Virus record (IMG/VR): IMGVR_UViG_3300028048_000045
Coordinates: 32,001 to 96,000 of that record
DNA: 64,000 nucleotides
Reading direction: 5' to 3' (one strand)
DNA from: a virus
Lineage: Duplodnaviria > Caudoviricetes
Shown: positions 1 to 64,000 of the stretch, one piece after another
Numbering within the stretch: position 1 is the stretch's first letter
How the letters are laid out: every line of letters begins with the position of its first letter
Notes under the pieces: model-generated
The model's database searches: none
What the model saw: only the letters and a program-made list of their open reading frames with translations
What the model was told of the DNA's origin: nothing
Position numbers and translations under genes: made by a program

Positions 1-7
1 AGGTTAA

Positions 8-37
8 AAAAGAAGGGAGAAATATCTCCCTTCTTTT
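8..37. terminator. intrinsic terminator (bidirectional type)
   Basis: aaaagaagggaga-aata-tctcccttctttt. Confidence 0.75.
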
Positions 38-77
38 ATATTATTAATTATTCAGTAACATATATGTATATAACAAA

Positions 78-233
78 TTATGTATATATGCATTTATTTG
101 TTACCGGATCTATACCAGTTATACGGATAAATTCCTCTCTTGTTAATTGTTTAGTTCTAACAAAAGGGAATTTAGATCCGTGAAATTCGACTGGTACACT
201 ATAATAATAAGTGTACTTTTTAATTTCGTTCAT
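78..233 (-). CDS. small hypothetical protein (51 aa)
   Basis: ORF track 78..284; ATG at 233 preferred because an SD-like GGCGGTG lies just upstream; early promoter motif at 309-316. Confidence 0.5.
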   Translation of the reverse strand: MNEIKKYTYYYSVPVEFHGSKFPFVRTKQLTREEFIRITGIDPVTNKCIYT

Positions 234-308
234 CGTGCTCACCGCCTTGAATAAAATTAAATTTAGAGAGGGGTGTTCGAGCACCCCTCTCTATTTTTAT
301 TCATTATT

Positions 309-316
309 ATAATATA
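309..316 (-). promoter_or_regulatory. early-type phage promoter TATATTAT
   Basis: Representative of 13 perfect copies, listed in findings. Confidence 0.7.
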
Positions 317-372
317 TAAAAAAAAGAAGATGGCTAAAAACCATCTTCTTTTTGAAAATTTAGATGTTTATA

Positions 373-729
373 TTAAAGATGTATATTTGTATAATCTCTA
401 ATATAAGTATCAGACAATGTGTTACACATATACACAGAACCTGCATATGCTCCTAACACAGTGAATGCTTCAGATTCGAAACATTCTGTGACAAAACTTG
501 CATCAATTGAAAGATCGTCTTTCTTTAACACAATACCATAACCTGTTTGATTTCCATCAGAATCGTTACAAACTCCGATATAATCTTTGTCACACTTGAA
601 TGATATTCTTTTAAATTCAAGTGTGAACTGGTATTTAGTGTTACCTTCTCCGATTCCTTCTATATTCATAGAAGTTAGCATTTTTCCAAATTCAATTGTG
701 CCAATTTCATAATTTGTTAGCTTTCTCAT
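373..729 (-). CDS. hypothetical early protein
   Basis: 118-aa ORF, AAGGAG SD, TATATTAT at 762-769, terminator 321-353. Confidence 0.7.
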   Translation of the reverse strand: MRKLTNYEIGTIEFGKMLTSMNIEGIGEGNTKYQFTLEFKRISFKCDKDYIGVCNDSDGNQTGYGIVLKKDDLSIDASFVTECFESEAFTVLGAYAGSVYMCNTLSDTYIRDYTNIHL

Positions 730-835
730 ATAATCTCCTTGACTTATTTATAGTCATTAATATAATATACAAAAAAAAATGGTTTTTACAAAATAATACG
801 AACTTTAACACTTGAATATGAATAGGAGACATATA

Positions 836-1909
836 ATGAAAAACAAATCTAAACGTTTTGACAAATTGTTTTTAAAGAGATATAAGAAGTCTAAATCTTT
901 TAAATATGATAAAGAAATGATTAATGAATTGTATAATTTATTTGTAGAAAATTATAAAACTACAGGTTATATATTCGATGGATCAAATATTTCATATTTA
1001 ACAAATAATTATGTTAAAGTTAATAATTATACAGAGCTTCCAAAAAATTTAACCTCAGCTTGTGTATATTTGGAAGAAATATCGAATATAATTTATATTT
1101 TTGATAAAGTTATAGAATTTAATTACGATATATTAGCAATGGATGTAATGTACAATGTTGATAAACTTACTGGAAAAGTAAATGTAAATAATTTTATTAA
1201 TAATATTTTGGCATTAACTAGTAGATGTGTTAAAAATATTTATATAATAAAAAGAGGTTACGATACAAATTATGATCATTTTAAAAATGATAAAACTATT
1301 ATATTTGATAACTTTTTTATGAAAATTATATCCATAATTAATAAATATATCGAAGAACACGATGAATGTAAAAAGAATTATGAATATGCAGATTATTTAT
1401 CAAATAAAACTGTTGAAAAATTTAATAAACAACAAACATCAATTTTCGCTACGATAAAATTTTGGTATCATAAAAATATAAAACCTTTTTTCAAATGGTT
1501 AATAGCTGATGATTCGATCATAATAGAATCATATAATTCATCTGTAAACAATGATGAAGAAATTGTAAATGACGGTTTGATGTATAAAGATGTTGTAGAG
1601 CATATAAACTATGCTTTAGGTAAATTAAACGATAAAACAATTATTGATCTCATGTTTAAATACAAATATGTACCATTTGAAGAACGTTTTTCTGGCGAAA
1701 TGCAAAATATTTTCAAAAAACCTTTAAATGAAATTACATCGGAAAACAATAAACAATATATTGGTGAATTGAAAACTATAGGTAAATCGGTTGAAGGCGA
1801 TTATGAAAATATAAAGACTAAAATGTATAATTCTATTTTAGACTTATCACATTATATTTCAGGCATCAACGCATGTTTAATAATGGGTAACGTTCTTCGT
1901 AATTTATAA
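836..1909 (+). CDS. hypothetical protein
   Basis: ORF track 812..1909; ATG 836 follows AGGAG; near-consensus late motif ACA-N5-ATATG at 808-820. Confidence 0.7.
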   Translation: MKNKSKRFDKLFLKRYKKSKSFKYDKEMINELYNLFVENYKTTGYIFDGSNISYLTNNYVKVNNYTELPKNLTSACVYLEEISNIIYIFDKVIEFNYDILAMDVMYNVDKLTGKVNVNNFINNILALTSRCVKNIYIIKRGYDTNYDHFKNDKTIIFDNFFMKIISIINKYIEEHDECKKNYEYADYLSNKTVEKFNKQQTSIFATIKFWYHKNIKPFFKWLIADDSIIIESYNSSVNNDEEIVNDGLMYKDVVEHINYALGKLNDKTIIDLMFKYKYVPFEERFSGEMQNIFKKPLNEITSENNKQYIGELKTIGKSVEGDYENIKTKMYNSILDLSHYISGINACLIMGNVLRNL

Positions 1910-1914
1910 AAAAA

Positions 1915-1950
1915 AATAAAGTTACCCGAATAATATCGGGTAACTTTATT
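1915..1950. terminator. bidirectional terminator between convergent genes
   Basis: ataaagttacccga/tcgggtaactttat. Confidence 0.8.
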
Positions 1951-1965
1951 ATATTTCAAATAAAC

Positions 1966-2316
1966 TTAATAATTTTTAATATTAAGTTTGTTTTTGTGTC
2001 TCAGATCCATGTATGTTTCTGTTGCGTACAACATGTCATACATAAGATCTTCCTGTCTTTCGACAAGGCTCTGATCCGTTTCATATGGATCATAAATATT
2101 AGCAAGATCATGTTCGAATCTGATCTTAGTTAATAATGCGATTTTCTCGCCAACAATATCGGTTGTTTCTTTAACCGAATATTTTTTCATGGAATTGTAG
2201 TAAGCGATTAAACGCTTTCCATGTTTTTCCATAACTTCATTAGAGACCCTATCATAGTCTTTAATGATTTCTTCCATCTTTTGGATTGGAAGAACAATCT
2301 TGTCGAATGTTATCAT
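1966..2316 (-). CDS. hypothetical early protein
   Basis: 116-aa ORF with AAGGGA SD and TATATTAT at 2384-2391. Confidence 0.7.
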   Translation of the reverse strand: MITFDKIVLPIQKMEEIIKDYDRVSNEVMEKHGKRLIAYYNSMKKYSVKETTDIVGEKIALLTKIRFEHDLANIYDPYETDQSLVERQEDLMYDMLYATETYMDLRHKNKLNIKNY

Positions 2317-2450
2317 AATAACTTATCCCTTGACTATAATTATTTTATTTTGTAAGAGTTTATAGTCATCCACCCTCATTAATATAATATACAAAAAAGA
2401 ATAATAGATTTACAAAAAAAAAGAGAGGAATAAATCCTCTCTTTATTACA

Positions 2451-2789
2451 TTATAAAACAATAGCGTTTGGAATTGCTTTACATTCGTTTCGATAGTTTA
2501 TGATATCGGAATAATCACTATAAAGAACTTTTTGGTAATGGCTAGTTGCGACTATTATATTAGGTTTATAAGTGGATCCATTATGTCGAATGACATTGAA
2601 ATAAATCCATTCATCGTCCAATAACCATGCTTCACGTTTATTGAAATCAATTATTACGAATGTAACATTTTTGAAACTATCCCCTTGAGCAGGAATAAAT
2701 TCATTTACTACATCGCACCCTAATAGATCAGTCTCCAATTTACCAATGAATAAACCGCTATCAGTACTACCGTGTTGACAAAATAACAT
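2451..2789 (-). CDS. hypothetical early protein
   Basis: 112-aa ORF, GAGGGG SD, TATATTAT at 2833-2840. Confidence 0.7.
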   Translation of the reverse strand: MLFCQHGSTDSGLFIGKLETDLLGCDVVNEFIPAQGDSFKNVTFVIIDFNKREAWLLDDEWIYFNVIRHNGSTYKPNIIVATSHYQKVLYSDYSDIINYRNECKAIPNAIVL

Positions 2790-2844
2790 TTTAACCCCTC
2801 AATTTATAAATATATTTATCTGTCACATTAGTATAATATATAAA

Positions 2845-3702
2845 TTAATAAGGAAGTTCTATATATTTTTTCAAGAAATCGTCGAATGAAAAATTTTCAA
2901 TAGGTTCATATTCATTACATTTGCATCTATTTAACAAAGGTTTTAATGTATATTCTCTTTTTAATTCATCTGGATAAGATTCATCTTTTGGATATTTTGC
3001 ACCTTTAGCATATCCATGCTTGTCAATCCATTTATTAAAACGTTTTTCTCTATTAAAAAACGAAACATAATCTTTAGCTTTAGCCTCTTCATCTTCAAAT
3101 TCTTTAAAATATTTTTTGTGTAAATCACACATTTGACGATGCGTTAATCTAAAAGATTCGATGTCTGCATCAGGATATCTTTCTTTAAAAGTATCGACAC
3201 TCATATCAGCAACACCCATAATATTCATACTTGGATCACCAACATAGACATTTATCTTATCACAATAGTGTTTACATTTAAAACATTTGTGTTTAGCAAA
3301 ACGTTTTTTATCATTTTCATAAATTTCTTGTTTAAGTTCATCTTCATAGTATTTCTTAAGTTTTTCTGGAAGATAAAATAATCTAAAAATTGGATAACCT
3401 CTTAGAACTTGAACTTCTATATAAGAAAATACTTTATCTCTAAATTCTTCAGAATCCAGAGATTCATTTTCATTATAAAGTAAGTTATCCAGTTCCATAT
3501 TCATGGACCAAATACTATGACCCATTATTTCTTCATGAACCAAACCCCAATTTACTGAAGCACTTTCACCAAATGTTTCTAGACCGTATATTTCAAGAAA
3601 TTTTATAAACCATTTAAATAAAAATATTTTTTTATTATCCGATAATCTTTCTTTTTCATCATAATCCATAGTCAAACTCCATATTATATCATATATTGAC
3701 AT
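2845..3702 (-). CDS. hypothetical protein with CxxCxxxC cluster (possible Zn binding)
   Basis: 285-aa ORF; KHKCFKCKHYC motif plus further Cys residues near the C-terminus. Confidence 0.6.
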   Translation of the reverse strand: MSIYDIIWSLTMDYDEKERLSDNKKIFLFKWFIKFLEIYGLETFGESASVNWGLVHEEIMGHSIWSMNMELDNLLYNENESLDSEEFRDKVFSYIEVQVLRGYPIFRLFYLPEKLKKYYEDELKQEIYENDKKRFAKHKCFKCKHYCDKINVYVGDPSMNIMGVADMSVDTFKERYPDADIESFRLTHRQMCDLHKKYFKEFEDEEAKAKDYVSFFNREKRFNKWIDKHGYAKGAKYPKDESYPDELKREYTLKPLLNRCKCNEYEPIENFSFDDFLKKYIELPY

Positions 3703-3795
3703 TAAGATGTATTCAAGTTTGTAATTTTAAAAATTCTTTTGAATATATAATTATAGGACGAAGATAAAGAATTTTAAAGTTTGGAGTTAAACAAT

Positions 3796-5721
3796 ATGAA
3801 GATGGGAACATTAGGATCGTACGATAGTACAACTGATTATTCTGAATTTAAGAGACGAAAACCTAATAAAAAATATAGATCACATTTAGTTTCTGAGCGT
3901 TTCTTGCTCATGATTATAAAAGTTTTAGCAAGTGATATTACAGTTAACAGACGTTCTCTTGCTAATATAAAACGCTTCTTAACTATCATAGATAGGGATT
4001 ATTATTGTAGAAGCGAAAATATAGAAGCTATGCTTCTAGTTTGTGATTTGTTAGTTTCAATTAGAACTAAAAATCCTCATGGAGTTTCATTAGAATCGTT
4101 AACATATAAAGTTGAAAATCTTTTAGTTGAACCTTATGATAAAGTAAGAGATCAATTAATTATACCTCAGATTAATGTTGCAAAAGATGAATTGCCTGAA
4201 GATGATCTTGAATATATTACAAATAGCCTAGATCAAAATCTTAAGTTTTCATACATTCTTGATGTAAAAGATAATCTTATTGAATTAACAAACGATATCG
4301 AAACATCATCTTATACCGATTTTCCAAATTTATTACATCAGTATCGTGATTTAGTTACTGGTATTATGAACTTTTTCAGAAGTACAGATTCAAGTTCAAT
4401 GACTAATGAAATTGTTCATACTGGAGATCCAACATTCTTAGATATTCTTTATGATACTTATGAAGCTATTCGTAATCCAGCATCTGCTTTACAAACAGGT
4501 TGGCAGGCATTGAACTCTGCACTTGGACCTCGTGGTGGATTCCAGAATAAAAACTTATATTGTCTTCATGCTAATACTAACTCATTTAAATCTGCAATGC
4601 TTCTTCATATTTCTCGTATGATTAAGGAATATAATGCTTCGAGAGTTATTGATGAATTTAAACGTACTGGAAAGATTCCAACAGTTCTTCACATTAGTAT
4701 GGAGAATGATAATGATGAAGATAATGAACGTTTGTATAAGACTGTAGTTAAGAAAGATCTTGGAAAATGTACATCTCGAGAAGAACTTAATCAGTCTTGG
4801 GAACACAATTTCGGAAATTCTAATAGTGAAGAAGAAAATCCTATTGATATTTCATTCTTGCATGTTGATGCTAGATCTCTTAGTGTTGATGAAATTGATG
4901 TTATTATTGAAAATCTTGAAGAAGAAGGATATCGTGTAATTGCTTGTGTCGTTGATTATTTAGGTTTAATTAAACCTAGAATGGAAGATATGGGTAAAGA
5001 TAACCGTCTTCAGTTAAAGAATATTGCAGATGATTTACTTTCACTTGCAAAGAATAGAGATATTCCAGTTATTACAGCTCATCAGATTAACCGTTCTGGT
5101 GGTGCAGTTCTTACAAACTTAAAGAATCAAGGTGGAGTTAATGCTATTTCACAAATGACTAATGAATTCATTGGTGAATCTTATGGTATTGAACAGGCTG
5201 TTTCATGGTCAGCATTTATCGATATTGAAATTCATGGTGAAGATCGTTGGTTGATGTTTAAGCGAAACAAATCTCGTTATAAGAATAAGTTTGGCACAGA
5301 AACATTTGTAATGAAGATCCGTGATGGTATTATCATTGATGATGATATCTATCTTTCAACTCCATTGTCACTTCCTAAGATTCCTGATGGAATTGGAACT
5401 GATGATGCTAATCAGAATCAAGGTTCTAGAGGTATTATTGATATTAGAGATAATAAACATAAAACACCTCCAAAAGATCATCTTATTAAAGTTAAATCTT
5501 CAACTGAAGAAAGAGAAGACTTCCTTAATTCTAAAGAAAAGGTTCCTATCGAATATATCGATTGGAATAATTGGATTTATTATCTTGATACTGGTGATTA
5601 CGAAACAGAAGATTTCTATGTTTGGTCTAACTCTGAAATGTCATATTATGATAGATCGTTTGTTATTGGAGAAACAGAATATGTTAGCTGCGATTTTAAC
5701 GAAGAAGTAGCTTACGCTTAA
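3796..5721 (+). CDS. DnaB-like (SF4) replicative helicase, jumbo-phage type
   Basis: TGWQALNSALGPRGGF, Walker A variant ANTNSFKS, ISMEN, VVDYLGLI, ITAHQINR; ATG 3796 follows GGAG. Confidence 0.85.
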   Translation: MKMGTLGSYDSTTDYSEFKRRKPNKKYRSHLVSERFLLMIIKVLASDITVNRRSLANIKRFLTIIDRDYYCRSENIEAMLLVCDLLVSIRTKNPHGVSLESLTYKVENLLVEPYDKVRDQLIIPQINVAKDELPEDDLEYITNSLDQNLKFSYILDVKDNLIELTNDIETSSYTDFPNLLHQYRDLVTGIMNFFRSTDSSSMTNEIVHTGDPTFLDILYDTYEAIRNPASALQTGWQALNSALGPRGGFQNKNLYCLHANTNSFKSAMLLHISRMIKEYNASRVIDEFKRTGKIPTVLHISMENDNDEDNERLYKTVVKKDLGKCTSREELNQSWEHNFGNSNSEEENPIDISFLHVDARSLSVDEIDVIIENLEEEGYRVIACVVDYLGLIKPRMEDMGKDNRLQLKNIADDLLSLAKNRDIPVITAHQINRSGGAVLTNLKNQGGVNAISQMTNEFIGESYGIEQAVSWSAFIDIEIHGEDRWLMFKRNKSRYKNKFGTETFVMKIRDGIIIDDDIYLSTPLSLPKIPDGIGTDDANQNQGSRGIIDIRDNKHKTPPKDHLIKVKSSTEEREDFLNSKEKVPIEYIDWNNWIYYLDTGDYETEDFYVWSNSEMSYYDRSFVIGETEYVSCDFNEEVAYA

Positions 5722-5870
5722 TTTAACAGGTTATAAATAAATTAAGCTCAAATTCTTTATCTTCAAATGGAATCGTGTAGTTTTCATAACTCTCCTTAGG
5801 ATTTAGTATACATCGTCGATGGTATTAGATCTTATGAGTTTAATTTGTTTTGATACCTTTAAATAAAACA

Positions 5871-5892
5871 GGTGCTGGGTAAAACCAGCACC
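5871..5892 (+). terminator. terminator of the helicase transcript
   Basis: ggtgctgg-gtaaaa-ccagcacc followed by a T-rich tract. Confidence 0.75.
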
Positions 5893-5915
5893 TTCCTTTT
5901 ACTTTTTTCTTTATT

Positions 5916-5928
5916 ACATTATAATATA
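5916..5928 (+). promoter_or_regulatory. late promoter ACA-N5-ATATA (capsid operon)
   Basis: acattataatata; one of 17 perfect copies, listed in findings. Confidence 0.75.
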
Positions 5929-5957
5929 ACTTAAATTATACCTTTAGGGCGACTTTT

Positions 5958-6647
5958 ATGATAAATCATTCTAAAATTCTTAGCTTTTCATCAAATTTTG
6001 GTTCAAAAGCTAATAGCACAGAGTCCCTCGAGGACAAAAAAATAGAACAAAATGATATAATTCACCAGGAATATGAACAATCTCTTGAAGAAGAAACATT
6101 TGAAGATGCTGCTAATGAAGAATCTTCTGGCGGCGATTCAGGTGATGATGGTTTAGGAGATATGGAAGACGATATGGATTCGCTTGATTCTCAGATGGAC
6201 GGTATGGACGATGGGGATTTTGGTGGAGATGATATGGATTCTTCCGATGGTGGATCAGATGGGTCGGATGGAGCCACTGGTGTAGACGATCTAGAAAAAA
6301 ATAGAGGATCTTCATTAAATCCATTTACCCAGATTAATCAAAAAAACTATCTTATTGGTGAGTTGAATGAACTGTCTGACTCCATTCAACATACGATTAC
6401 AGAGTATAATAACATGTACGCTGACTGGTCTGAATTAACTCAGCTACGTGAACTCAAATCTATGTTAGATGAAGAACGTAATTCGTTCATTATGCAACAG
6501 AATCCGGAAAATTTAATTAAGTTGAGGTTGTATATGAAACAATACGAGACTATAGTTAAAAAACTCAGCAGTATGATAAGTGATAAAGCTAAACGTGATA
6601 GTAAGTTATCTCAGAATAACAAATCTACTCCGGTTAGTAAAAATTAA
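5958..6647 (+). CDS. acidic head-assembly/scaffold-like protein
   Basis: Directly upstream of the capsid gene, late promoter 5916-5928, STE/SLE motifs, D/G-rich low-complexity tract. Confidence 0.5.
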   Translation: MINHSKILSFSSNFGSKANSTESLEDKKIEQNDIIHQEYEQSLEEETFEDAANEESSGGDSGDDGLGDMEDDMDSLDSQMDGMDDGDFGGDDMDSSDGGSDGSDGATGVDDLEKNRGSSLNPFTQINQKNYLIGELNELSDSIQHTITEYNNMYADWSELTQLRELKSMLDEERNSFIMQQNPENLIKLRLYMKQYETIVKKLSSMISDKAKRDSKLSQNNKSTPVSKN

Positions 6648-6676
6648 ATTCCTTTATTCTTTTAAGGAGAAATAAA

Positions 6677-8641
6677 ATGGCTAATACATTTACTCAATTA
6701 TCTCGTGAAGATATTGCCAAAGTATATGAATCTCACAAGAAAGATCACGCTCAGTCTTACTACAAATCTCTCGAAAAGTATCAGCATGAACTTCAGAAGT
6801 ATGTAGGAGCACAGTCAGTGTTCGGAAAAGAAGGCTGGGGAAGAATCGTTGATGATGATAATCTCTTCAATAAAGCAAAGAGCTTGTCAGCTGAAATGTT
6901 CGCTGGTGACAAAGTACTCCAGGGTCGTTTCAACCGTCTTATGGATAACACTCGTGAAACAGTAGCTGCTGTTGATAAGGGTGGATTCGGTATGGAAGGT
7001 TGGGGTGGCGGTACAGCTGTATACGCATCTTCACAGGGTGGTTTTGCACTTGGTACAACACCATTCATTATTGGTGGTTGGCTTGCTTCTGCTCGTTCAG
7101 AAGAAATTTTCCAGCATATTGACAATAAGAACAATATGCGTCTTGAATTTGAATACAATATCGACTATGCACAGATCGGTGATCAGAAGTTCTTCTTCCC
7201 ACAGTGTTTCCGTGCTGGCGAAATCACAGGTTTCAACAAACTTCCACAGGTTGACTGGGTAACCCCTAATACAAACGCTGGAACATATACTGCTCCTGAA
7301 ACATGGTGTGGTGAAGATATGTTCATCCTTCTCAACGCTGCTGACGGTTCTGATACTGCAGGTGTTAAGGGTAACCTTCTCACTGTAGCTGGTAAGAACA
7401 AGATGAAGTATGGTATCGAACCAAACTATCAGCTTACAGCAATTAAGTTCCAGAATGGTTCTGCTGAAGGAGCTGAAGTTGTAACACGTCGTACAGAACT
7501 CCACTATTCTATTATGGTTGGACAGCCAAACGAACGCGATATGAAAGCTACATACACATTGAAAGATGTTGCTGGCTTCGACGAACCAATCGTTCTCCAG
7601 ATTTACATGCGTGTAAATATCGATAATGGTGATTTCATCCTCTTCGTAAAAGCTCCTACAGCTGACGCTCTTAAACTTATTAAGGGATTCAAGTTTGATG
7701 GTAAGATTTCTAACGAAGCTAACGAAATTACAGACATCCCAACAATGGGTGTTGATAAGTTCCAGTTCATTCGTGAATGTGAATACAGAAACTACTCAAA
7801 AGTTTCTCTCAACGAATATATGGCTGATAACTTCCGCATCGGTGGTAACAACAACATTTCTTATGCTGCTTATGCTACTGATAAGATGCTTCAGTACACA
7901 ATCGCTAACCGCGAACTCGAAGCTGAAGACTTCCTCATCAAGCAGGTTCTTGATGACGATGTAGATATCGATACTTTCGAACTTACAAGAAAGATGGGTG
8001 GATTCATCCAGAACAATCTTTCATTCGGAATTTCTAAGTTCACACCTGGTCTTGGATTGCAGGATTACAAGTTCGGTCTTAAGAACTACCTTAACAAGGT
8101 ACTCGCTATGGCTGATACTGATCTTAACATTCCTACATCAGTTAAACGTGAATGGATCCTTATGGGATACGACGCTGTTGTAACTGAATTCCCTGAAGTT
8201 AAGTTTGAAAACGCTGCTGTTAACCTCCAGGAACAGGCTGAAGGTTCTGCTGTTAATGAACACTATGGATTCGCTGTTGATACTAAGTGTGGATACATCG
8301 ATAGCCTTGGTCGTTCAGTACGTATTATCGGTAACGCTGATAAACGTTGGCAGGAACGTGGTCCTTCTGTATACGGTGCTCTCCGCACATACTCAATGGA
8401 ATATCCATTCCTCGTATACTATCAACATGCTATCCGTATGTTTACAGCTATCGATCCTGATATGCCTAACCGCACAGCTATCATTATTGGTGGTCGTGAA
8501 TTCCGTGGACACTTCGCTGCTGCAGCTATTAAGCTCACACTCGAAGGAGTTCTCGATAACGCAGGTATGCCAGTAAATAACTTCGATCAGCAGATGGACA
8601 ACTCTAAAGTTGGCTATGAATTCAAAACTATTAATGGCTAA
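6677..8641 (+). CDS. major capsid protein (probable)
   Basis: 654 aa; strong high-expression codon bias (TTC, AAC, CTC, ATC); GME putative maturation site at ~aa 107; follows the helicase as in phiKZ/AR9-like phages; strong terminator downstream. Confidence 0.7.
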   Translation: MANTFTQLSREDIAKVYESHKKDHAQSYYKSLEKYQHELQKYVGAQSVFGKEGWGRIVDDDNLFNKAKSLSAEMFAGDKVLQGRFNRLMDNTRETVAAVDKGGFGMEGWGGGTAVYASSQGGFALGTTPFIIGGWLASARSEEIFQHIDNKNNMRLEFEYNIDYAQIGDQKFFFPQCFRAGEITGFNKLPQVDWVTPNTNAGTYTAPETWCGEDMFILLNAADGSDTAGVKGNLLTVAGKNKMKYGIEPNYQLTAIKFQNGSAEGAEVVTRRTELHYSIMVGQPNERDMKATYTLKDVAGFDEPIVLQIYMRVNIDNGDFILFVKAPTADALKLIKGFKFDGKISNEANEITDIPTMGVDKFQFIRECEYRNYSKVSLNEYMADNFRIGGNNNISYAAYATDKMLQYTIANRELEAEDFLIKQVLDDDVDIDTFELTRKMGGFIQNNLSFGISKFTPGLGLQDYKFGLKNYLNKVLAMADTDLNIPTSVKREWILMGYDAVVTEFPEVKFENAAVNLQEQAEGSAVNEHYGFAVDTKCGYIDSLGRSVRIIGNADKRWQERGPSVYGALRTYSMEYPFLVYYQHAIRMFTAIDPDMPNRTAIIIGGREFRGHFAAAAIKLTLEGVLDNAGMPVNNFDQQMDNSKVGYEFKTING

Positions 8642-8679
8642 TTAATGGTTTGAATTACTGATTTAAGTTTGTAAAATAC

Positions 8680-8709
8680 ATAAGTAGGTGGTTTCGGCCA
8701 CCTACTTAT
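8680..8709 (+). terminator. capsid operon terminator
   Basis: ataagtaggtgg-tttcgg-ccacctacttat. Confidence 0.85.
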
Positions 8710-8881
8710 ATTTTATCTCTTTTCAATTTGACACAATAATATATGGATACTATTAAAAACCCTAAAAATTCATCTTTACCTATAAATACATTTGATAAAC
8801 AAGTTAATGAAGCCAAAACTGGTTTTCATATTAAAATTATTCGTAAAGATGATAAAAATACTTCTAAGGAGAAGAAAGATA

Positions 8882-10948
8882 ATGGAAACATTGATTAGAA
8901 CACCAGATATGCCTGGTGTACATCAGATGGAAAATTCTGTTGCTTCTGAAGTTCATCCTTCAGACACATCAATTCCAAATGTTATTAGTTCATTCAAAGA
9001 CGGTGTCGATTATAATTATGATACTGGTACACTTCTTTATGTAAATCCTGAGATTTCTGCTAAAAAGCTTTATTTATCTTATAACGATTTCACAGATGCT
9101 GTTAATAGATGTATAGAAGCTGGAGCTGGAATTATTTGGGATGCTTATCAGAAATTTGTCAAACTCAAGTCTGCAAATCCTGATAAATATAAAGAAGCTA
9201 TTGAAGAAATGGTAAAGATTAATGAAAATTCATTATATTCGCCATTTGCAACATCATTGAACAATCTTACTGATAATAAGAAAGTTAAAGAAGAATTGGT
9301 TAATGAGTATAATAAAACTAATGGAATCGGAACTATTGATAATCCAGAAGATGAAGTATGTTTTAGAAAATTTATCATAAATATTCTTCATGATAATCAC
9401 AATAGTGATATTCCGGCTATTTTAAATAAAAATGAATATTTTGATGAAATAGCTAAGTTAAGATTTGGTCTTCAAAATATTAAATCTAATTTCAGATTTG
9501 ATGTTGAAAACTGTATAGAATATACAGCTCATAGATCAGATTGTTTTTATTCTACAAGTAATCTTAGTTCTATAGCTTTCAAAGTTAAGCCATTTATTGA
9601 AAGAATTTCGCTTACCGTCGGATCATCAATTTACGATTCTATTCCAGTCGTAAATTATAGAGTATGCTTAGACATGCATAAAATAATTAGCTGGTTGATG
9701 AATAATTGTAAACTTCCTGATGAGTTACCTGAATTCTTAGATTCTGGCGAAACTGTTAGAGACGAATATATTCGTTCTGTATTGGGTGAATATGTAAACT
9801 TCGGTGAAAAGATTGCTAGACGTATTGTTATGGAAATTTATGATATGTCTTACAATATTTCTGGAAACTGGAGACGTTTCTTACAAAAATTCATTGGTTC
9901 ATATAATAAACTTCTAGTATCAAACCCTGATACAATGAATCTCGTAACTAAAGTAAATTACTTTGCTAATTTCTCAGAATCTCATATTGATCCTAGAATG
10001 GCTAAAGAAACAGATTCAATGAATCATGAAACATTTGAAAATATTTTCAAATACATAAATAAAGATTACGATACATATGACGATCAATTTATCAATCAAA
10101 TGTTTACAGCTATATCAGATTATAGCGATTCTAATAAAGAAGAGTTTATTTTACATCAAGCGTCTATCTTATTTAGAAAAACATTTACAGTTTTCTTTGA
10201 AAACGCTATTTTGATAAATTTCTATAGAAAATATGATAGTACTGGACATTATTCTAAATCAATAGAAATGGGTTCATATACTCGTGAATTCTATAGACCA
10301 TATGATTTTGGCGATCTGTTAAGAAAGGCTTCATCTATTTCAGATTACAATATTCGTGATTTTATTCAGACAATTATTTCAGAATTTAAATCATGTAAAA
10401 ACAGTATTTATGATCCTGGAAAACTTGCAAATGGCGAATATATGTTCTTCATGTACAGCAAGTTATCAAGAAAACTTTGGATGGAATTATCTAATTTATT
10501 GATTCTTACATCTAAGTTAATTGGTATGATGGAACAGACTAAACCAGTAAGAGATTCAGATATTAAATTACATAATAAAGTAAGTAAAACTGTAGATGAT
10601 TTTGCAGAATTTGTTTACGGAACTCTTGTAAATATGATTTCTGAAGCTAGATATGTTCCTAATCAATTTACTGTTGGTTTCAGAGCTTGGAAATTTGATC
10701 TCCCACATTTGACAAAAATTCTTAAATATTGTTCAAATTATGCTAAACCTGTTGTATCTAGAGATTCACATAAAATTGATCAACTTGTTAGAGACGTATT
10801 AAAACAACCTGAAAATAAATCACCTAATAATATAGTTGATGATGGTTTCGTAGTTTCTTACAATGTCAGTGATCGTGATAAATATGATCTCAAACATAAC
10901 TTTGTTATGGGATTACAGCGTCGTGGTTTAGTTAGCTTAGATTTTTAA
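8882..10948 (+). CDS. hypothetical late protein (probable virion component)
   Basis: ORF track 8792..10948; ATG 8882 follows AAGGAG; late promoter 8731-8743. Confidence 0.65.
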   Translation: METLIRTPDMPGVHQMENSVASEVHPSDTSIPNVISSFKDGVDYNYDTGTLLYVNPEISAKKLYLSYNDFTDAVNRCIEAGAGIIWDAYQKFVKLKSANPDKYKEAIEEMVKINENSLYSPFATSLNNLTDNKKVKEELVNEYNKTNGIGTIDNPEDEVCFRKFIINILHDNHNSDIPAILNKNEYFDEIAKLRFGLQNIKSNFRFDVENCIEYTAHRSDCFYSTSNLSSIAFKVKPFIERISLTVGSSIYDSIPVVNYRVCLDMHKIISWLMNNCKLPDELPEFLDSGETVRDEYIRSVLGEYVNFGEKIARRIVMEIYDMSYNISGNWRRFLQKFIGSYNKLLVSNPDTMNLVTKVNYFANFSESHIDPRMAKETDSMNHETFENIFKYINKDYDTYDDQFINQMFTAISDYSDSNKEEFILHQASILFRKTFTVFFENAILINFYRKYDSTGHYSKSIEMGSYTREFYRPYDFGDLLRKASSISDYNIRDFIQTIISEFKSCKNSIYDPGKLANGEYMFFMYSKLSRKLWMELSNLLILTSKLIGMMEQTKPVRDSDIKLHNKVSKTVDDFAEFVYGTLVNMISEARYVPNQFTVGFRAWKFDLPHLTKILKYCSNYAKPVVSRDSHKIDQLVRDVLKQPENKSPNNIVDDGFVVSYNVSDRDKYDLKHNFVMGLQRRGLVSLDF

Positions 10949-11081
10949 AACGTATTCTTACTCTCTCAGTTTGAGAGTTAAACAATAATTACTTTTATAT
11001 ATTGTTTATTTGAATGATTGGCAGGATTTAAAAATCCTTTTCGATTATCCAAAGTGTAATCTTAATATAGGAGGTAAGGAT

Positions 11082-11255
11082 ATGTTGAAGAAGATCTTGG
11101 CTAAAATTCGCGAATGTTTTACAATCGAAATTGTTCCTTTAAGAAGAACTATTGAGACTATAACATTTACCGGATCTAGCTCGTCACAATCATCAATGGA
11201 TAATCTGAAAGTACGTAACTTCTCTTTCTCGAGTATTTACTCGAGTTGTCAGTAA
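11082..11255 (+). CDS. small hypothetical protein (57 aa)
   Basis: Strong AGGAGGT SD before ATG 11082; variant early promoter TATATTGT at 10998-11005. Confidence 0.55.
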   Translation: MLKKILAKIRECFTIEIVPLRRTIETITFTGSSSSQSSMDNLKVRNFSFSSIYSSCQ

Positions 11256-11283
11256 TTAGAGAACGTATTCGGAAACATAGACT

Positions 11284-11787
11284 ATGACATTAGATTTGTG
11301 GAACGAGAATAAAAATTTCAACGATGCTTACAATGAATGTGATAAGATTAATCGTATGATAAGAGATTTTGAAAATAGTGGACGTACAATGTCTGGTATG
11401 ATAATCAAAGATGGCGATTATCGAAGAAACGATTCTATTAATCCATTTGCAAATAGATTACCTAGTATAAATAAAACTGAAACTACTAATAAACAGAAAA
11501 AATCTGGAAAGTTACAAAAACTTAAAGGTGTTCTTGCAGTTGGTGGTGTTATAGGTTTAAGTTATGTCGGGTATAAATTTATCTTCAAACCTTTGAAAAA
11601 AGAGTATGATAATTTGATGGATAATATTATCGTTAAGTGTGAATCTGAAAAACCGTTAGATGGTAGAATACGTGTTATGACTCCTTTAGAAAGGAAAGCG
11701 TATGATCATAAATATGGAAAAGAAACACTTATATTAACCGGTACTGAATATGTTGTTCATGACGATAAAAATTCTACAAACGATTAA
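11284..11787 (+). CDS. hypothetical single-pass membrane protein
   Basis: Hydrophobic Gly-rich segment GVLAVGGVIGLSYVGYKFIF flanked by Lys. Confidence 0.6.
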   Translation: MTLDLWNENKNFNDAYNECDKINRMIRDFENSGRTMSGMIIKDGDYRRNDSINPFANRLPSINKTETTNKQKKSGKLQKLKGVLAVGGVIGLSYVGYKFIFKPLKKEYDNLMDNIIVKCESEKPLDGRIRVMTPLERKAYDHKYGKETLILTGTEYVVHDDKNSTND

Positions 11788-11851
11788 TTCAACTATTGGA
11801 ATTTAAGAGACCCCTTGTTAAGGGGTCTCTTTTTATATTCATGGAGGAAAG

Positions 11852-12085
11852 ATGGGAATTTCTAATTGCAGATTAATAACAACACATCAAGTAGTTAAAG
11901 AAGATACGGTTGAATATCAAAGTGATATACCTCCAGGAGGTTATCAAGACGAAGAAGAATCACATAAAATTGATTTTGAAATCAATAAAACTAAACCGTG
12001 TTATTTATGTTCACATGACAATAATAAAGATAATACTTGTATATATTGTGATATAGAACACAGATGTTGGTCTAAAAAGGCATAA
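11852..12085 (+). CDS. small Cys-rich (Zn-finger-like) protein
   Basis: CYLC...CIYC...C; GGAGG SD. Confidence 0.6.
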   Translation: MGISNCRLITTHQVVKEDTVEYQSDIPPGGYQDEEESHKIDFEINKTKPCYLCSHDNNKDNTCIYCDIEHRCWSKKA

Positions 12086-12141
12086 TTAAAAAGGAGAATT
12101 ATCTCCTTTTAAATTTTATATTTATAGGGGTTTAAATTTTT

Positions 12142-13044
12142 ATGGAAAATTCAACAATCGTATTGTTTATTAAATTCTTTGAAGGGTGTATAATTTCAAA
12201 AAGAATGAATAGAGCTAAAAAATGGTTATCATTTATTACAGTTTTATTATATGTGATATTCTGTGGAATTTTTACAAATGTTACTATAGGTTTAGATGGT
12301 AAAAATGTATCAAATTCGATTATAACATGTGTGACTATTTTATATTGTGCGTTGATAATAATGGTTATGTATTTTCGAGGATCTATAGTTAGTATTTTCT
12401 TATTTCAAAATGAATATTTCTTAATGAATGTTATTAAAGAATATTTGGGAAAAATATTCAGAGATATTTATCTAACAGATATTAAAGAGGAAAAAATATT
12501 AAATCATATAACAACGTTATCTTATTATATAGCTAATTTATATGATTTACAACGCATAAAGTCACAGAATAATTTCATTTTCTCTAATAAAAAATCTTTA
12601 TTAGCTTGTGAAGAATTTTTATATTTTCTTAATGTGAAATTAAAAGTTGATGCATTTACAGCTCATTATTCATTATCTGATTTGAATTCCAATCAAATCT
12701 CTTATATAATTTATGAAATATTTAAACTAGAATATGAGTCAAATAAAAATAAAATAGATGATAGAATGTTTGAATCTTTAAATAGATTTTTAAACAGTGA
12801 TATTGGTAAAGATTTTGTTAAAAATCATATTATATATAAATCTAATACTTTCGATGATTATCGTAGTGATGAATGGTCAGAATATAATAAACTAGATTTA
12901 CCAGTAATAAATCAAACACCGTTTTACCGAAGACATATTGATGATAAAAATAAACAATCTTACAATAAAAGAAAAAATTTGAAAACGAAAGTAGTATCTG
13001 AGAAAAATGAAAAATCTTATTTATCTTGGATGGATAAACTTTAA
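12142..13044 (+). CDS. hypothetical membrane protein (two N-terminal TM segments)
   Basis: Two hydrophobic stretches at about aa 29-49 and 59-87. Confidence 0.6.
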   Translation: MENSTIVLFIKFFEGCIISKRMNRAKKWLSFITVLLYVIFCGIFTNVTIGLDGKNVSNSIITCVTILYCALIIMVMYFRGSIVSIFLFQNEYFLMNVIKEYLGKIFRDIYLTDIKEEKILNHITTLSYYIANLYDLQRIKSQNNFIFSNKKSLLACEEFLYFLNVKLKVDAFTAHYSLSDLNSNQISYIIYEIFKLEYESNKNKIDDRMFESLNRFLNSDIGKDFVKNHIIYKSNTFDDYRSDEWSEYNKLDLPVINQTPFYRRHIDDKNKQSYNKRKNLKTKVVSEKNEKSYLSWMDKL

Positions 13045-13083
13045 TTAATGAAAAGAGGAAGTGTATCTTCCTCTTTTTTTTTA

Positions 13084-13091
13084 TATATTAT
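13084..13091 (+). promoter_or_regulatory. early-type phage promoter TATATTAT
   Basis: Between a terminator U-tract and a GGAGG SD. Confidence 0.7.
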
Positions 13092-13110
13092 ATTACTGGA
13101 GGTATAAGTT

Positions 13111-13467
13111 ATGTATCATAAACTTAAAATATTAATCACTAATAATTCTGGAAATAAATTTTTACCAATATTTAAATCGATGAAATATGATAATGTGCTC
13201 GTATTCGATTTTGATTTGGAGAAAAACGAAAATCTGGAACTGGTGAAAAAAATTAGAAACTTTATGGAATCCAATAAAGATTTAATATTTAATAAAACTT
13301 CATTTGTGGTAGATATTTTCTTAGACAACGATGTTAAAACATTAGTATTATTAAAATATCTAAATTTATACAAAGAAGATTTTGTTAATGCGGAAAATAA
13401 ACTTAACATGAAGCCATTGACATATGTTATGTTTCATCCAGTATTAAAAAAGTTTATGAATAAATGA
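13111..13467 (+). CDS. hypothetical early protein
   Basis: GGAGGT SD; TATATTAT at 13084-13091. Confidence 0.65.
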   Translation: MYHKLKILITNNSGNKFLPIFKSMKYDNVLVFDFDLEKNENLELVKKIRNFMESNKDLIFNKTSFVVDIFLDNDVKTLVLLKYLNLYKEDFVNAENKLNMKPLTYVMFHPVLKKFMNK

Positions 13468-13481
13468 TTGGGGGTAAGATA

Positions 13482-14120
13482 ATGGATTGGGCAAAAATTG
13501 TTGGTGATCTTAAAGCTAGAGCACTTTCAACAACTTATGAAGGTGAAAGAAAACTTTGTCTTAAAAAGATAGATGAAATTTTACTTAAATATAATGTTGA
13601 GCAAAACGCAAAAGCTTCTAAGAAAGAATTCATCACGAAAATACCTATTAAACGATTAAGAGAGATATTTTTGGAAACTTATTTACCATGGTATCTTGAA
13701 GAAAATATCGTAAAAAATGATGAAACTATTTACTTTGGTTTCACAACTTATTGTTTAGAATTAATTGCAAAAGAAAAGATAACAAATGTAAACGTTGGTT
13801 CATCAAAAAAATATCTTAAACATATGAGAGATATTGGTGAATGGGCATTGGATGAAAGAGAATTTATCAAATCTATGTCGAGAGTTTTACAATCTTTCTA
13901 TCAATGGCATTATTTTATTGAAATTGATATTCCATTTGCAATTTGGTGTTTACCAGATTACATTGTAATAGATAAATGCAATTGTAATAAAGCAAAAATT
14001 GTAGAATTTCTTAAGAATGAATTCGAAAATCGTAAAAGAGAATTTCTTAGAAATCTTAATAGTGGGTATTATGATCGTGACATTCGAGAATTGTTTGATC
14101 CTAAATTATTAACTGCTTAA
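13482..14120 (+). CDS. hypothetical protein with DUF2786-like N-terminal helix hairpin
   Basis: LKARALSTTYEGERKLCLKKIDEILLKYNV resembles the DUF2786 pattern; ATG 13482 follows GGGGGT. Confidence 0.5.
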   Translation: MDWAKIVGDLKARALSTTYEGERKLCLKKIDEILLKYNVEQNAKASKKEFITKIPIKRLREIFLETYLPWYLEENIVKNDETIYFGFTTYCLELIAKEKITNVNVGSSKKYLKHMRDIGEWALDEREFIKSMSRVLQSFYQWHYFIEIDIPFAIWCLPDYIVIDKCNCNKAKIVEFLKNEFENRKREFLRNLNSGYYDRDIRELFDPKLLTA

Positions 14121-14224
14121 AACTGAAAGAGAGGATATAAATCCTCTCTTTTTTTCTTTATATATTATAATAATGTAAAGAATTTGTATGAGTTCTTGAT
14201 ATTATAATTTTAAGGAGAAATACT

Positions 14225-14539
14225 ATGAGTATTTTGGAAACAATTTCAAATGAACGTGAAAAAACACGTAAAGCATATTTAGACGCTGTTACATCCGGTC
14301 AGATGAGTCCAGAACTTTGTGCTCAATTATTACAAAATTCAGATACAGAATTTTATAAAATTAGTGAAAAAATTTGTCATGAAGATATGGAAAAATATTA
14401 CAGTTTGGTAAATAGATGTTTGGATGTTTGTTCACGGCCTAAAACATTTATGGAATCACTAGGTTCAGTTGCCGATTCTTTTGTAAGAGGTGCAGAACTC
14501 TTACAACAGCAGCCCGATTCAACTCAGCCAACAAATTAA
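14225..14539 (+). CDS. hypothetical early protein
   Basis: AAGGAG SD; TATATTAT at 14161-14168. Confidence 0.65.
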   Translation: MSILETISNEREKTRKAYLDAVTSGQMSPELCAQLLQNSDTEFYKISEKICHEDMEKYYSLVNRCLDVCSRPKTFMESLGSVADSFVRGAELLQQQPDSTQPTN

Positions 14540-14594
14540 AGTTTGTTGAATAAAGAAAGAAGGAATAAATCCTTCTTTCTTTTTTTATTTTTTC

Positions 14595-14607
14595 ACATTT
14601 AAATATA
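14595..14607 (+). promoter_or_regulatory. late promoter overlapping the terminase ATG
   Basis: acatttaaatata; last A is the A of ATG. Confidence 0.7.
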
Positions 14608-16781
14608 TGATACATTCAGATACAACTAATAAAAGTTTTCTTAAAATGCATTATATTTTGAAGAATATGGGTATTTCTAATAATACTTTCTTTCTTCAAT
14701 TATATGATGAAACGTTACACGACATAGACCCTCTGGATGAAGATCATTTAACTCCTGAACAAAAATTAAGAGTTCATTTGGAGATCCAGAAAAATCCATG
14801 GTACTATTTCCGTGAAATTGTTAAAATCCCTATGACTGATAGTAAGCTCGATTTTGAATTAACTCGAGCTACTCTTGCTATACTTTGGTCTCTTATAAAC
14901 GATTTACATAGTTACGTAGTAATTCCTCGTCAGTGTTACAAATCTTATACTGTAGCTTGTTTTTATTCCTGGTTAATTTATTGGGGAGCTAAAAACTTTA
15001 CAGCTGCTTTTTTTGCACAGAACGATGGACTTGTAACACAGAATCTTACTCGTGTTAAAGATATTCGTGAATCACTTCCTAGCTATTTAAATCTAAAATC
15101 TAATGCAGATACCGATAATCAACATAGTATTGTTTACCGTGCTGGAGATTTCACTAACACTGTTATAACCCGTGCCCCTGGTATGAATGAAGATGCTGCC
15201 AATAACGTTGGTCGTGGTGCTTCTACAATGGGTCAGTGGTACGATGAGTTTGCATTTATTCCTTATATTTGGGTTCAATATGGTGCTGCTATTCCTGCTT
15301 ATTCAACAGTTGCTAAAGCTGCTGAAAGAAATGGTTCACATCATCATATCATTATTACTACAACAGCTGGTAATAAAAAATCTAAAACTGGTGCTTGGGC
15401 TCATGAATTCTTACAAAACTGTGCACCTTTTACAGAATTACTTTATGATAAGTGCGATTTTGATGAATTTGGTAATCCTATAAGAGTAAATACAGATGAA
15501 GTAAAAGATTATATTAAAAACAATAATACCGGACAGCAATTCTTAAGAATAGAATATCAATGGTATGAATTGTCTAAACCAATGAATTATCTTGATGAGA
15601 TGAAGGCTCTTATGCCTGGTCTCGATGAGTTTAATCGTGGTGTATTGAATATCTGGTCAGATTCTAATGCGGATCATCCATTAGGACAAGAACGTGTACA
15701 AGCTCTTGAAGAGATGGCTATCGATCCTATGAAAATCATCATGGTTGATAAAATTTATGTTACTAAATTTTATCGCGATCCTACTCTTTGTAGATCACAA
15801 TCACAACATATTGTATTTGGTATGGACTGTGGTGGAAATACAAGACGAGACTATTCAACACTTGTTGGTGTAGATGTTTGTAACTCTGAAGTAGTATTTA
15901 CTATGCGAGTTAACCAATATTCTATTAATCGTTTTGCAAGAGCTGTAGCATACATTTTACTTTATATGTTCCCTAAATCTATACTTGTTGGAGAACGTAA
16001 CTTCGTAGGTGTACCAGTTCTTGAAACTATTGCTGAATTAATTGGAACTACTCGAATTTATAAAGATAAAGATGAACAGTTAGGTGTTTCAATGGTTCAC
16101 CATTTACGTGAAATTATGTATGGTGATGTATTGCGTGTTTCAGTAATTGAGCAAGGCCATATGATTCATGATCATACTATTACTGATGAAATTGCAGGAT
16201 TAATTACCACTAAAGATGGACGTATTGACCATAAACAGTCTGGTGGACACGATGATACATTGATTGCTTATCTATATTGTAGATGGTTCATAATGTTCTG
16301 TAAAACAAAGGGTAGATATATTGATTCTGTATTCTTTAACTCAACTCTTACTAAAATAGATATGAGTAGTGAACAAGCTGCTTATGATTATGTAATGGGT
16401 AATAAAGGAGCTGCTATGACTCTTAATGAAAGTTATAAACAACGTGATAAATCTAATGATTTTATTAGACAACAATTGAAAGCTGCTATGGATGGAGCTT
16501 TATCAAATCAGAATAATGACGAAATGTTGATGAATGATAGAGAATCATTTATTGATGTTTATGATGATTCACCAAGAATTGATCGTAATGAAATCGATGT
16601 TGATACTATCGCTGAAGATCATATGGAAGATCATCATGAATATTCTGAAAATCTTGATAAAGATGACCCAGATAAAATCGCAGCTAAAACTGAAGAACAA
16701 CGCGACACATCAAACGATCCAGTTAATATGTTTACTTTTAATTTTAAAGTAGATAATAACTTTTTCAAATCCAAATTCTAA
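14607..16781 (+). CDS. terL: terminase large subunit (phiKZ-like)
   Basis: Typical N-terminus TTNKSFL...NNTFFLQLYD...NPWYYFREIVKIP; Walker A variant PRQCYKS; Walker B WYDEFAF; ITTTAG; nuclease motifs FGMDCGG and HDDTLIA. Confidence 0.9.
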   Translation: MIHSDTTNKSFLKMHYILKNMGISNNTFFLQLYDETLHDIDPLDEDHLTPEQKLRVHLEIQKNPWYYFREIVKIPMTDSKLDFELTRATLAILWSLINDLHSYVVIPRQCYKSYTVACFYSWLIYWGAKNFTAAFFAQNDGLVTQNLTRVKDIRESLPSYLNLKSNADTDNQHSIVYRAGDFTNTVITRAPGMNEDAANNVGRGASTMGQWYDEFAFIPYIWVQYGAAIPAYSTVAKAAERNGSHHHIIITTTAGNKKSKTGAWAHEFLQNCAPFTELLYDKCDFDEFGNPIRVNTDEVKDYIKNNNTGQQFLRIEYQWYELSKPMNYLDEMKALMPGLDEFNRGVLNIWSDSNADHPLGQERVQALEEMAIDPMKIIMVDKIYVTKFYRDPTLCRSQSQHIVFGMDCGGNTRRDYSTLVGVDVCNSEVVFTMRVNQYSINRFARAVAYILLYMFPKSILVGERNFVGVPVLETIAELIGTTRIYKDKDEQLGVSMVHHLREIMYGDVLRVSVIEQGHMIHDHTITDEIAGLITTKDGRIDHKQSGGHDDTLIAYLYCRWFIMFCKTKGRYIDSVFFNSTLTKIDMSSEQAAYDYVMGNKGAAMTLNESYKQRDKSNDFIRQQLKAAMDGALSNQNNDEMLMNDRESFIDVYDDSPRIDRNEIDVDTIAEDHMEDHHEYSENLDKDDPDKIAAKTEEQRDTSNDPVNMFTFNFKVDNNFFKSKF

Positions 16782-16791
16782 GGAGAAAAAA

Positions 16792-17550
16792 ATGGAAGAC
16801 ATGTATGAAGATGAAGAATATGAAGACGATTTCACAACTTTTGGTGAAGATCAAAGCTTAGATTTAAATGAAACACAATATCAAGGCATAATCGATGGTT
16901 TACGTCAACAGTGTGCTACTATAAATCCTGGTATTGATAACACAGATTATTTTCAAATGTTCGTAAAAGAATATTTAAGACTTCCAGATCACGAGGACCT
17001 GGAAGACTGTACAATTTATGTTGATGAAAGATTAACTGAAAAAGATAGGGAAAAAATACACGAATTTTGTGCAGAAGTCTCAAATATTTATTCAAATTCA
17101 TTTGGTATTAACTTACCTGAAGGAAACATTTATCAATTATATTGTATTTATAAAATATTCGTTTTGAATATTTGTGATTATTTTATTCAATATGTATTAG
17201 GTATTCAAAAAATCGATGAAGATTTTGTTGAAGATATTCCTAACTGGAATGAATTATCATTCAAATACTATATGGAAAAAATAAACCATACTCCTATAAA
17301 TGATAATACAAAACCACAAATAGTCACTGACTACTTGGGTTATGTATTGGAATATGGTTTAATAGCAGAATCTTATATTGACGTAGCTTTATTGGAATCT
17401 GAAGGTAACGTTGAATTGTCTACACTATATATTGAAAGTGCCAATTATCGTCTCACCTATGACAACTCCTTCTTTAATCTCAAATTGAAGAAGATCTTTT
17501 CTTCTGATATAGAAGACGTCATAATTTCCAAACTTATCAGTATCCTGTAA
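16792..17550 (+). CDS. hypothetical acidic protein, co-transcribed with terminase
   Basis: 252 aa; AAGGAG SD overlapping the terminase stop. Confidence 0.65.
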   Translation: MEDMYEDEEYEDDFTTFGEDQSLDLNETQYQGIIDGLRQQCATINPGIDNTDYFQMFVKEYLRLPDHEDLEDCTIYVDERLTEKDREKIHEFCAEVSNIYSNSFGINLPEGNIYQLYCIYKIFVLNICDYFIQYVLGIQKIDEDFVEDIPNWNELSFKYYMEKINHTPINDNTKPQIVTDYLGYVLEYGLIAESYIDVALLESEGNVELSTLYIESANYRLTYDNSFFNLKLKKIFSSDIEDVIISKLISIL

Positions 17551-18384
17551 AATCGAATCCATCGATTTATCTTTAGCAGCTAGTTCTAATGCTGCTAAAC
17601 GGATATCGTAAAAGCTTTCATTTATCTTACATTGTAGTTCATTGATGTGTTCTGCACGTTTTTGAACTACATAATTTTCAAGATTTGTTTCTGCTAGTTG
17701 CATTTGTTTTCTTACAGCTGCATCATATGATTTAACTGCTTTAACAAGGCTCGCGTTATGCGAGCTTTTATTTTTTATTAATTTTACAGTTCTTTCTCCA
17801 CCATTATAAGCATAAAAAGCGTAATCGTAACCATATTTAGTTACTAAATCCCAATAAAAATTCATACTCATAACCATATAAAAACAATATCTATTAGTAA
17901 TATGGGATTCATCCTTAGGATTATACCAATTTCTAAATTTTTCATTTTTAATGTTATTAGAATTTAATTGAGATGGACCGTAATCATATGAACCATCTTT
18001 ATTTTTATGCACAAATGCTGTGAATCTATTAGATTCATGCATCATTAGTGAGAAGAAATATGGACGCATTTCTTTTCTATCTTCTGTATAATATAAGAAA
18101 GCATCGCCATATTCAGCTGGAATATTATCTAAATAGAAATTTTCTTCCAACTTTTCATCGGATATAAGATAATGGGAAATTTTTTCATAATCAAATGTAA
18201 TATCCCATTCAATATCCTCTTTTTCAAGAACTTTTTCCTCTTCGATTTCAACTTGATTGATAGGCGCAACTCTACTATCAAAAACATTTGCTAACAGTAT
18301 TCTGAACATCGAAATACATAACACTGCTAATACTGCACATGTTACTATTAGCATTGAAATCACACTTTTATTATTGGTTTTCAT
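17425..18384 (-). CDS. membrane-anchored lytic transglycosylase (SLT-like)
   Basis: N-terminal hydrophobic anchor; catalytic HES, NKDGSYDYGPSQLN, AYNGG motifs. Confidence 0.75.
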   Translation of the reverse strand: MKTNNKSVISMLIVTCAVLAVLCISMFRILLANVFDSRVAPINQVEIEEEKVLEKEDIEWDITFDYEKISHYLISDEKLEENFYLDNIPAEYGDAFLYYTEDRKEMRPYFFSLMMHESNRFTAFVHKNKDGSYDYGPSQLNSNNIKNEKFRNWYNPKDESHITNRYCFYMVMSMNFYWDLVTKYGYDYAFYAYNGGERTVKLIKNKSSHNASLVKAVKSYDAAVRKQMQLAETNLENYVVQKRAEHINELQCKINESFYDIRLAALELAAKDKSMDSILQDTDKFGNYDVFYIRRKDLLQFEIKEGVVIGETIIGTFNI

Positions 18385-18439
18385 AATTTTTATACCCCCA
18401 TAATTATGAATTATACAAATTTGTTGTATTTACATTATA

Positions 18440-18447
18440 ATAATATA
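18440..18447 (-). promoter_or_regulatory. early-type promoter of the SLT gene
   Basis: TATATTAT on the minus strand, divergent from the sheath late promoter. Confidence 0.65.
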
Positions 18448-18488
18448 TACATAAATTAAAAATAAATGAACAATACTGGTAATTTTCA

Positions 18489-18501
18489 ACATTATAATAT
18501 A
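18489..18501 (+). promoter_or_regulatory. late promoter (sheath/tube)
   Basis: acattataatata. Confidence 0.75.
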
Positions 18502-18600
18502 TTTACAATGTAAACTACATTGATGCAATAATTGTGAGTTATAGCATTAAATGTTTTGTAATATTACAATTTTTTTATTTTATCCTCCGGAGGACATTGT

Positions 18601-20718
18601 ATGGTTATTGAAGATTCAGGCTTCGGTATTAACAGTATTGAAGTCATTGATAACTCTATAGGCAGTGTTTCTAGCACACCGGTATCTCACTCAATTTTAC
18701 CTTCATTACATGCTGTTTTTACATCAGATGGTGAAGATAATGTTATTCGTGAAATGACTGGTGGTTACGCCGAAGCTCTTGAAAAATACGGTTCAGACTT
18801 TGCCGATTCAAAGGCATATGGTCTTCAGAACCTTATCGCTGAAAACGTAATGAAAGCTGGAGCAACAGCTTATTTGTGTCGTCTTCTTCCTGAAGATGCA
18901 AAACTCGCTCACCTTATTTTCAAGGTAGCAATTAAGAAAGAATCAGAAATTCCACTTTACAAACGTAACATGTACGGAAATTTCGCTAAGGATGAACTTG
19001 GTCAGAAAATTCCTATCACTGTTACATCATCTGTTCCTACTACAGGGGTTGATCCTGACACTGGTGAGCCTTTAAATGGTGAAAATCAGGTAGTTACAAA
19101 TGCTACAACTTCTGGTTACAGAATCAAATTACTTGTTGAACAGTATGATGACACTGTAAAAGAGTATGCAACTGGTGCTAAAATTGCCGCTGGTGAAAAA
19201 CGTATTATTCATAGTGACTCTGATTGGAACATTTTCCCATTATTCACTATGTATTACTATGCACGTGGTAAATGTGGTAATGATTATGGTTTCCGTATCA
19301 TCAACGATTATGCTCGTGATGAAGCAGTTAATGATGGACGCCGTTATGAATTATTCCTTTTGAAGAAAACTTCAGCTGGAGCTCTTACTCTTAGTATTGG
19401 TAATGATTTAAGCTTCTCTTTCAATCCTAATGCTCAGGTTTCTAAAACAATTCCTGTTGTTGAAGGTTTACAGAAGGTTTATCAGAACCTTGATGATTCT
19501 AAGAATAAGAAACAGATTCAGCTCGAATACTATCAGGATAATTATGATGAACTCGTAAGTTATCTTAGAAATTTACTTACTGAAGAACCTGTTATTACTG
19601 AAGGAATTGATGAATCTGATCTTTACAGAATGACAGTTCCTGAAACTGTTGAAGATTTCGATTTCATCAATGGTCGTGATAAAGCTGGTAATCAGTATGA
19701 TAACGTTGTTATTGATAATGACAGTGTTGATGTTTCTACACCTGTTTACATGAATGGTGGTTCTGATGGAGCCATTGAATCTATGTCTGGTGAAGAACTC
19801 GAAACATATCGTAATAATATGCTTAAGAGATTCTTTAAGTGTGAAATCGACACATCAACAATCACAAATGTACTCAAATGTGATGCTGGAATTATCTATG
19901 ACTCAAACTATCCACTTGAAGTAAAAGCAGCTATGGCCAACATTGTACAGAATCGTCGTGATATCTGTGTTATTTGGGATACTGGATTTACTGATAATCT
20001 TGAACAGGCTTGTGCAATTGCTCAGCAGCTTCTTGCTCTTGTTCCAGGCGCAGCAAGTGAAAACTTTGCTATTATTCCTCACTGTGGTATTACTGCAGAT
20101 CGTGGAATTAATGTACGTGTAACTGGTACATATGAACTTTCAAATGACATTCATTCAATTTATTTTAGTCATCCTTTCGTTAAGATTGCTGGTGCACAAC
20201 ATGATTATGGATGCGTTCGTAAAACAATCTTTGACTGGGTAATCGAAGAAACTATTCCTAAGGGATATCAGATCAAGCTTGCTAAAGCTAATAAACTTTA
20301 TTGGGCTACCGATCTTGGTAAAGCTCTTTCTAACACAATCGTTGGTAATTATACTGGAAAGAATGTTTATTTCTTCTCAGATGCTAACTGTTATAAAGAA
20401 CAAATTTCTAAGCTTGCTGAGTTTAGAAACTCATTACTTATCAATGATATCCGCCGTATTGTTAAACTCGTTCTTGTTAAATACACATTTGATTCTGATG
20501 GTGCTGATGCTGCTATCGAGAAAGCAAGTGAAGAACTGAAATCTATTTTCCAGAATAGATATCCTAACAACATTATCCTCGATTATAACTTATACCAGTC
20601 TAATCGTGATAAGCTTCTTAATCAAGCTTCTTGTGATATTTCCGTTACATTCCCTGATGTATTTGATTCTTGGAATTGTACTATTACAGCTAACCGTAAT
20701 GGTGTTAAGGAGGCTTAA
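18601..20718 (+). CDS. tail sheath protein
   Basis: 705 aa; YGLQ...AYLCRLLPEDAKLAH, GGSDG, DSNYPLEVK..RRD; late promoter; followed by a tube-sized gene. Confidence 0.8.
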   Translation: MVIEDSGFGINSIEVIDNSIGSVSSTPVSHSILPSLHAVFTSDGEDNVIREMTGGYAEALEKYGSDFADSKAYGLQNLIAENVMKAGATAYLCRLLPEDAKLAHLIFKVAIKKESEIPLYKRNMYGNFAKDELGQKIPITVTSSVPTTGVDPDTGEPLNGENQVVTNATTSGYRIKLLVEQYDDTVKEYATGAKIAAGEKRIIHSDSDWNIFPLFTMYYYARGKCGNDYGFRIINDYARDEAVNDGRRYELFLLKKTSAGALTLSIGNDLSFSFNPNAQVSKTIPVVEGLQKVYQNLDDSKNKKQIQLEYYQDNYDELVSYLRNLLTEEPVITEGIDESDLYRMTVPETVEDFDFINGRDKAGNQYDNVVIDNDSVDVSTPVYMNGGSDGAIESMSGEELETYRNNMLKRFFKCEIDTSTITNVLKCDAGIIYDSNYPLEVKAAMANIVQNRRDICVIWDTGFTDNLEQACAIAQQLLALVPGAASENFAIIPHCGITADRGINVRVTGTYELSNDIHSIYFSHPFVKIAGAQHDYGCVRKTIFDWVIEETIPKGYQIKLAKANKLYWATDLGKALSNTIVGNYTGKNVYFFSDANCYKEQISKLAEFRNSLLINDIRRIVKLVLVKYTFDSDGADAAIEKASEELKSIFQNRYPNNIILDYNLYQSNRDKLLNQASCDISVTFPDVFDSWNCTITANRNGVKEA

Positions 20719-20720
20719 TT

Positions 20721-21806
20721 ATGGCAGATATGATTGAAGGTATGTATAAAAGTGAAAAAGATTTCGGAAAAGGTGGCATCAATGGTATGCACCATAAAGT
20801 AGTCGGTTGGGATAATACAACCGTCGGTATGGCATCATCTGTATTCGATAATCTTCTTTCTCAGAATGGTGTTAAATCATTCGATCCTAACCATATTGGT
20901 GCTCTTGAACCTATTCGTACTGGTAAGTTCATTGTAAAATGGCTTAAAGTACCAGCGTTCTTTGATCCTGTAGCTGTTAAATATCTTAAGTTCTTCCTTG
21001 AAAATGCTGTAAGAAGCGTTGAAGGAATTGCTGATAACCAGATCAATGCTTCTGGTTCAGTTACATTTGGACCAAACGGACAACAGTTCGACTTCCCTGG
21101 TCAGCTTACTCAAGGTAACAAAGATGTTACACTCAATACTATTACTTGTACTGGTGATGGTCTTGGTAAACTTATGCGTTACTGGATGTATGGTATTACT
21201 GACCCTGTAACAAATATCCACCATATGTATGGTAAGGATCTTCGTTTTATCCGTCCAAACTATTCAGGAACATTGCTTTATGTATTCCTCGGACCTACAT
21301 GTCGTCCTGGTGACATTGAATATGCATGTCTTTGGAATGAAGTATGGCCTTCATCTCCTGATGGTATTTCTAAATTTAACTCTGGTGAAATTGGTAGTGA
21401 TACAGCAGTTGATGCTCAGTCAGTTACTCTTTCTGGTATTTTCCAGGATGGACCAGAAGTTAACATTCTTGCAAAATACATTGTTGCTGGTACAGGTCTT
21501 GCTGGTCAGTCATACTTCGAACAAATGCTTCCTGCATATATGTACGATAAGTATATCGGACCTCTTAGTAATCCTACTACTCGTGGTGATGTTCAGAAAC
21601 AACTGGATATGACTATCGCAACACGTATGGCTTCTGATGCTGCTGGTGATGTATACGGTAATGCTCTTGGAACTCGTAAAGCAGTTACAGAACAGTATGG
21701 TATTAATACATCTGCTGTAAGTGGTGAAGCTACAAGAACTGTAGACGGTATGTACAGTGAAATTTCAGGTGATAACGCTTTCAATTCTGATAAATTCACT
21801 AGTTAA
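20721..21806 (+). CDS. tail tube protein
   Basis: Directly after sheath; GKFIVKWLKVPAFF, W..GITDP.T, IEYACL..VWP pattern; high-expression codons. Confidence 0.7.
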   Translation: MADMIEGMYKSEKDFGKGGINGMHHKVVGWDNTTVGMASSVFDNLLSQNGVKSFDPNHIGALEPIRTGKFIVKWLKVPAFFDPVAVKYLKFFLENAVRSVEGIADNQINASGSVTFGPNGQQFDFPGQLTQGNKDVTLNTITCTGDGLGKLMRYWMYGITDPVTNIHHMYGKDLRFIRPNYSGTLLYVFLGPTCRPGDIEYACLWNEVWPSSPDGISKFNSGEIGSDTAVDAQSVTLSGIFQDGPEVNILAKYIVAGTGLAGQSYFEQMLPAYMYDKYIGPLSNPTTRGDVQKQLDMTIATRMASDAAGDVYGNALGTRKAVTEQYGINTSAVSGEATRTVDGMYSEISGDNAFNSDKFTS

Positions 21807-21830
21807 TAATTTATACCAATAAATTATTAA

Positions 21831-21860
21831 ATAAGTACTGGGATTCGTCCCAGTACTTAT
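21831..21860. terminator. bidirectional terminator after the tail tube gene
   Basis: ataagtactggga-ttcg-tcccagtacttat. Confidence 0.85.
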
Positions 21861-21864
21861 ATTT

Positions 21865-22347
21865 TTAAAAAAGTTTTAAAGTTATTTTATAACAGTTAAT
21901 TCCTGTATTAACCATTGTATTGTGTACAGTAGAACCATCAGAAAGTTTATATCTTGAATTAGAAATGTTGTCTATTACCATAATAGCAAGTTTTCTAATC
22001 TTTTCAGGTTCATCATCTTTATAACGTTTGCTTAAAAGATCAAGATATTTATAAAGTTTGTTAGGTAAACGTTTTTTATAAATTTTATAATAATCAAAAA
22101 TTGATTTTCTTGGGAAATAATCTCCATTTTCATTTTTTCTTAACGAATTATAAAATTCGATGAAACTCATATGAACATCTTTTACACCATCTAACAGACT
22201 AAATTTTATATAAATATATTTTGTTTTCTTTATATTTTCAGTAACACGTAAATACTCATTACAAGTATCAGTTTTACTTATTTTTTGAATCTGTTCAATA
22301 ATATAATTAGCAATAATTTGTGCTTTGATTTTCTTAAAAATTTTCAT
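21865..22347 (-). CDS. basic hypothetical late protein
   Basis: AGGAGG SD; minus-strand late promoter at 22371-22383. Confidence 0.6.
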   Translation of the reverse strand: MKIFKKIKAQIIANYIIEQIQKISKTDTCNEYLRVTENIKKTKYIYIKFSLLDGVKDVHMSFIEFYNSLRKNENGDYFPRKSIFDYYKIYKKRLPNKLYKYLDLLSKRYKDDEPEKIRKLAIMVIDNISNSRYKLSDGSTVHNTMVNTGINCYKITLKLF

Positions 22348-22370
22348 TTCGGTAAATCCTCCTAAATATT

Positions 22371-22421
22371 TATATAAAAATGTAAGTCTGGTATTAGTTT
22401 ATTAAAAGACATTTCTATATA
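22371..22421. promoter_or_regulatory. divergent pair of late promoters
   Basis: Minus 22371-22383 and plus 22409-22421. Confidence 0.7.
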
Positions 22422-22461
22422 CTAATAATGAGTAAAATATGTCCTTTAAAGGAGCAAATAT

Positions 22462-25400
22462 ATGAAAAAAGGTAATAATTCTGGAAATGATGATTTTTCT
22501 TTTTCTACCGGTGGTGGAGACGAATTCTTTCCTTTAAATGTTGATAAAAATAATAATAAAGATACCAAAGCTCCTAAAGGAGTAAAAGGGTATCTTAAAA
22601 ATGTTGCAAAATCTGTAGTTAATCTTGGTGTTAAAACTGGAAAACATTTATATCCTGAAGCTGTTGAACTTGGTGAAAAATTTAAACCTGATACAACCTC
22701 TACAACTAATCCAAAAGCATATATTGCTAACTGGAAAGCTGAAGCTAAAAAATATACTGATATCGGTAAAGATATACTTGGAAGCGCTGTAAAAGATGCT
22801 AAAGATGCAGTAAGAACTGGTAAATTTGTAAAAACTGAAGACGAACGTAATAATGCTGAAGAAATGTTCGGTGATATGTTTGGTGATGATGGGTTCGACT
22901 TTGGTGGTGATAGTGTTTCATTTGATTCTGATATAGGTGGAGATGATTCTAATTTTAATCTCGGATCAGATGACGATAGTGGTTCTGTTGGAGCTACTTT
23001 AAATGTTGGTTCTGCTGTTGTAAAATCAAGTTACGCTAATGCAAGATTAAATACAAAACTTACTGAAACAACCAATGCTACAATAGTTGGTGCTACTCAA
23101 ACTCAAATTAAATCTGATAGAGCAATGTTTGCTCAAAATCTTGAAATTTCTCAAGAACAACATCGACAGAAAATGTTGATGATGACAAATATTGCAACAA
23201 ATATTGGTAAGATCATCGAGCAGGGAAATGTTTCTATAAAAGCTCAGATAGAATTCTCTGCTAAACAATTGGCATTCTCTCAAGATTTAGCCGCTATGGT
23301 TAAAGAAGTTAGAGATGCTCAATGGGCTCAAATTAAACCTAAGAAAGCCGGCGATGTTAAGAAATCTAAATTCCAATCTATATTTGGAAATGGCAAAACT
23401 AGCGGATTTAATCTTGGAGAATTTCAGAAACATTTCTTTAATAGTATGAAATCTGAAGCTGCTGGTGGAGCATTCGATATGCTTGGCACTGGTAAAGAAA
23501 TGATCGACATGATGATGGATATGGGTGGTGGTGCAGGTGCTTTAAAGAACATGATATCCGATATGCTCTTTGAATCTGCTGTAGATGCTATCACTGGCGG
23601 TCGATCTTCTTATGGCTCAAGATTATTAAATTCTAAACTTGAAGGGTTACCTGGTGCTGTAAATCGTAAATTAGGTTCTATATCAAAACGAGGTGCTCCT
23701 GGTTTAGAAAAACTATTAGGTAAATTACCATTTGGTATTGGAAATAAAATAGATCTAAAACAACTTGCTGGTTGGGCTCACGTAGATAACGATGTTAAAT
23801 TAAAGTCCGGCAAATATGATATGGATCCGTCAGAAGTACATCCATTTGATAATGCTGCTCATAAAGCTTTAACAGAAGTTATCCCTTGGCAACTTGCAAA
23901 AATCGATGCTGGTATCAATAGAACTGAACAAGAATTTTTTAATTACAAGAGTAATAAATGGGAAAAAGTTTCTTCTATTAGAAAACATCTTGATAGAACT
24001 AGAGAAGAAGTTCTTGAATATTCTAACGGATATAGTGCTATTAATGATCGTCTTGCTACAGGTATCGATTTAAAGAATTCTTATAAACAAATTCTTACCG
24101 AATATGAAACCAATCCTACATTCAAAGCAGGATATTATAATAAAACTTGGAATAAAGATAAAGCGCAAGCTGCAGTTAATTTAGGTACTGAAGCTAAAAA
24201 ATTCATTATGAAAAATAAGAAAACTCTTATTCATAATGTTATGATGATTGCTTCTGATGAAGAAATGGATGATGTATTAGCTTCATTACTTGATAATGAA
24301 TCTGATAATTTCCCTAGATTCTTTGAAGGGGTCCCATCTCCTACTGGAGAATTAACTGAAGAAATCGTAGCTTATTATTTATACAATACAATTAAAGAAT
24401 TTTCTAAAGCTGAACCTCAGGAATGGATTTCTTTCCAAACAGATCTGGCTAGTTATAAAAATAAATTAACTTCTAACAACTTTGAAAATGAAGATAAATA
24501 TTTTGGAGCTGGAGCAGGTATAGCTTTCGATGCTTCTATTTCTAGCGATATTTTTGAAAATGAACGTAATGAATTAAATAAACAGCGTCAAAAATTGGAA
24601 AAAAGAAAAGAAGCTTTACTTAAAAAAGATAGTAAAACTCTAAAGTTAGAATCTTTAAGTAGCAAATATTTAGGTAAAGACGTTGAAAGTGTAAAAGATA
24701 TTAACGATCAACTTAAAAAATTAAGTGCTGCTGAAAGAGATTTAAATGAACGAGAAGCTACTAGTACAACAGGTATGCTTAAAGTTCATTCTCCTTCCGA
24801 CGCTGATAAATTTATTATTTCAGATTTACACGATAGTTCTACACACGGTTTAATAAATAATATCTTTAATCTTTTGTTAACTGGATTGGATGTTTATGTT
24901 AAAAATCCTTCAGGTAAACAACACGATTACCATAAACAAATTATAGATAGTGCTCTTTCTATAAAAGAAGCTGCTATAAGAAAATCTAAAGCTTCTGAAA
25001 CTGAAGAAGATGAATCTAATGTATTCGGTGTAGATTCTGTTAGTAAAACTTTAGCAGATCGCGAGGCTTCTTTTAATTCTTCTGATAAAGCATTTGAAAA
25101 TACACTTTGGGGAAAAATACCTGGAATGAAAAGTGTTTATAGAGCTTTTAATAAAGCTACTAATGGTATTAATAATTTTGGTAACAGAATTCTTGGTGAA
25201 AATTTCTATTCTGTACATGATTCATTCCAACCTATTGATGAAAATGGTGAATATTTTAGAACAGTACTTACAGAAGAAGAACGTTCTAAATATCGCGAAT
25301 TGAAGAATCAATATGATTCTGCTCCTAAAGAAGCTAAAGATAAGATTAAATCTGAAATCAAAACTTTATTGATGAAATCAAAGAACTCTAAAGCTGCTAA

Positions 25401-28400
25401 ATCTTTAAAATTTGGAGCAAACATTTTCACATCAGCTTTCAATAGATCTGAACTTTCAAAATCTATTAAAGTTTTAGGTTCTAAACTTTCTAGAGTTTCT
25501 GTAAAAGGTAAAACTCTTGGTGAATATGTATCTGAAACTAATAATTCAGAATTGATGAATAAACTCTCTAAAGCTACATCTGTAGAAGAAAAAATCAATA
25601 TTATTAGAGATATGGGTTCTTCTAAAGCAAAAGCTTTTGCTGATGAAGCTCAGAAACAATATAATACTAATAAATCTAAATTCGATTCTGATTTTAAAGA
25701 TAGTGCAAGTGGAAAATATACTCTAGATAGTATAAAAGCTGGTTTAGGTAAGAAAATTTATAGTGGACTTTCTACTGTTCAGAATAAAGTTCTTGGTAAC
25801 GAATTAGTTAATATTAAAGATGCTAAGGGTAATAAATTAAAAGATACTCTTGCTGAAATAAATAGTCAAGTTCTTAATTATAAACTTGCTAAAGAACCTG
25901 ATCCTGCAGAAAAATGTAAGATTTTGTTAAACGCAGATTACAAAGAACTTGAACCTTTCAAACCTAAGATTGAAGAATTTAGAGCTAAAGCTCTTGAAGA
26001 TCTTAGTAATTCTGGTTCTATAAAAGGTATACTTGGAAACTTTAAAAACAAGATACTTGATACTGTTAAAAATAAAATCGGTGGAAAATTAGCAGCAATG
26101 AATCAGAATAGAATTTTATCTGGAGACCTTATCAAGTTAAAAAATAAGGAAACTGGTAAAACTATTGGACAAATTGTTTCTGAAATAAACGATCCTTCTT
26201 TAATTTTAAATCTTAATTCTGCTAAATCTGTAGATGAAAAAATCAATATTTTACTTGCTTATGATAATCCTCAATTAAACAAATGCAAACAAGATTTAAT
26301 TAAATTTAAAAAGTCTGCAGCTTCATTGGATAAATCATTCGGTGGTATAGTTGCTTGGACTAAACAAAGAGGAAAAGAAAATCTTGATAAATTCATTAAG
26401 AACACTTTAATTAAGAAATTAAAGAAAATTAAAGTTGGAGAAAAAACTCTTGGTGAAGTTCTTGGAGAAATAGCTAAAAAAGATCCTAGTTTTGGTGAAA
26501 AGATCGAATCTTTCAATACTATGACTGATTTAGCAGAATTCTTACTTCAAAGTTCTAATCCAGAATTACAACCTTTTAAGAAAGCTATTCGTGAATTAAA
26601 AGATAAACATATGGATGATGAAGCACAAGGTGGAGTAGCTGGTATTGTTGGAATGGGTCTTGTTACAGGTTTCGATATGATTAAGAAATCTATCGACGGT
26701 GTTAAGAGTTTATTTAGTAAACGTAAAAAAGATGCTAATGAAGAGTTATCTATAATTGAAAAATATGTTCATCCCGATATTATTAAATTATTTGGTGGAA
26801 CAAAAGCTACAATGGATGTAATCGATTCTCTCGGTATTGATGTCGAATTAGCTTTCAAAGATAATGAATATCATAAAGCTTCTAAACAAATTGAATTTAT
26901 TCTCGATGCTAACAAATCTGCTAAACGCCTTAATGGTAAACAGAAACGTGCTCTTAAAGGTTTGATGAGATCTGAACTTGATAAAGAAGCTGCAACAGCA
27001 TCTATCAATTCTATTAATTCAAAAATTTCATCTATAAATAATAGTTTCCAAAATGAAATGTCTAAATATGGTGATTCTATGTCTGCTTCTGAAAAGAAAC
27101 GGTTAGAAGCTATGAGAGATGAAGATCTTGATAGAGAAAATCGTAAATTAGACAAAGCTAAAAATCGTAAAGATAAAGCTTCTAGAAAAATAAATAATGC
27201 TCTTGGTGATGAAGACGGTGTAGAAGGCAATTCAGCCAGTGAACAACGTGAAGCTAAAGCTAGAGCTAAAGAAGAAAAAGAAAGAGCTAAAGAAAATAAA
27301 ATGCGTTTTGGTTTACTTTCTACATTAGTTTCAACTATTACTGGTTGGAAAAAGAAAGGATTTAAACTAGACGATGAATCTACTAGTAAAATGCAAGATG
27401 CTATTTCTGAAGGAGCTAAACAGGGTTCTAGTGAAGGTTGGTCTGGAAAGATTTCAGCATTCATGGATAATACAGGTTTAAGTAATACTAAACTTGGTAA
27501 AGGAATACAGACTGTATTAAATAAAGGTGGATCTTTTGCTAGACATATAACTGGAAATGATAAAATAGCATCATTCTTAGGAAAATCTAAGATTGGTAGT
27601 ACTGTTTTAGGAGTTGCTGGTAAATTTGGTGGTGGCGCAGCTGCTGCTACTGGTGGTTCATCAATGTTAGGTGGAGCTGCTGCTGCAGTTGGTGGCGGTG
27701 GTACAGCATTAGGTGGATTAACAAAAGTTTTACAAAAAATTTTAAGTGCGCCTAAAGTAATAGCTAAACTTGGTAAATCTGGCGTCCAAACAGTCATTTC
27801 TGGTATAAAAGATGGTGCTAAAAGAGTATTAACTAAGATATTCCCTAAATTAGCTACTTTAAACGGTATGGCTACTAACTTTGTAGGTTGGGCTGCTTTA
27901 GCAGCAACAGCAGTTACAAATTTCATTAAAGGAATGTCTAGAGCTAAAACTACATTTAATATCGGTAGAGGTTTAAGACCTACTGTTGGTATGCGTTTAG
28001 CTTGTGGTTTGGCTGCAATGCTCGATGGTGTACTTTTAGGAATACCTGGTACTATTTGTAAAGCTATGGGATTTAGAAATGCTGAAGAATGGTTCTATTC
28101 TATAGTTGGAAAAACTGCAGAAAAAGAAGCATTGAGTAGATATGCAAAATATAATAGTATGCGTGCTACTATTTTCGGTATCGATGATCCTCAGAACTTG
28201 ATAGCTTATGAAAATAGAAATCTTGAAAAAGGTGGAAATTTCTTTGATAATCTTGGTTCTGGTGCTAAACGTTTAGGAAGAGCTATTGCTAATGTAGCTA
28301 CATTAGGAATTGCTAAAAACAATGATGAAAAAGATTCACAGTTACTCGGATTCCAATCTGTTGATATTTTCAAGATGTGGAAAGAGAGAAAATATACTCC

Positions 28401-30714
28401 TCTTACTACAGAATGTGTTGATAAAGCAATTGCTAAACTTCGTGAAGAAAAGAAAGATGATCAGATTTTAGCAGGCATGGACGATAATAAACTTAAGAAA
28501 TATCTTGAGCAAATGAATGCTGTTTCTAAAGAAGATCTCGATAATAATGGAGATGGTGAAGTAGATGAGAATTCTAAAGCAGAAGCTGAAGCTGCCGCAT
28601 TGGAACATCAAACTGCTTATCGAAAGATTTATCTTGAAATTTGTCGTGCTTATGTTTTGGAAAACAAAATTGCTTGGTTGACTTCACATTGTACTCTTGA
28701 AAAATTTAAGAAATATTCTGGACAAGATGCACAAACTGACTTATCTGGTAAAGATAGAGCTAAACGTGTTGCAGGAATCCTTACTAATCCTGTAGGTTCA
28801 TTGGCTAATGCTGTTTTGAAAAAGAAAGGCGCTATAACTGAAAAAGAAGCTAAGACTGTTAAAAAAGTTGGAACTGCTTTAACTGTAGCAACAATACTAG
28901 GTGGTCCTCTTGGTGGATTACTAGTTGGTGGTGGAATAGCTCTTGTAGCTGGTGCTAAGAAAGCTTGGAAAGAACGTAAACATATTGGTAGAGCAATTGC
29001 TAATGTATTTAGACGTGGTGCTACTAAAGGTTTAATTATGGATCCATATACAAAGATGGAACGTTCAAGAATAATGAACCGTTTTAGTAATACTAAGAAA
29101 GTTCGTACTAATTTCGTTAAGAAACTTATTGAAATTGCTGATAAATATGGTGAAGGTCATATTAGTGAATGGAAAGAATTCAATGATAAACTTAGCAGTT
29201 ACAATAGTGAAATGAATCCTGGAATTGGTAAACAGATGGCTGAAACATTTGCTAAATGTGCCAATTACAAATATCAAGATGATGATGGAAATGTTACTGA
29301 TATGGTTAATACTACATTAGGTATAACTATTCCAAAAGATCATCCTGATAGAGATAACATTGCTGTCGCATCTGGTATGGTTGGTTGGGTTGCTGAATAT
29401 ATGCCTGAACTCGACGGTATGTGTCAAAGTATCTTCGGTATGACTATAAAACACTTAGCAGTTAAAATAATTGTTAAAGGTGAAAAAATAGCTAAAGCTG
29501 CAAACAACTACGAAAAATATATTACAAGACGTGCTGAAATACTTGGTGCTCCACAGGATAAACTTAAAGCTTATGAATCTGGACTAAAAGGTGGTGACAA
29601 AGCTACCGGATGGGGAAGATTTAAAGCTGGTTTCAAGAGTTTCTTCTCTAGAAAAGATAGTGATGAACTTGATTCTAATAGAATTGGATTCGAAGACGTT
29701 AAGATCTATAAGTACTGGAAACAACACAAATACGATCCTGTAATCGCTATTGAAAAACGAGTTGCTGGTAAATATGGTAAATATCTTGAGATTATTGATA
29801 AACATTGTGAAGATGTTGAAGCTCAAAATAAATTTATCAACGAATTCCTTAAAGAAGCTACTAAATACGTTAATGATAATGGATTAGCATGGCTTACAAC
29901 TAAAACAACTTTACAGGAATTTGAAGAATTAGAAAAAGATGGATTTAAATCCGGTGCAACTATAGCTGCTATCCGTGAAAAACAACAAGCTGAACTTCAA
30001 GCTAAGTTAAGTCAAACTAAACAAGGTTCTAGAAAATATAAGAAACTTCAGAAAGAACTTGAAAGAATGGGTATGTCTACAACTGGATCTACTTCTTCTA
30101 ACAATATCGATCTGAAACGTGACTTTGATGAACTTTCTGCTGAACTCATGAAAAATTATGATCAAGCAGGTTTGGCAGCTCACGAAACTGCAAGTACAGC
30201 TATTAGAGATACGATTTGGAAACCAGCTGGTGGTAACTTCTATGGAGATAATCCTGGAATGGTTGCTCGTAACGATATATCTAATATTGGTGAAGAACGT
30301 GGTGGACCAGATACATTTGGTACATTGGGTTCTACTGATAATATCAGAATTCTTAAAGAAAAAGCAACAGCCGGTGCACAGAATGCTCTTAATCAGATTA
30401 AACAAAGATCTGATAAAGTTGCTGATGGTGTAAGAAATGTTGCTAAACGAGCTCCTGGTCTTGTAGATAAGGTAGCTTCTAAAGTTTCTGTAAAACAGTC
30501 ACCGATAAATGATTTCGTAATTGATTTCAAGAACGAATTAATTAATAAATTAAATATTCTTGATGAAATCCATAGTGAACAGTTGCGTCATAATAACGTT
30601 TCTGAAGAATTCTACTCAGCATTATTAAATATGGTAGCTGTTATGGCTAAGGCACAAGGTAATCCTAGAGTTGCATCACAACTTGATGCCATGGTAAAAC
30701 AAGTGTCTAAATAA
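22462..30714 (+). CDS. tape-measure-like giant tail protein
   Basis: 2750 aa; helical K/A/G-rich with Gly/Ala hydrophobic segments and internal repeats; downstream of sheath/tube; late promoter 22409-22421. Confidence 0.7.
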   Translation: MKKGNNSGNDDFSFSTGGGDEFFPLNVDKNNNKDTKAPKGVKGYLKNVAKSVVNLGVKTGKHLYPEAVELGEKFKPDTTSTTNPKAYIANWKAEAKKYTDIGKDILGSAVKDAKDAVRTGKFVKTEDERNNAEEMFGDMFGDDGFDFGGDSVSFDSDIGGDDSNFNLGSDDDSGSVGATLNVGSAVVKSSYANARLNTKLTETTNATIVGATQTQIKSDRAMFAQNLEISQEQHRQKMLMMTNIATNIGKIIEQGNVSIKAQIEFSAKQLAFSQDLAAMVKEVRDAQWAQIKPKKAGDVKKSKFQSIFGNGKTSGFNLGEFQKHFFNSMKSEAAGGAFDMLGTGKEMIDMMMDMGGGAGALKNMISDMLFESAVDAITGGRSSYGSRLLNSKLEGLPGAVNRKLGSISKRGAPGLEKLLGKLPFGIGNKIDLKQLAGWAHVDNDVKLKSGKYDMDPSEVHPFDNAAHKALTEVIPWQLAKIDAGINRTEQEFFNYKSNKWEKVSSIRKHLDRTREEVLEYSNGYSAINDRLATGIDLKNSYKQILTEYETNPTFKAGYYNKTWNKDKAQAAVNLGTEAKKFIMKNKKTLIHNVMMIASDEEMDDVLASLLDNESDNFPRFFEGVPSPTGELTEEIVAYYLYNTIKEFSKAEPQEWISFQTDLASYKNKLTSNNFENEDKYFGAGAGIAFDASISSDIFENERNELNKQRQKLEKRKEALLKKDSKTLKLESLSSKYLGKDVESVKDINDQLKKLSAAERDLNEREATSTTGMLKVHSPSDADKFIISDLHDSSTHGLINNIFNLLLTGLDVYVKNPSGKQHDYHKQIIDSALSIKEAAIRKSKASETEEDESNVFGVDSVSKTLADREASFNSSDKAFENTLWGKIPGMKSVYRAFNKATNGINNFGNRILGENFYSVHDSFQPIDENGEYFRTVLTEEERSKYRELKNQYDSAPKEAKDKIKSEIKTLLMKSKNSKAAKSLKFGANIFTSAFNRSELSKSIKVLGSKLSRVSVKGKTLGEYVSETNNSELMNKLSKATSVEEKINIIRDMGSSKAKAFADEAQKQYNTNKSKFDSDFKDSASGKYTLDSIKAGLGKKIYSGLSTVQNKVLGNELVNIKDAKGNKLKDTLAEINSQVLNYKLAKEPDPAEKCKILLNADYKELEPFKPKIEEFRAKALEDLSNSGSIKGILGNFKNKILDTVKNKIGGKLAAMNQNRILSGDLIKLKNKETGKTIGQIVSEINDPSLILNLNSAKSVDEKINILLAYDNPQLNKCKQDLIKFKKSAASLDKSFGGIVAWTKQRGKENLDKFIKNTLIKKLKKIKVGEKTLGEVLGEIAKKDPSFGEKIESFNTMTDLAEFLLQSSNPELQPFKKAIRELKDKHMDDEAQGGVAGIVGMGLVTGFDMIKKSIDGVKSLFSKRKKDANEELSIIEKYVHPDIIKLFGGTKATMDVIDSLGIDVELAFKDNEYHKASKQIEFILDANKSAKRLNGKQKRALKGLMRSELDKEAATASINSINSKISSINNSFQNEMSKYGDSMSASEKKRLEAMRDEDLDRENRKLDKAKNRKDKASRKINNALGDEDGVEGNSASEQREAKARAKEEKERAKENKMRFGLLSTLVSTITGWKKKGFKLDDESTSKMQDAISEGAKQGSSEGWSGKISAFMDNTGLSNTKLGKGIQTVLNKGGSFARHITGNDKIASFLGKSKIGSTVLGVAGKFGGGAAAATGGSSMLGGAAAAVGGGGTALGGLTKVLQKILSAPKVIAKLGKSGVQTVISGIKDGAKRVLTKIFPKLATLNGMATNFVGWAALAATAVTNFIKGMSRAKTTFNIGRGLRPTVGMRLACGLAAMLDGVLLGIPGTICKAMGFRNAEEWFYSIVGKTAEKEALSRYAKYNSMRATIFGIDDPQNLIAYENRNLEKGGNFFDNLGSGAKRLGRAIANVATLGIAKNNDEKDSQLLGFQSVDIFKMWKERKYTPLTTECVDKAIAKLREEKKDDQILAGMDDNKLKKYLEQMNAVSKEDLDNNGDGEVDENSKAEAEAAALEHQTAYRKIYLEICRAYVLENKIAWLTSHCTLEKFKKYSGQDAQTDLSGKDRAKRVAGILTNPVGSLANAVLKKKGAITEKEAKTVKKVGTALTVATILGGPLGGLLVGGGIALVAGAKKAWKERKHIGRAIANVFRRGATKGLIMDPYTKMERSRIMNRFSNTKKVRTNFVKKLIEIADKYGEGHISEWKEFNDKLSSYNSEMNPGIGKQMAETFAKCANYKYQDDDGNVTDMVNTTLGITIPKDHPDRDNIAVASGMVGWVAEYMPELDGMCQSIFGMTIKHLAVKIIVKGEKIAKAANNYEKYITRRAEILGAPQDKLKAYESGLKGGDKATGWGRFKAGFKSFFSRKDSDELDSNRIGFEDVKIYKYWKQHKYDPVIAIEKRVAGKYGKYLEIIDKHCEDVEAQNKFINEFLKEATKYVNDNGLAWLTTKTTLQEFEELEKDGFKSGATIAAIREKQQAELQAKLSQTKQGSRKYKKLQKELERMGMSTTGSTSSNNIDLKRDFDELSAELMKNYDQAGLAAHETASTAIRDTIWKPAGGNFYGDNPGMVARNDISNIGEERGGPDTFGTLGSTDNIRILKEKATAGAQNALNQIKQRSDKVADGVRNVAKRAPGLVDKVASKVSVKQSPINDFVIDFKNELINKLNILDEIHSEQLRHNNVSEEFYSALLNMVAVMAKAQGNPRVASQLDAMVKQVSK
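25501..26590 (+). repeat. four ~100-aa protein-level repeats in the tape-measure-like protein
   Basis: Units begin KGKTLGEY (~25501), KGNKLKDTL (~25825), TGKTIGQI (~26152), GEKTLGEV (~26437). Confidence 0.7.
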
Positions 30715-30725
30715 CATATAATTTT

Positions 30726-30755
30726 AATACCTGGTGAGTTTTCTCACCAGGTATT
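30726..30755 (+). terminator. terminator after the tape-measure-like gene
   Basis: aatacctggtgag-tttt-ctcaccaggtatt. Confidence 0.85.
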
Positions 30756-30803
30756 TATTTTATGACTGAAAAACATTTTAATATACAAGATGGAGTCATA
30801 ATT

Positions 30804-31391
30804 ATGAAAATAAATAAAAATTCAGCTGCCGCTAAAGTTCCTTTTATAAAACCTAATGTTAATGTAATGTATCAGGTTGATTTTAAAAGAGATGATAGTA
30901 AACCTAAAGATCCTGAAACAAATATCCATAAATATGGATGTAACTTTATGTGTTGTTTAGCAGTACCTCAATTTATGAATAAGAAAAAATTATTACCTTC
31001 TCAAATAATCGATATTTATTTATATGCTAATAAAAGCGGATGGCTTGAATATGATTGTACAGTAATTAGTCCAAATGAAATTATGAATTATGCTGCACAA
31101 CTACTAGGTGATAAAAAATATAGATACTCTAATGTTTTTGTTAAAGGTATTGCTTCTGGTGCTGATTGGAACGTATCAAATTATCAACATACTAGCGATC
31201 TTCCTGGAAATGGAAATATTTATTTCTTTATTGTAGATTTCTTAACAGGTAGTACTGGTAATTATGGTGGGCACCATTTTGAACTATATAACTCGATTGG
31301 TACACTTATGTACGATCCAGCTAATTGTACAGTACATAAATACAAAGGTGTAGATAAAATTTCTTGTTATAAAGTTTCTTTTAAAAAATAG
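30804..31391 (+). CDS. DUF261-like / C39-like cysteine peptidase
   Basis: IHKYGCNFMC...ISPNEI...HHFEL...MYDP (Cys-His-Asp pattern); ATG 30804 follows GGAG and lies downstream of late promoter 30773-30785. Confidence 0.6.
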   Translation: MKINKNSAAAKVPFIKPNVNVMYQVDFKRDDSKPKDPETNIHKYGCNFMCCLAVPQFMNKKKLLPSQIIDIYLYANKSGWLEYDCTVISPNEIMNYAAQLLGDKKYRYSNVFVKGIASGADWNVSNYQHTSDLPGNGNIYFFIVDFLTGSTGNYGGHHFELYNSIGTLMYDPANCTVHKYKGVDKISCYKVSFKK

Positions 31392-31405
31392 ATATTTTTG
31401 ATTGA

Positions 31406-31600
31406 ACATATAAATATACAAATTCACAAACCTGCATCCTGACGTCTTTTTGGTCTTTCAATTGTCATTTTTTTCATTTAAATCCTCCTATAAATTTTTT
31501 TGAAATTACCCATTGGTAAGAGTTTTCGTGAATTTTCTCTTATCGATGGCAAAAAGCTTTTAGTCTTTTTGATAAAGCGGGGCAGTTAATTCTGCCCCGT
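31406..31600 (+). ncRNA. candidate late structured sRNA with anti-SD segment
   Basis: Perfect late promoter with no plus-strand ORF downstream; 13-bp stem with two G-U pairs that work only on +; 7-bp stem; terminal GC hairpin. Confidence 0.5.
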
Positions 31601-31656
31601 ATAATTTTTGTTCTGATGACAAAATGATATACTATAAATAAAAAGAGGTCATATTT

Positions 31657-33771
31657 ATGGCTAGTTCATATCAAGAAAATTTTAATCCTGATTCTACAGA
31701 TTTAAATTACAATTTAGGATTACATAATGTTGCTATTATAGATACCGAAACTGGTAAACCTATAGATATCACAAGTATTTCAGATTCTTTTAGACTTGCA
31801 AGAAATAAGAATGATGGAACTGTTTATAATAAATATAACATGGATTCTAATTTACTTGCAGGATTTATTGAAGATCCTGAAGAAGGTTTAAATGCAGTTT
31901 CTTGTGTAGAAGCTTTAGGTTTATATACAACTAGTTATATTAATGATAAAATAACTGGTAAAGATTCCGTATTACAAAAATCGATTAATAGTGATCCTAC
32001 TAAGTTAGATATAACTCCAGATTTGGAAGATAACTTAACCTTTAAAACTTATTTAAAAGGTGGTCCGTTTGTTAGAAATTATGATAATAGTCCTGTAAAT
32101 GATGCCGAAGTATCAGATTCAGACTATGCAAGTACTGAAAAATATAAACGTTTAGCTCCACACTTAGGTATTGGTTTAGGTGAAGCAACGATATTAAATC
32201 CACAATTCCAATTCAATAAACGTGATGATCCTAGAACTAATCCAGTTTATACTAAGATTGGAAGAATTTATTCTTCTGAAGTTATGAATAACTGGCCTAT
32301 AGTTTTATTCCAACCTGGAAGAATTAAATATCATACAGGATTCTTTAAAATGCTTGGACTTGGTTCCGGGGCAGGTATGAATGAAACTTTAATTCGTACT
32401 GGTGGAGAAGGATTGTTAGGAGTTCTTTCTAAACTTTGGACTGGTGTAACAGATATTTTAGGTGTGGTAGGTTCTATAGGTTCTGCTATATTTGGTGGAA
32501 ATAAAGTTATTGAATTTAGGCAGGCTAGAAACCTATTCAAACAATATGTAGAATTTCTTTGGAAAGATTTAGCAACAATTATGGGACTTTATACAGATAA
32601 TGGATATTGTGGTTCTATTAAAGATCTAGATCTTAATAAAGTTATACCTACAAATATTATGAATGCTGAAGGTGGATCTGGAGTAAATGTTTTAAACGAC
32701 CAATTTATTTCTTTCAGATGTTCTAAAGATGTAATTGGATCTGAATCATTTTCAAACTCTACAGAAACTAACCCATTGATGGAAAGTATGAATGCTACAG
32801 CTGCTCAAAATGATGATGCTAATCCTAATAGTGGTGAAACTGGATTAGGTGCTGTTACAGCTGGTGTTAAAAAATTAGGTTTGAAAATGGCTTCTTCATT
32901 CTCAGAACAAGCTGCAGTATTATCTGGAAAAGGACGAATTACATTACCGGATGTATTCTCATCAAGTTCTTTCTCTAGAACATTTACTTGCTCATTTAAA
33001 TTTCATTATCCGTACGGTGATCCTATGGGTAAATTTGAAAATCTATATATTCCATTTTTAACATTACTTACTATGAGTGCTCCTAGACAAATTGGTAAAA
33101 TGTCTTATACATCACCATTTGCTGTAAGAGTATTCGTTAAAAATAAAATTATGATTAATTATGGAATGGTTGAATCATTATCTGTAACTCGTGGTGGAGA
33201 TGGAAATGATTGGGGTCCAGATGGTTTCCCAAAAACAATGTCTGTTGAAATCAATATTAAAGATATGGAACCTAATATTAGTTTACCATTAGCATCTCGT
33301 GGGCCAGTTCGTATGGCTTTGGAATCAATGTTCCCATCTTGTGGTATTTCTGAATATTTAGCAACACTTGGTGGTTTATCACTTGATGATATGACACATA
33401 ACTTCCGTAAATCGCATTTCAAACGTGCTGGAATGATGTTTGTAAATGCTTGGAAAGCTAAATTAGATCCATCAAACATAGTATCGTCAGTTACTAACAC
33501 TAGAGCAATTTCTAATATTATAGGTTTATTCTCTTCAGTAGATTTCGATACTTATAATTCTCTTGGTAATTTTGCTAAAGAAAATGCGGATCAAATTTTG
33601 AAAAACACAGCTAATGTAAAATTTGCAGCGCCATCATTTGGTTACCATTTCGTAAACAGATCTGGTGGAGATGGTTATAATGAAATTGCAAAGATACATA
33701 AAGCTGATAGTGAATCTATTTCAGCAATTTCATCTGAATTTACAAATTCCAACTATCCTGAAATAAAATAA
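31657..33771 (+). CDS. virion structural protein (baseplate hub/tail-associated, probable)
   Basis: Late promoter 31619-31631; PYGD...YIP...YTSPF...GMVESLSVTRGG...INIKD pattern typical of jumbo-phage tail/baseplate proteins. Confidence 0.55.
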   Translation: MASSYQENFNPDSTDLNYNLGLHNVAIIDTETGKPIDITSISDSFRLARNKNDGTVYNKYNMDSNLLAGFIEDPEEGLNAVSCVEALGLYTTSYINDKITGKDSVLQKSINSDPTKLDITPDLEDNLTFKTYLKGGPFVRNYDNSPVNDAEVSDSDYASTEKYKRLAPHLGIGLGEATILNPQFQFNKRDDPRTNPVYTKIGRIYSSEVMNNWPIVLFQPGRIKYHTGFFKMLGLGSGAGMNETLIRTGGEGLLGVLSKLWTGVTDILGVVGSIGSAIFGGNKVIEFRQARNLFKQYVEFLWKDLATIMGLYTDNGYCGSIKDLDLNKVIPTNIMNAEGGSGVNVLNDQFISFRCSKDVIGSESFSNSTETNPLMESMNATAAQNDDANPNSGETGLGAVTAGVKKLGLKMASSFSEQAAVLSGKGRITLPDVFSSSSFSRTFTCSFKFHYPYGDPMGKFENLYIPFLTLLTMSAPRQIGKMSYTSPFAVRVFVKNKIMINYGMVESLSVTRGGDGNDWGPDGFPKTMSVEINIKDMEPNISLPLASRGPVRMALESMFPSCGISEYLATLGGLSLDDMTHNFRKSHFKRAGMMFVNAWKAKLDPSNIVSSVTNTRAISNIIGLFSSVDFDTYNSLGNFAKENADQILKNTANVKFAAPSFGYHFVNRSGGDGYNEIAKIHKADSESISAISSEFTNSNYPEIK

Positions 33772-33780
33772 ATATAAAAT

Positions 33781-33810
33781 AATCTTGGTGGGATTATTCC
33801 CACCAAGATT
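33781..33810. terminator. bidirectional terminator between convergent genes
   Basis: aatcttggtggga-ttat-tcccaccaagatt. Confidence 0.85.
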
Positions 33811-33816
33811 TATATA

Positions 33817-36048
33817 TTACATTACGTAATTTCTAATATCAGCAATATCTTCTTTTGAAAGGAAACCAAGTTTATCTGCTGTAATATAAGCTGTTGAAAT
33901 TGCTTTGGCTTTATTTCTAATTAGAAGAGCCTCAGATGAATTTTCAATAGTCTTATCAGCAGCAAGCTTAGACATTACCTTTTCAAAAATATTCGAATCG
34001 ATCTTAGTTGTATCTTCTTCTTCAAGAATAAGTTCAACCAATTTATCGGTATCGAAGTTATATTTTATACCGCTGTTTCTAAGTTTTTCATTCCAGTTAG
34101 AACGAACTTCTTTCTTAATCTTTTCTGCTTCTTCAAAGAATGAATAACCATAAGCATCGATATCTTTAAGAGAAGTCAATGTTACTCTCTGATTATCATT
34201 TCCATCTTTTTCAGAACAGAATACCTGCATATCCATCAAATCACTGAGACTAATCTGAGATTCAATAGACTGAAGAGCTTCGATTTTATTTTCAACTTCG
34301 AACTTTTCATTAGGTTCAAGATTTACAACCTTTTCATTGAGAAGTTCATTAAGATATCCGAGCTGTTCCTTATTACCAATAACATCAGATCTATCAGCAA
34401 TTTCAGATTTAACGTCAGAAATCTTAAGAGCGAGTTTGAAAATATCAGCAAGTTCATGTTCATGAAGTTCTTCTTTAGAAGCCATGTCTTTAGTCATAGG
34501 CTTAATAAGTTCAGGGTTGAAAAGTGAATTTACAGCATTTTCTACAGGATTACCAGTTCTCTGGAATTTATTATCCAAAATACCAGCGATACCCATATCT
34601 TCAAGAAGTTTGTTAACTCCTTCTTCAGTAGCGTTGATCTTTTCACAAGTATCAGTAAGCTGTTTATCGATATCTGACTTAGCCATTCCTTCGATAACAT
34701 CGCCTTCTGTCTTATTAAGCATTTCAAATGCATGAGATGCTCTAGTACGCATTGTGTCGAAGAACATCTTACCATTATCTTTCTGAAGAGCCAAATAAGC
34801 TGTAAGTTTTGAAGAAGGTTCAAATGCATGAGTTCCAATCTTTTTAAGATTCATAGGAATAATATTCTGAACCATAGCTTCGAGACTTGGAATAGGATCT
34901 GGTGTAATTTCATTATCATATGAAGACTGGAATTCTTCGATAACATTTCCATTATCATCTTCATAATCATTTTCAGTAGATTCAGCTGTAGATGAACCCT
35001 GGTTATCGATACAAGATTCACCATTATCACTGCTTACTGAATATGCTTCATCGTCATTAACTGTGTTAGGATCAATGCCATCATCAAGTTCACGGAATTG
35101 ATCGAGAATATCTTCAGCAGCTTCTCTTGAGAAAGAAGTAGGATCGTAGTTTGTTGACCAGTCTTCACCAGACTGAATAGATGTTCCACCAATATCTCTC
35201 ATTGAGAAAAGATCTTCACATGAAAGCATCTTATTTTTCTTACCACGTTTCATAGCTTTAATGAGGAGACCTTCAGTTGCTTGAGCAGCATCTCCCATAT
35301 CAGCATCATCTGTAGAAGTATCATCACTTGATGTATCGTTTGAAGAATTATCGCCATTTTCTTTAGCTTCTTTTTCTTCATCAGTTTCACCATTGATCTT
35401 CTTTTCGATTTCGGCTTTAGTTTCATTAATTTCTGAAACAGCTTCACGAATTACAGAATTTTTAGCTTCAGTTTCAAGAACTAATTTAGATACTGTATCT
35501 TTAATATCGTCAACAAGTTCAGCACCTTCTGTAGACATAAGAACTTCCAAACCTTTCTTAAGGTTTTTACCATTATCAAGCTGTTTGATAAAGAGAGGTT
35601 CGTAAATAGTATCTACATATTTTGCAGCATCTTCGAAACTCATATTGTTAATCTTTCCAGCATCGAAATCAGCTTCAAGCATTTTAGCACGGTCATCAGC
35701 TTCATTATAAATATGAGCTGCTACAAGTTGCATGATAGATTCTGTAAGATTTTTAGGATTTACAATTTCATGAGCTACATTAACGTTGTACAGTGCACCA
35801 GTTTCTTCATTAACAGCATTGTTAACGAATTCTTTAGCTGAATCTTTAATTGTTTTTGTAACTTCATTTAAGATTGCTTCCTTTGTATCAGTTCCAAGTT
35901 CTACATTTTTTGGAGCATCAATTGTTACAGCATCTTTAATCATTGAAGACATAAAGCCTTCCATACAAGATTCATATGAGCGTTTCTTATATTCTTTAGA
36001 AGCGTTGTCTACAACAGACATAAAGTCATTTTTATTATCATTAACCAT
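33817..36048 (-). CDS. acidic head/internal protein
   Basis: 743 aa; many S/A-x-E motifs (SFE, STE, ATE, SGE, SLE); AAGGAG SD; downstream of baseplate gene. Confidence 0.55.
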   Translation of the reverse strand: MVNDNKNDFMSVVDNASKEYKKRSYESCMEGFMSSMIKDAVTIDAPKNVELGTDTKEAILNEVTKTIKDSAKEFVNNAVNEETGALYNVNVAHEIVNPKNLTESIMQLVAAHIYNEADDRAKMLEADFDAGKINNMSFEDAAKYVDTIYEPLFIKQLDNGKNLKKGLEVLMSTEGAELVDDIKDTVSKLVLETEAKNSVIREAVSEINETKAEIEKKINGETDEEKEAKENGDNSSNDTSSDDTSTDDADMGDAAQATEGLLIKAMKRGKKNKMLSCEDLFSMRDIGGTSIQSGEDWSTNYDPTSFSREAAEDILDQFRELDDGIDPNTVNDDEAYSVSSDNGESCIDNQGSSTAESTENDYEDDNGNVIEEFQSSYDNEITPDPIPSLEAMVQNIIPMNLKKIGTHAFEPSSKLTAYLALQKDNGKMFFDTMRTRASHAFEMLNKTEGDVIEGMAKSDIDKQLTDTCEKINATEEGVNKLLEDMGIAGILDNKFQRTGNPVENAVNSLFNPELIKPMTKDMASKEELHEHELADIFKLALKISDVKSEIADRSDVIGNKEQLGYLNELLNEKVVNLEPNEKFEVENKIEALQSIESQISLSDLMDMQVFCSEKDGNDNQRVTLTSLKDIDAYGYSFFEEAEKIKKEVRSNWNEKLRNSGIKYNFDTDKLVELILEEEDTTKIDSNIFEKVMSKLAADKTIENSSEALLIRNKAKAISTAYITADKLGFLSKEDIADIRNYVM

Positions 36049-36069
36049 GACTAGTTATCTCCTTAAAAT

Positions 36070-39000
36070 TTATTCACCTACTACATTAACTGTAATATCA
36101 GGTTCGAAAACTATCGATCCGTCATCCGTAGATGTTACTTTTTGTGATACAGTTAATACTTCAGTTGAAACACTGGTATCATTTACAATGGTCTGTACCT
36201 CACCATTTTTATAATCATTAATTCTTACTATGTTAATGTATTCGATATCTGGAACAACTCCCTTAATAGCTTCGAAAAGACTATCAGTTGAGAAATTGTT
36301 ATCTCCAAGAGTTTCGATATAATTAGCAGTAGTAGAAATTATTTGAGAACGTTTGAATTCTATAGATTCATTAGTTTTAAATTTAACTCTGAATTCTATT
36401 TTCAAAGCTATATTCGAAATGTATTCATAATTGTTTGTTGAAAGTAAGAATGCTTTATATTTAGAAGATTTGCCAGAAGTATTCTTCAATCCTCCAAAGA
36501 TTTTACCACCATCAAACATATTAGAACGAATCTTAGAAATATTATCAGTAATATTTAAATACTTTTCACGAATTGTATTAAACATATCTTCTGAAGAGAA
36601 GTAAAGTCTATTAATCCATGGAACGTTTTTAATAATACCGATGTATTCTGTAGTTAAAGCTTTTCGCATTAAAGTAGGATCTGTAAATGCTTCTCTTTCA
36701 CTAAGATCTGAAAGTTCACCAGGAACATAAACTCCATTTCTAAGAACTTTCTTATACCATTTAGTATCACCTTTTTTATGCTTAATTCTAGCTTTAGCTG
36801 TATAATAATCTACACCAGGTTCGAAATCATCTAGATTTGAAACCAATGTATACATTTCATAGTTAGGATCGTAAGTATAATATTGTACAGTATCATCCGG
36901 ACCATATTCTATTTCATCTTCTGTTAATTTTGTATAATCATATACGAAATCTCCAGCTTTATGAAGAATCTTAAACTTAGGAACTACATTTCCACCTTTA
37001 AGTGAAATGAATATTGGTAATCCATCTTCTCCAATCTCAACTACATTTTCATAATAATTAGGATCGGATTTATTTTTAGATTCAGGATCATAATTCTTAT
37101 TAACTACATATTCTGTAGTTTCATAAGTTTCACCAACATCTTGTTCATAAGTTTCATATCCAGGAATTCGAGTTTCAATATCAAATTCTAGACCAAATGA
37201 TTCTGACATATTTTCAACCAATTTTACATAATCAGTTTCATATGAGATACAATCAGCATATCCATCAAACTTAGCAGATAATTCAAATTTAACTTCAGTA
37301 TCAACGTTATAATACACAGTATAATCTTTTGAAACTAAACTTGTATTACGTATACCTTTTAATTGAATTTGAGATTCATCTGTTACGAAGTTATTTGTTG
37401 TTACTGTAGCTTGATAAGCGATGTATCCATCTTCAAGCATAGTATCAACGTTAACTATTTTAATTTTTGTAGGATCTACTACATAAATAGTACCTGTATT
37501 CTTTCCAATCATTTTAAGATTGAATGAAATGTATTGTTTTAAATATGTACTTTCGTCTGTACTGTTTACATAGTTAATTTTATCATCAGGATCATGACAT
37601 TGAGCATATATTTTTTCAAGAGTATTTGAACCCGCATGTAATACAAATGAGAAGAAATAAGTATTTGCTAAATCTTTTTCAAATGTACCATCTATAGAAC
37701 CCTTAAATGGGTTTCTTAATATTTTTAAGAAAGGAACATCTACTTTATCCAATGTATAATCTTCTTTATAAGATTTAAATGATAAAATTTCCGTTTTATT
37801 TACAGTCATATCATAAACTGTAATTTTAGGATTTGTACTATTCTCATAACGTATATAGAATGGGAATTGTGCCTGTAAAATAGATTCAATATTAGATGTA
37901 TCGTTATAATCCAAAATATACTGTTTCCAAGATTTCAAATTCTTAGAAGGATCACCCTCATAGATTTTTGGAGAATATTCGAAACGTCTAGTTTCACTAT
38001 CATATGAGAAAACATCTGTAGGTTCAATCATATAATAATTATAACCAGAAATCAATAACGGTTTCTTTTTCAAATCGAAATAGAAATTATTAGATCCTGT
38101 TGAAAGAATCATATCATTGTAAACTAATTTGTCTAGAGCTTTATAGTAAAGATTGATAACATCGTGTCTATACTTCCAAGCATCCAAACCATATTCTTTA
38201 GCTTTATTAATGATTTCGTTTCCAGAAATAAGAATATTACGAGTATATTTTTTATTGATAACTTTTGCACGAATTTGTTCAATGTCAGTCTGATTAGAAC
38301 CACCTGTTGAAGCTTCATCACGAGCGAAAGCTAAAACAACAATATTCATTACAGTGTTTTGATAAGATATTGCTAAATCTTGAGCATAGTTGATAGTTAA
38401 ACTATTTAAATTGTTTATCATATTAGGAAATTTAATATTTCCTTCTTCACCCTTAGTTGTGTAAGTAACAATTCTTAATTTATCACCAATACTTAATGAA
38501 GCAACACCATTCATTTTACTAAACGTAATATTGTAATTCTGTTTATTACGTTTATAATCATAACTGTAATTGTATGAATTTTGTATTAATGGAGAACCAT
38601 CTGTAAATCCTTTCATAAGAACTTCACCGGATTTATTCTGACGAGTTCTAAATACTTCAACACCTATTAAAGAATCACTAAATGAAACTGTTGTATCTGC
38701 TGTATTAGGATCTGATACGTAAACTTCTGTTTCTTTACGTTCCATTTGAAACATCTTTAAGAAGAAAACTACATAAACATTACCATCGTATCTCATTTCA
38801 CGAGATGAAATGTATTGATTATTTATACCATAAATTAATCGCATTCCATCGTTATTATGATCAGGCATATTATATGTAGCAAAAATATTTACATCTCCAT
38901 CAGAAAGCTGTTTTACATTTACGATTACATCATAAGGTAAAGTAAAACTTGGATGGGATTCAAATACCGCAGTCATATTTTTATTAATAATTATTTTCTT

Positions 39001-39384
39001 TAAATCAGGAGTATCAATATCATCGATTGCATATTTTAGAATATCTTCTTTCTTTAAACAGAAAGCAATGGTAGTTGACGCTGGAGTACCAAATATACCT
39101 AATAATTCATCGGAATTTAACTTATTTATTAAAGATTTTGGTAAAATTGCTGTAGATTCATTTGTTTCATTGATTCTTGCAGCAGATTCATACATCATTT
39201 TGGCTGCACCTTGAGCTGTAAGATGCATAAAAATATTGAATGAATTACCTGGATCATCTGTTAATTCTTCTGTTTCATTAAGGGCATACTTTTTAAACAT
39301 TTTAGACCAAGCAGCTGTTAGAGCCATAGCACTATTATGATTATTGGCTTCTATAACGTCTTCAATATTAATTTTTGTAGCCAT
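36070..39384 (-). CDS. baseplate wedge protein (gp6/J-like)
   Basis: ESTAILPKSL, YTTKGEEGN, GGSNQTDIEQIR motifs; late promoter 39408-39420. Confidence 0.7.
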   Translation of the reverse strand: MATKINIEDVIEANNHNSAMALTAAWSKMFKKYALNETEELTDDPGNSFNIFMHLTAQGAAKMMYESAARINETNESTAILPKSLINKLNSDELLGIFGTPASTTIAFCLKKEDILKYAIDDIDTPDLKKIIINKNMTAVFESHPSFTLPYDVIVNVKQLSDGDVNIFATYNMPDHNNDGMRLIYGINNQYISSREMRYDGNVYVVFFLKMFQMERKETEVYVSDPNTADTTVSFSDSLIGVEVFRTRQNKSGEVLMKGFTDGSPLIQNSYNYSYDYKRNKQNYNITFSKMNGVASLSIGDKLRIVTYTTKGEEGNIKFPNMINNLNSLTINYAQDLAISYQNTVMNIVVLAFARDEASTGGSNQTDIEQIRAKVINKKYTRNILISGNEIINKAKEYGLDAWKYRHDVINLYYKALDKLVYNDMILSTGSNNFYFDLKKKPLLISGYNYYMIEPTDVFSYDSETRRFEYSPKIYEGDPSKNLKSWKQYILDYNDTSNIESILQAQFPFYIRYENSTNPKITVYDMTVNKTEILSFKSYKEDYTLDKVDVPFLKILRNPFKGSIDGTFEKDLANTYFFSFVLHAGSNTLEKIYAQCHDPDDKINYVNSTDESTYLKQYISFNLKMIGKNTGTIYVVDPTKIKIVNVDTMLEDGYIAYQATVTTNNFVTDESQIQLKGIRNTSLVSKDYTVYYNVDTEVKFELSAKFDGYADCISYETDYVKLVENMSESFGLEFDIETRIPGYETYEQDVGETYETTEYVVNKNYDPESKNKSDPNYYENVVEIGEDGLPIFISLKGGNVVPKFKILHKAGDFVYDYTKLTEDEIEYGPDDTVQYYTYDPNYEMYTLVSNLDDFEPGVDYYTAKARIKHKKGDTKWYKKVLRNGVYVPGELSDLSEREAFTDPTLMRKALTTEYIGIIKNVPWINRLYFSSEDMFNTIREKYLNITDNISKIRSNMFDGGKIFGGLKNTSGKSSKYKAFLLSTNNYEYISNIALKIEFRVKFKTNESIEFKRSQIISTTANYIETLGDNNFSTDSLFEAIKGVVPDIEYINIVRINDYKNGEVQTIVNDTSVSTEVLTVSQKVTSTDDGSIVFEPDITVNVVGE

Positions 39385-39435
39385 AATAATTTCAGCTCCT
39401 TAAAAATTATATAATAATGTCAACCGTAATATATA

Positions 39436-39463
39436 AAACATTCGGGCAAAAACCCGAATGTTT
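39436..39463 (-). terminator. terminator
   Basis: aaacattcggg-caaaaa-cccgaatgttt. Confidence 0.75.
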
Positions 39464-39473
39464 CTTAATATTT

Positions 39474-41177
39474 TTATTGTTTTTTAATATCAGGAGATAC
39501 TTCTGCTGATAAATCCAAATTTGTATAAGAAGGTTGAACCCATAAAAATTCTCGACCTTTATAGATAAATGGATAACCTCCCCAGAAGTTATTAGGACGT
39601 CTAGAATCAGGATATAAACTAGGTGGTAATTTACCAGACATACCTGGTTTCTTTACAAGATCCCATAATCCAGAAGGTCTATTAAATGATTTTTCAATTA
39701 TCTGTTTATCAGTTGCAGATGAAGTATCATATATATTAGAGCCTAAATTCTTTTCAGAACCTCTAGTATATAGATTTTCCCATAAAGGATCTTTAAGTTT
39801 TATCAACCATTCAGTTTGAGAAATAAAGTTAAAATCTGTAAATATCTGAGGATCCATTGGTGTATATCTATTAAAATGCCAGTTTACTGAAAATTTATGA
39901 AGCATATCAGGATCGATCTGATTATTATGAATTAACTGTTGTGATAATGGAAATGATGTAGGGAAACATCCTGTAAATTTACCAAAACGTTCGATTCTTC
40001 TACCATCTTCACCAATTACAAAAACATAAGCTGAACAAGTATAATCAAGAATACGTTCTGTGATATGTTCTCGAGTAGGCATAATGTAACCACGAGATAC
40101 ATAATGAATGTATAATAACCAAACCATGAATAATAATGAACCTGGAGAATAGGTGATATCTTCAATAGATGTTGTGAAATCTCCTTCTTTCCAGACACTA
40201 TCCATACCTGTTGCTACAGATAATGAAGTTCCGTGTTCATCTTCTTCATAATTATAAAGATCCAATTGAAAATCTTTAGCACCGTCCAAAGAAGTTACTA
40301 TATTAGAAAGCAATGGTATAAAAGGTGTAGTGTTTAAATAATCATCTCCACCGAATATAGATGTTTTAGCCTGGAATAAATTATTTTCTCTTAAAGTTCG
40401 AATGTATTTATTATTGGTTCCATTTTCATCTCTACCATTTGCATAAGCCAATGAAGTAGCTAGAGTTTTTGATACTGATGCATAAAAATCAGTATATTGA
40501 GATTTTAATGCATCTGAGTTTTTTGCTAAAATTTGTAAAGCATTTTCATCCATACCAATGGAATCCAAATTTACAGCTTGTAAGTTCGCAACATCTTCAG
40601 CATCATCTTCGGAATCATCAGATAAACCTGAAAAATCCTGTCCATTAGATGAATTCAAACCGTATTTAGCATATCCATCCTCTGGTGAAGTTCCAGCCAT
40701 ATTTTTTTCAGAATTTTGCATAGCGGTTTTAAACTTACCTAACATCTCTCCAAAATCTTTACTGTTAAAATTTGATGCATTAAATGCTGTAGGAGCATTG
40801 ATAAAATATTCGGGATCAGTTAATGATGCCATAATCATTTTACCAATATCTTGGGCATACAACCATTTAAAGAATGGAACCGAACTTATGTTTTCAAAAC
40901 TAAAGTTTAATTCAGGACGTGTGAAGAATACATAAGTTTTAGTAACTCTAGGTTGATCAATATTTCCTTTAAAACCTAATTTATTGTAATGAAACATATT
41001 TGCTTCAAATGGATCTGCTACATTTAAACCTTTAGCGTTTAAAGCATCTCCATATAGGTTATTAAGTCTTCTTAAAAAAGATATATCGTTTGTATTATAT
41101 TCGCTTACATTATTTTTGAATATTTTTTGAGATTCTCGTTGAAAATCTAATTCAAAAGGTTTCTTTTCTGTACTCAT
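39474..41177 (-). CDS. virion structural protein (tube-like baseplate component, probable)
   Basis: YVFFTRPELN, FIPLLSN, LDYTCSAYVF, KFTGCFPTSFP; late promoter 41205-41217. Confidence 0.55.
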   Translation of the reverse strand: MSTEKKPFELDFQRESQKIFKNNVSEYNTNDISFLRRLNNLYGDALNAKGLNVADPFEANMFHYNKLGFKGNIDQPRVTKTYVFFTRPELNFSFENISSVPFFKWLYAQDIGKMIMASLTDPEYFINAPTAFNASNFNSKDFGEMLGKFKTAMQNSEKNMAGTSPEDGYAKYGLNSSNGQDFSGLSDDSEDDAEDVANLQAVNLDSIGMDENALQILAKNSDALKSQYTDFYASVSKTLATSLAYANGRDENGTNNKYIRTLRENNLFQAKTSIFGGDDYLNTTPFIPLLSNIVTSLDGAKDFQLDLYNYEEDEHGTSLSVATGMDSVWKEGDFTTSIEDITYSPGSLLFMVWLLYIHYVSRGYIMPTREHITERILDYTCSAYVFVIGEDGRRIERFGKFTGCFPTSFPLSQQLIHNNQIDPDMLHKFSVNWHFNRYTPMDPQIFTDFNFISQTEWLIKLKDPLWENLYTRGSEKNLGSNIYDTSSATDKQIIEKSFNRPSGLWDLVKKPGMSGKLPPSLYPDSRRPNNFWGGYPFIYKGREFLWVQPSYTNLDLSAEVSPDIKKQ

Positions 41178-41204
41178 TTATAAAAATATCTCCGTTTAAT
41201 AAGA

Positions 41205-41252
41205 TATATGTAAATGTCGATTTTTACTTTTAGACGAAAACAATTAAATATA
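41205..41252. promoter_or_regulatory. divergent pair of late promoters
   Basis: Minus 41205-41217 and plus 41240-41252. Confidence 0.7.
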
Positions 41253-41285
41253 CTTAATATAAAAATATCCTTTAAGGAGTAATAT

Positions 41286-42821
41286 ATGGGTTTCATAAGT
41301 GACGTTATTACACTTACTAGACTTGCAAATAAAATTAAACAAGATGCAGGTTTAGATTCTGAAAATATGAAAACAGCTGCAGCTTGTTGGTCTAAAGCTA
41401 AAGCTATTTCCGCTCAAGCTGCAAAATATGTTATGGAATATCCTGTAGCTTGCTCAAGTCAAATTACTGATTATAAAAAGGCTCTTGCTATTGCTAAACA
41501 AGTAGAACTTGATTGTGCTCGTTTCGTAATTTTAGCATCTGGATTAAATCCTATTGTAGATAGAAAACATGGTGATACAATTGAAGCCCATTTAAATTCA
41601 ATGGTTACTTCATTTGAATCTTATGGAGTTCCTTGTACAATAGAACCTGCTACTACAGAATTTATTAATGCTGGTAGAGAATATATGGATAAATATTTCT
41701 CAACAGAGCTTTATCATACTTATAAAGATGAAGAACCTGATAATTCTGTAGCCATGTCAACCGAAGCTATCGGAACTGTAAATGCTTTCAATGATGAAGG
41801 TGATGATGAAAATGTAATGAATAATCCTACCGATTTAAACGGCAATGATTATGATAATTTCTTAAAAAGAGCTTCATCTATATCTAAAGATCACGATGGA
41901 TCAGATTTAGCAACTTTCAAAGAACCTACAGAAGACAACTTCAAAGAACTTTATTTCCAATTAACTGGGCAGCAAATGAAAACTCCAGATGAATTAAAGG
42001 CTGAAGGTGTAGATTATACTAAAGCTAAAGCAGATTATGATGCTGCTTTTGATAAGTATTCTAATATCATGAAGCAGACAAAAATTTCTATGGCTATGGC
42101 TAATGCTAGAGATAATGCTGATATTCTTAGAAAGCTTCAGGATGTTGGTCCTACAATTGTAACTATTACATTGTATCTTACTGATGGTGCTGGTGGTCAG
42201 AGAGCAATTCAGTTACCTCTTGCTATTAAATCATCTCTTCAATTCGTAGATTCTATAGATCTTATGACTGTATTATCTAGAACTAATACAAACAATAGAA
42301 AACTTGATAGATTTATCAAAGTTACATCTGGTCAGATGGGATTCTTCAAAGATTGGTTAGCTTCTCTTAGCGAAATCAATGAAGATATCGATCGTGAAAA
42401 AGCATTAGGAAAAGTTCCTATTTTTAGACGTTTACTTGATGCTAAGAATCGTTATAGAATTAAAACTATTGCTGAAACTAGACCACGTCTTGCTAAATTC
42501 ATCGCAGGAAAGAATCAAAAAGATCTTCCTATGTGTACTATTGTTTGCACAGTAGCTGAACTTGAAGAAGCTTATAATCAAAAATGGACTTATATTTATC
42601 GAACAAGAAAGATTATCGATGATATTATCGATACTTATATGCTTCTTGGTTTTGGTGTAGTTGATACTACTTCGGATTATATTTATCTCTTCTATGCTGG
42701 AGAATCTGAACCACAGATTATTGCTATGGATAAACTTGGAAATAATGCTGGTGGTGATAATACTAATAAGTCTCTCGCAGAAGCTATTGCTAATACAACA
42801 CGTCTGTTAGCACGTCATTAA
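41286..42821 (+). CDS. virion head structural protein
   Basis: Late promoter 41240-41252; SFE/STE motifs. Confidence 0.55.
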   Translation: MGFISDVITLTRLANKIKQDAGLDSENMKTAAACWSKAKAISAQAAKYVMEYPVACSSQITDYKKALAIAKQVELDCARFVILASGLNPIVDRKHGDTIEAHLNSMVTSFESYGVPCTIEPATTEFINAGREYMDKYFSTELYHTYKDEEPDNSVAMSTEAIGTVNAFNDEGDDENVMNNPTDLNGNDYDNFLKRASSISKDHDGSDLATFKEPTEDNFKELYFQLTGQQMKTPDELKAEGVDYTKAKADYDAAFDKYSNIMKQTKISMAMANARDNADILRKLQDVGPTIVTITLYLTDGAGGQRAIQLPLAIKSSLQFVDSIDLMTVLSRTNTNNRKLDRFIKVTSGQMGFFKDWLASLSEINEDIDREKALGKVPIFRRLLDAKNRYRIKTIAETRPRLAKFIAGKNQKDLPMCTIVCTVAELEEAYNQKWTYIYRTRKIIDDIIDTYMLLGFGVVDTTSDYIYLFYAGESEPQIIAMDKLGNNAGGDNTNKSLAEAIANTTRLLARH

Positions 42822-42839
42822 TTGAATAGGAGATAAAAT

Positions 42840-44318
42840 ATGAAATTAAGTGAAATTTTAAAACTTAATGATGATCAGTTCGATAAACAGTTGGATATGT
42901 TTGATGCTATTCCAAAATCTAGAGTTCTTTCTAAATCTGAAGAACATGAACTCAGAAAAAGTTTAATCGAATATGAACATACATTGAATAAATGTGTAGA
43001 TGGAAAAATTATTTCATCTGAATTGAGACCAATTGTTGATGAATTCGAAGCGGCTAATTACAGTCTTGATGGGTTAAAACCTCATGTAAGAAATTCTCTT
43101 CAGAATACTTATGAAGAATTAAAATATTGTATCGAAAACGATCCTAAAACTTTCAAACATTCTTCTGCTAAATTGTATTGTGATCTTTATGAAATGTTTA
43201 AGTTAAATAAAGCATCAGAAGCAATTAATCGTTTGAAGAAGACTAAGTTCTTTAAGAGTAGTAAACTCTCTAAAGAATCATTCTCAATTGAATCTTTGGA
43301 AAATTATCTCGCAGAAAATGGTCAATTAAGATCTACTGAAGGATTTATTGATAATTTCTTTACAAAACTTCTTCATAAATCTCAGATACCTGCTGCGTCA
43401 GATTCGATTCAATACGGAATGTTCTTAGTATCAATCGTTTTGGTACTTATAACTATTTCAATTATTGCCCTCTGTATTATCAATGCACAGTATCGTGCTG
43501 AATTGGTTAAAATTCTTGATAAATTGTCAGATGATGATGTTAAACTTAAAGGAGCTTTAAAAACACGTCAAGATAATGTTAAAGAAGCTGCTCTAGCTAT
43601 GGAACAGAATATGCCTAATTTAACAAAACAGACTATTGTAAAAGCTTCTAAATATAGCATTAGACAGATAAATCAGCTTTCTAAAGCAGATTATTCTGCT
43701 CTTGATAAATCTGTAGAAGAATTTAATCAAGAATGTAATGATATTGTAGCACAGTCTGAAGAAGGTGCAATTGAAGATAAAATTATCCAAATTGCTCAGC
43801 CGCTTTATGATAAATTTATCACATTTGCTGCTAAATATAAAACTGCTATTATTGCAGTTGGTATGATTATTGCAGCTGTTAAGGTTGGTATTCCATTACT
43901 TCGCGCTTGTATTTATCAATTCAAGAGCTGGCGTATAAGAATGAGTACATTCTTTGAAGAGCAGGTAGAGACAACTAATGCTAACATTGAATATCTTATC
44001 GAACTTCGTGATAAACCTACAACCTCTCAAATGGAAAAAGATCGCTTAAATAAGATCATCCAGAAACAGAGAGTTTGGATTAAGAATATGACAGCTTGGG
44101 CTAACATGTTCTATAAATCAGAAGTAGATGCAAGTTCTGATACTATGTACGAAATCCGTCAAGATGAAAAGATTGATTTCGATAAATTAGCATATGATCA
44201 GGAATCAGCTGAAGAATCATCTAATGATGAACTTTCTGGTACAGCTACTACTGATGATACAACTATAGATATTGAAACTGAACCAGTTCCAACAAATAAA
44301 CCTGTAGTTTTATTCTAA
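42840..44318 (+). CDS. internal head protein with hydrophobic segments
   Basis: SKE/SIE/SLE/STE cluster followed by GFIDNFFTKL and a TM-like segment. Confidence 0.55.
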   Translation: MKLSEILKLNDDQFDKQLDMFDAIPKSRVLSKSEEHELRKSLIEYEHTLNKCVDGKIISSELRPIVDEFEAANYSLDGLKPHVRNSLQNTYEELKYCIENDPKTFKHSSAKLYCDLYEMFKLNKASEAINRLKKTKFFKSSKLSKESFSIESLENYLAENGQLRSTEGFIDNFFTKLLHKSQIPAASDSIQYGMFLVSIVLVLITISIIALCIINAQYRAELVKILDKLSDDDVKLKGALKTRQDNVKEAALAMEQNMPNLTKQTIVKASKYSIRQINQLSKADYSALDKSVEEFNQECNDIVAQSEEGAIEDKIIQIAQPLYDKFITFAAKYKTAIIAVGMIIAAVKVGIPLLRACIYQFKSWRIRMSTFFEEQVETTNANIEYLIELRDKPTTSQMEKDRLNKIIQKQRVWIKNMTAWANMFYKSEVDASSDTMYEIRQDEKIDFDKLAYDQESAEESSNDELSGTATTDDTTIDIETEPVPTNKPVVLF

Positions 44319-44329
44319 ACCACATATTA

Positions 44330-44356
44330 AATGGTAGACACTAAGTGTCTACCATT
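44330..44356 (+). terminator. terminator
   Basis: aatggtagacac-taa-gtgtctaccatt. Confidence 0.8.
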
Positions 44357-44518
44357 ATTTTTATATTAGTAACAATAGAATATAATATTTTCCGGAAGAA
44401 GATGACAGGTTTCGCAAAACTTAGTATTAAGCCGTCAGACCACTTAATCTTTGTTTAAAAAGAAATACAATCTTCGATGCTCAATTTAAATAATTTTTTC
44501 CTTAAGGAGAAAAACAAA

Positions 44519-45859
44519 ATGGCTAATTACCACGAATTCAGTATCGAATCTGCTATCATGCCTTCAACAACACGTAGATCTGTTAAGATCGAAGGTGTTA
44601 ACAATGTAAAGAAGATCTTCGCAGATCCTTCTAAATCTACAGAAGCATTTATCACAGGTGCTATTGCAGATACAGGCGCAGCAGACCGCAATATTATGTA
44701 CGTAAACAAAACCCTCGGTGCTCTCAGTGATCGTCTTCAGACAGCTGCTAAGATTGCAAAATCTGTAAACACTGCTAAAGACAGAGGAGTAGAGGGATTC
44801 CAGTCAGTTGAATACCTCAATCCTTGGGAGTATGCAATTGAAGGAAAAGCTTCAGAATTCTTCAAGAAAGTTTGGGAAGCAATCAAGACAACTTGCCGCA
44901 AGATCATTGCAGCAATCGCTAACGCTATCAAATGGTTGTCAAACCAGATCCAGTCAGCTTTCACAAAAGCTCAGGTTAAGGATTACAACTATTACAAAGC
45001 TAACAAAGCTACTCTTGGTGCTGTTGCTAAGAAATCTAAGTCAACTGTAAAATCTATTGAATGGGTACCTGCAAGTGAATTCTCTAAGGTTCTCGCTAAG
45101 TTCAATGGTGAATACATGAAGGTTGTACGTTCTAAGTCAGCTGACATGGCTACAGTTGAAAAGATCGGTAACATGGATGCTTCTTTGCTTACTGATCCTA
45201 CTAAGTTTGGAAAGATCTTCTCAGAAGCTAATGCTGGCTTACATTTGGGAAGCTCTGCTGAATCTAACTTCAAAGGATTCCGCACAGTATTCCAGAAGAT
45301 GATCGACTCTATCAATAAAGAACTTGAAGATGTAACTACAAGTGCTTTCGGTAGAGCTCAGGAAGGAAAACAGAATGCACATTCTGTAGTTTACGGTAAA
45401 CTCGCTAAGGGTGATACTGTAAAAGATATCGCTGTTTCTAAACTTTGCTCACTTTCTGGTGACTTCTCAATTCTTTCAGATTCATGGATGGCAGACAATG
45501 TTAAGTCTTATGTAACTCTCTGTAACGAAAGTATGAAAACTTTCACACAGTATACAAAGGCTATTGACAAAGTTGCTGCAGCTTTTGATCGCGCTGTTGC
45601 TAAAACAGGTGAAGAGAACGCTAAGATTTCTTCACTTTCACAGCTTACATCACAGCTCTGTAACACACGTTGTCGCTACAACTCATACATGAACTCTATC
45701 TTGCTTGAAGTTGAATCTGCAGCTCTCCGCTATCGCCGTTCAGCTCATAACGCTCTCAAAGCTGTTATTGCTGAAGTAAAGGGTGGTCCAGCTAAAGCTG
45801 CTAAAGCTAAGGCAACAGAATCTTATCAGTCAGTAGAATCACTTTTTGTTTTTGACTAA
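44519..45859 (+). CDS. abundant internal head protein (phiKZ inner-body-like paralogue)
   Basis: SIE/STE/GVE/SVE/AIE then EFFKKVWEAIK amphipathic helix; high-expression codons; ATG 44519 follows AAGGAG. Confidence 0.65.
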   Translation: MANYHEFSIESAIMPSTTRRSVKIEGVNNVKKIFADPSKSTEAFITGAIADTGAADRNIMYVNKTLGALSDRLQTAAKIAKSVNTAKDRGVEGFQSVEYLNPWEYAIEGKASEFFKKVWEAIKTTCRKIIAAIANAIKWLSNQIQSAFTKAQVKDYNYYKANKATLGAVAKKSKSTVKSIEWVPASEFSKVLAKFNGEYMKVVRSKSADMATVEKIGNMDASLLTDPTKFGKIFSEANAGLHLGSSAESNFKGFRTVFQKMIDSINKELEDVTTSAFGRAQEGKQNAHSVVYGKLAKGDTVKDIAVSKLCSLSGDFSILSDSWMADNVKSYVTLCNESMKTFTQYTKAIDKVAAAFDRAVAKTGEENAKISSLSQLTSQLCNTRCRYNSYMNSILLEVESAALRYRRSAHNALKAVIAEVKGGPAKAAKAKATESYQSVESLFVFD

Positions 45860-45884
45860 TTGATAATCTGGTTGGATTATGTAG

Positions 45885-45912
45885 TAAAGATGGACCTTCG
45901 GGTCCATCTTTA
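45885..45912 (+). terminator. terminator
   Basis: taaagatggacc-ttcg-ggtccatcttta. Confidence 0.85.
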
Positions 45913-45970
45913 TATTTATTTTCGCCTTCTATTCGAAAACATTATTATATATCTTAATATGGTGAAAAAT

Positions 45971-47563
45971 ATGGAACCGAACTTTGATGAACTAACACAA
46001 ATCGGTATGGAATTCACATTACCGAGAGTTAATAATCGTCAAGCGACGAAAGAAGAAATAAAACATCTTAGAGAAAACATTAATGATGATATTAAAAAGA
46101 CTGAAGAAAAAATGATTTCCATAGTTATGAAACCTGATCCAGATTATGTAAATCCAGATCCTACAGGAAATGAAATAGCTGAAGGTATGGAATCATATGA
46201 ATTTTCAGTTGAGGATGAAATTATTAATGGGTTCAATGATGAAAAATATCAACAAGAAATCATTCAACTTATTAATACTATTAATAATCACATTAGTATT
46301 TGTCAAAATGAATTAATAAAGATCGATAAATCTTTAGAACTTAAAGATAAAGAAGTTGTAAATTCTATTTTCAATAAAGTTGTAAAGAACTTAAAATCTA
46401 CTATTTGTACACATTATATGTATCGTGATACTGGTAGTAAGATTGGAGCATTACTTAAAATATGTGACCAAGTTTTTAACGGATTATCTGAATTAAATCT
46501 GGAAAAATTTGATACTTATTTGAATTTTTTCGACAATTTAGATACATCTTGGTTGTTTACTAAAGAAATGTATGGATATCTAAATAATAAAGATATGAAC
46601 AGTTTCTTTACAAATCTTGAAAAATATTCTGTAGCTTATATAACTACTAGACTTGAGAAATATAGCGGGTTAATTATAAATGAAAAAGAAGTACCTTTGA
46701 TTTCAGTTCTTGCTAATCCTAATAATATAATTAGTAATTGGAAAGAATGTAATCACAATATTGGTAATATGATTTCTACTATTAAAATAAAATCTGTTAC
46801 TAATATACCTAATGCCGAATACGCATGTGTGTTTGTAAAATTTATTTTTTCATTATTATCTGCTTTCTTTAGAATAGTTTTAAATGTAAGTGAAGATATT
46901 CAAGCTATTATGAATAAAATAGAACCTACAGGATTAAATAAACCCGTACCTGGTTTTTTAATTGATAATCTTGAAGAAAAAGATCCTTGGATTGTAACGG
47001 ACTATCATTTGTTGAAAGAATTTAAACACGGATCTACAGATACAACAAGAACTGAAAATATTATCAAAATGCATAACAGTGTTATAAAACCTAATGATTT
47101 AGTTTTATTCGAAGGTGATATAACTGAAGAAGAGTATTTTGATATGAATATTATTAAGTATATTAAAATGGTTTCTAATCTTGTTAAAAAGCTTAATGGT
47201 CATAAAATTATGATTATGGGTAATAATGATTCAGGAACTAAGGATATGTATCTTAAAATGGGTTTTGAAGAAGTATATGATAGACCATTACTTGGTAAGA
47301 AATATTTATTCTCTCATGAACCTCAAATTATGACTAAGTATCCTGGAATTTTAAATATACACGGTCATATTCATGGTAGTAAAAAATATTACAACATGGA
47401 TGCTAAGAACCATTTGGATTCATATTATGGTCTTTATGGTAAACCTATGAAATTGTCAGAACTTGTAAAGTATTACAATTCTGGTAAATATAATGACGTT
47501 GAAGGCAATATCAAAAATGATTGGAAAGAACCTATTGATGTTGAACCTATCAAGATAAATTAA
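45971..47563 (+). CDS. head-protein-like N-terminus fused to calcineurin-like metallophosphoesterase
   Basis: C-terminal TDYH, EGDI, MGNND, FSHEP, NIHGHIH motifs; N-terminal GME/GME/SVE; late promoter 45939-45951. Confidence 0.7.
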   Translation: MEPNFDELTQIGMEFTLPRVNNRQATKEEIKHLRENINDDIKKTEEKMISIVMKPDPDYVNPDPTGNEIAEGMESYEFSVEDEIINGFNDEKYQQEIIQLINTINNHISICQNELIKIDKSLELKDKEVVNSIFNKVVKNLKSTICTHYMYRDTGSKIGALLKICDQVFNGLSELNLEKFDTYLNFFDNLDTSWLFTKEMYGYLNNKDMNSFFTNLEKYSVAYITTRLEKYSGLIINEKEVPLISVLANPNNIISNWKECNHNIGNMISTIKIKSVTNIPNAEYACVFVKFIFSLLSAFFRIVLNVSEDIQAIMNKIEPTGLNKPVPGFLIDNLEEKDPWIVTDYHLLKEFKHGSTDTTRTENIIKMHNSVIKPNDLVLFEGDITEEEYFDMNIIKYIKMVSNLVKKLNGHKIMIMGNNDSGTKDMYLKMGFEEVYDRPLLGKKYLFSHEPQIMTKYPGILNIHGHIHGSKKYYNMDAKNHLDSYYGLYGKPMKLSELVKYYNSGKYNDVEGNIKNDWKEPIDVEPIKIN

Positions 47564-47577
47564 GGAGATATAAATCT

Positions 47578-49017
47578 ATGACAGATTTACATTCTATAGA
47601 AAAACTTCGTAGAGAAGAACTCTCTTATAATGAAAAACAGAAAATCTTCAATTTAAGTTATGAATCTTATTTTGGAGAATCTGTTGAAAATCTTTTGAAG
47701 TGTGATTCACTCGATAAAGATATTTTCAAAGTTACTACTGATTATGAAACAACTGCTAAAATGTTGAAAGGTAAATATGCTAATTCTACAGAAGCTGAAG
47801 AACAGGATGAGATGAAAATTTCATTTGGTGCTAATGTAAAATTGTGGTTTACTAAAGTTTGGGCATTTATCGTAAGTATTTTCCAAAACATCACATATTC
47901 AATTGTAAATATGATTAAAGCACTTATTTTGTATATTCAGAAGAAACGTACAGTAAGTCAATCTATTTATAAAAGAATTAATGATATGTACTTCAGTAAT
48001 TCTAATGGTTTCCATACTCATGCTGATGATCGTTTTGGAACATTAGCTTCAGATCCTAATTATTATTCTGTAAAAACAAAAGATATTGGCGGATCTGGTA
48101 AAGGCATGACATTTAGTGATATTCATGCTAGAATCAATGATGCTAATCTTCATTGGTTCATTTATGATAACAAAATTATTTTACAGAATAAAAAATCTTT
48201 ATTCAACTTGGATACACTTAAACAATTTGCTACTAGTGATCTTGCTAAAGAAAGTTCTGAAGAATCTTTAGCAACACTTGAACAAAATGTTGGAATCTTA
48301 GCTGCACAAGGAATTATTGCTGGAGAAGTTTCAGCAAACTTCAATGCTAACACTAATAAATATATTGAACTCATCAAGAATGGTAATAAACCTAAAGTTA
48401 TTGCAGATTTAATGATTTATGGTTCAGCTGAAATTTCAAATGTTTCAATCCCTACAACAGAATTTTTAGGAATTGATAGAAATTCTTCAGCAAGTGTTAC
48501 TAAACTTTTAAGAATGTATCTTGATGATTCAAGAAAAATTATTGGTAAGGGTGGATATATCGACGTTCTTACTGAAATTCTTAAAAAGTATAAAGATATC
48601 GCTGCTAAGGATTCTAAAGTAATTAAAGAAATTTCTGACTATATTAATAGTCAACTTGTTACTTATGCTGAAAATCCACAAATTATTGGTAAATTTAAAA
48701 GATTTACTAATATGATGGTTAGTATTAAATCTGTAAAAACAAAGTTTGTTGCATTACGTCAAGGAATTATCGGAAACCTTCTTACTATGTATTCTATTAT
48801 GGATTATGGTATTAATCAATTAATCGGTGCTTCTGATGAAATGAAACCTATTCAGAATGGTAAGAATACAGTTATTGTAACTGATACAGGAACTTATAAT
48901 TCTAATCGTAACCAAAAATCTAAAGATTTAACTGGTAAAGATGGTGATATTATCTCTAATATTACTAAACCTGTAGAAGATCTTTATGAAGAAGGTGACG
49001 AAAGTCTTAAAAATTAA
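47578..49017 (+). CDS. internal head protein paralogue
   Basis: SIE/SYE/SVE/STE then WFTKVWAFIVSIF helix. Confidence 0.6.
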   Translation: MTDLHSIEKLRREELSYNEKQKIFNLSYESYFGESVENLLKCDSLDKDIFKVTTDYETTAKMLKGKYANSTEAEEQDEMKISFGANVKLWFTKVWAFIVSIFQNITYSIVNMIKALILYIQKKRTVSQSIYKRINDMYFSNSNGFHTHADDRFGTLASDPNYYSVKTKDIGGSGKGMTFSDIHARINDANLHWFIYDNKIILQNKKSLFNLDTLKQFATSDLAKESSEESLATLEQNVGILAAQGIIAGEVSANFNANTNKYIELIKNGNKPKVIADLMIYGSAEISNVSIPTTEFLGIDRNSSASVTKLLRMYLDDSRKIIGKGGYIDVLTEILKKYKDIAAKDSKVIKEISDYINSQLVTYAENPQIIGKFKRFTNMMVSIKSVKTKFVALRQGIIGNLLTMYSIMDYGINQLIGASDEMKPIQNGKNTVIVTDTGTYNSNRNQKSKDLTGKDGDIISNITKPVEDLYEEGDESLKN

Positions 49018-49104
49018 CAATTAAATATATGTTAGTATAAGTCTCGAGCTCATTGTCTTATACTAACAATTATAGATATCTATTATTATAAGGAGAATAT
49101 TCTC

Positions 49105-50931
49105 ATGGAAAATAACGAATTTGGAATGGAAGCCATTATCAGTAATGGTTTAGGCTTCTCAGATTCTCTTTTCAATACTAAGAAAACAAATTTCGATGGC
49201 GATTTTGATTCTATGAGTCTTGAAATAGCTTCTACAGAAAACCTTGTAAATTTTGCTGAAACATATAATCAACTTGATGCATATAATGCTGATCAGAAGA
49301 TTAGAATGTTGAAGAAACTTCATGTACATACAAATAATGTGCCTGGAAATTATGGTAAATCTGTAGAAAAATTTATTGTTGAACAGTCTCTTGAAGAGGC
49401 CGCTACTAAAGAAGCTGCTGGAGAAACATCTGGTGCTAATCCTGCTAAACTTCCTAATGGAGCTATTGGTAAACAACGCGATGGCTTTATTGCTAAAGTT
49501 TGGCAAACACTTAAAGATTTATTCTTTAAAATCGTAGATTGGTTTAAAAAGAAACTTCAGTGGATTGCTGATAAAATTGGTAAACGTCCAACTACATCAG
49601 AATCTATTCAGGCTCTTTCTTCATGTACAAGTGAAGAAGCTAAAGATATTTGGGATACACTTCTTGAAAATGACATCGATGCTTCTACTAAATCAAGTGA
49701 ACAGGGTAAAGTAATTTGTATTTCTGCTAACGCTATTAACAAATTTGCTGCAAATGTAGAAAAATTTGATATGGTTGGTCGTAGACTTATTGCTTGTTCT
49801 CAGACTGTTGAAAAACAGGGTGGATATTTAGCAGCTAATAAAGACTCAAATCTTTCATATAATGATATTATTTCCAATGTTAATGGAATTAAATCACAGT
49901 TAGCTGAATTTATTCCTGGTGGTAAACAGGTTCCTGAAACAATTCAGAAACTTACTAAGGAAGATATCACTAAGTTCAATAGACAATTTAAAGAATGTCT
50001 TTCTTATTTACAATGGGATCATGATCCTGAGGGTTATGCTAAATTATTCACAGGAACAAATCTTATTGCTAAAAAGGCTGGTGGAAATGCCGCATCTGTA
50101 GCTGCTGCTCAGTATGGTACTACAAATCCTGCTGAATTAAGAAAACTCATTCCTTCTTTAACAGAATCTTTAAAAACTATTGATTCTACATTGACTAAAT
50201 TACAGCACGATGTAACAGAAGCTGATAAAGCTTTTAATAGATATATTTCTCATAAAGATCGTAACATTGCTGATGGTAATGGAAACCTTAAAGAATATAA
50301 AGGTGGAGATGAAAATTACGCTAATGCTATTATCGTATATCAGTTTGCTACTACAACAATGACTTGTTTCAAAATGTTGAATAAGTTAATTCAAGTAGCT
50401 GTTACAGTTTATAAGAAAATGGATGATGAATTGGTTAAATTGACAAACGTTCTTGATAAAGCTGCTAAAGCTAAAAAAGAACGCAAATGGTTCCAATTCA
50501 AAAAGAAAGATCGTGATGCTAAGAAATCTAACGATACTCTCAAAGAAGCAGGTCTTGATACCGAAAATGAAGAAGAAGTAGATAAGAGAAATGCTAATTG
50601 GGACAAACTCGAAAAGTTTGAAAAAGGTGCTAAGGCTGCTGGAAAAGCTATTGGTAACGGTGCTCAGAAATTTGGTAAAACTAAACCTGGTACTGGTATC
50701 AGAAATGCCGCTGATGCTATAGCATCTGGTGTTAAATCTACCGCTCAAGATCTTTTAGGCAGAGATAAAGAAGCTGCTAATACTAGAAAGAATTTGGAAA
50801 AACGTATCAATAAACGTGAAGCCAATGCTGAAAAACGTGCTAACGCTGCAGCTAATTCTAGAATGGCTAAAGATAATGCTAGAACTAAAACTACAGAATC
50901 TTGGCTGCTTGATCCTGAGAATTATATCTAA
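49105..50931 (+). CDS. internal head protein paralogue
   Basis: GME/SLE/STE/SVE/SLE then FIAKVWQTLKDLF helix; late promoter 49017-49029. Confidence 0.6.
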   Translation: MENNEFGMEAIISNGLGFSDSLFNTKKTNFDGDFDSMSLEIASTENLVNFAETYNQLDAYNADQKIRMLKKLHVHTNNVPGNYGKSVEKFIVEQSLEEAATKEAAGETSGANPAKLPNGAIGKQRDGFIAKVWQTLKDLFFKIVDWFKKKLQWIADKIGKRPTTSESIQALSSCTSEEAKDIWDTLLENDIDASTKSSEQGKVICISANAINKFAANVEKFDMVGRRLIACSQTVEKQGGYLAANKDSNLSYNDIISNVNGIKSQLAEFIPGGKQVPETIQKLTKEDITKFNRQFKECLSYLQWDHDPEGYAKLFTGTNLIAKKAGGNAASVAAAQYGTTNPAELRKLIPSLTESLKTIDSTLTKLQHDVTEADKAFNRYISHKDRNIADGNGNLKEYKGGDENYANAIIVYQFATTTMTCFKMLNKLIQVAVTVYKKMDDELVKLTNVLDKAAKAKKERKWFQFKKKDRDAKKSNDTLKEAGLDTENEEEVDKRNANWDKLEKFEKGAKAAGKAIGNGAQKFGKTKPGTGIRNAADAIASGVKSTAQDLLGRDKEAANTRKNLEKRINKREANAEKRANAAANSRMAKDNARTKTTESWLLDPENYI

Positions 50932-50940
50932 TATTTCTTA

Positions 50941-50970
50941 TAAAGATCCTGGGTTTATCCAGGATCTTTA
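50941..50970 (+). terminator. terminator
   Basis: taaagatcctgg-gtttat-ccaggatcttta. Confidence 0.8.
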
Positions 50971-51009
50971 TTTTTTACAATTTTACATCATTATATAGGA
51001 AGTTTAACA

Positions 51010-51789
51010 ATGAGAGACGATGATATTAACTTAAAAATGAAAGTTGATCCTAATTTGAAAGATGATACTGTCTTACAAATGGGTGAAAATCAAGTAACTT
51101 ATGGTGAACTTAAAGATATGTATAAAGTTGTAAACCAAGAACCAATTAGATGTTTAATCTATTGGGATGACGTTTGTCAATATACTTCTTTAGGTTTAAT
51201 TGAAGTTATTAATGCTTTATTTAAAACTGATGCTAAAATTGATTTTGAACATTTCTTTACAAGACCAAATGACTATATCTATGGTATAGAATATGTTTAT
51301 AAAATCTTTGAAAATGTTTTAAAACCTCAAGAAATTGATAAAATAAAGCGTAAATATTATTGGAAAATAATGGAAATATCATTAAAAAGTATGGTATTTA
51401 ATTCTTCTGTAAGAATTAATAATTTTTATGAAAGAATTGGTTTTTATTTTCCTTACCATTTTAAAAATTCTGATATGCTTAGAGCAGGTTTTAAAGAAAC
51501 AATATTTACTAAGATTCCATTAGAAAATATCAGATTTTATTATGGTGAAACCGATGGTGGTTTCAATGATATTCTTAAGAAAGATGCTTATAATAGTGTA
51601 ATAACTCCAAATATTAAAGGAACTTACGAATACATTATTAATAATAATCTTAAGAAGATAGCTATTATTGGTCCTGAAGATCATAATGGTATGACTGAAG
51701 AAATTTATGAAGTATTGGAAAAATATAAAAAGCTTCCATTACCTAATTATTGTTCACTAAATGTATATTCTGAACAAATATACAAGTAA
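51010..51789 (+). CDS. hypothetical late protein
   Basis: 259 aa; late promoter 50985-50997. Confidence 0.6.
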   Translation: MRDDDINLKMKVDPNLKDDTVLQMGENQVTYGELKDMYKVVNQEPIRCLIYWDDVCQYTSLGLIEVINALFKTDAKIDFEHFFTRPNDYIYGIEYVYKIFENVLKPQEIDKIKRKYYWKIMEISLKSMVFNSSVRINNFYERIGFYFPYHFKNSDMLRAGFKETIFTKIPLENIRFYYGETDGGFNDILKKDAYNSVITPNIKGTYEYIINNNLKKIAIIGPEDHNGMTEEIYEVLEKYKKLPLPNYCSLNVYSEQIYK

Positions 51790-51825
51790 TTATGAACAAA
51801 ATAATATAATTTTAGGGAGTATCTT

Positions 51826-53139
51826 ATGGAAACAACTTCTTATAAAGACTTCCTATATTCTGTAGAAGCGGAAGTCGCAGAAAAAAAGAAACAGATTGAA
51901 AAACAAAATGTTTCTGCTTCTAAACCCGTAGAGAAAAATTCACATATGGTAGCTGCTAAGAAAGCTGAAAAGCCTTCTGTTTTTGATCAATTAAAAGAGT
52001 TACCAGGTAAAGTAGATAATCTAAATAAACGTTTTAAACTTTGGAAAAATCAAAGAAAGAATTTAGGTTTTTATAAACGTTATTTGGATAGAGTTGAAAG
52101 CGGGTTATATTCAAGATATGGATCAGATTCATATGTTTTTGAAAACGAAATGATTGATGATCCTGTAAATATTCTCAAAGGCCCAGCTCAAGAATATATT
52201 CGTGATATTGTGGCAGATGTAAATAAGCTGTTTAAACAAGTTTTGGATATGTCTAAGGCATTAGAAACTAAGACAACAGCTGAAGGTGCAATCTCTGTAG
52301 TAAACGGATATGTTAAAGAGTACATAGGTCAAAATATAAAAGGTCAGAAAGTTGACCAAAATAAACTTTCATGGCGAGATAAGATTCTCAATGCTACTAA
52401 ATTTAAAATTGCTAATATCTTATTAAGATATGGTAAACGTGAAGTTTATGGATACACTGCAAAAAATATGGTTTTAAAAGGATATCCTCCTGCAAATCAT
52501 TTAATTGTAACTATGTTTGTAAGTAATCCAGAAGAACATCCTTCTAGACGTTCTATAACTTCAGTATTTACTAGTCCTGAATCTTTCAGAATTCTCGCAG
52601 ATTCTGATAAACAAGATGTCTTCAGTGTAGTTGGTATGACTACTTCTGTCTTAAGTAAAACTGTAGACGGAAAAGTTATGAATGATATCAAATTATCAAA
52701 ATCAAATGCTATCAAAGAATTTAAAGCAAGCAATAATCCTAATAAATCTGATGAAGCTAAAATCATCGATTCTATATGGGATGGTATAAATGTTTCTTGT
52801 AAAGAATTACTTGGTAGAAAAAGTTATTTTATCGACTGTATCAATGTTTATTATGATATGATTCTTAGAATCGATCGTTTAGCAGTTTTAGCAATTAAAT
52901 CTATGCTTGATACTGAAAATGCTTCTCGAGATAAAGGTTATAAGAATGGTGCTCAGTATAAACGAGATACAAATGATTACCGTGATGGACAAGTTCAAAC
53001 TGCTACCGATAGACAAATTTCTAGACTAGAAGAAAAACATGCTGGTGCTAAAAATGGTAAAGTTTATCGAGAAGGTTTAAATTCTAATGCTCATCAGGTA
53101 AATGAAATTGCAAAAAAGGTTAACAAAATGAATAGATAA
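51826..53139 (+). CDS. probable head/virion protein
   Basis: Late promoter 51796-51808; N-terminal SVE; lies within the head-protein array. Confidence 0.5.
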   Translation: METTSYKDFLYSVEAEVAEKKKQIEKQNVSASKPVEKNSHMVAAKKAEKPSVFDQLKELPGKVDNLNKRFKLWKNQRKNLGFYKRYLDRVESGLYSRYGSDSYVFENEMIDDPVNILKGPAQEYIRDIVADVNKLFKQVLDMSKALETKTTAEGAISVVNGYVKEYIGQNIKGQKVDQNKLSWRDKILNATKFKIANILLRYGKREVYGYTAKNMVLKGYPPANHLIVTMFVSNPEEHPSRRSITSVFTSPESFRILADSDKQDVFSVVGMTTSVLSKTVDGKVMNDIKLSKSNAIKEFKASNNPNKSDEAKIIDSIWDGINVSCKELLGRKSYFIDCINVYYDMILRIDRLAVLAIKSMLDTENASRDKGYKNGAQYKRDTNDYRDGQVQTATDRQISRLEEKHAGAKNGKVYREGLNSNAHQVNEIAKKVNKMNR

Positions 53140-53234
53140 CCTTTTATATAAATATGCCTTATCTTTATAAATGAAGTTTTCATTTATAAGATTTGTATAT
53201 ACAAATTTTTATTCCTTATAAGGAGAAACTAAAC

Positions 53235-54578
53235 ATGGATAATTCAAGAAGCCTTGAAGCACTTTACCAGGATGGAACTGGTATGGTATCTCTTCCTAAA
53301 AAATCATACAAAGCTTCTATCGAAGGATATGATGGCTTTGACGATATTCTTTCTGCCGATTTAGCTAAATCTGAAGAAAATCTGGCATTCCTCGATACAT
53401 TCCAGATGATCGAAGCTAAGAATGCTGCTGACAAAATGAAGATGTGTAGAAAACTTGCTGCTAACTACGGTTCACGTTCTGGTATGCCAGCTGGTGCTGC
53501 TACATCTGTAGAATCACTTTGTAACATCATGTCACTTGAAGCTGAAGAAACAGCTGAAGCTGCTGGTATTAATACAAAAGATGAAAAAGCTAACAATCCT
53601 GAAACAACTAAAAAGAAAGGCGAATTCTTTAGAACAATTTTCAAAGCTATTAAAGATTTTTTCAAAAACATTTGGGATGTTTTTGTTGGAATGATTAGCA
53701 AAATTGGCTCATTATTTAAAAAGAAAGATGCTCCAACAGAAACAAAAACATCATCAGATACAGTTGATATGAATGTCAATGGAACATCTGATAATAAAAC
53801 TGCAACTTCTTCAGCTACGAATGGACGCGAAACAGGTTCTAAATTAAATTTAGATTATGAAATATTTGTAGATATTTCTAAATTTAATCCAGCAGGTATT
53901 AAAAACTTCTCTAGCAAATATCAGAATACTTCAAAAGCTGTAAAAACTTTCTCAGAAGGTCTTAAAAAAGCTGAACAAGCAAGTGCTGAAAAACGTAATA
54001 CTTTTATGGATAATGAAGGTAAAAAACTTATTGAAGCTATTGATGCTACTAGTTCTATTGTAGCAGGAGTTGCTGATAGACGTAAAACTCTTGGAGCTCG
54101 TGGTGATGCTAAATCTATTAAAGCTGCACTTGATGCTGCAAGTAAAGATCTTCGTTTCGAAGCAGGTTCGGATAATGCTTATACAGTTCTTCAGAGTCTT
54201 TTTGGTGTAACAGAAGATAAAAAACTCAGAGAAGCTGCAAAAAATAAACAACAGGTAGCTAAAAAATATCTTGATGAAATTGCAGATCGTAAATCTAGAA
54301 TGCAGTCATATGTAATTAAATCAATTACAGATATTCCTTCTCAGATGAAACCTTCTCACGACTTAATGGTTCAAATTTGCGATGAATATGAAGCTAATAT
54401 TAATACTTATTTAGGAAAAATTGGTTATAATGCCGCAGATCCTAATAAAGGTCAAAATAATAATGCTTCAGAATATTATACAAGTTTGACTGTATTAACA
54501 TCTGCTTTGAAGGTTTGTACTAAAATCGAACAGGTTGTTGTTAAAGCTGTTTCTTCAATGATTAAACTTGTAAAATAG
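53235..54578 (+). CDS. internal head protein paralogue
   Basis: SLE/SIE/SEE/SVE/SLE then EFFRTIFKAIKDFF helix; propeptide alignable with 49105; ATG 53235 follows AAGGAG. Confidence 0.6.
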   Translation: MDNSRSLEALYQDGTGMVSLPKKSYKASIEGYDGFDDILSADLAKSEENLAFLDTFQMIEAKNAADKMKMCRKLAANYGSRSGMPAGAATSVESLCNIMSLEAEETAEAAGINTKDEKANNPETTKKKGEFFRTIFKAIKDFFKNIWDVFVGMISKIGSLFKKKDAPTETKTSSDTVDMNVNGTSDNKTATSSATNGRETGSKLNLDYEIFVDISKFNPAGIKNFSSKYQNTSKAVKTFSEGLKKAEQASAEKRNTFMDNEGKKLIEAIDATSSIVAGVADRRKTLGARGDAKSIKAALDAASKDLRFEAGSDNAYTVLQSLFGVTEDKKLREAAKNKQQVAKKYLDEIADRKSRMQSYVIKSITDIPSQMKPSHDLMVQICDEYEANINTYLGKIGYNAADPNKGQNNNASEYYTSLTVLTSALKVCTKIEQVVVKAVSSMIKLVK

Positions 54579-54598
54579 TTTATTTTAAACAAATAAAA

Positions 54599-54631
54599 AA
54601 AAAGAAGAGGGAGTTATCTCCCTCTTCTTTT
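54599..54631. terminator. bidirectional terminator at the structural/accessory junction
   Basis: aaaagaagagggag-ttat-ctccctcttctttt. Confidence 0.85.
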
Positions 54632-54645
54632 ATATTGGTTTTTTT

Positions 54646-55713
54646 TTACTTAGTAGCAGAAATCATTCTACTTTCATAAGCTACTATTTCAGCCCAGTCC
54701 TTTTCAGGGAAAGTTGCTAAGAAACCAGTCTTATGGAAGAAGATTTTCTGTGTTTGAATTTCTCCAGAATCTACTGATTTATCATAGTTCTGAAGATCCA
54801 AATATAATTGATAATTAACATCCTTTAATAATTCTCTATTTATTATTGGATATACTTCACTATCAGTTGTAGCTACCTGCCACCAACCAGGATTAGTAGC
54901 CGGTTCTATAATGTAGTGAACCCTTTCAGGATCAAATAATATACTTGGTACATATTTGTCAAGAATCAATGTACCACAAAATGCTTTCTCTTCAAGTTCA
55001 CCTACATGATTTTCTTCATAAGATTTTTTCAAATTCTTATAAGTACTTATCATTCCTTTGAAAATTGCTCTTACAAAATCAACAGCTTTCATAAAAGCAT
55101 CCATTTGTAGTATTGGATCTTTAGGATCAACATTCATCCAATTGATGGATAATGCGAGTGGATTCTGCATTTTAGAATATCCACCATTGAAAGTAGGATT
55201 ACTCTTTATTGATCCAAAATTATCATTCGTATCAAGAAGCATAAAGAAATCTCTATCAACTCTTGATGTAAATTCTTTACCAATTAATTTTGGCCCTATA
55301 ACAAGCCATAATTTTGATGAAGCTGTGTAAGGCTGTTCGATTCGTTTTCTTTCTACAAACGAATGTTCATTAAAACCATCATTTATAGGATTACGAACAA
55401 CCAATTGATCATGATGATCGAAGACTCCACCACCAATATCACCAACGATGTATTTTTTATTTTTAGCTTCTAACTCAGAAATTGTCTTGTCTACATCATT
55501 TCTTGAAACTCTAATAATTTCCGGAATTGTTGTAATTCCCATTTCATTACGAGCTTCAATTATCTCAGCAACGAATGTTACATCATCAAGGTGAAATGAA
55601 CCACCATGAACAATGATTGCATCCAATTCTTTTAAATCTTTCATTGAAATGGAAGATTTAATTTTTTGAATTTCTACTGCATTTTCTTCATCAAATAAAA
55701 ATTCTTTAGCCAT
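54646..55713 (-). CDS. MYG1 (UPF0160)-family metal-dependent hydrolase/exonuclease
   Basis: IVHGGSFHLDDV, IVGDIGGGVFDHH, YTASSKLW, FFHKTGFLA. Confidence 0.8.
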   Translation of the reverse strand: MAKEFLFDEENAVEIQKIKSSISMKDLKELDAIIVHGGSFHLDDVTFVAEIIEARNEMGITTIPEIIRVSRNDVDKTISELEAKNKKYIVGDIGGGVFDHHDQLVVRNPINDGFNEHSFVERKRIEQPYTASSKLWLVIGPKLIGKEFTSRVDRDFFMLLDTNDNFGSIKSNPTFNGGYSKMQNPLALSINWMNVDPKDPILQMDAFMKAVDFVRAIFKGMISTYKNLKKSYEENHVGELEEKAFCGTLILDKYVPSILFDPERVHYIIEPATNPGWWQVATTDSEVYPIINRELLKDVNYQLYLDLQNYDKSVDSGEIQTQKIFFHKTGFLATFPEKDWAEIVAYESRMISATK

Positions 55714-55816
55714 TTTTCTTACCCCCTGGCTTTTAAATTTATTATAAATATAATATATAAATTAACATATTTAATAAACAAAAAAGAAAGGGATAACAAA
55801 TATCCCTTTCTTAAAT

Positions 55817-56587
55817 TTATTGTAAACTATATACAATGAAGATAGTTTTAGTTTTAGTATCTTCAATTGCACCATATTTACAACAATATTTTGTAATACT
55901 TTTATCATTTTTTATAGATGAATTGAAATAATTTTCAAAATCTGATAAAGTTCCATTTTTATCAACATTTGAAAAATGAATTGATGGTATTTCGAATGCG
56001 TATAATTCTCCATTTTCATCTGGAAAACAATTTAAATATTCTAACACAGTTCGATACTTTTTAATTTCTCTTTTATTCGGATAAATTATATCTTCACATT
56101 TATCCAAATTATTTAGTATTTTATAAGCATCTTTTGTTATATTTACACATGTATATACGCATTGATTTCCATCATTGATTGAATTTATCCGATCCATAAT
56201 TCTTTGATAATCATTTTTGTACAATTTTTTCAAAGTTTTTTCTTCAAGGACAATGAATCTATCAGACACATCAGTTGTGAGAGAATTATTTTCATGATCG
56301 ATAATATTCATAACTATTCTTCTAACATAACCAGTTGTCTCTTCGAGTCCGGTATTTTTAATTCTTGGATAATTACCTTCTGATCCGTTTAATCTGTATT
56401 TTAATTTAGATAATCCATAATCTTCCATATTCTTTTTATATGAAAGTTGTATTAAATCTGAGCCAATAGCAAGCTTTCCACTACTTATCACAATTTCTTC
56501 CAATTCAGATTTAGTAAAAACTATCTGATTAGGACCTGGTTCCAATTTAGTCATATTACTTACCTCCTCATACGACTTATTTGTCAT
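55817..56587 (-). CDS. hypothetical early protein (apparently leaderless)
   Basis: 256 aa; ATG only 4 nt after TATATTAT (56592-56599); no SD. Confidence 0.6.
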   Translation of the reverse strand: MTNKSYEEVSNMTKLEPGPNQIVFTKSELEEIVISSGKLAIGSDLIQLSYKKNMEDYGLSKLKYRLNGSEGNYPRIKNTGLEETTGYVRRIVMNIIDHENNSLTTDVSDRFIVLEEKTLKKLYKNDYQRIMDRINSINDGNQCVYTCVNITKDAYKILNNLDKCEDIIYPNKREIKKYRTVLEYLNCFPDENGELYAFEIPSIHFSNVDKNGTLSDFENYFNSSIKNDKSITKYCCKYGAIEDTKTKTIFIVYSLQ

Positions 56588-56634
56588 AAATATAATATAT
56601 AAAAAAGAGAGGATTTATATCCTCTCTTTTTAAA

Positions 56635-57258
56635 TTATGCTTGTTTCTTTAAGATTTCAATTCCGGCATTCTCTATGAATTTATCCATGAGAATACCACA
56701 ATTGATATCTACTTTTTCATTACCTTCATCTCCAGAATGGCCAGGAACATGAAGCCAATAAATTTTTCGTTCAGAATTTAATTCATAAAGAGCTTGCCAT
56801 AATTCGACATTTTTAACTGGTTCAGACTGTCCGTCTTTATTAATTTTCATCCAGTTATTTTTAACCCATTTCTTAGTCCAGAATAAAATTCCAAATCTTA
56901 CATAATCAGAATCAAGATAAATAGTTACCCATTTATCTTTAGGAACACCATTGTTATTTAGGTATTCAATAGCTCTAATAGCAGCCATTAATTCCATCTG
57001 ATTATTGGTTGCATTATCTTCAGCTTTTCCATGAACTTCATTTGTTTCAGTATCATAGAAAGACCATGCACCAATGTAACGTTTTCCATCAGGAGTATTC
57101 AAAATACGAGAACCACCATCAGTATATAAAACTTTAACAGATTCTTCATTAGGTTTAAATTCCCTACGAGGCGACTGATTAGTTGTCTCACTTGCGTACT
57201 TCTGATTGTCATTAGGAGTCCATTTAAATTCGGATCCAAAATTATCAATTGTTTCCAT
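56635..57258 (-). CDS. rnhA: ribonuclease HI
   Basis: LYTDGG, TNNQMELMAAI, LDSDYV, KNVELWQ, HVPGHSGDEGNEKVD. Confidence 0.92.
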   Translation of the reverse strand: METIDNFGSEFKWTPNDNQKYASETTNQSPRREFKPNEESVKVLYTDGGSRILNTPDGKRYIGAWSFYDTETNEVHGKAEDNATNNQMELMAAIRAIEYLNNNGVPKDKWVTIYLDSDYVRFGILFWTKKWVKNNWMKINKDGQSEPVKNVELWQALYELNSERKIYWLHVPGHSGDEGNEKVDINCGILMDKFIENAGIEILKKQA

Positions 57259-57745
57259 AAGCTATTTCTTCCTTAGTTTCATCTTTTGATAAAACTGTTC
57301 TATTTGTAGGATTGTAGATTTTTAATCCTGTAGGTACATCTTCCTTAACTTCTACAACATAGCCATTTTCGTTTATGTATTCACCAACTTTGACTAATTG
57401 AATTTTCGGACGTTGAGTGCCATCTGGATTCAATCCTAATTTACGCATTGTAGCCGGAGACTGCTTATAAATAGGATTGTTTTTATCAAATTTCTTTTCT
57501 TCAGGTTTTTCATCATTTGTAGATTCTGTATAATCTGAAGATCTGAAATTTGTTTGTGCTTTTTCGTAAAAATCATGTTCATTAATAAAAGCTCGTAAAC
57601 GATTATTTTCATTTACAGTTTCATCATATTCACGCTTTACTTCTTTAACTACATAGCCTATACAACCAATTGTAGTTAAGCCACCGATCCCAATCAAACA
57701 GCCTTTAATAATTTTTCCAGCTTTTGATTTTTTTCCGTTGTCCAT
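57245..57745 (-). CDS. hypothetical membrane-anchored protein
   Basis: N-terminal GCLIGIGGLTTIGCIGYVV segment; AGGAGG SD. Confidence 0.6.
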   Translation of the reverse strand: MDNGKKSKAGKIIKGCLIGIGGLTTIGCIGYVVKEVKREYDETVNENNRLRAFINEHDFYEKAQTNFRSSDYTESTNDEKPEEKKFDKNNPIYKQSPATMRKLGLNPDGTQRPKIQLVKVGEYINENGYVVEVKEDVPTGLKIYNPTNRTVLSKDETKEEIAYGNN

Positions 57746-57869
57746 TTTTTCCTCCTTTATTATTGAACTTTGGAACTAATCCATCTTTATCACATTCATA
57801 ATTTTTAATATGATCTAACGGATTAAATAGTTTGGTAATAATACGATTAAATATTTGTTTTATTTTCAT
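57705..57869 (-). CDS. small basic hypothetical protein (54 aa)
   Basis: ATG 57869 follows AAGGAGGG; TATATTAT at 57896-57903. Confidence 0.5.
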   Translation of the reverse strand: MKIKQIFNRIITKLFNPLDHIKNYECDKDGLVPKFNNKGGKNGQRKKIKSWKNY

Positions 57870-57980
57870 ATCATTGCCCTCCTTGATGTATAAAAATAAT
57901 ATATAAAGAAGAAAAAAATAAAGATGTATGGTTTTACAACCACACACCTTTACTTCCGGAACTAAAGATTTCGTGTAAGA

Positions 57981-58373
57981 TTACTTCTTATCAGAAAGAT
58001 CTACAACGTTGCTGATTGTGTCATAAACACATTTTGATGCAACAACACCAGTTACACCTTTAAGAGCAACCTTACCAATTGTCTTGAAAACGCTGGCTGT
58101 TTTATCTTTCTTAGAAACATCACTTTTACGGCAAGTTTCGATTGACTTAACAATATCGTGACCTGCGCTGAAACCTGAACAGAATGCTGGAATTTCACTG
58201 ATAATTCCTGCAACAAGTTTCTTACCATTGATATACTTGTAGCCCCATTCACCATACTGAGATGGCTTTTCTTCTTTTGCTACGATTGGCTGAATTACCA
58301 CTGTTTTCTGTGCTACTGCCTTTGGCTGCTGTGTGTTCTTTGCTTCTTTTGAATTTTTCTTACCGAGACTCAT
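57981..58373 (-). CDS. hypothetical basic protein
   Basis: ATG 58373 follows GAGGAGG, 1 nt after the upstream stop codon. Confidence 0.6.
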   Translation of the reverse strand: MSLGKKNSKEAKNTQQPKAVAQKTVVIQPIVAKEEKPSQYGEWGYKYINGKKLVAGIISEIPAFCSGFSAGHDIVKSIETCRKSDVSKKDKTASVFKTIGKVALKGVTGVVASKCVYDTISNVVDLSDKK

Positions 58374-58374
58374 A

Positions 58375-58959
58375 TTAGTCTTCCTCCTCGTTGTTACTTT
58401 CGTCTGATGATATATTTTCCTTTTCATCAGAATTAATTTTTTCTAACCTGTCATCAAAATTAGATGGACGTATCGCATTTGCCGACGGCATATCATCTTC
58501 GAATACGTAAATCTTATATTTGAGACCCAACTTATTAAGCAATACTCTGAATCTATTCAGAGAAAGCTGACCATTTGGAGATTTTTCAATAGCTCTTCGC
58601 ATATTATTCATATCCGAATCATTATCGAATAATTTCCTAAAAGCATTTTTGGTAAAACCTTTATACAATTCCTTGATAATAATCAATGTGGAATCATCTC
58701 CAGGTTTTACCTCCAAATCTAATTCATCAGAATCATCTACTTCTTTTGCAGGTTTCTCGATATCTTTCATTCGATTTAACCTTTCAAGATCGACTCTTCT
58801 TATATACAAAAGACCATCCATACTGTAAAGACAGTTTGAATTAGGTACCTCATGTATTGTTTTCACTTGTCCTATGTATTTGTAGAAACCATTTGGTCCA
58901 AGTCTAAGATAATCATCCTTTCGAATAACTATCTCATTGGTTTCAGATATGTATTCCAA
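58375..58959 (-). CDS. hypothetical protein, possible C-terminal HTH-like region
   Basis: TTG start after GGAGG; MNNMRRAIEK..LSLNRFRVLLNKLGL. Confidence 0.55.
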   Translation of the reverse strand: MEYISETNEIVIRKDDYLRLGPNGFYKYIGQVKTIHEVPNSNCLYSMDGLLYIRRVDLERLNRMKDIEKPAKEVDDSDELDLEVKPGDDSTLIIIKELYKGFTKNAFRKLFDNDSDMNNMRRAIEKSPNGQLSLNRFRVLLNKLGLKYKIYVFEDDMPSANAIRPSNFDDRLEKINSDEKENISSDESNNEEED

Positions 58960-58963
58960 AACA

Positions 58964-59620
58964 TTATACCTCCTCTTGTAGCATAAAATGATTCATTAAT
59001 TGTATAGATAATTCATACAAGTTTTCAAGATTTTTTATCAATATTGAACCGAGAGACATGAATTCCGTAAGACTACATGTTCCTAAAACACCTTGCTGGC
59101 ATTTGAAAATTACGCCAGGATATCCGATATTATTTAAGGAATCTGTTATTACATACGGTTGGATAGATAGGAAACTTCCTGTATATCCACTACTACAATT
59201 CATAACTACCGATAACTCATTGTATTTTTCTGATACTCTATAAGGAATATTATCCTCATATTGAAATAAATCATTTTTTATATCTGAAGTAAACCACGAA
59301 CTTGCAGTTGCAAATATTCGTTTTATTTCAGAAACATCACTATAAGTTAGATATACTGATGGTGGAATTCGTTTAATATCATCTTTACTAAATGAAACAC
59401 CTTTTAAGATTATTGAATCTTTAGTATTTCGAAAAGCTACTGATTTAAATCCGATGATCCCACCTTTAGATTTTGTCGAAACAAAATCTTTTTTATACGG
59501 AACATTCTTTTCACCTGAAACCTTAGAAGGTTCGAACAGATTGACTCGATGTTCTAAACCAATACTACCAAAGTTGGCTATTGGTCTATACAAGCTGTCA
59601 ATGTTTAATTTGTTTTTCAT
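58964..59620 (-). CDS. hypothetical protein
   Basis: 218 aa; GAGG SD; variant promoter TATATTCT at 59643-59650. Confidence 0.6.
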   Translation of the reverse strand: MKNKLNIDSLYRPIANFGSIGLEHRVNLFEPSKVSGEKNVPYKKDFVSTKSKGGIIGFKSVAFRNTKDSIILKGVSFSKDDIKRIPPSVYLTYSDVSEIKRIFATASSWFTSDIKNDLFQYEDNIPYRVSEKYNELSVVMNCSSGYTGSFLSIQPYVITDSLNNIGYPGVIFKCQQGVLGTCSLTEFMSLGSILIKNLENLYELSIQLMNHFMLQEEV

Positions 59621-59658
59621 TTGACAACCTCATATCATTATCAGAATATATAAGGAAA

Positions 59659-61227
59659 TTATTTTCTAATATAATTGATAACATCCTGATAACTTATTTT
59701 TATTTCTTCTTCGGATTTTGTTTTTTGTCTAAATACATGAATACGTTTAACTCTTTGAGAATACATTGTTTTAAAACCAGTATCGATGAAATCATAATGA
59801 AATAATTCTTTGGTTTTAGATTCTCTTAAACGTCCAATCATCTGATTAGAAATTATAATAGAACTATAAGGTACGAATGATAATGTTGCTACTAGATCTG
59901 AAACATCCAGACCTACGCCTCCAGAACCAATAGTAGTAAAAATAATATTATTTCGAATTTCATATCGTTTTTTATTTTTATTTACTAAACCTGTATAATT
60001 TCCAAAACTTATATCAGAATCTTTATAAAGATTTTCAAGCATTTCTTTAAAAGTTTTAATATGCTCATTCTTTGCTAAATATATTAAAATCTTTCCATCT
60101 GGTTCTTTATCAAGACATTCATCTATAACCATTTTAATCATACCTAGTAAATACAAACGACGTTTATCATTATTAAAAATATAATTCCAATAGTTTATAG
60201 CTGACAAACCTTTATAAGTCATACAAGATTGTATTTCATAATCAGTCGGATATGTATTATAATCAATTAATCTTAAATTGATATCATTTCTAATTGTTTG
60301 TGTTTTTTGACCATAAATTGGAATCTTATTCATAGTACGTCTAAAAACTCTACTTTCACCATTATCAGTTCTAGTAGGAGTTGCTGTTAGATACCAAGTA
60401 TTCTCACAATTTATAGCCATATTTATTTTTACATTTTGTACCCAATGCATATGGAATTCATCGAAACAAACAATACCAATACTTAATTCATCGCAAAGTT
60501 TATTTAAACCATCCATTCCATAAACATCTATGTATCTTGCTAAAGATGATGAAGTTGTTATATAAAATGCTTCAATGTTTTTAGAATAATCTCTTTGAGC
60601 TAATTTGTGAAGATTATCTGTACCTTTAACCATTTTAATCATATGGTTTTCGATTGTACAATCGTAATTTGTATATTCAATAATCTTTTCACACCACTGA
60701 TCACCTAATGTTTCTGAAATGATTAACATAGGAACTTTAAGTCTATATGCCGCTGAAATAGCACAAAATGTTTTACCAATACCTGTGGCGAGGGCTAAGA
60801 TTTTAGAATGAAATAATTTTTTAGTGGTTAAAAATTCGATGCCTTCAGCCTGATATTTGTCCTTTATTTGGTATTTTGGGTCCAAATTGAAGGCTATTTC
60901 ACGTGGTCTAATTATCTGTGATGTAAAATCGTGAATTTCCCACTGAGCGTTGACTTCGTACAATTTCTCTTCAATATAATCATCACCTACACCAATTGGA
61001 AGATATAAGGTTTTCTTTTCTTTATCATATAATTCAAGTTTATCTTTTTTAATAGTTCGTAAACCTATTTTAGGTAACATAACCTTTTCAAATACACAAA
61101 ATGAATCATCTAAGTTAGGAGCTGTACCAGATTTAGTTCTAGTTTCTTTATCCCATTTACATTTCTCATAAGGTGATAATTCATATCGGTTATGAAATTT
61201 CTTTATAATAACTTTTGACTCGAACAC
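59659..61227 (-). CDS. superfamily 2 (DEAD/DEAH-like, UvsW-type) helicase
   Basis: LATGIGKT, DEFH, TAT, GLDV, QMIGR; GTG start after GGAGG. Confidence 0.85.
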   Translation of the reverse strand: MFESKVIIKKFHNRYELSPYEKCKWDKETRTKSGTAPNLDDSFCVFEKVMLPKIGLRTIKKDKLELYDKEKKTLYLPIGVGDDYIEEKLYEVNAQWEIHDFTSQIIRPREIAFNLDPKYQIKDKYQAEGIEFLTTKKLFHSKILALATGIGKTFCAISAAYRLKVPMLIISETLGDQWCEKIIEYTNYDCTIENHMIKMVKGTDNLHKLAQRDYSKNIEAFYITTSSSLARYIDVYGMDGLNKLCDELSIGIVCFDEFHMHWVQNVKINMAINCENTWYLTATPTRTDNGESRVFRRTMNKIPIYGQKTQTIRNDINLRLIDYNTYPTDYEIQSCMTYKGLSAINYWNYIFNNDKRRLYLLGMIKMVIDECLDKEPDGKILIYLAKNEHIKTFKEMLENLYKDSDISFGNYTGLVNKNKKRYEIRNNIIFTTIGSGGVGLDVSDLVATLSFVPYSSIIISNQMIGRLRESKTKELFHYDFIDTGFKTMYSQRVKRIHVFRQKTKSEEEIKISYQDVINYIRK

Positions 61228-61343
61228 AATTCGAACCTCCGGATGTATATTATATAATTCTATAATTTTTAAAAAAATAAAAAAAAAAGAAGGAGAGCTT
61301 TCGCCCTCCTTCCATCGTGAATTTTTAACAGCTCTAAAAATGA

Positions 61344-61529
61344 TTACTCATCAGAGCTGTTTTTGTTGATGTTAACATCAACAGTAGCTTTAGCAGCCTT
61401 TTTAGCAGCGACCTTCTTTTTGATAGCAGGTACTACCAATTTTTCTGTTGCGAGTGTTCCTGCAACACCAATGCCTACGCCGGCAGCGACCTTAATTACG
61501 TCGCTCTTCTTAATTTTATTCATAGCCAT
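61344..61529 (-). CDS. small membrane protein
   Basis: VAAGVGIGVAGTLA segment followed by K/A-rich tail; GGAGG SD; TATATTAT at 61574-61581. Confidence 0.6.
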   Translation of the reverse strand: MAMNKIKKSDVIKVAAGVGIGVAGTLATEKLVVPAIKKKVAAKKAAKATVDVNINKNSSDE

Positions 61530-61655
61530 AACTTTACCTCCATGGACTATCATTTACCTTAATTATTATAAATATAATATATAATTATTTAATAGTTAAT
61601 TTAACAAATTAAAAAAAAGGAGAAATGGCTTCCATTCCATTTCTCCCACCCTTTT

Positions 61656-62165
61656 TTATTCTTCACCGAGATATAAATCGGCGAAGTTACATCTCTTGAG
61701 AATGTTGGCATTTCCCTCGCTGTCTCTTAAGATGTTGCCTTTTTCATCAGTTTCCACAAGATATGTGAAACCATCAGAGCCTTTGGCATAGGCCCAGTGA
61801 TATACAATATCACCAATCTTAATCTCGACATGCATTCTTATGCAGTCAAGGATTTCAAATGCCTCTTTAATATCACAATCGACATCTAAAAGAGACATAT
61901 TACCTTCTTTGGAATATTCTATTCCATAAGAAGTAGTGGCTTTTTCAACCACATTGAATTCCTCATCGACATATGTTGTCATATTAACATATGTTGTTTT
62001 TCCTGTGACAGAATCTATTAACCAGAATCCATCTCCACCACAGGCAGCTTCAATTTTTCTAGTAGTAGAAATATTTTTAATTTCCACTACACCAACAACG
62101 ATTACTGTAATAAACAATACTACAGTAGCGACCATTAATAATTTAACTGAAGATTTTTTATTCAT
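61656..62165 (-). CDS. membrane-anchored/exported hypothetical protein
   Basis: N-terminal signal/TM LLMVATVVLFITVIVVGVV; GGAGG SD. Confidence 0.6.
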   Translation of the reverse strand: MNKKSSVKLLMVATVVLFITVIVVGVVEIKNISTTRKIEAACGGDGFWLIDSVTGKTTYVNMTTYVDEEFNVVEKATTSYGIEYSKEGNMSLLDVDCDIKEAFEILDCIRMHVEIKIGDIVYHWAYAKGSDGFTYLVETDEKGNILRDSEGNANILKRCNFADLYLGEE

Positions 62166-62752
62166 TTTTTTCCTCCCTTAATAAATTCTTCAATTTTATC
62201 CTTCTCTTCAAATTCGAGTGGATCTTCTCCCAAGTATTTTCCGTAAAGAATACTTAAGACTGATAACTTTCTTGGAACGGAGAGTTTCAAGAAAGAAGGT
62301 GACACATTTTCACACCATTTACACAAATTTGTGTTAGTGGTTAATGGATCATCTTCAATAATTGCTGGAGCTGTAGTACATTTAGCAAGAGTCTCCAGAT
62401 CTTTTACACTTTCTATAATTTCGTTTTCGAAACTATATAGAGTGTGTGCTGCTCTACAAGCATACGTTGTATTCTTATAGAGGTCCTTGAGTTTTTCAAT
62501 CTTCTTCCTCCTGAAGAAGATGAAAGCATCTCGTTTTAGTGGCTTAAATTTAAACCACCATTTTGAAAGATTAGTTTCTTCAATATAAAGTTTGAGAAAC
62601 CAATCTTTTTGGATTTCATTAAACTCGGCTACTAATGCTCTGAGTTTCTGAGCGTCTTCACCATAGTTAATGTCAATTTCTGAAGGCCCTTCTTTAAAGA
62701 AATCACCTTCAGAAATCATTTTGAAAAAGTGCCATCTTTGGATATTAAGCAT
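62162..62752 (-). CDS. hypothetical early protein
   Basis: AAGGAG SD; TATATTAT at 62788-62795. Confidence 0.65.
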   Translation of the reverse strand: MLNIQRWHFFKMISEGDFFKEGPSEIDINYGEDAQKLRALVAEFNEIQKDWFLKLYIEETNLSKWWFKFKPLKRDAFIFFRRKKIEKLKDLYKNTTYACRAAHTLYSFENEIIESVKDLETLAKCTTAPAIIEDDPLTTNTNLCKWCENVSPSFLKLSVPRKLSVLSILYGKYLGEDPLEFEEKDKIEEFIKGGKK

Positions 62753-62857
62753 AGTAATAATCTCCTTCTAAACTCTTTCTTACAAATATAATATACAAAT
62801 TAAACGATTTGTTTACAAAAAAAGAAGAGGGAAATCCCTCTTCTTTTTTTCATTTAG

Positions 62858-63137
62858 TTACATGATATTATCAACCATATCACATAACCAGTCACCGTAT
62901 TCATTTACGGTAACATTTGATTCCGGAGGATCTAATTTACAAGCTGTTCCACCATACATAGAAAGATGATTATTACGTTCAATTTTAATTGAGTCGTATA
63001 CAATACCATCTTGTTCTACGTTTTCTCTAGAAACAACTTTTGTTCCAGGTTTGTTTTTTAACATAATCGATCAAATCTGTAACAAAATCATCATCAAATC
63101 CTTCATTAAGATATGCTGTTAAAATGTTCGTAGCCAT
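62858..63137 (-). pseudogene. frameshifted small early gene (one extra A in an A6 run)
   Basis: GGAGG-ATG at 63137 reads MATNILTAYLNEGFDDDFVTDLIDYVK and stops at 63027; deleting one A joins it to NKPGTKVVSRE of ORF 62858..63064. Confidence 0.55.
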
Positions 63138-63216
63138 TTTACTTACCTCCATAATTATAATATATAAGTGAAATAAAAAAATAACCCACCAGGAATATTC
63201 CTGGTGAGCTAATAGA

Positions 63217-64000
63217 TTAAATAATCTTAGCTTTCTTTAAAGCTTTTTTCATATAACTGAAATCGTGATGAACTGTAGTTTTGAATGATGAATCATGAAT
63301 ACCATCACCAATACCTTCACGTTCAAATGAATCAATATCTTTACAAGTTTTTGAAACTTCCTGATATACCAATGCACTCAATAAATCACCTTTGAATATA
63401 GCTGTTTTAAGATTGATAACCATAAACTCAAGATTATCTTTACTAAAATCAGGATGTTTAAGAATATTGTTCTGATCTCTTGTTAAAGCATAAATAATTG
63501 GTTCCAAGAATACCATCTCTTCATTCTTTAATCCTGCTTCAATTACAAGATCAGCGAAATCATTCAATGGTGTATCAAGGTCATTAAAATACCAATTAGG
63601 TTTAGAACGTTCGATAATATTCTTAAGTTCTTTAAGATATCTTGATGTTTCAGCCGTAATATATTTAATATTAAATACTGGTGTTCCAGGTTTAATATTT
63701 GAAAGTTTCAATTCTGCTACATCTGAATCAATTGGAATATCGATAGCTTTCAAGTTGTTTCCAGAAAGCATATCTTCAGACAATGTTAAGAATGAACCAT
63801 CAAGTTTTACAACATATTCGTCTTCATATGGTTCACCATTAGCATCAATTTTCTTTGTAACGATTTTAAGATCAACAAGCATTTTAGAAACTACGCGTGT
63901 AGATCCTTCTTCGTCATCGTCATCCTCTTCATCATCATAATCGTCATAGTCATCGTATTCATCATTTCTAACACGATCAATAATGTCTTCGATATACTCT
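63217..64000 (-). CDS. C-terminal part of a phage multisubunit RNA polymerase beta'-C subunit (probable; 5' end outside window)
   Basis: Frame is open to the window edge; FLEPIIYALTR...LKTAIFKGDLLSALVYQEV resembles the beta' C-terminal EVIVRQM...FLSAASFQET region. Confidence 0.55.
   Translation of the reverse strand, partial: EYIEDIIDRVRNDEYDDYDDYDDEEDDDDEEGSTRVVSKMLVDLKIVTKKIDANGEPYEDEYVVKLDGSFLTLSEDMLSGNNLKAIDIPIDSDVAELKLSNIKPGTPVFNIKYITAETSRYLKELKNIIERSKPNWYFNDLDTPLNDFADLVIEAGLKNEEMVFLEPIIYALTRDQNNILKHPDFSKDNLEFMVINLKTAIFKGDLLSALVYQEVSKTCKDIDSFEREGIGDGIHDSSFKTTVHHDFSYMKKALKKAKII

Follow-up and report, generated by a model that had tools for sequence, protein, structure and literature searches.

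The plus strand between a DUF261-like gene and a virion structural gene of a gut jumbo phage very probably carries a stand-alone non-coding RNA gene of about 195 nt, which is predicted to extend from position 31416 to about 31610. The RNA gene was judged very likely to be real; promoter class, terminator, covarying fold and purifying selection all favour the plus strand. As the best explanation we propose a late anti-Shine-Dalgarno (anti-SD) repressor sRNA of a new phage family; for gene and mechanism taken jointly, the case appears evenly balanced. A first-pass annotation of this DNA had described a stand-alone late plus-strand RNA of about 185 nt. In silico, promoter, terminator and covariation bear out this description, and the predicted length is now about 195 nt. 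The same annotation suggested a translational repressor. Of this suggestion the plus-strand RNA gene and the exposed CCUCC were retained, while the named target was rejected and the repressor role is what we infer.

Genome and gene neighbourhood

The analysed window (64,000 nt) comprises bases 32001-96000 of a 276,071-bp IMG/VR record (29% G+C, rated 99% complete). Within it the RNA locus sits in the block of tail and virion genes. The proteins of the neighbourhood are ~25% identical to those of phiKZ-, AR9- and Staphylococcus-type jumbo phages, and a nucleotide search of GenBank phages gave no match at DNA level. The DUF261-like gene was taken to start at 30804 and not at 30762, because a late-promoter site lies at 30773. 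A gap of 265 nt separates this gene from the 704-aa virion gene. The following features were assigned:

18601: tail sheath-like protein
20721: tube-like protein (tail)
22462-30714: 2750-aa protein
30804-31391: DUF261-like 195-aa protein (weak Pfam match, 22 bits against a cut-off of 26 bits)
31405-31416, plus strand: AR9-type late promoter, AACA (-11 to -8)-TATAAA-T (-1)-A (+1), predicted start at 31416
31416-31428, plus strand: conserved 5' block AUACAAAUUCACA, of which 31420-31427 (AAAUUCAC) is complementary to the SL1 loop
31429-31464, plus strand: variable G-poor linker, length ~17 to 50 nt in relatives
31465-31499, plus strand: pyrimidine-rich anti-start block with U-run, CAU (31475-31477), UUAAAU, CCUCCU (31484-31489) and AUAAAUUUUU, predicted to be single-stranded
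31510-31549, plus strand: stem-loop SL1 with a 13-bp stem (31510-31522/31537-31549) and an invariant 14-nt loop UUUUCGUGAAUUUU (31523-31536)
31550-31571, plus strand: hairpin SL2, CAAAAAG/CUUUUUG, 7 bp (31550-31556/31565-31571), followed by the conserved linker AUAAA(A/G)
31577-31612, plus strand: intrinsic terminator with a 9-bp stem (31577-31600), seven G-C pairs and the U-rich tail ATAATTTTTG
31618-31629, plus strand: separate late promoter of the 704-aa virion gene, GACA-N6-T-A, marking the 3' limit of the RNA
31657-33771, plus strand: 704-aa virion structural protein (matches to phrog virion structural proteins)

Promoter classes

Two classes of phage promoters were read from a listing of all upstream regions, class A with TTTATATATTAT-N6-G and class B with xACA-N5-ATATA. 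Class A matches the early consensus of phage AR9, AAATATATATTAT-(6N)-G (PMC5312081), and class B matches its late consensus, A(-11)ACA-(6N)-U-A/G(+1) on the non-template strand (PMC5449584). In the genome, ACA-N5-ATATA occurs in 64 copies, 54 of them within the intergenic 9.3%, and nearly all sites lie 30-57 nt upstream of a start on the same strand. The late motif precedes the genes of the tail sheath, tail tube-like, 2750-aa and virion proteins. For two genes it reads ACA-N5-ATATA-TG, which puts the predicted start two bases ahead of the ATG; near-leaderless late genes are predicted here.

At the RNA gene, the AR9 late consensus is fitted perfectly by AACA at 31405-31408, the spacer TATAAA, T at 31415 and A at 31416. 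This site is one of about nine orphan late motifs with no gene within 60 nt. It is kept across the relatives, and substitutions are confined to the spacer; the late promoter of the 704-aa gene is conserved in relatives as well. The promoter-like 13-mer reported earlier for 31406-31418 (ACATATAAATATA) is present at exactly these positions. Its classification as a perfect late promoter agrees with the genome-wide late motif, but the type is that of AR9 and not the T4-type TATAAATA. A copy of the late motif was also found at 31619, where a promoter of the next gene had been placed. The T4-type box TATAAATA itself was rejected as a promoter: the octamer occurs at chance level, since base composition predicts ~62 copies per strand and 83 and 64 were counted.

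Fold and terminator

Folding of both strands, which the first-pass annotation had recommended, gave z = -5.0 for the plus strand, with none of 200 shuffles as good, against z = -2.3 for the minus strand. The earlier description of a 13-bp stem with two G-U pairs, a 7-bp stem and a GC terminator holds in every coordinate, and CAT (31475-31477) and CCTCCT (31484-31489) were read where it had located them. In a terminator scan, 31577-31600 was the first terminator after the stop of the DUF261-like gene (31391). No other one was detected between 30755 and 31577, and the preceding one (30726-30755) ends the 2750-aa gene. The region is therefore necessarily the 3' UTR of the DUF261-like gene.

Regarding known RNA families, no match was obtained for the whole window at the Rfam gathering thresholds. 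With permissive thresholds, the best match was the L20 leader with 19 bits, where 58.7 are needed (E = 0.26). The RNA, which matches no Rfam family, is read as a new phage sRNA family with the putative function discussed below.

Conservation in related phages

Scans of IMG/VR and JGI yielded the close relatives L002/L008 and L003 and the distant relative L009. A large protein collection was searched with the 704-aa protein, and contig look-ups added gut-metagenome contigs with amino acid identities of 91-93% (L031, L033), 80-81% (L034, L036, L037), 77% (L039) and 47-54% (L040-L044). A final IMG/VR scan added L050-L054. With a pattern scan of IMG/VR for 5' block plus loop, two known relatives were real matches and 17 other matches were due to chance.

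Nine distinct sequences, from the window and eight relatives, were aligned from predicted start to terminator (alignment A4), and pairs were counted on a structure specified by us. Covariation in related phages had been proposed as a check, and it was found: 96.5% of the cells form standard pairs, against 42-52% with partners slid by 1-3 columns. Changes on both sides were counted for 11 pairs, a value reached by none of 500 shuffles; since the nine sequences are related, such shuffle statistics overstate significance. The slid controls and the G-U orientation hold up despite this relatedness. In SL1, compensatory double changes occur in 5 of 13 pairs, with pairing in 98.3% of the cells. All nine sequences keep a U-G at position 5 of this stem, one of its two G-U pairs; it would be a C-A mismatch on the opposite strand and therefore fits the plus strand only. 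For the terminator, compensatory changes were found in 6 of 9 pairs, and all cells (100%) pair. SL2 never varies, its six pairs being invariant in A4.

Identity to the window was compared for the relatives with 77-81% amino acid identity. In the neighbouring gene it is 55-60% at 4-fold synonymous sites; the 5' block reaches 85-100% and the 3' domain 72-82%, but the linker 31429-31464 only 17-38%. With the conserved blocks above and the linker below the identity of synonymous sites, purifying selection thus acts on the blocks and not on the linker. The window, L002 and L003 share UAAAUCCUCCUAUA without any difference, and eight of the nine homologues retain CCUCCUA. Variants of the 5' block are AAAUUUAC (L036 type) and AAAUUCACG (L039 type). 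With a covariance model built from A4, a single copy (E = 4.5e-29) and no paralogues were detected in the genome of the phage itself. Among the distant relatives it recognized L040 (E = 2.8e-6), where SL2 is also recognizable, and none of the others.

The same slot arrangement is kept in seven lineages with 47-54% amino acid identity (L040, L041, L042, L043, L051, L053 and L054): a late promoter AACA-N6-T-A/G, 120-200 nt without conserved ORF, a terminator and then the late promoter of the virion gene. The RNAs of these slots cannot be aligned with that of the window, L040 excepted. The slot is missing from L009/L050, L044 and L052, and in L009 the flanking genes are only 17 nt apart. Hence, the RNA is accessory and not essential to the phage family.

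The anti-SD motif

Motifs were counted from predicted start to terminator foot in eight lineages, the majority with non-alignable RNAs (1,199 nt in all), with the expectation calculated from the slots' own composition. In sense direction, CCTCC was found in 10 copies against 0.38 expected (26-fold) and CTCC in 17 copies against 2.3, and these 1,199 nt contain no copy of GGAGG or GGAG. CCUCC is the core of the 16S rRNA 3' tail (PMC6288834). Several RNAs of distant lineages carry two to three copies of (A/G)CCUCCUUU, the form found in this tail. Partition-function folds gave an unpaired probability of CCUCC of 0.72-1.0 in all nine alignable homologues and mostly >0.9 in the distant lineages. Thus, an exposed CCUCC is predicted as a shared trait of the slot RNAs across lineages. 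By a rough count by eye, CAU lies 0-9 nt upstream of the motif in ~8 of 17 cases against ~3 expected, so that the exposed stretch complements an SD plus AUG. The exposed anti-SD/anti-start sequence of the first-pass annotation is upheld as a prediction for CCUCC, which is modelled as unpaired in all homologues and is the sole feature common to the non-alignable RNAs.

The CCUCC of the sense strand also resembles the SD of a minus-strand gene, with an ATG at workable spacing in several lineages.

Target search and second seed

Gene 21865-22347 had been named as a possible target. The match of 12+8 nt is real, but it reflects generic SD similarity, and the gene ranks no better than flank-shuffled seeds. 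It was rejected as target: its start region changes in the relatives L028 and L030 while the RNA is unchanged. In the closest relative the site reads T-GGAGGATTCAACC, with the RNA unchanged there, and in the L003 phage it is GGGGGAATAATATG. A 39-nt seed was also scanned against all 234 phage start regions, together with 25 controls with flanks shuffled around a fixed CCTCCT. No outlier was detected among these start sites; the best duplex had -24.1 kcal/mol, compared with -24.5 +/- 2.1 kcal/mol for the controls. An earlier scan with a 93-nt region had resulted in long imperfect duplexes. A search for complements of three conserved blocks with up to two mismatches yielded nothing decisive, and inspection by eye revealed no extended complementarity of the anti-SD to the SDs of the two flanking genes.

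A difference was observed between the promoter classes. The SDs of genes directly behind early promoters are predicted to pair more strongly with an anti-SD 9-mer than those of late-promoter genes, at -8.9 and -7.3 kcal/mol (Mann-Whitney p = 1e-4); the 13-nt block of the RNA itself gave -8.45 and -7.37 kcal/mol (p = 0.0015). The stronger SDs behind early promoters fit a general anti-SD action.

The 5' end of the RNA offers two further pairings. AAAUUCAC (31420-31427) is complementary to GUGAAUUU in the SL1 loop (31528-31535) over 8 bp with -8.0 kcal/mol. A C-G pair is changed to U-G in L036 and one G-C pair is added in L039; otherwise the pairing is invariant, and in L040 the sequences of 5' block and loop are absent together. 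This is consistent with a pseudoknot, for which the available sequences hold no double change. Furthermore, positions +1 to +10 of the RNA (AUACAAAUUC, 31416-31425) are perfectly complementary to GAAUUUGUAU. Five early-gene leaders have this 10-mer in their promoter-proximal hairpin, and GAAUUCGUAU, with one mismatch, occurs in three others. Eight copies of the GAAUUUGUAU 10-mer exist in the genome, five in early leaders and one in the RNA gene itself. The duplex of 5' seed and leader has -10.5 kcal/mol, against -3.9 to -4.9 kcal/mol for the leader hairpins. In a dinucleotide-shuffle test with an over-permissive leader set, at least three leaders were matched in 11.3% and at least five in 1.05% of the shuffles, with four observed; p was interpolated as ~0.03-0.05 from these two tallies only. 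Both the 5' seed and the early-leader sequences are kept in the closest relative. In G003, an 89-kb relative record, the RNA is non-alignable and the leader hairpins are different. Pairing of the 5' seed with early leaders is regarded as a lead.

Proposed mechanism

The proposed repressor sRNA would be transcribed late in infection by the AR9-like non-virion RNA polymerase of the phage and ended by the intrinsic terminator; the sequence of the whole unit is also the 3' UTR of the DUF261-like mRNA. In the G-poor, largely unpaired 5' half, CCUCCU and a CAU close to it would be displayed as complement of an SD-spacer-AUG region, and the 3' half, made up of the hairpins SL1, SL2 and terminator, would serve as scaffold. 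The exposed CCUCC could then pair with the SD regions of mRNAs and block binding of the 30S subunit; mRNA decay may be triggered as well. The strongest action would be expected on messages with strong SDs, i.e. host mRNAs and early phage mRNAs. We infer accumulation of the RNA, its action in trans and the choice of targets, with CCUCC/SD pairing as the best available mechanism.

In a wider interpretation, which we consider unlikely, the RNA would be a phage copy of the ribosomal anti-SD tail that reprograms translation late in infection. Coating of strong SDs would silence host and early phage mRNAs, and late mRNAs might escape via weaker SDs or the predicted near-leaderless starts. The second seed AUACAAAUUC may add specificity for early-gene leaders, and the invariant SL1 loop, bearing the same complementary site as these leaders, could be an internal mimic masking the 5' seed until a target displaces the loop.

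To our knowledge, almost nothing has been charted of the regulatory RNAs that virulent and jumbo phages possess, and we know of none described for gut AR9-like phages. If the proposed action is true, a phage with its own polymerases would also steer the message choice of the host ribosome by means of an RNA. Early genes and the host would then be shut off in a manner that differs from the protein-based mechanisms of T4 and phiKZ. Metagenomic jumbo phages can be annotated for this RNA with the covariance model and with the slot rule of a late promoter, 120-200 nt and a terminator closely preceding the virion gene.

Alternative explanations

The only ORF on the plus strand is a 29-aa TTG frame without SD, which is stopped after five codons in L003. 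It was rejected, and the earlier statement that the unit contains no plus-strand ORF is confirmed in so far as this sole frame is not conserved. On the minus strand, a mini-gene (SD AGGAGG, ATG at 31477) might be translated, with the plus-strand RNA as its cis-antisense regulator. Type I toxin-antitoxin pairs and P22 sar are models for such a regulator. The minus strand does present a perfect SD-6 nt-ATG-AAA-AAA, and in many lineages an ATG lies 1-8 nt from the antisense GGAG. The reading frames are not maintained, however. Lengths of 17, 12, 6, 6, 5, 7, 24 and 33 aa were found, L039 has no start, and the frames of distant lineages comprise one to two codons. The frames past AGGAGG are MKKMTIERPKRRQDAGL (window), MKKNDN (L002), MKKNENLKTKRR (L031), MKKMKI (L033) and, read by eye, MKKRQ (L034) and MKNDIQK (L037), besides 33 aa with a 14-nt spacer in L003 and 24 aa in L036. 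The sole shared peptide stretch, CEFVYLYV, results from reading the plus-strand promoter in reverse, and both compensatory changes and G-U pairs speak for the plus strand. The minus strand of the unit contains neither a class A nor a class B motif, and its sigma-70-like sites are at chance level (7 vs 8 +/- 3). A translated mini-gene is considered highly improbable. The 17-aa minus-strand peptide under antisense control, the alternative given in the first-pass annotation, gained no support, as this ORF occurs in the window phage only and no minus-strand promoter was detected for it. Regulation of the 704-aa virion gene in cis was also considered. Conditional read-through would add a long regulatory 5' UTR, so that the unit would act as leader or attenuator. 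In every lineage possessing it, the unit is the direct upstream neighbour of the virion gene, and long 5' UTRs of up to 491 nt are known from AR9 (PMC5312081). Against this, the terminator is immediately followed by a conserved late promoter of the virion gene itself, the anti-SD block is by eye not complementary to the SD region of this gene, and the folds contain no alternative anti-terminator pairing. Such a leader is very improbable.

A further explanation assumes a structured 3' UTR or terminator module which stabilizes or insulates the mRNA of the DUF261-like gene, without any role in trans; the internal promoter would merely add copies of the stabilizing end. The location argues for it, with 31577-31600 being the first terminator of this gene. 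Moreover, a second structured element bearing CUCC is situated in the 3' UTR of a helicase gene (5722-5892) and has no late promoter of its own; its fold has z = -6.95 and leaves part of UUUUCAUAACUCUCCUUAGG in an open loop. Nevertheless, no part of the unit is better conserved than the late promoter together with the first 13 transcribed bases. L042 and L054 keep promoter, RNA and terminator although a different gene, or one on the opposite strand, precedes them, and a pure stability element leaves the enriched and exposed CCUCC unexplained. We regard this module as rather unlikely. The motif itself would be accounted for by a decoy, in which the (A/G)CCUCCUUU copies mimic the 16S rRNA 3' tail and titrate a protein or nuclease acting on it, e.g. 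an anti-SD-removing toxin or a ribosome-associated factor. Two to three copies of the 16S-tail form CCUCCUUU in distant relatives and the lack of a specific mRNA target among the 234 phage start regions point in this direction. Toxins cutting off the 16S anti-SD, described according to the title of PMC12274833, agree with it. On the other hand, the gene neighbourhood indicates no partner protein, and the motif of the window, AUCCUCCUAUA, diverges from the 16S tail past CCUCCU. The decoy is speculative and quite improbable.

Comparison with known systems

The proposed late anti-SD RNA appears most like the C-rich-seed sRNAs of Gram-positive bacteria and the antisense RNAs of P22 and P1 that occlude ribosome binding sites. 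RoxS/RsaE and RNAIII of S. aureus are C-rich-seed regulatory sRNAs of low-GC Gram-positive bacteria. The resemblance concerns the free-standing transcript, the intrinsic terminator and unpaired C-rich motifs pairing with G-rich SDs. In contrast to these sRNAs, the phage RNA has no sequence or Rfam relation to them, is encoded by a virulent-type jumbo phage and is driven by a late promoter of a phage polymerase. Instead of UCCC or CCC, its motif is the complete CCUCC(U) core of the anti-SD, which in some of these RNAs is present more than once.

P22 sar, c4 of P1/P7 and lambda OOP are phage antisense RNAs which occlude ribosome binding sites. They too are small phage-encoded RNAs complementary to an SD and start region. 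Their target is a defined phage gene opposite or nearby, whereas here the opposite ORF lacks conservation and none of the phage start sites emerges as cognate. sRNAs of the DapZ and MicL type are embedded in 3' UTRs and have their own promoter. The present RNA likewise has its terminator in common with the upstream mRNA, and its internal promoter closely follows the stop codon. DapZ and MicL are bacterial, Hfq-dependent and driven by sigma factors; the present one is a phage RNA with a promoter for the phage polymerase.

With AR9 the phage has a common late grammar, AACA-N6-T-A/G(+1), and a common early grammar, TATATTAT-N6-G, as the early consensus is also written (PMC5312081, PMC5449584). 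AR9 also makes non-coding antisense late RNAs; those described in the accessible text of these papers are antisense to genes, with no structured intergenic anti-SD RNA among them (PMC5312081, PMC5449584). The 16S rRNA 3' tail is similar in its exposed motif, the anti-SD core, of which relatives carry ACCUCCUUU-like copies (PMC6288834). Unlike this tail, the phage RNA lies outside the ribosome, and it would compete for SDs or mimic the tail.

Early leaders, Shine-Dalgarno strength and start regions

The small RNA, the predicted ~195-nt plus-strand RNA with an exposed CCUCC core, begins with 10 nt that are the exact complement of the 5' arm and loop of a hairpin in early-gene leaders. This promoter-proximal hairpin is formed by the shared 5' start of an early transcript family, G(U/A)A(A/U)AGAAUU(U/C)GUAUGAAUUCU. 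Examples are as follows (window-relative coordinates above 64,000 lie in the same record beyond the window):

14175-14200, +, early-gene leader
86409, -, early-gene leader
98626, -, early-gene leader
169574, -, early-gene leader
217712, +, early-gene leader

In the whole phage genome, Shine-Dalgarno (SD) sequences are clearly stronger directly behind early-type than behind late-type promoters: for directly adjoining genes the mean duplex with ACCUCCUUU was -8.9 versus -7.3 kcal/mol (p = 1e-4). The tail sheath-like gene has an SD adjoining its own complement within a palindrome of the start region, and therefore self-pairing or dimer pairing of this region is possible.

18575-18600, +, palindrome CCUCCGGAGG

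Further elements with anti-SD sequences

There is a second highly structured element (MFE -54.1 kcal/mol, z = -6.95).

5722-5900, +, structured element in the 3' UTR of a helicase-like gene

Like the small RNA, it contains the complement of an SD-spacer-AUG, UUUUCAUAACUCUCCUUAGG, which is followed by a terminator. The element lacks its own AR9-type late promoter and gave no match to the small RNA's covariance model.

The CCUCC motif of the small RNA is displayed in another manner by the RNA in the equivalent position of a distant relative (IMGVR_UViG_3300032007_000245, ~1130-1180). In this RNA a GAAUUC/GAAUUC stem surrounds a small GCAU/AUGC hairpin, whose loop of 5 nt is one CCUCC.

Late promoter motifs and transcript starts

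For the DUF261-like gene directly upstream of the small RNA the longest ORF begins at 30762. Since a late promoter motif (30773) sits within this ORF, the true start is most likely ATG 30804, giving 195 aa; this start is called in all relatives.

In two late genes the promoter motif is fused to the start codon (ACA-N5-ATATATG).

14595-14609, +, fused motif
213634-213648, +, fused motif

According to the AR9 rule, +1 is located two bases 5' of the AUG, so both mRNAs would be near-leaderless.

Besides that of the small RNA, other ACA-N5-ATATA late promoter motifs have no close start on the same strand.

8731, 18489, 44372, 49017, +, orphan motifs
170044, +, orphan motif beyond the window
157942, 166147, 174915, -, orphan motifs beyond the window

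Their distance to the next same-strand start is 77-1114 nt. These motifs may indicate long 5' UTRs, overlooked small genes or additional non-coding RNAs.
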